From contig BCGN01000012.1 in assembly GCA_001599295.1 (NCBI GenBank), forward strand, positions 304,865 to 324,864: a stretch of DNA of 20,000 nt. Direction: 5' to 3'. Under the pieces are notes generated by a model. That model did no database searches. It was not told the origin of the DNA and was given only the letters and a program-made list of their open reading frames with translations. The translations under genes were made by a program, and so were the position numbers. Positions 1-20,000 of this stretch are shown piece after piece. The DNA is from Sporopachydermia quercuum. Taxonomy: Eukaryota. Each line of letters begins with the position of its first letter. Position 1 is the stretch's first letter.

Positions 1-1624
1 ATAAGATTCTGCTCATCCCTAGAAACAGTAGAAGCGTCAGAACAGATAGTAGAAGCGTTACTGGAATGATTGGGCTGATCCTTGGAATGTTGCTTGCAGA
101 GGAGCATTTCCATTCTTGATGAATGAGTGTTTTTGCTGTTATTTTCACCGTTCTTACTGATTGTGTGATCGCTATTACTATTTTCTCTTGGAATGATACT
201 ACTGTTACATTCTGCTTTTGATATAGCACTGTTGATAAATGCTAGCATCACTTCATAAGGCTACAAAATGTTAGTAAAACCCTCTGTTGAACGATTTCCC
301 TTACAAATCCATTTGATACTGTCAAAATATCTGCAGTGAATGAAATATTTGTCCTATAATATCTCAGAACTGAATCCGTATCCCTGTGATAATGTAGAGA
401 ATTTATTACGTACGAATGATTTCTCATAGAATACTTTAACTCTTGCCGATTGCACGTTCTGAAGGAACGTTTCTATAGACGAATTCAACGAGGAATAAAC
501 AGGAAGAATGTTCTTGAGTTTCTATGATAGTTAAAACACATTATTGTTAGATGTTGCCTGTTCAGGCTTAATCATATGTCTGCCGAACAATTGTCCAGCA
601 TTTTGACCAGTGAAGCATACTTCTCTCACTATTGGATCGAAACCTACTGGAGATGCAACCGACAATGAGTGGATTACATTATTGAGACAGGTGTTCACAT
701 TCTCTAAAAATTTGCTTATAGTTTCTTTGGAATATGTTGAATCTGGCATGATTTTTTGGGAGTTGCTAACAATGGCAGTAGCATGGTTGCTTGTGTGAAT
801 TGTATGGTGACTGAAATCTTCATTATCTTCAACCCAAATATCAGCTTCAGTTAAAGTGATTGTGTTTCTACCGCTGTAAGATATATAATGAAGAATTTCT
901 GGGTATCTACTCAATAAGTTGCATGATAATAATACTAAATAATATAGTTAGATGTCATTTGATCGAGCGGCGGTAGCTTCACTACTTTTGAAATGCTTGG
1001 AACTGGGAGAATTACTTGTTATTTGTTGATTGCCACAGCAAATGCATCTGCTATCTGACAAGATTTGAGCTCTGTACTGTATGGTGCTCCATTGCTATAA
1101 GAAACTGGTTAAATAATGACTAATCAGGCTGATACCAAATAGTAACATGGTACTCAACTATGGGAAGACTTTTCTTTTTTTGCACCTTATGCCTTATATG
1201 AACAATGAATGAAGTACGTACTTTCACATTTGACAAAGCTTTCACCAATTGGCTTATCAAATGAATCCTATGAATTTTGTCATAGTTTTTAAGTATGAAA
1301 TGCAGATTGATCTGATTTTAGTATTAGTAACGTTCTGTTCTTCTCAAACGAATGTGCAAGAACTAACTTCCAAATAAAAAAATAAAAAAATAAACTTGAT
1401 AGGCCATTTATGGTTCAGCTCTCCTGTATAGTAATTCTATATATGGCACTTACTGGGAAGCATTGCTTTGGTAGAATGATTGATTGGTCATCGCCTGATG
1501 GTGTGTCAGACTGTTTTTCAGACGCGTCTTCGGAAGAGTTGAGATTTCCTTCAGTTTGATACAATTTTGATCTCCATTCATAACGCAAACAGTTGTAGGT
1601 TGAACTGCCCCTGAGATGCTCCAT
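1..1624 (-). CDS. REC102: Multi-exon gene, probable Rec102 / TopoVIB-like meiotic double-strand-break protein. Exons 1624-1454, 1311-1222, 1094-1016, 934-621, 521-414, 260-<1; runs off the window
   Basis: Five GT..AG introns with branch-point-like motifs, all phase-compatible (0,0,1,0,0), give a stop-free frame of >=340 aa: MEHLRG...LPKQCFP|INLHFILKNYDKIHRIHLISQLVKALSNVK|QWSTIQYRAQILSDSRCICCGNQQIT|ILLSCNLLSRYPEIL...SLSVASPVGFDPIVRE|KLKNILPVYSSLNSSIETFLQNV...EKSF|PYEVMLAF... Blocks are collinear with S. cerevisiae Rec102 as recalled (IKLNF, FWEEQLFYQVQ, ILSLKCTIL, QLEFEYPMVFSMISRLRLK). It lies downstream of NMA1 on the same strand, as NMA1/YLR328W and REC102/YLR329W do in S. cerevisiae. Confidence 0.75.
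261..413 (-). other. Spliceosomal intron 5 of the REC102-like gene (153 nt)
   Basis: Donor GTACGT, canonical branch TACTAAC (276-270), acceptor TAG; phase 0. Confidence 0.8.
522..620 (-). other. Spliceosomal intron 4 of the REC102-like gene (99 nt)
   Basis: Donor GTATGC, branch ATCTAAC (552-546), acceptor TAG; phase 0; removes the stop that ends ORF 531..914. Confidence 0.8.
935..1015 (-). other. Spliceosomal intron 3 of the REC102-like gene (81 nt)
   Basis: Donor GTAATT, branch ATCTAAC (953-947), acceptor TAG; phase 1 on both sides; contains an in-frame TAA. Confidence 0.75.
1095..1221 (-). other. Spliceosomal intron 2 of the REC102-like gene (127 nt)
   Basis: Donor GTACGT, weak branch (TTTAAC or CCTGAT), acceptor TAG; phase 0. 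Confidence 0.75.
1312..1453 (-). other. Spliceosomal intron 1 of the REC102-like gene (142 nt)
   Basis: Donor GTAAGT, branch TACTAAT (1329-1323), acceptor CAG; phase 0. Confidence 0.85.
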
Positions 1625-2605
1625 TATTGTTGTACAACAAACTGGGTTTGAGAAAGAGGAAAGTTATTTCCAGTTATACATTGACAATCGAGAAAACAGA
1701 AGAATAGAGTGAATAGAAAAATAGAAAGAATTGTTGATAATGAACATGATAAAAACTAAGCAGTAGCCAGTGACCAGTCAAGACAATATAAGTTCTGACT
1801 TAAGAGAAGAAGGAATAAAGAATAAGTAATAAAAAACTGGAATATTTCATTGTTTTGAAGAAATTAGAAGAGCATCTGTTGTTAATTGTTGTTTGGGGTT
1901 ACAAATAGGCTGATGAGAAAAGTAATTAGAGTTTATTTGGTAAGAACTATTTTCTGGTTTGAGATTTTAAGTTGCACAGATTGAACTTAATCTAGCGAGG
2001 AGTGGTGAAACAAGTTAGCATTAGCAGTCGTTAAAGAAACAAGATCGCTTGCAAAACATACAATCTGTAATATTCGAGCAAATTTATTTCTCTGACAATA
2101 AAATATACTTTTATAATAATGATAAAATAATAGATTGGATTGTAAGGTCATTTTCATTGTCGGTGAGAGATTACTATATGCTGACTGATAGTCTAACTTT
2201 CAGCAGGGGATACTCTGTCTATAAATAAATATACTTAATATGTCTCCACCTAAAATAAATATTAAAACCAAATTAATTTGTAACTTTACCCAAACTTCAT
2301 CGATCTAAACTCTTTGCTTCGATGGAAACTATATCAAACATTATATTTCTTCTTGAACGTAGATTAATCTTCACCCGTCAACAGACGACTAATCGCTTTC
2401 ACCTCCTAAACATTTTCCTCCCAAGTAACTCCCATACACCTCCTATTTTAATCTCCTACCGAAAGCATTTACATGCAATGAAGCTCTTCAAATCAAGTAT
2501 CTCATTAATGGAAGGAGTTCATTATTGATGCTACGGCAATACGACATGACTACAGAATTCCTCTCTTTAAAATAGTTATCATCTCGCACATATTTTGTAT
2601 TCAAG

Positions 2606-3340
2606 ATGCATAGAGGACCTATAAAACCATTGCAATTGAGAATACCCAGTTATATACAAGATAGACCTCTCATATTCCCCAAATCTCCTACAACACATCT
2701 TCCGTATCCGAAGAATATAGATAGAACGACATTCAACAGCGAAGTGTTCAACAAAAGTGTGTATCGAAGACTCTTAAGATTAACAAACGCTATATGTAAA
2801 AGTGAACTACACGTTTGGGTATATCATAATCTGATAAGGAGAAGGTTTGAAGAGGACTATGAAACAAGGAGAAAGTTTTATTTCCCTGATAGAGAAGAGC
2901 AGGATAGGATAAATGAGCAACAGGAAAGTGGTCACCACGAACAAATTGCTCTGTCAGCATACGAAAATAACATTATAAGTATTTGGAGGACATTGGAGTT
3001 TGTCAACAAAGCATGTGCCTTCAATGAAAAAGAATCAAAGCTTGCTGATTATAGAGTAAAACTGAGTGATGGTGAGGTAATGTTCAATCCAATAGAAAGA
3101 ACTATCTTACACAACATTTTATTTAATGAGTGGAGTAGAATTCATAATTCCAGAGCAACTGTTACGGAGGAAGATGTGGCTTCCGTAGTGAAAACCCTAT
3201 TAAATGACAATTTTAATGTTGACTTAAAACAAATGAAGCGAAATAAACGAAAGTTTGAAACTTATACAAGGGCTATAAATTATATTACATTTGAAAGAAA
3301 TTTGATCTCACTGAATGACAGTTTATCTTTAAGACTTTAA
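2606..3340 (+). CDS. IRC19: Irc19/Rrg4-family mitochondrial protein (244 aa)
   Basis: Intact ORF. YRRLLRL, RRRFEEDYETRR, RTLEFVNKAC, ILHNIL and the C-terminal FERNLISLNDSLSLRL match recalled S. cerevisiae Irc19 (YRRFMRL, RYKFMKENYELKR, RTLEFVLKSC, ILKNLL, FDTTLIYLNETLGTRL). Confidence 0.82.
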   Translation: MHRGPIKPLQLRIPSYIQDRPLIFPKSPTTHLPYPKNIDRTTFNSEVFNKSVYRRLLRLTNAICKSELHVWVYHNLIRRRFEEDYETRRKFYFPDREEQDRINEQQESGHHEQIALSAYENNIISIWRTLEFVNKACAFNEKESKLADYRVKLSDGEVMFNPIERTILHNILFNEWSRIHNSRATVTEEDVASVVKTLLNDNFNVDLKQMKRNKRKFETYTRAINYITFERNLISLNDSLSLRL

Positions 3341-3611
3341 ATTGGACTAAAGTTTCTACAGTACGAATACTGAAAACATACTGGTGGTACAATCAATTGA
3401 ATAATTGAATACCAGATATAGAATTCGCCCTAGAATATGATAAATAAACACATTGATGAACACATTTTTTAACCGCAGAAGAAAAACATATTATGAAAAT
3501 AAAAACGAACATACTATTCAGCTACCTATAACTTTCACTAAAGTGTCGATCATTTAAGGAATTCTCAGAGTCTATTTGAATTTTAATTAGTATACAAGAA
3601 TTATAAAAAGT

Positions 3612-4949
3612 TCAATCCATCCCATTTTTCATCACCTCTTTGACGGGCTCGGATCCTCCAATATAAAGACCATTATCTTGTATATACCTTATAACACTAT
3701 TGGGCAAAAGGTATTGAACGGACATGCCTCGTCTGATAAACAACCTTGCCTTGGTTGAGGAAATATCATTATATATTAACTGTTTGATCACTAACACATT
3801 TCTGCTGTGTTCATACATGATATCATGCGACAGTATAAAATTACGAACGTCAGTTCCTGTTCGCTCCACAATAAGACATCCATATCTTCCTAGTATATGA
3901 TGCAAATCATCTTCTGCCCATACATTGGGCTCACCCATAGATTCAATCAAATCCCCTCCTGCTAGCAACATTATTTTTACTCCTCTTGAAGCTCCAGATT
4001 TTAATTGTACTCCACCCCTTTTAACATTAATCTCTTCATTAAAATGGTCCAATACTAATGCTGTTCTAGTATATGTTAGCTGCAGAGATTCCCATGCATC
4101 AACCATAAGCCAGGAGCTTGTTCTCTCACATGCCAGTTCACACATTCTGACTCTATGATAAGCTGGTGCTAATCCTGGCTTTTTATAGTTATCAGACACA
4201 GGGGAATAGTAACCCCCGATAACTTCAAACCTTGTATATTCACGAATAGAATCCATTGCCATTTCGAACATCCGTAAATGTAAGTATGTAATTGGTGAAA
4301 ATGATCCACAAGCTACTATAACCAATGGCAGCTTACTCTCATCCACCATAGTATTCACTAATCGATGAGTCGGAAACTTATATTCTTCCATTGATCTTCC
4401 TTGTCTTTGAATGCCATGAGGAACTTCTTCCAAATCAGCAGTAAGACCAACAGGGGGAACGTATTCTCCAACATGGTTTTTAAGTCTGGCTATTTGATAG
4501 GGTGAGCTTTGGGTGCTAATTGATTGTTGGTTTTCGTTTGCGTTATGGTTCTCATTCTGATTATCACTTTCAGAACCTGAATCCTCATCAGATGACATCA
4601 ATGGATTGAACATTTCATTGGATACTGGTATAGAGTTACTTATATAGCGACTTTTCGTATTGGTAGTAATATCACCACCACTTGTCCCTGTAGTGATAGA
4701 GGAAGATGATGCATTGCTGTGAAATAGGTTTGGGCCTGTTCTTTGCTTAGAGTGGCTCAATCTATGAGCTCTGCGGGAAATTGATTTCTTCTCTGCCGCT
4801 GTTGGTGGAGCGTCAATGGCATTGTTATCATCTTCTAAAACATACGGCTGTATAGGTGCTATGTTAGGTATCAGATATGAAGGTGTCCTTGGTAGTTTGA
4901 CGTCAGCCCTATTAGCGGGTTTGAAATTTGGGTCAAGTTTCGGATCCAT
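3612..4949 (-). CDS. NMA1: Nicotinamide/nicotinate mononucleotide adenylyltransferase (445 aa)
   Basis: GSFSPITYLHLRMFE (HIGH-like), VDAWES, LAGGDLIESM and DISST motifs; the N-terminus MDPKLDPNFKP is typical of yeast Nma1/Nma2. Confidence 0.97.
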   Translation of the reverse strand: MDPKLDPNFKPANRADVKLPRTPSYLIPNIAPIQPYVLEDDNNAIDAPPTAAEKKSISRRAHRLSHSKQRTGPNLFHSNASSSSITTGTSGGDITTNTKSRYISNSIPVSNEMFNPLMSSDEDSGSESDNQNENHNANENQQSISTQSSPYQIARLKNHVGEYVPPVGLTADLEEVPHGIQRQGRSMEEYKFPTHRLVNTMVDESKLPLVIVACGSFSPITYLHLRMFEMAMDSIREYTRFEVIGGYYSPVSDNYKKPGLAPAYHRVRMCELACERTSSWLMVDAWESLQLTYTRTALVLDHFNEEINVKRGGVQLKSGASRGVKIMLLAGGDLIESMGEPNVWAEDDLHHILGRYGCLIVERTGTDVRNFILSHDIMYEHSRNVLVIKQLIYNDISSTKARLFIRRGMSVQYLLPNSVIRYIQDNGLYIGGSEPVKEVMKNGMD

Positions 4950-5997
4950 TTCAAAGCTAAGCTAAAGATTAGACAGCTGGTAGTATAATTTCAGTCACTG
5001 CACATATGTAAATCTGTAGCTTGGGATTTCTCAGCTGTCCTTTACGTGATGATTGAGTATGATAAAGAGGAGGACTTATTATGATCTCAATTACAACAGA
5101 TGTTGCAAAAAGAGGCTGAAGTAGACTTCGTATCTTACCACAAGAAAGAAAACCGGTGATGATAGGATAATAGATGTTCAGATAATATCCGGTTTTATTT
5201 GTATCTTTTCCGGAACTTACTGGAAGCGGTTATTTAACTTCTATAGGCTATTGAGATATTATAAAGGCAAAAACAATAATTAAAAGAAAAAAGAAAACAA
5301 ACTTCTAAAAAGAACTACTGGTTGAATATGAGTCGGTGGGACTTAAAATTTTTCTTTTGGTAAAAACTAAGTTGCTTTCTGCCTTCTGAAGCTTCAAGGA
5401 GGTAAATCGTACTATTCAGTGACTCTTGTATGTATTTAATCTATGACTCTTCAGCCTTAAATTTCTATCAACTGTTCTGCTTCATAAGTAATAACAGTAA
5501 ATTTTAATCTCTGTTAGACATTTCAACGCTTTTCGGTTGCTAAAAGGCTATCAAATTTCAATCGTACTCCTGTTTCGAGTTGATGATTTTAGGTTAAACA
5601 TAAATATCATAAAGTTTGGTTAAGAATCATAAATTTTATTTTCGAGGGATCTATTATGAGTTCTAGTACATACTCGTCCACGTTTAGTAGCATTGGATTA
5701 TGTTGTAAACTGTTCAACAACTGAGTTTTAGAAACATGCCTTTTCACAAATACTAATGATAGTTTCAACTAAATGCTCGTAGAATAGTACTACTTGTTCT
5801 AAGAAAGAGGAAATAGATCCTTGGTTAAAATCCCACATAAAATAAGCTTTTATAATGAAAGCTTCCGCATAAACTAAAGTAAATCAATTCCGAAAATGGT
5901 AACTTTGTTATAGCTTCCTTTAATAGTAAAGGTTATTTCAATTGGTAATGAGCACTTGAATTTTCAGAAATAATGTATTTATTATTGTTCATGATCG

Positions 5998-6004
5998 TGA
6001 GTCA
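5998..6004. promoter_or_regulatory. Perfect TGAGTCA (Gcn4/AP-1-type site) ~315 bp upstream of the DHA1 transporter
   Basis: Exact heptamer in the promoter region; function inferred only. Confidence 0.3.
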
Positions 6005-6318
6005 TTCAGCTGGAGATAAAAATATGTTAGAAAAAGTCTTTCCCGCAAAATTAAAATCAATATATTGCACGGGAAATTTACATTTATTTCAGTAAAAGTT
6101 TTGATATTAATTTTGATCTTAGTTGCAATGTAAACTGTTTTCTCATAAAATTAACTCTCACTATAACACTGTAACCACAAGTACAATAGTTACTGTGCGC
6201 TACAGTTTTGAATCGCTTATTTTCATTCTAACTAATTACACTGTTCAAGTTCAAAATTTAACTGTTTAGGATAATTTATACCGCATTAATTGTAGTCATA
6301 TCCAGTCCAATACTTATT

Positions 6319-7980
6319 ATGTCTTCCACTGCACAAGAAAGCAGGGAACCCATTGCTCAACACCTCAGCCATCAATATGAAAAAGAAACTACAGCTAATG
6401 AACTAACCATAGACATTTCAAACAATTCCAACAAACCATGTAGCAGCCAAATTATTTCCAAATCGGAATCAACAGGAGTTTTGACTAAATTTTGTCTTTT
6501 GCCTCAGTATTATGACCCCAAGGCTACTAAACATATTTACAAGATGATCATACTCGCGGTCCTAGCATTAGCTACCGTTGTTGCACCAATGGGCACAGAT
6601 GTTTTCCTACCAGCAATTGCTGATATTGCTCAAGACCTGAACACAACTCATGATATGGTAAATATATCACTTGGTATTTATATGATAGCGCTAGGAGTAT
6701 TTCCGTTATGGTGGTCATCGTTTTCCGAAAAATATGGCCGACGGTTTGTCTATTTGATATCTTTCAGCTTTTTCACCCTGCTTACTATTGGTTCGGCTTT
6801 ATCTACATCTATTGGAATGTTAATAGTTTTCCGAGGTCTCTCTGGCGGATGTGCAGGCTCTGTTCAAAGTGTAGGTGCCGGATCAATTGGCGATTTATTT
6901 AAACCAACGAGACGGGGAAGAGCAATGGGTTGGTATTACTTTGGAAGTTTATGTGGGCCACTTCTTGCACCAATATTCAGTGGAGCCATGACGAAAAAGT
7001 GGGGCTGGAGATCAACAATGTGGTTGATGGTAATTGTGGGAGCTGTCTTGACAGTTCTACTATTTTTATTTGTTCCTGAGACATATATTCTACCAGTTAA
7101 GGAGAGCACCCAAGGGTATCGTGAGGAGATAATTGAGCTTCAAAGACACGAAAGACTGTCAACAAATAAGGATATTGAAGCAGTTAATGAAGAAAAAGAA
7201 TTAACAGAAAGCGGAGTAATAGAGATTACACAAGAGATAGTTCCTGAGGTAGCTGATAAGTCACTTCTCAATTTCTGTTTGGCTTCAATGTACTCGCATA
7301 TTGTCAAGCCAATTGAGTCTGTAAAATACTTATTATGCCCTCCTGTGAGTCTTTCAATATTATATGGATCAGTGGTATACTTGATATTATACTACATCAA
7401 CCTGTCTATTGAATATGCCTATAGTTCACCTCCTTACAACTTTAACTCAACTATAGTGGGTTTGCTATATATACCAAATACTGTAGCATATTTCATTGCA
7501 TCAGTTCTTGGTGGTAAATGGTCTGATTATATAGTAATAAGACAGCAGAAAAAAAATAATGGAATTTTAATACCTGAGGAGAGAATAGCAGAGAATCTAT
7601 ATGTCTGCGCTATCTTGGTTCCAGCTGGTTGTTTGATTTTTGGCTGGACTTTGAATTATAAGCTATTCTGGTTATTACCATTGATTGGAACATCAATGTA
7701 TGGATTGGCATCAATGACAGTAGCTAGTGTTACTACGACTTATTTGATGGACTCTAGTCCAGAAAGAAGTGCAACTTTAGTAGCATTATATAATTTAATA
7801 AAGCAATGTTCAGGCGGGATAGCAACTTTTACTACTATACAAGCGATACATGGGTTGCATGGGATAGGAGGATTATTCTCTTTGATGGCAGGTTTATCTG
7901 TTCTCTTTTTCATTTGTATTGTGCTCATCAAATGGAGAGGTTCATATTGGAGAATGAATAGCAGATTTAGAAATCTATAA
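6319..7980 (+). CDS. MFS DHA1-family drug:H+ antiporter, Qdr3/Dtr1-like (553 aa)
   Basis: About 12 hydrophobic segments; PLWWSSFSEKYGRR, GAGSIGDLFKPTRRGRAMG, GPLLAP, WGWRSTMW, GGKWSD and PEERI motifs. Confidence 0.92.
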   Translation: MSSTAQESREPIAQHLSHQYEKETTANELTIDISNNSNKPCSSQIISKSESTGVLTKFCLLPQYYDPKATKHIYKMIILAVLALATVVAPMGTDVFLPAIADIAQDLNTTHDMVNISLGIYMIALGVFPLWWSSFSEKYGRRFVYLISFSFFTLLTIGSALSTSIGMLIVFRGLSGGCAGSVQSVGAGSIGDLFKPTRRGRAMGWYYFGSLCGPLLAPIFSGAMTKKWGWRSTMWLMVIVGAVLTVLLFLFVPETYILPVKESTQGYREEIIELQRHERLSTNKDIEAVNEEKELTESGVIEITQEIVPEVADKSLLNFCLASMYSHIVKPIESVKYLLCPPVSLSILYGSVVYLILYYINLSIEYAYSSPPYNFNSTIVGLLYIPNTVAYFIASVLGGKWSDYIVIRQQKKNNGILIPEERIAENLYVCAILVPAGCLIFGWTLNYKLFWLLPLIGTSMYGLASMTVASVTTTYLMDSSPERSATLVALYNLIKQCSGGIATFTTIQAIHGLHGIGGLFSLMAGLSVLFFICIVLIKWRGSYWRMNSRFRNL

Positions 7981-10611
7981 TAGTGGGGTTGAGATGGAAA
8001 GAAGTAATATAGTTTGTGGGGAAGTGAAGTGAATTATTGCTATTACGATGTTTTTCTCCTGTAACTTCAATAGGTATAAGTATTTACACGTATACCATCA
8101 TAAAACTTTTAATAGAGTACTAATAATGAACATCGTAAGGAACAAATGATTTATATTGCCTTAATTAAACTTCAAAGAAGGAAAATTGAATTATCATTCA
8201 ATTTCAATGGGGAGAGTGGTTGGATTCAATTTCAGTATAACTGATGGATATTTGATATCCACTTCTTTACTATCAGTTTGGGTTTATTTATTTTTTCATT
8301 GTCAATTTTATTGCGAAAAAGGGATTAAGCATAATGCTTCCCTTATCGTACTTAGCAAGAAAATAAAGAACACACTGTCAAAATTGTATATGCGTTAACA
8401 TTTGTTTTAGTTGTTACGGCTAAGCATAAAAACTAGTCATTTATTTGTAAGTCATCAACTGGTCAACAGAAGTATTAATTTGCCTTGCTTGGTTGCAAAG
8501 CCTTCCTAATCCAAAAATACCATAGGTTTATCAATTAACAGAATTGCTAAAAAAAAGATAGTCTCCTGCGGAACCTCGTTTATTCTGCTATTAGCAAGAA
8601 TTCATCAAAAGCTAATTTTTTCAATCAATAGAACAGGAAAGATTGGGAGCGGAGAAAAAGAAGAGGAGAAACATTGGACTCACAGCGAATGACAAGGTAA
8701 AGGGAATAAAAAATAATGTCAGTGCCAACAAGTAAACAATAAGCAAGATTCGTCATGAAATAATTCATTGCGGTGAATTGTTTCTTAGGGCTTTCCGTAT
8801 ACTAAATTAACTTCTCAGGGTGTAGTACCCTGAAATCCAGCGTAGGAATAATTTTTTGTTTGATTCAGATCCGATTGCTTCCATCTTATATCAACCTCTG
8901 TGGATTTTAATTTGTATTGTTATAGGTACTTATTAATTTTGAAGTTTTGACAAAATAAGTTCTTGGTACTGGATGTTACCTCCCGAAGAAGACCACCATT
9001 AAGAGCAACATAATGGTGTCAGTGTATGAACAGATGGTTACCAGGTAATTTGAAATTGGGTAAATAGTCATATTGTAAGAATAAGCTAATACTTCTTTGC
9101 TCAATTCAGTTTCTTATAAACAGATATCAATCGTTGTATCTTTAGTTATCATTTTTGAAAGTCTTTTCCCCTCTGGTATTAATAACCTCTTAGATTATTT
9201 AACATCTGCCATTTGCAGAATAGATCACCAGTTCGTCTACAAGTATTCAGAAACATACACTCATTGCCACTTCGATTATGAGTTTAACAACATACGAAAA
9301 AATATATAACATTAATGATGATAATACTAATAGAACAAAGGATAAGTTCCTAGGTAGAAACAATTAATTCACTATTAGATGAAGATCAGCAAAGAAAGAG
9401 ATAGTGGAGAAATACACATTCCCTTTTGGGAAACGAGATTCTGAGAAAGCATACTAAACTTTATTTAACGTTTAGGATTTTAAACTTTAGTTTGACTTAT
9501 TTTAAGGTGCAATTATTAGTTCAAAAGAGGGTGAAAGCATTAAGTCTGAATGAATCAACAAATTGTCGAACCTTCTTTAGTAGAGTGTTCAGTTCAGTTT
9601 GGTTGATGAATGATACGTGATGTTCGAATTTGACTTTGAAAATCAGTATTAATATGTTGCAGTGATTTATTGATGACTTTAAGTAAGTGAACATTAGTGT
9701 CGATCTCAAACAAATTGTTGCAATTGATTTGATTAAGATTTGGAATATTGTCAGTTTGGGGTTTTGCCACTGCTGATCTTCATATTCCAATAATGCTGTT
9801 ACTGTCAGTAAAACTTTGACTCAAATAAATAAGACATTTCTTGATTATTTATAATTTCTTGAAGGCTTTCCTCCCACATCATCAATATATATGAGCGGTC
9901 TTTTTTGAATGAATTGTAGTCATCTTCTTCTCACATTATTAGTAAGATCTTTGTATGGTCTACAATTTCTTATTTCGATATGTTTCAAGACATAGCAGAC
10001 TAGTATTATGCTTTGTTATAAGAACGCGTAAGACAATCTTCAAGTGAAGTCGGTACAATTCCGTATGATGTATGCACTGCTATGTATATTATTATTTGGA
10101 TTCAACAAAGAACCTTTTTCTAGACAATATAACTGCTACATTTCTTAATTCTTATATATACAAAATCTTTTCCTCTTGCCAACATATGTCATCGGATTTC
10201 AGAGTGTGGAAATACTCATATCCAATTCATTCAGTCTTTGTTTGTTCCTCAAGTGGAAGTAGATTACATTTCAACAATATTATTACTATCCAGCTGCTAA
10301 CCCCAGTATGTTCTAGTATTCTATATTCTAAAACCTTATGCTCTGTTTACTTTGACTCGTTGTACTTATCCCAATTCCTGGTTCTTCTCAATTTCTCTTT
10401 GTTCACTTCTCAAGCGTGTCTACTTCTTACTCAAGAAACCTCGGATACACATAATACCAAAAAATTAACTTTTGTAATAAAAACCGGTTTTATTACTATA
10501 AATACTCATTATACACTATCAAAATACATAAATAGATAGTTAAAATAATAGCATAATAAAGTATATCATCACTATATTATACCATTTGACAACAAAAATA
10601 GCTCATTACTT

Positions 10612-12222
10612 TTAATAAGTTTTAAGCTTAAGATGACCAGCAGGAATTGATCTTAAATGTTTTCCTTTCCACTGTAAAGGTAATAAGATAGCAAAAAATG
10701 CAAATGCACAAATAATTGCTTGAGTAGAAAAACTCCATTTGGGTCCTACAGCAGCCGACCAATCAACTTGAACATAACTAATGGTGAAGCCACTTATAGT
10801 TCTCCACCAAATCAAAATACCATTAACCTCTGTAGAAGCTTTAGGATAAGCATCAAGGCANTAAGCGAAAATAGCAGAAGTAACAATCATGACACCAACC
10901 AGTAATAAAAACCAACCCAAAGCTAAAATAACCCAATGATAGAGATACTGAAAAGAATAGCCAATTATTACTAAACCTGCAATATGACCTGCAATACCAA
11001 TCCAACAAGCCCAAAGACGAACTTCTGGCTCGAAATGTCCTTGATGTCTCTTAATGTACGCCTTGGCTACCCAATCGTTGAAGAAATGCCCAAAGACGTG
11101 ACCAACAAAAGCACCAATCATAGGAGTTAAATAAAATAACGAGTAGTCATTGTTAGAGAAACCATAGCCAACTGGCCTTGGAGGTAAAACAAACATAGCC
11201 AAAGTAACGTTGATTCCAACAGTCCAGCAGAAAGTTAACATATAAAAAGCTGAAGCAACGCAAATGACTGGCATCTTCTGAACAGCTGGGAGTCTCATCA
11301 AAGCAGTGTACAAACTGTTTCTCAAATGTCTTGATCTCCATTGGGCAATTCCAATCAACCTTTCAAATCTGGTTCCTCTGTCAGGTTGTTTCTCTAAAGG
11401 AATTGTCCGATCGTAATAAGTTTCATCCCCTAAGAAAATAACCAAAGCGAAAGCAATACCTGTCATAATTGTACAGATTCCAAATGTCCATCTCCAATTA
11501 CCAGTACCACTAAGAATGAATCCGCCTAAAAATGGACCGAAATATGGAGAGAAAATAATACAAACTTCCCACAAGTTAATTGCTCTAGCATGATCATGGA
11601 AGAAGAAAATATCCTTAATAAACATAAGACCACAGCATTGAACACTAGTTGAAAAAGTACCATTGAGGATTCTTGCAGCTAAGAAATGGTTGAAATCTGG
11701 GGCAACTGTGCAGTAAATAATGGTGGCTAATGATAAGAAAAAAGTCCAGAAAACAACAGGAAGTCTACCAAAATAAGCAGAAACTTGACAGGCTAAGACA
11801 CCACCAGCACCCAACATGAAAACGTTACCACTACTAGCTCTACTAACATGTGAAGCAGTTAGATTCCATTCAGCTGATTGAGCTTCTAAGATAGCACCAC
11901 CAATTCCTGAGCAGAAATCAGGAATAAAAGAGGTGTAACAAACCATTAGCATAACAGCAGCTTTCTTGCTGGTGCTCCAATTTAAAGGATCATTTGGATC
12001 ATCAGATGGTTGAGGAATAAGAACTGTTTTACCATCACGAGCAACTTTCAATTGAGTGTTGTCACCTAAAAATTGAGCATCGACAATTAATTCATCGGGG
12101 TTGGTTTCGTCTTCAATAACTTCGTCAGCAGCATTCGATGAGATGTCAGATCTTTCAAGATCTTTTCTATCAACGTTTTCAACCTGCTCCACCAGGATGT
12201 TCTTATCCGAAGAAAAATCCAT
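10612..12222 (-). CDS. MFS transporter, Hol1-like/DHA1-related (536 aa); one ambiguous base at 10861
   Basis: N-terminal LIPQPSDDPNDPLNWS, FGRLPV, WRWTF, DETYYDR, FEPEVRLW and AxCLDAYP motifs; about 12 TM segments. Confidence 0.9.
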   Translation of the reverse strand: MDFSSDKNILVEQVENVDRKDLERSDISSNAADEVIEDETNPDELIVDAQFLGDNTQLKVARDGKTVLIPQPSDDPNDPLNWSTSKKAAVMLMVCYTSFIPDFCSGIGGAILEAQSAEWNLTASHVSRASSGNVFMLGAGGVLACQVSAYFGRLPVVFWTFFLSLATIIYCTVAPDFNHFLAARILNGTFSTSVQCCGLMFIKDIFFFHDHARAINLWEVCIIFSPYFGPFLGGFILSGTGNWRWTFGICTIMTGIAFALVIFLGDETYYDRTIPLEKQPDRGTRFERLIGIAQWRSRHLRNSLYTALMRLPAVQKMPVICVASAFYMLTFCWTVGINVTLAMFVLPPRPVGYGFSNNDYSLFYLTPMIGAFVGHVFGHFFNDWVAKAYIKRHQGHFEPEVRLWACWIGIAGHIAGLVIIGYSFQYLYHWVILALGWFLLLVGVMIVTSAIFAXCLDAYPKASTEVNGILIWWRTISGFTISYVQVDWSAAVGPKWSFSTQAIICAFAFFAILLPLQWKGKHLRSIPAGHLKLKTY

Positions 12223-12313
12223 TGTTAATTATAGAATAGCAACGAGTGTAAATTGAAGCTGATTTTGGCTGCCTAAGTTCCCTTTATGGTTATGTTGGAA
12301 GATGTTGTATTTG

Positions 12314-12590
12314 TTATCTAAACAACTTAAGATAAGATATCTTGTTATTATTCTGTTAACAGTTCTATTACTTCTATAATCTACTACTTAATTTATCCAA
12401 CAACTAAAATAGAGGGAACATGATAGCTTTTATACTTGAAGTAACCACTTGAGTCAGAAGATTCACGAAATTATACATAGATATCAAAAAGGTAGTATAA
12501 ACTATACATTCTATATATGATTTGATAATCCATATTTGTATCAAAACAAAGTGGAGATAGACATTTACTTGAAGCAACCACTGGATAATA
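12314..12590. promoter_or_regulatory. Several GATAA/TTATC sites plus TGAGTCA (12450-12456) upstream of the minus-strand MFS gene
   Basis: TTATC at 12314, GATAAG at 12331, GATAA near 12524 and 12584; such motifs are common in AT-rich DNA, so support is weak. Confidence 0.3.
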
Positions 12591-14327
12591 GAAGATTATT
12601 GGTATGTTTACGAACAAGAAAATATAATGAGCAAAACTATGCTTTGAGTATATGATTTTTTTAATCCAGATTTGATTGAAATCTAAGTGGAGATACGCAT
12701 TTACCTCAATCAATCCCAAGATGAATGAGAGCCAAGCATAAAAAATGATGTGGTACGTAAAAAGTTCTGAAATAAAAATAATAGGGAAAGTAAAGTTCGA
12801 AGTAAAGTTGAAAAATGCTATGCAACATTTTTCAACTTAAAATTAAGTTCAATAGGAAGAATTAAATCCCCAATGATGAATAATTGAGCCTAATCAAAAT
12901 CGTTGCTGATATGACTCTATAAAATAGTTATTAAAAGTTCAATAAGTTGTTTAAATAACTGCAAAATTATTTATGGGATTTATAATAAATAGTTGTGCAT
13001 TAGCTTTTGTGTTTTTGAGGAGCTGTGTTGATTTCCTTCCGCTTCAAATTGGTTGGTCTGACTTGTTGGTTATCTTGAATGCTTAGTGATATTAATGATC
13101 AACATGTGAAAATCCACTGAGATTGAGCAACATTTTGGAATAACTTAATATTTCTTTTTGTTGAAAAACAATTCAAGATTATAATTAATTTCATCTAATT
13201 TTTTGGTGGAAATTATCCTTACTATACTAATAAAATCAGATGAATCTATCGCGAAGATGGGGTACTACTGACACATCGCTTCTTAAACTTTAATTATTAG
13301 CGTATTGTAAATTCTCGTTTTCTCGTTAGAGTTTGTGGGGTAATGACTTTGAGCTTCGAAGTCGAACCTTACTCAACATTACGGTCCAGCTTTGGCATCG
13401 TACTTCCATACAAGTTATTTCAAAACACGTTACAATTACTCTAGGAAAATAAGACGGCTATTGAATGATTTTCAATATGAAATATAGAGAAGGAAAATGG
13501 GTAGTATCTCATTTAAACTTTGAGTGACAACTATCACATAATAGTGGGCGCTTGGTCTTCAATAGTTGTAGATGGGTTTAGCTAGATGCTTGATTTATTA
13601 TTCTGCAATAACTGGTTTCTGATGATCGCAATTTCGAATACAGAACTTGGCGGAGAATTAAACCAAAGAAATATGGAGTGAATTTAGATCCTATTAGGTT
13701 TAAAGTGCTGAGACTGTTAGTTTAAGGGAGGTTTTCTTATTAGTTAACCTGAGGGATGACTGTTATTGGTGTATAACTGAGAATGCTGGAGTAATACTTC
13801 CCATTTCACATACACACAAGATATAATCTTTGAGAAACATATGACATACTCAAACAATATAACCCTGAATATCACAAAGAATATGCATGAATTCTTGAAA
13901 TACTGAGACAGCAATCTCGAAAGATAAGTAGGCGTTTGATGGTTCCCTTTCCGAAGAGACCTATGTTACAAATTATGAGATTCCGAGTCCGAGATACCTA
14001 GCTGAATCCATAGCTACCAACAATAATGAAACAGCGCTGCGAACAAAGTATAACCAGGACTTTGAGGTCCTTAGAGTCGGATAAACAATTAAATTTTGAT
14101 AGATCCATCAGAATTGCGGACCAAACTAAAGAAAATCTAAGAAAACGAAGCAAAATGGAATACAGAGTACTAAACTCACCGCTAGAGTTTCAGGCAACGT
14201 TCAACAGAATGCAGGTGAATGTTAACATATGTATGAGTGCATACTGAAACTGTTAAGATCTAATGTGTGATATATAAAAGTTTGTAGAGTTATATAGTAA
14301 ATTAGATAAGATACATATAAAGGCAAC

Positions 14328-14345
14328 ATATATATATATATATAT
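14328..14345. repeat. (AT)9 microsatellite
   Basis: atatatatatatatatat. Confidence 0.9.
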
Positions 14346-14603
14346 TTAATGTGTGGAAGAAAAAGAAGTAACGAGAAAGGGAAGGTCAAGCTGTTTATTG
14401 TATGAATGTATGGTTACACTCATACGAAACTTGAGTTAAAGATAGGCTCCATGCAATATTGAGTCTTTTTTCCTTGCCGTTGTCAAACCAATCAATCATA
14501 AGAATCAAGCTGTAATCAACTGTTCGATTTGAAAAATGTTCAATCGCGTAATAAATAGTAATAAGCAAAAACATGTGCTTCTCATTTGGCAGTTTAGCTC
14601 CAT

Positions 14604-14907
14604 GAGATTGCTACTACATAAAAAGTTAAGCTTTACGTTGTACTAAGTTTAGCTTTACGATTATCCTGTTGTGATTCATTTACGCAATAAGTAATAACAA
14701 GAAAAAATAGGCGCACCTGAATCTTGTTAAAGTTTAGAAAAATTGACCTTTTTAGTACAATCTTTTCCAAAGAAGTTAGATTACTGTGGGAGCTTCTTAT
14801 TTGGGGAATAATATAATATAATGCTTAGGAGATTGGTTCTACACAAAAAGGTTTAGCTTTACGATTTTCTAAGTTTAGTTTTACGATTTTCCAGATGTGA
14901 TTCATTT
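14604..14907 (+). repeat. Imperfect ~78-bp direct repeat (14604-14681 and 14829-14907), each copy with two copies of a GTTTAGCTTTACGAT-like unit
   Basis: Manual alignment: 11 mismatches and 1 gap over 79 columns (~85% identity). Confidence 0.85.
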
Positions 14908-15421
14908 CCAGCGAATCGATTATATAGCTGTTCTCGCTAAAACAAATGTGAAAACAATGCCTAATTTTTAATAGCAAAATTAATTGAACTTGTAAAAAAT
15001 AATACTTCTTTTCGAATTATATTATACCAGCTGTGTATAATGCAATAATTGTGTGATTATAGTTGCCTTCCTCATTCTTCATATTTCCGAGGCACAACCA
15101 CCATACCTCAATTAGGCAATATATTTCCCTTATTGTACGCGTAATTATTCTGTGAAACAACCGATTTCAGATGTTTATGCAGGAAATAACGTGAACTTTA
15201 TTCACGAAAATGTCAATTCTCTTACAAGCACGAAAGATGCGTTTCCAAAATATCTTGAAAGCCATTGTGAATTTACATAAATTGCAAGATCCCTTTATAT
15301 CCCTTGTTTGTTTTGCGTAGTCCTGTTGCTGTACTCAAAACAATACAATCGCATTGCTGTTCAAAGCCATCGAGAATGTTGAAAGCATGAAAACATGATG
15401 TACCTTTAGACTTAAGTCACC

Positions 15422-17942
15422 ATGACAAGCGTTGAACCAATTCTCAGTGATAATTTTCCTGTTGAGTCAAACTCAAGTATCTCCTCAGACAAACATCCCT
15501 TTGAATGGCAGAAGGATAAACCATTGGCTGAGGTACTTCCTTTAGATTTGAAAACAGAAGATAATTTTGTTCCTAGAGATGAAAGAATTGTTGACCGATT
15601 CACACCCATTGAATTGTGAACCACCATCTCCATTGTTTCACTCTTATGGATTTATTACCCCATCAAGCCTTCATTATGTCAGAACGCATGGTTCTCCTAT
15701 TGATATCAAGGGGGATGAGCTTTTAGACTGGACTATCTCAGTAGAAGGTATGGTGGAAGAACTATTTTCTGTAACCTTGAGAGATCTTATTAGGGAGTTT
15801 CGTCAATATACAGGTCCTGTGACTCTATACTGTGCAGGTTACAGAAGAACGAAACAGAATGTAGTAGCAAAAGGTAATGGCTTTAATTGGCATCAGAACG
15901 CTGTCTCTGACTCATTATGGACAGGCCGGTTACTAAAGAATGGCATAGATAGGGCTAACCCTTAGAAAGAAGAAAAGTTTGTTTGTATGGAGGATGGTGA
16001 TAAGCCTACTAAAGGTCCATACGGAACATCAATTTCTATGGTTGATGTTAAAAATTCTGAGAGAAATTTTATGCTTGCTTATAATCAAAACGGGATCTAT
16101 CTTCCTGATGATCAAGGAAGACCTCTAAGAGTTGTTATTCCAGGAATGATTGGTGGTCTATCAGTTAAATGGTTGAAACGACTAATTGTTTCAGATGTTC
16201 AATCAACTGACTGGTATCATTATTATGGTAACAAAGTTCTTTCTACATGGTTACACCAGAGATAACAACAAACGAAGATCATTGGTGGAAAGACGAAAGT
16301 TATACACTTTTACAATTTGAATGGTCAATCAATAACAGCACACCCCGTTCAAAATGAGAGATTGATTGCTAACGAACAAAATGAAAGCGAGTACTACGAA
16401 GTTGAAGGCTTTGCCTACAATGGTGGAGGGAGAAAAGTCAGCAGGATTGAATTATCATTAGATAGAGGTAGGACATGGAAATTAGTAGACATTGGTTATC
16501 CTGAAGACAGTTATCGGTAGGCTGGACCAGTTGAATTGCTCGGTGGTACAGTAAATGTTTATCAATGGAAATCCTATCTCTACTGGAGTTTTTGGTCAAT
16601 TGAGGTAGTTCAAAAGGAGCTGAAATCTGCCAAAGATATCTTTGTCAGAGGTATGGATACACCCATGAGGACCTATCCAAGAGATATATACTGTAATGTA
16701 ATATCGATGTTGAACAATTGGTGGTATAGAGTTGCAATTCAAAAAGGAGATTAGCCAGTCGAACCAAATTTGAGCACCTGTGTCAGCCATCAAAGTTGAT
16801 GGTTGGATGACAGAGAGAGTCAAGAAAAAAGGTGAGGATTTACTAGATCATACTTGGGATAAAGATAATGAAGATCCAAATAAGCCAAAGGTCAAGAAGG
16901 TTTATGTTGATGAAGACTTACTACTAATGGTTGATTCTAACAAGAAAGACAAGATTATCTCCAAAGAAGAATCTGCCAAGCGTGCTACTCCTGACGATCC
17001 ATGGTTTATCATCAAAGGTCATGTATTTGAAGGTAAAGACTTCTTGCATGTACATCCTGGTGGAGAAGAAGCTATTGGCAACATGGTTGGTGAGGATGTC
17101 ACTGACGAATTTTTTTGCGATTCATTCTCAGAACACCAAGAAGCTCATCAGGAAATTTTATATGGGCAAATATGAAGGAGCCAATGATAGTCCTTTAGAA
17201 ATTGATGGGCACAGAGCACCTTCTATTATTGAGAAGATTCCTACACTGTTCGATCCAAAGAAGTGGAAGAGACTTACTTTGATTGAGAAGCGTATTATAT
17301 CTCCAGATTGCAGAGTATTGTATTCGCATTAGAACACCCTGATCAAAAGTCTGGTTTACTTGTTAGCAAACATTTCTACTTGAGAGCTAAAGGGTTAGGT
17401 GAAAAACTTGTCATGAGAACGTATACACCAAAATCAGGTAATAAAGTGAAAGGTACTTTTGAAGTTTCAATGAAGATTTATTTTCCCAGAGATGAAAAAT
17501 ACCAGGTGGTAAGATGACAATGGCTATGGAAAATATGCCAATTGGTTCACAAGTTGAAACCAAAGTTCCAGTTAGTGAGTTTGAATAACACCTTGTTATC
17601 AAGTTATTGCTGATATTTTTTCTAACGAGGATGATGGTACTAAAATACGCTTCTTCTATACCAATAAATCAGAAGCTGATATTTTATGTAGAGATGAGTT
17701 GGATGAGTTCACAACAAGAAAAAATGCTAATCTAAACATTGACATTGCGTCAGTAAAGCAACTGAAGGATGAAAAGGGTTTGTTGGTAGATTGAATAAAC
17801 CTATGTTTGATAAATACTTGGAAGAGAAAAAGAGCATTGGTGAATTCTTGGTTGTGGTGTGCCGTCCACGCGGTATGTATAAAGGAGTTCAGTCCTTACT
17901 TGATGAAGCAGGTATTGATCCTTCAAGAACCGTTTCTTCTAA
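15422..17942 (+). pseudogene. YNR1: Nitrate reductase pseudogene with Moco, cytochrome b5 and FAD/NAD(P)H domains
   Basis: Collinear fragments DLKTEDNFVPRD, SLHYVRTHG, CAGYRRTKQN, GRPLRVVIPGMIGG, AYNGGGRK, SMLNNWWYRVAI, HPGG...AIHS, RTYTP, CRPRGM. In-frame stops at 15963, 16518, 16752 and 17770, roughly nine frameshifts, and a deletion near 17587. Confidence 0.95.
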
Positions 17943-18448
17943 ATATCATAAAAATCATATTTTAGTGGTTGAAAACTCGAATTGGTTGATTTTCAGTAAA
18001 TAGGTAAACGCCTTGCTAGAGTTTTTTTGATATATATTTGTAACACTTTATTTCGAAGTAATTCAACTACAATTCTATTGCAGAATTCAGAAACGAAAGG
18101 TAGGGAATCTATGAATTTTATTCATAAAAATTATATAGATGTATGATTAGAGATTAGTATATTTGTGGAAGAAAGGACAAACATATGAAAAGCAAAAGCT
18201 AGGCTGAACTAAGCAATCCAAACAATCTTTCTTGTGCCAGCATATCAGATGTCTCGTTGACTTGAGAAGTTACTAAAATTCAAACATATAGGTCACTTGA
18301 CCAATATTCTATGATAAGCGTTAGTAAGACAGATAGATACCTTGCTAAAATAGTATTTAAATTTATCGGGATGTTGAAGATCTCTAAATTCTCTGCAAGA
18401 ATGTTCCGAAGCCGTTGTAGATATGGAACATATCCTTTATTATTAGAA

Positions 18449-19370
18449 CTAATTAGAGCCATAAGACAGTATCTCCTTCGCTATTTTACTCCTAGATAGT
18501 TCACCCTTCTTATTCGATAATGTTCCTATCGCTTTTTGAGTTTCAACACGCAGTTTGGTCACCTGCATCAACACAGGCGCATCTGATATTATCAGGTTTC
18601 GTTGTATGGTAGAGACGTGTCGGGGAACACCCTGACTACTAGATTCATCAGTAGACTTTTCCTGGTCCAGTTCCGTAAGTCGACTATTGGCTGCTGAAGT
18701 TGATGAATTAATAAATAAAGTACTGTTGAGTTGCTTATAGTATTCTAGTTTCTCTCTCAATACTAGAATCCTCCGCCGATACTTCATTAATGCTTCATAT
18801 TGCTGTTGATATTCTTCCATTTGTTGGTCGTAATTATCATCCAAATAATCATTCTTATCATCTTCGATCTCTTTGCTCACCAGAACCTTTATAGCCCCAG
18901 GTTTTGGTAAATCTGGTATAAATTCAAGGAGAATATCCCATTGGCCTAGGGTCTTTGTATCAAGGCTCTGTTGAAGCAAAACCTTGAAGAATGTCAAATT
19001 GAAAACTGACTTCAATGGAGATAGTGATTTTATACCTTCTAGTCTTCTAAAGGAATCTCCTAATGTCTGCTCATGATAAGACAATACTTGTAATGTCAAG
19101 ATGTGAATAGCTTGAGAAGAGTAATGTCGATGTCTGTGCTTTCTCAGCAATGAAACAACTAATAGTGTTAGCACCCTTGAAAATCAATAATGGAGGAGAA
19201 TTATAAGTGTTTCTAAAACAAAATAACATACTTTTGTTTCTTACAGTTCTCAATTGCTTATCAGTTATTCTAGTACGGTGAGGAGCTTTCAGCTTCGGTA
19301 ATTCAGAAACTGATTTAACCTGGCGCAATAGAAACTGCTTGACATCTTTATAAGTACTTTCGTTTCCCAT
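18449..19370 (-). CDS. Fta4/Nkp1-like inner kinetochore (Sim4/Ctf19 complex) subunit; exons 19370-19232 and 19158-18449; 282 aa
   Basis: Splicing joins ORFs 19071..19370 and 18449..19174 in frame (VRNK-I-VSLLRKH). KQFLLRQV, HYSSQAIH, a coiled coil and IQRNLIISDAPV resemble the recalled Fta4 family pattern. Confidence 0.72.
19159..19231 (-). other. Spliceosomal intron (73 nt)
   Basis: Canonical GTATGT donor, TGCTAAC branch (19173-19167), TAG acceptor; phase 1 restores the frame. Confidence 0.92.
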
Positions 19371-20000
19371 TTCATAAGTTTAATATGAATGGCTATTTAG
19401 AATTAATTGTTAATAAATATAATAAGGTGAACAAGGTACTAATTGAAGCATGAAAGTAAATCGTGAATCAACTGTAAGAAGTAGATGAATAAGTAACGCG
19501 AAGTGGTAAGGTTTAGTCGTGTCTGTGGATGGGATGGGCAAGCGTGACAAGTTTAAGGACAAATGTGACATATTGGGAGGTAGTTATGATTATGATATTC
19601 AGATTCAGATTCAATGAGGAGATTAACAAGATAAGATACAACTCAAGAAGTTGTTTATTATTGGAGGACAGTATTCATGTATATTGAGAAGTGAGAATAA
19701 AGGGATATAGAAAGCCAACTGGGAGTTAAAGTCTGAAGAGTAAAGTTGAAGAAAACAGATGCATATGGAGGCCAAAAGATGCGACTGGGAAAAACAGAAA
19801 ACAGTCAGATGGACGAGCGAAAGCAAGGGAAATAGCTCGAGGTTAAAGTTGGAAAATGGATTCAAAGAAATTTGTAGATGTGGCTATTTGAAGTAGGTAA
19901 ATAGAAAAAAGAAAGTGAATGAGATAGAGGTAAAGGAGGAACATTCTTGATTGAACAGAAGAACTTAAGAGGCCTAAGGAGGCTAAGCCGTCAAGCTATT

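Follow-up and report, generated by a model that had tools for sequence, protein, structure and literature searches.

A six-exon gene beside an NMN adenylyltransferase gene in a long-branched yeast lineage: a candidate Rec102

The first 1624 positions of the window, by which we mean the whole stretch of 20,000 nucleotides analyzed here, contain on the minus strand what is very probably a real protein-coding budding-yeast gene with predicted splice junctions. When rebuilt from the coordinates, its six exons, joined over five GT-AG introns, give 1022 nt and 340 codons with no stop. Its product, fast-evolving and no shorter than 340 residues, comes from a poorly sampled and long-branched lineage, and the gene lies downstream of a gene for an NMN adenylyltransferase (NMNAT) of the NMA1/NMA2 type. 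We put the identification of this protein as an orthologue of Rec102, which a first-pass annotation of the same DNA had proposed, close to an even chance. That the gene is real but its product is not related to Rec102, being a lineage-specific protein or some other fast-evolving one, is a substantial possibility that itself falls short of even.

Results

Exon-intron structure and coding potential

The exons and introns of the candidate gene are listed together with other features of the window in Table 1. The start codon, in the context ATAATGG, is the first ATG past an in-frame stop at positions 1664-1666, and the exons start in phases 0,0,0,1,0,0. In the introns, the distance from the branch A to the CAG or TAG acceptor is 10-14 nt, except in intron 4, where it is 25 or 9 nt. 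Retention of any of the five introns introduces an in-frame stop, which ends the ORF. The spliced frame is still open at position 1, the edge of the window, and the stop codon lies beyond it; public contigs extend about 17 kb past this position. Three sets of DNA contigs are identical to the window over positions 1-2600, with no variants. Five of the six introns visible in the window belong to the candidate gene.

Table 1. Coordinates of the candidate gene and of other features in the window. For introns, the donor, the branch-like motif and the acceptor are given in this order.
Feature	Positions	Strand	Size	Description
Exon 6	1-260	minus	260 nt	Open at the window edge; Ser/Asn-rich tail after about 20 residues
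Intron 5	261-413	minus	153 nt	GTACGT...TACTAAC...TAG
Exon 5	414-521	minus	108 nt, 36 codons	
Intron 4	522-620	minus	99 nt	GTATGC...ATCTAAC (or TTTTAAC)...TAG
Exon 4	621-934	minus	314 nt, 104 residues	Largest exon; no homologue found
Intron 3	935-1015	minus	81 nt	GTAATT (weak donor)...ATCTAAC...TAG
Exon 3	1016-1094	minus	79 nt	Phase 1 at its end; carries the codon for W89
Intron 2	1095-1221	minus	127 nt	GTACGT...ATTTAAC...TAG
Exon 2	1222-1311	minus	90 nt, 30 codons	
Intron 1	1312-1453	minus	142 nt	GTAAGT...TACTAAT...CAG; codon score non-coding
Exon 1	1454-1624	minus	171 nt, 57 codons	ATG at 1624; codon score +0.153 in the model frame
244-codon ORF	2606-3340	plus	244 codons	Coding-like codon usage
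NMNAT (NMA1/NMA2 type)	3612-4949	minus		Pfam CTP_transf_like, 2.2e-17; Atlas 0.98 to fungal NMNAT clusters
Nitrate reductase relic	15552-17514	plus		Pfam order Oxidored_molyb, Mo-co_dimer, Cyt-b5, FAD_binding_6
Fta4/CENP-50-type kinetochore gene	18449-19370	minus		Pfam FTA4, 3.6e-10, match from profile position 54

The model was recovered by a splice search that was blind to it. The search accepted donors of the form GTA[ACT][GT][CT] and required a [CT]TAA[CT] motif 5-40 nt upstream of an AG. Up to five introns were permitted, each 50-300 nt long, and the longest frame beginning at an ATG was returned. On the minus strand of positions 1-1700, the output was exactly the set of exons in the first-pass annotation. 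In 300 dinucleotide shuffles of this segment, the frame returned averaged 208 nt (sd 68) and was at most 500 nt long, so that none attained 1022 nt. Among 44 tiles of 1700 nt, searched on both strands, the only others to reach this length were three long unspliced ORFs, and a gain of more than 600 nt through splicing was obtained for the candidate's tile only (from 248 to 1022 nt); the second-largest gain, from 371 to 848 nt, was at the Fta4-like gene.

To measure the coding signal, five other ORFs in the window were used to train a codon log-likelihood. The model frame scores best in all six exons, though by a slight margin in exon 3 (79 nt). Over the spliced coding sequence, the score is +0.118 bits per codon, as compared to -0.23 and -0.41 in the other two frames, while every frame of the pooled introns scores below zero (-0.25, -0.33 and -0.18). 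The score of the candidate is close to those of the 244-codon ORF (+0.112) and the Fta4-like gene (+0.123), both of which are members of the training set. The locus thus displays GT-AG introns with branch motifs and consistent phases; its frame is open once spliced, and only the exons carry a coding signal. These are the features of a spliceosomal gene. The five-intron gene proposed in the first-pass annotation, with its branch motifs, its matching phases and its start at position 1624, is borne out on each of these points.

It is very improbable that the locus is no working gene, being instead a decaying relic that still splices open or a run of chance splice-like signals: the exon-intron junctions are predictions from the sequence, two donors (GTAATT and GTATGC) are weak, exon 3 is barely best in its frame and a clearly decayed nitrate reductase relic is present in the same window, but no shuffle came within half of the observed length, the geometry of donor, branch and acceptor is consistent in all five introns, and the coding signal resembles that of other genes in the window over 340 codons that lack both stops and frameshifts.

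The NMNAT gene and its neighborhood

Going upstream from the candidate, the next gene on its strand encodes an NMNAT, which provides an anchor for synteny. Its product is 56-63% identical over the full length to named NMA1/NMA2 proteins across many yeast families. A single ORF of 244 codons on the opposite strand lies between this gene and the candidate; it matched no Pfam family, and no homologue was found in a word-based protein search. REC102 of Saccharomyces cerevisiae is YLR329W, and one study presents it as paired with YLR328W, with a deacetylation site located between the two (PMC1079824). YLR328W is the NMN adenylyltransferase gene, according to a title cited in PMC12470169, and is NMA1 by the source name "NMA2 (YGR010W) and NMA1 (YLR328W)". 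The candidate thus has an NMA1-type NMNAT gene as its neighbor on the same strand, which matches the adjacency of NMA1 and REC102 in S. cerevisiae. This neighbor was not used in the first-pass annotation and therefore represents independent support; we estimate that about 0.1-0.2% of wrong guesses would land no more than two genes away from the orthologue of either neighbor of REC102. The other neighbor of REC102 in S. cerevisiae is CHS5, and the corresponding far side of the candidate is located beyond the window.

We also examined the surroundings of NMNAT genes in 17 metagenome loci, of which 10 had a readable flank. The downstream gene was for an aconitase in six of these, a PALP-family enzyme in two, and Gpi1 and a permease in one each. 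No relative of the candidate and no other gene shared with the window was present in the readable flanks of the 10 loci, and a tblastn search with the spliced protein against all 17 gave a best E-value of 0.73. Gene order around the NMNAT gene is unstable among yeasts.

Two metagenome yeast contigs, L130 (1779-5223) and L131 (8159-9355), carry the NMNAT gene followed by the gene for the PALP-family enzyme, the assignment in L131 being made from its equal length (399 codons). Next to the PALP-family gene, L130 has an ORF of 652 codons that belongs to no family. This arrangement resembles the order NMA2-YGR012W-SNU71 of S. cerevisiae. Outside the Saccharomycetaceae, conservation of gene order with S. 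cerevisiae should be rare on long branches.

The longest end branch in a quick tree of 41 yeast NMNAT proteins is that of the window protein (1.01), which falls outside the groups of Saccharomycetaceae, Phaffomycetaceae, CUG yeasts and Pichiaceae, and is placed loosely and unsurely with Trichomonascus, Sugiyamaella, Yarrowia and Nadsonia (SH-aLRT 82, drawn open). Given this branch, and with the protein about equally far from every yeast family in the sample, the source lineage seems to be poorly sampled or fast-evolving.

Residues and motifs compared with Rec102

A structural description of Rec102 (PMC11746154; PDB entries 8URU and 8URQ contain the protein) provides landmarks against which the candidate can be compared. 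In that account, Rec102 has a six-stranded sheet, made up of strands A-D and two others, the first strands of which come mostly from exon 1, and W91 (motif W91EEQ), which ends the short helices after strand D, is called "nearly invariant in eukaryotes". Strand C covers S147-F156, the switch loop has eight residues, the kinked stalk begins at I165, and the C-terminal extension begins at D231, from which a length of 264 residues is derived. The same text indicates that REC102 has at least two exons, and that a homologue in Sordaria macrospora, found by BLAST, is mis-spliced in the public annotation (PMC11746154).

The candidate contains only three tryptophans, at residues 17, 89 and 147, and exon 3 has W89 in second place. 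This tryptophan lies 2 residues off the position of W91 in Rec102, a coincidence that by our arithmetic would occur by chance in about 4% of cases, the pairing being one that no significant alignment anchors. In the first-pass annotation, the Rec102 identity rested on five blocks in which the candidate was placed alongside Rec102. Since the Rec102 residues printed in PMC11746154 agree with these blocks at every overlap, the Rec102 side of the blocks seems to be sound.

The printed residues were also mapped onto the candidate by offset. At an offset of +20, which is that of the last proposed block, the nine printed residues not used for the blocks score 5 (BLOSUM62; fixed-offset shuffle p about 0.02), and D231/K232/S233 of Rec102 face E/K/S in the candidate. 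With the offset left free, the residue map is not significant (maximum-over-offsets shuffle p 0.91); the offset of +20 ties for the best on the full set of 12 residues, and on the nine independent ones some seven others score higher.

A scan of the region upstream of the candidate for URS1, MSE and Mer1-enhancer motifs recovered none, and the lineage's own regulators may differ. The hexamer CGGCGG, which is the core of the URS1/Ume6 site, has its only copy near the candidate at 968 on the plus strand, inside intron 3. Two copies only, at 968 and 18778, are present in the 20-kb window, and GGCGGC is absent throughout.

Searches for relatives in sequence and structure

The homology and fold tests were mostly performed exon by exon and therefore had low power. 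Three of the five proposed Rec102 blocks straddle exon junctions, which handicaps such searches. Moreover, known members of the Rec102/Top6B-like family are connected through profile and fold methods alone, and the exon-wise negatives therefore carry little weight.

A phmmer search of PDB sequences (E<=10), in a set that may omit 8URU and 8URQ, matched none of the six exons to Rec102 or Top6B. The matches obtained were unrelated proteins, two for exon 1, three for exon 2, seven for exon 3 and one for exon 5, with none for exons 4 and 6. In Pfam, which includes a Topo VI-B transducer family, no exon reached the cut-off of any family.

Exon 4 was searched most extensively. A word-based search among longer proteins gave 51 candidates, none of which was related, and there was no usable match in the Atlas and none in the metagenome contigs scanned. 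A full HMMER search against 1.84 billion representatives gave a single match, a probably bacterial protein of 2053 residues (P0001) with an ice-binding-like domain in Pfam and many tandem repeats, each of which matches a 26-residue strand-turn-strand motif. With all repeats matching this one motif, the similarity was judged to be spurious. The AlphaFold2 model of exon 4 alone, made without an alignment, has a mean pLDDT of 38.8, which is too low for use; it contains a helix at residues 69-92, predicted with low confidence.

Exact look-ups of four proteins from the window recovered none of them in a collection of 15 billion proteins. The whole genome is therefore unannotated in this collection, and being hidden is not special to the candidate.

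Other genes in the window

The relic of an assimilatory nitrate reductase gene is interrupted in frame by four stops (TAG, TAA, TAG, TAG) and by one or more frameshifts, and is a pseudogene. A variant genetic code over 15552-17514 was ruled out, since the stop types are mixed and the confident genes in the window end in TGA, TAA and TAG. The Fta4-type gene probably has a first exon of 46 codons, followed by a 73-nt intron at 19231-19159 (GTATGT...TGCTAAC...TAG); this first exon alone has no match in Pfam. A single N is present at 10861, inside the second gene for an MFS transporter (10612-12222, minus strand).

Discussion

In the explanation that we consider best, which builds on what was observed here of the gene's splicing pattern, its coding signal and its NMNAT neighbor, the fast-evolving protein encoded by the candidate would be Rec102, a Top6B-transducer-like partner of Spo11. 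The N-terminal third, encoded by exons 1-4, would build a beta-sheet with the tryptophan W89 buried behind it, and the helices of exons 4-6 would form a kinked stalk, backing the sheet, and a hairpin that grips Spo11, as family members do through a helical hairpin and an extension at the C-terminus. The complex with Spo11 would then make the DNA double-strand breaks of meiosis. The first-pass annotation drew from this reading that the Spo11 core complex, and with it meiotic potential, may be retained in this yeast.

In favor of Rec102 we count the NMNAT neighbor, the correspondence of W89 to W91, the residue score at the fixed offset, and the way in which both the introns and the absence of detectable homologues fit the family. 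Counted against it are the lack of any exon-wise match to the family, the residue map at free offset, the length of the protein, the absence of the upstream motifs, the intervening ORF, the flanks of the metagenome loci and the long branch. Our estimate for Rec102, a little under even, sets the low prior expected of a conserved adjacency against the tiny chance that a guess made independently from the sequence would fall next to NMA1.

If the protein is instead unrelated to Rec102, coincidence accounts for the NMNAT adjacency and for the W89/W91 match, and the proposed blocks are chance similarities. The single-exon queries, with no match in sequence, profile or structure to Rec102 or Top6B, and the unremarkable score of the residue map at free offset are what such a protein would give. 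The 244-codon ORF next to the candidate is also without a detectable homologue, and orphan-looking genes may thus be common in this lineage, which in the case of the source yeast sits on a long branch; the neighborhoods of NMNAT genes, moreover, vary among yeasts. However, a guess made from the sequence alone must then have fallen by chance beside the orthologue of REC102's own neighbor, and a tryptophan must have fallen by chance within 2 residues of W91.

Compared with Rec102 of S. cerevisiae (YLR329W; 8URU, 8URQ), the candidate likewise lies downstream of an NMNAT gene on the same strand, contains introns and encodes a fast-evolving protein with a tryptophan about 90 residues from the start. 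In both, a part rich in beta-branched and hydrophobic residues at the N-terminus is followed by helix-prone segments, according to a low-confidence prediction for the candidate. Unlike REC102, the candidate has five introns, as compared to at least one, an opposite-strand ORF between itself and the NMNAT gene, and no URS1 upstream. The protein has no sequence similarity to Rec102 that could be detected exon by exon; with at least 340 residues versus 264, it is at least 76 residues longer, and it carries about 20 extra residues at the would-be switch loop as well as the Ser/Asn-rich tail.

More distant comparisons can be made with the Top6BL/TOPOVIBL proteins of mouse and plants and with the forms in Schizosaccharomyces pombe and Drosophila that lack the GHKL part. 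If the candidate is Rec102, it would be another transducer-only form, as in yeast. In contrast to the GHKL-bearing Top6BL proteins, no GHKL-like part is present upstream of its ATG in the contiguous frame, which is closed by the stop at 1664-1666. The likeness to the transducer of archaeal Top6B (2ZBK, 2Q2E) concerns only the proposed architecture of beta-sheet, tryptophan motif and stalk helix; in contrast to that transducer, the six exons fall below every Pfam cut-off, and the WKxY motif would be kept only at the W. The mis-spliced homologue in S. macrospora is a precedent (PMC11746154) for family members that are lost or truncated through wrong intron calls. Unlike that homologue, which BLAST could find, the candidate has no relative at the level of BLAST or HMMER.

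A more specific version of the Rec102 reading is that the protein is a Rec102-type partner of Spo11, in a deep and poorly sampled budding-yeast lineage, whose gene has remained beside NMA1 ever since that lineage and Saccharomyces diverged, and that the five introns act as a splicing gate restricting the protein to meiosis. This reading, which we regard as unlikely, invokes the unusual load of five introns and the two weak donors. A gene with six exons and five introns is an outlier among budding yeasts, and the Mer1-type introns of S. cerevisiae, whose splicing is limited to meiosis, are the model for such a gate.

Whatever its identity, the candidate shows that annotation based on ORFs misses six-exon genes. 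Should it not encode Rec102, it would be an orphan gene like many others, with little interest beyond itself. The partners of Spo11 evolve so fast that sequence surveys often score them as absent, and such absences are then read as a loss of meiosis. If the candidate is Rec102, it would add to the known family a new member, from a lineage in which searches by sequence would overlook it, and it would provide a very diverged sequence with which to define what a transducer-like subunit truly conserves. It would then also mean that the core complex has been retained in a distant yeast lineage, as recognized through gene order combined with intron-aware modelling.
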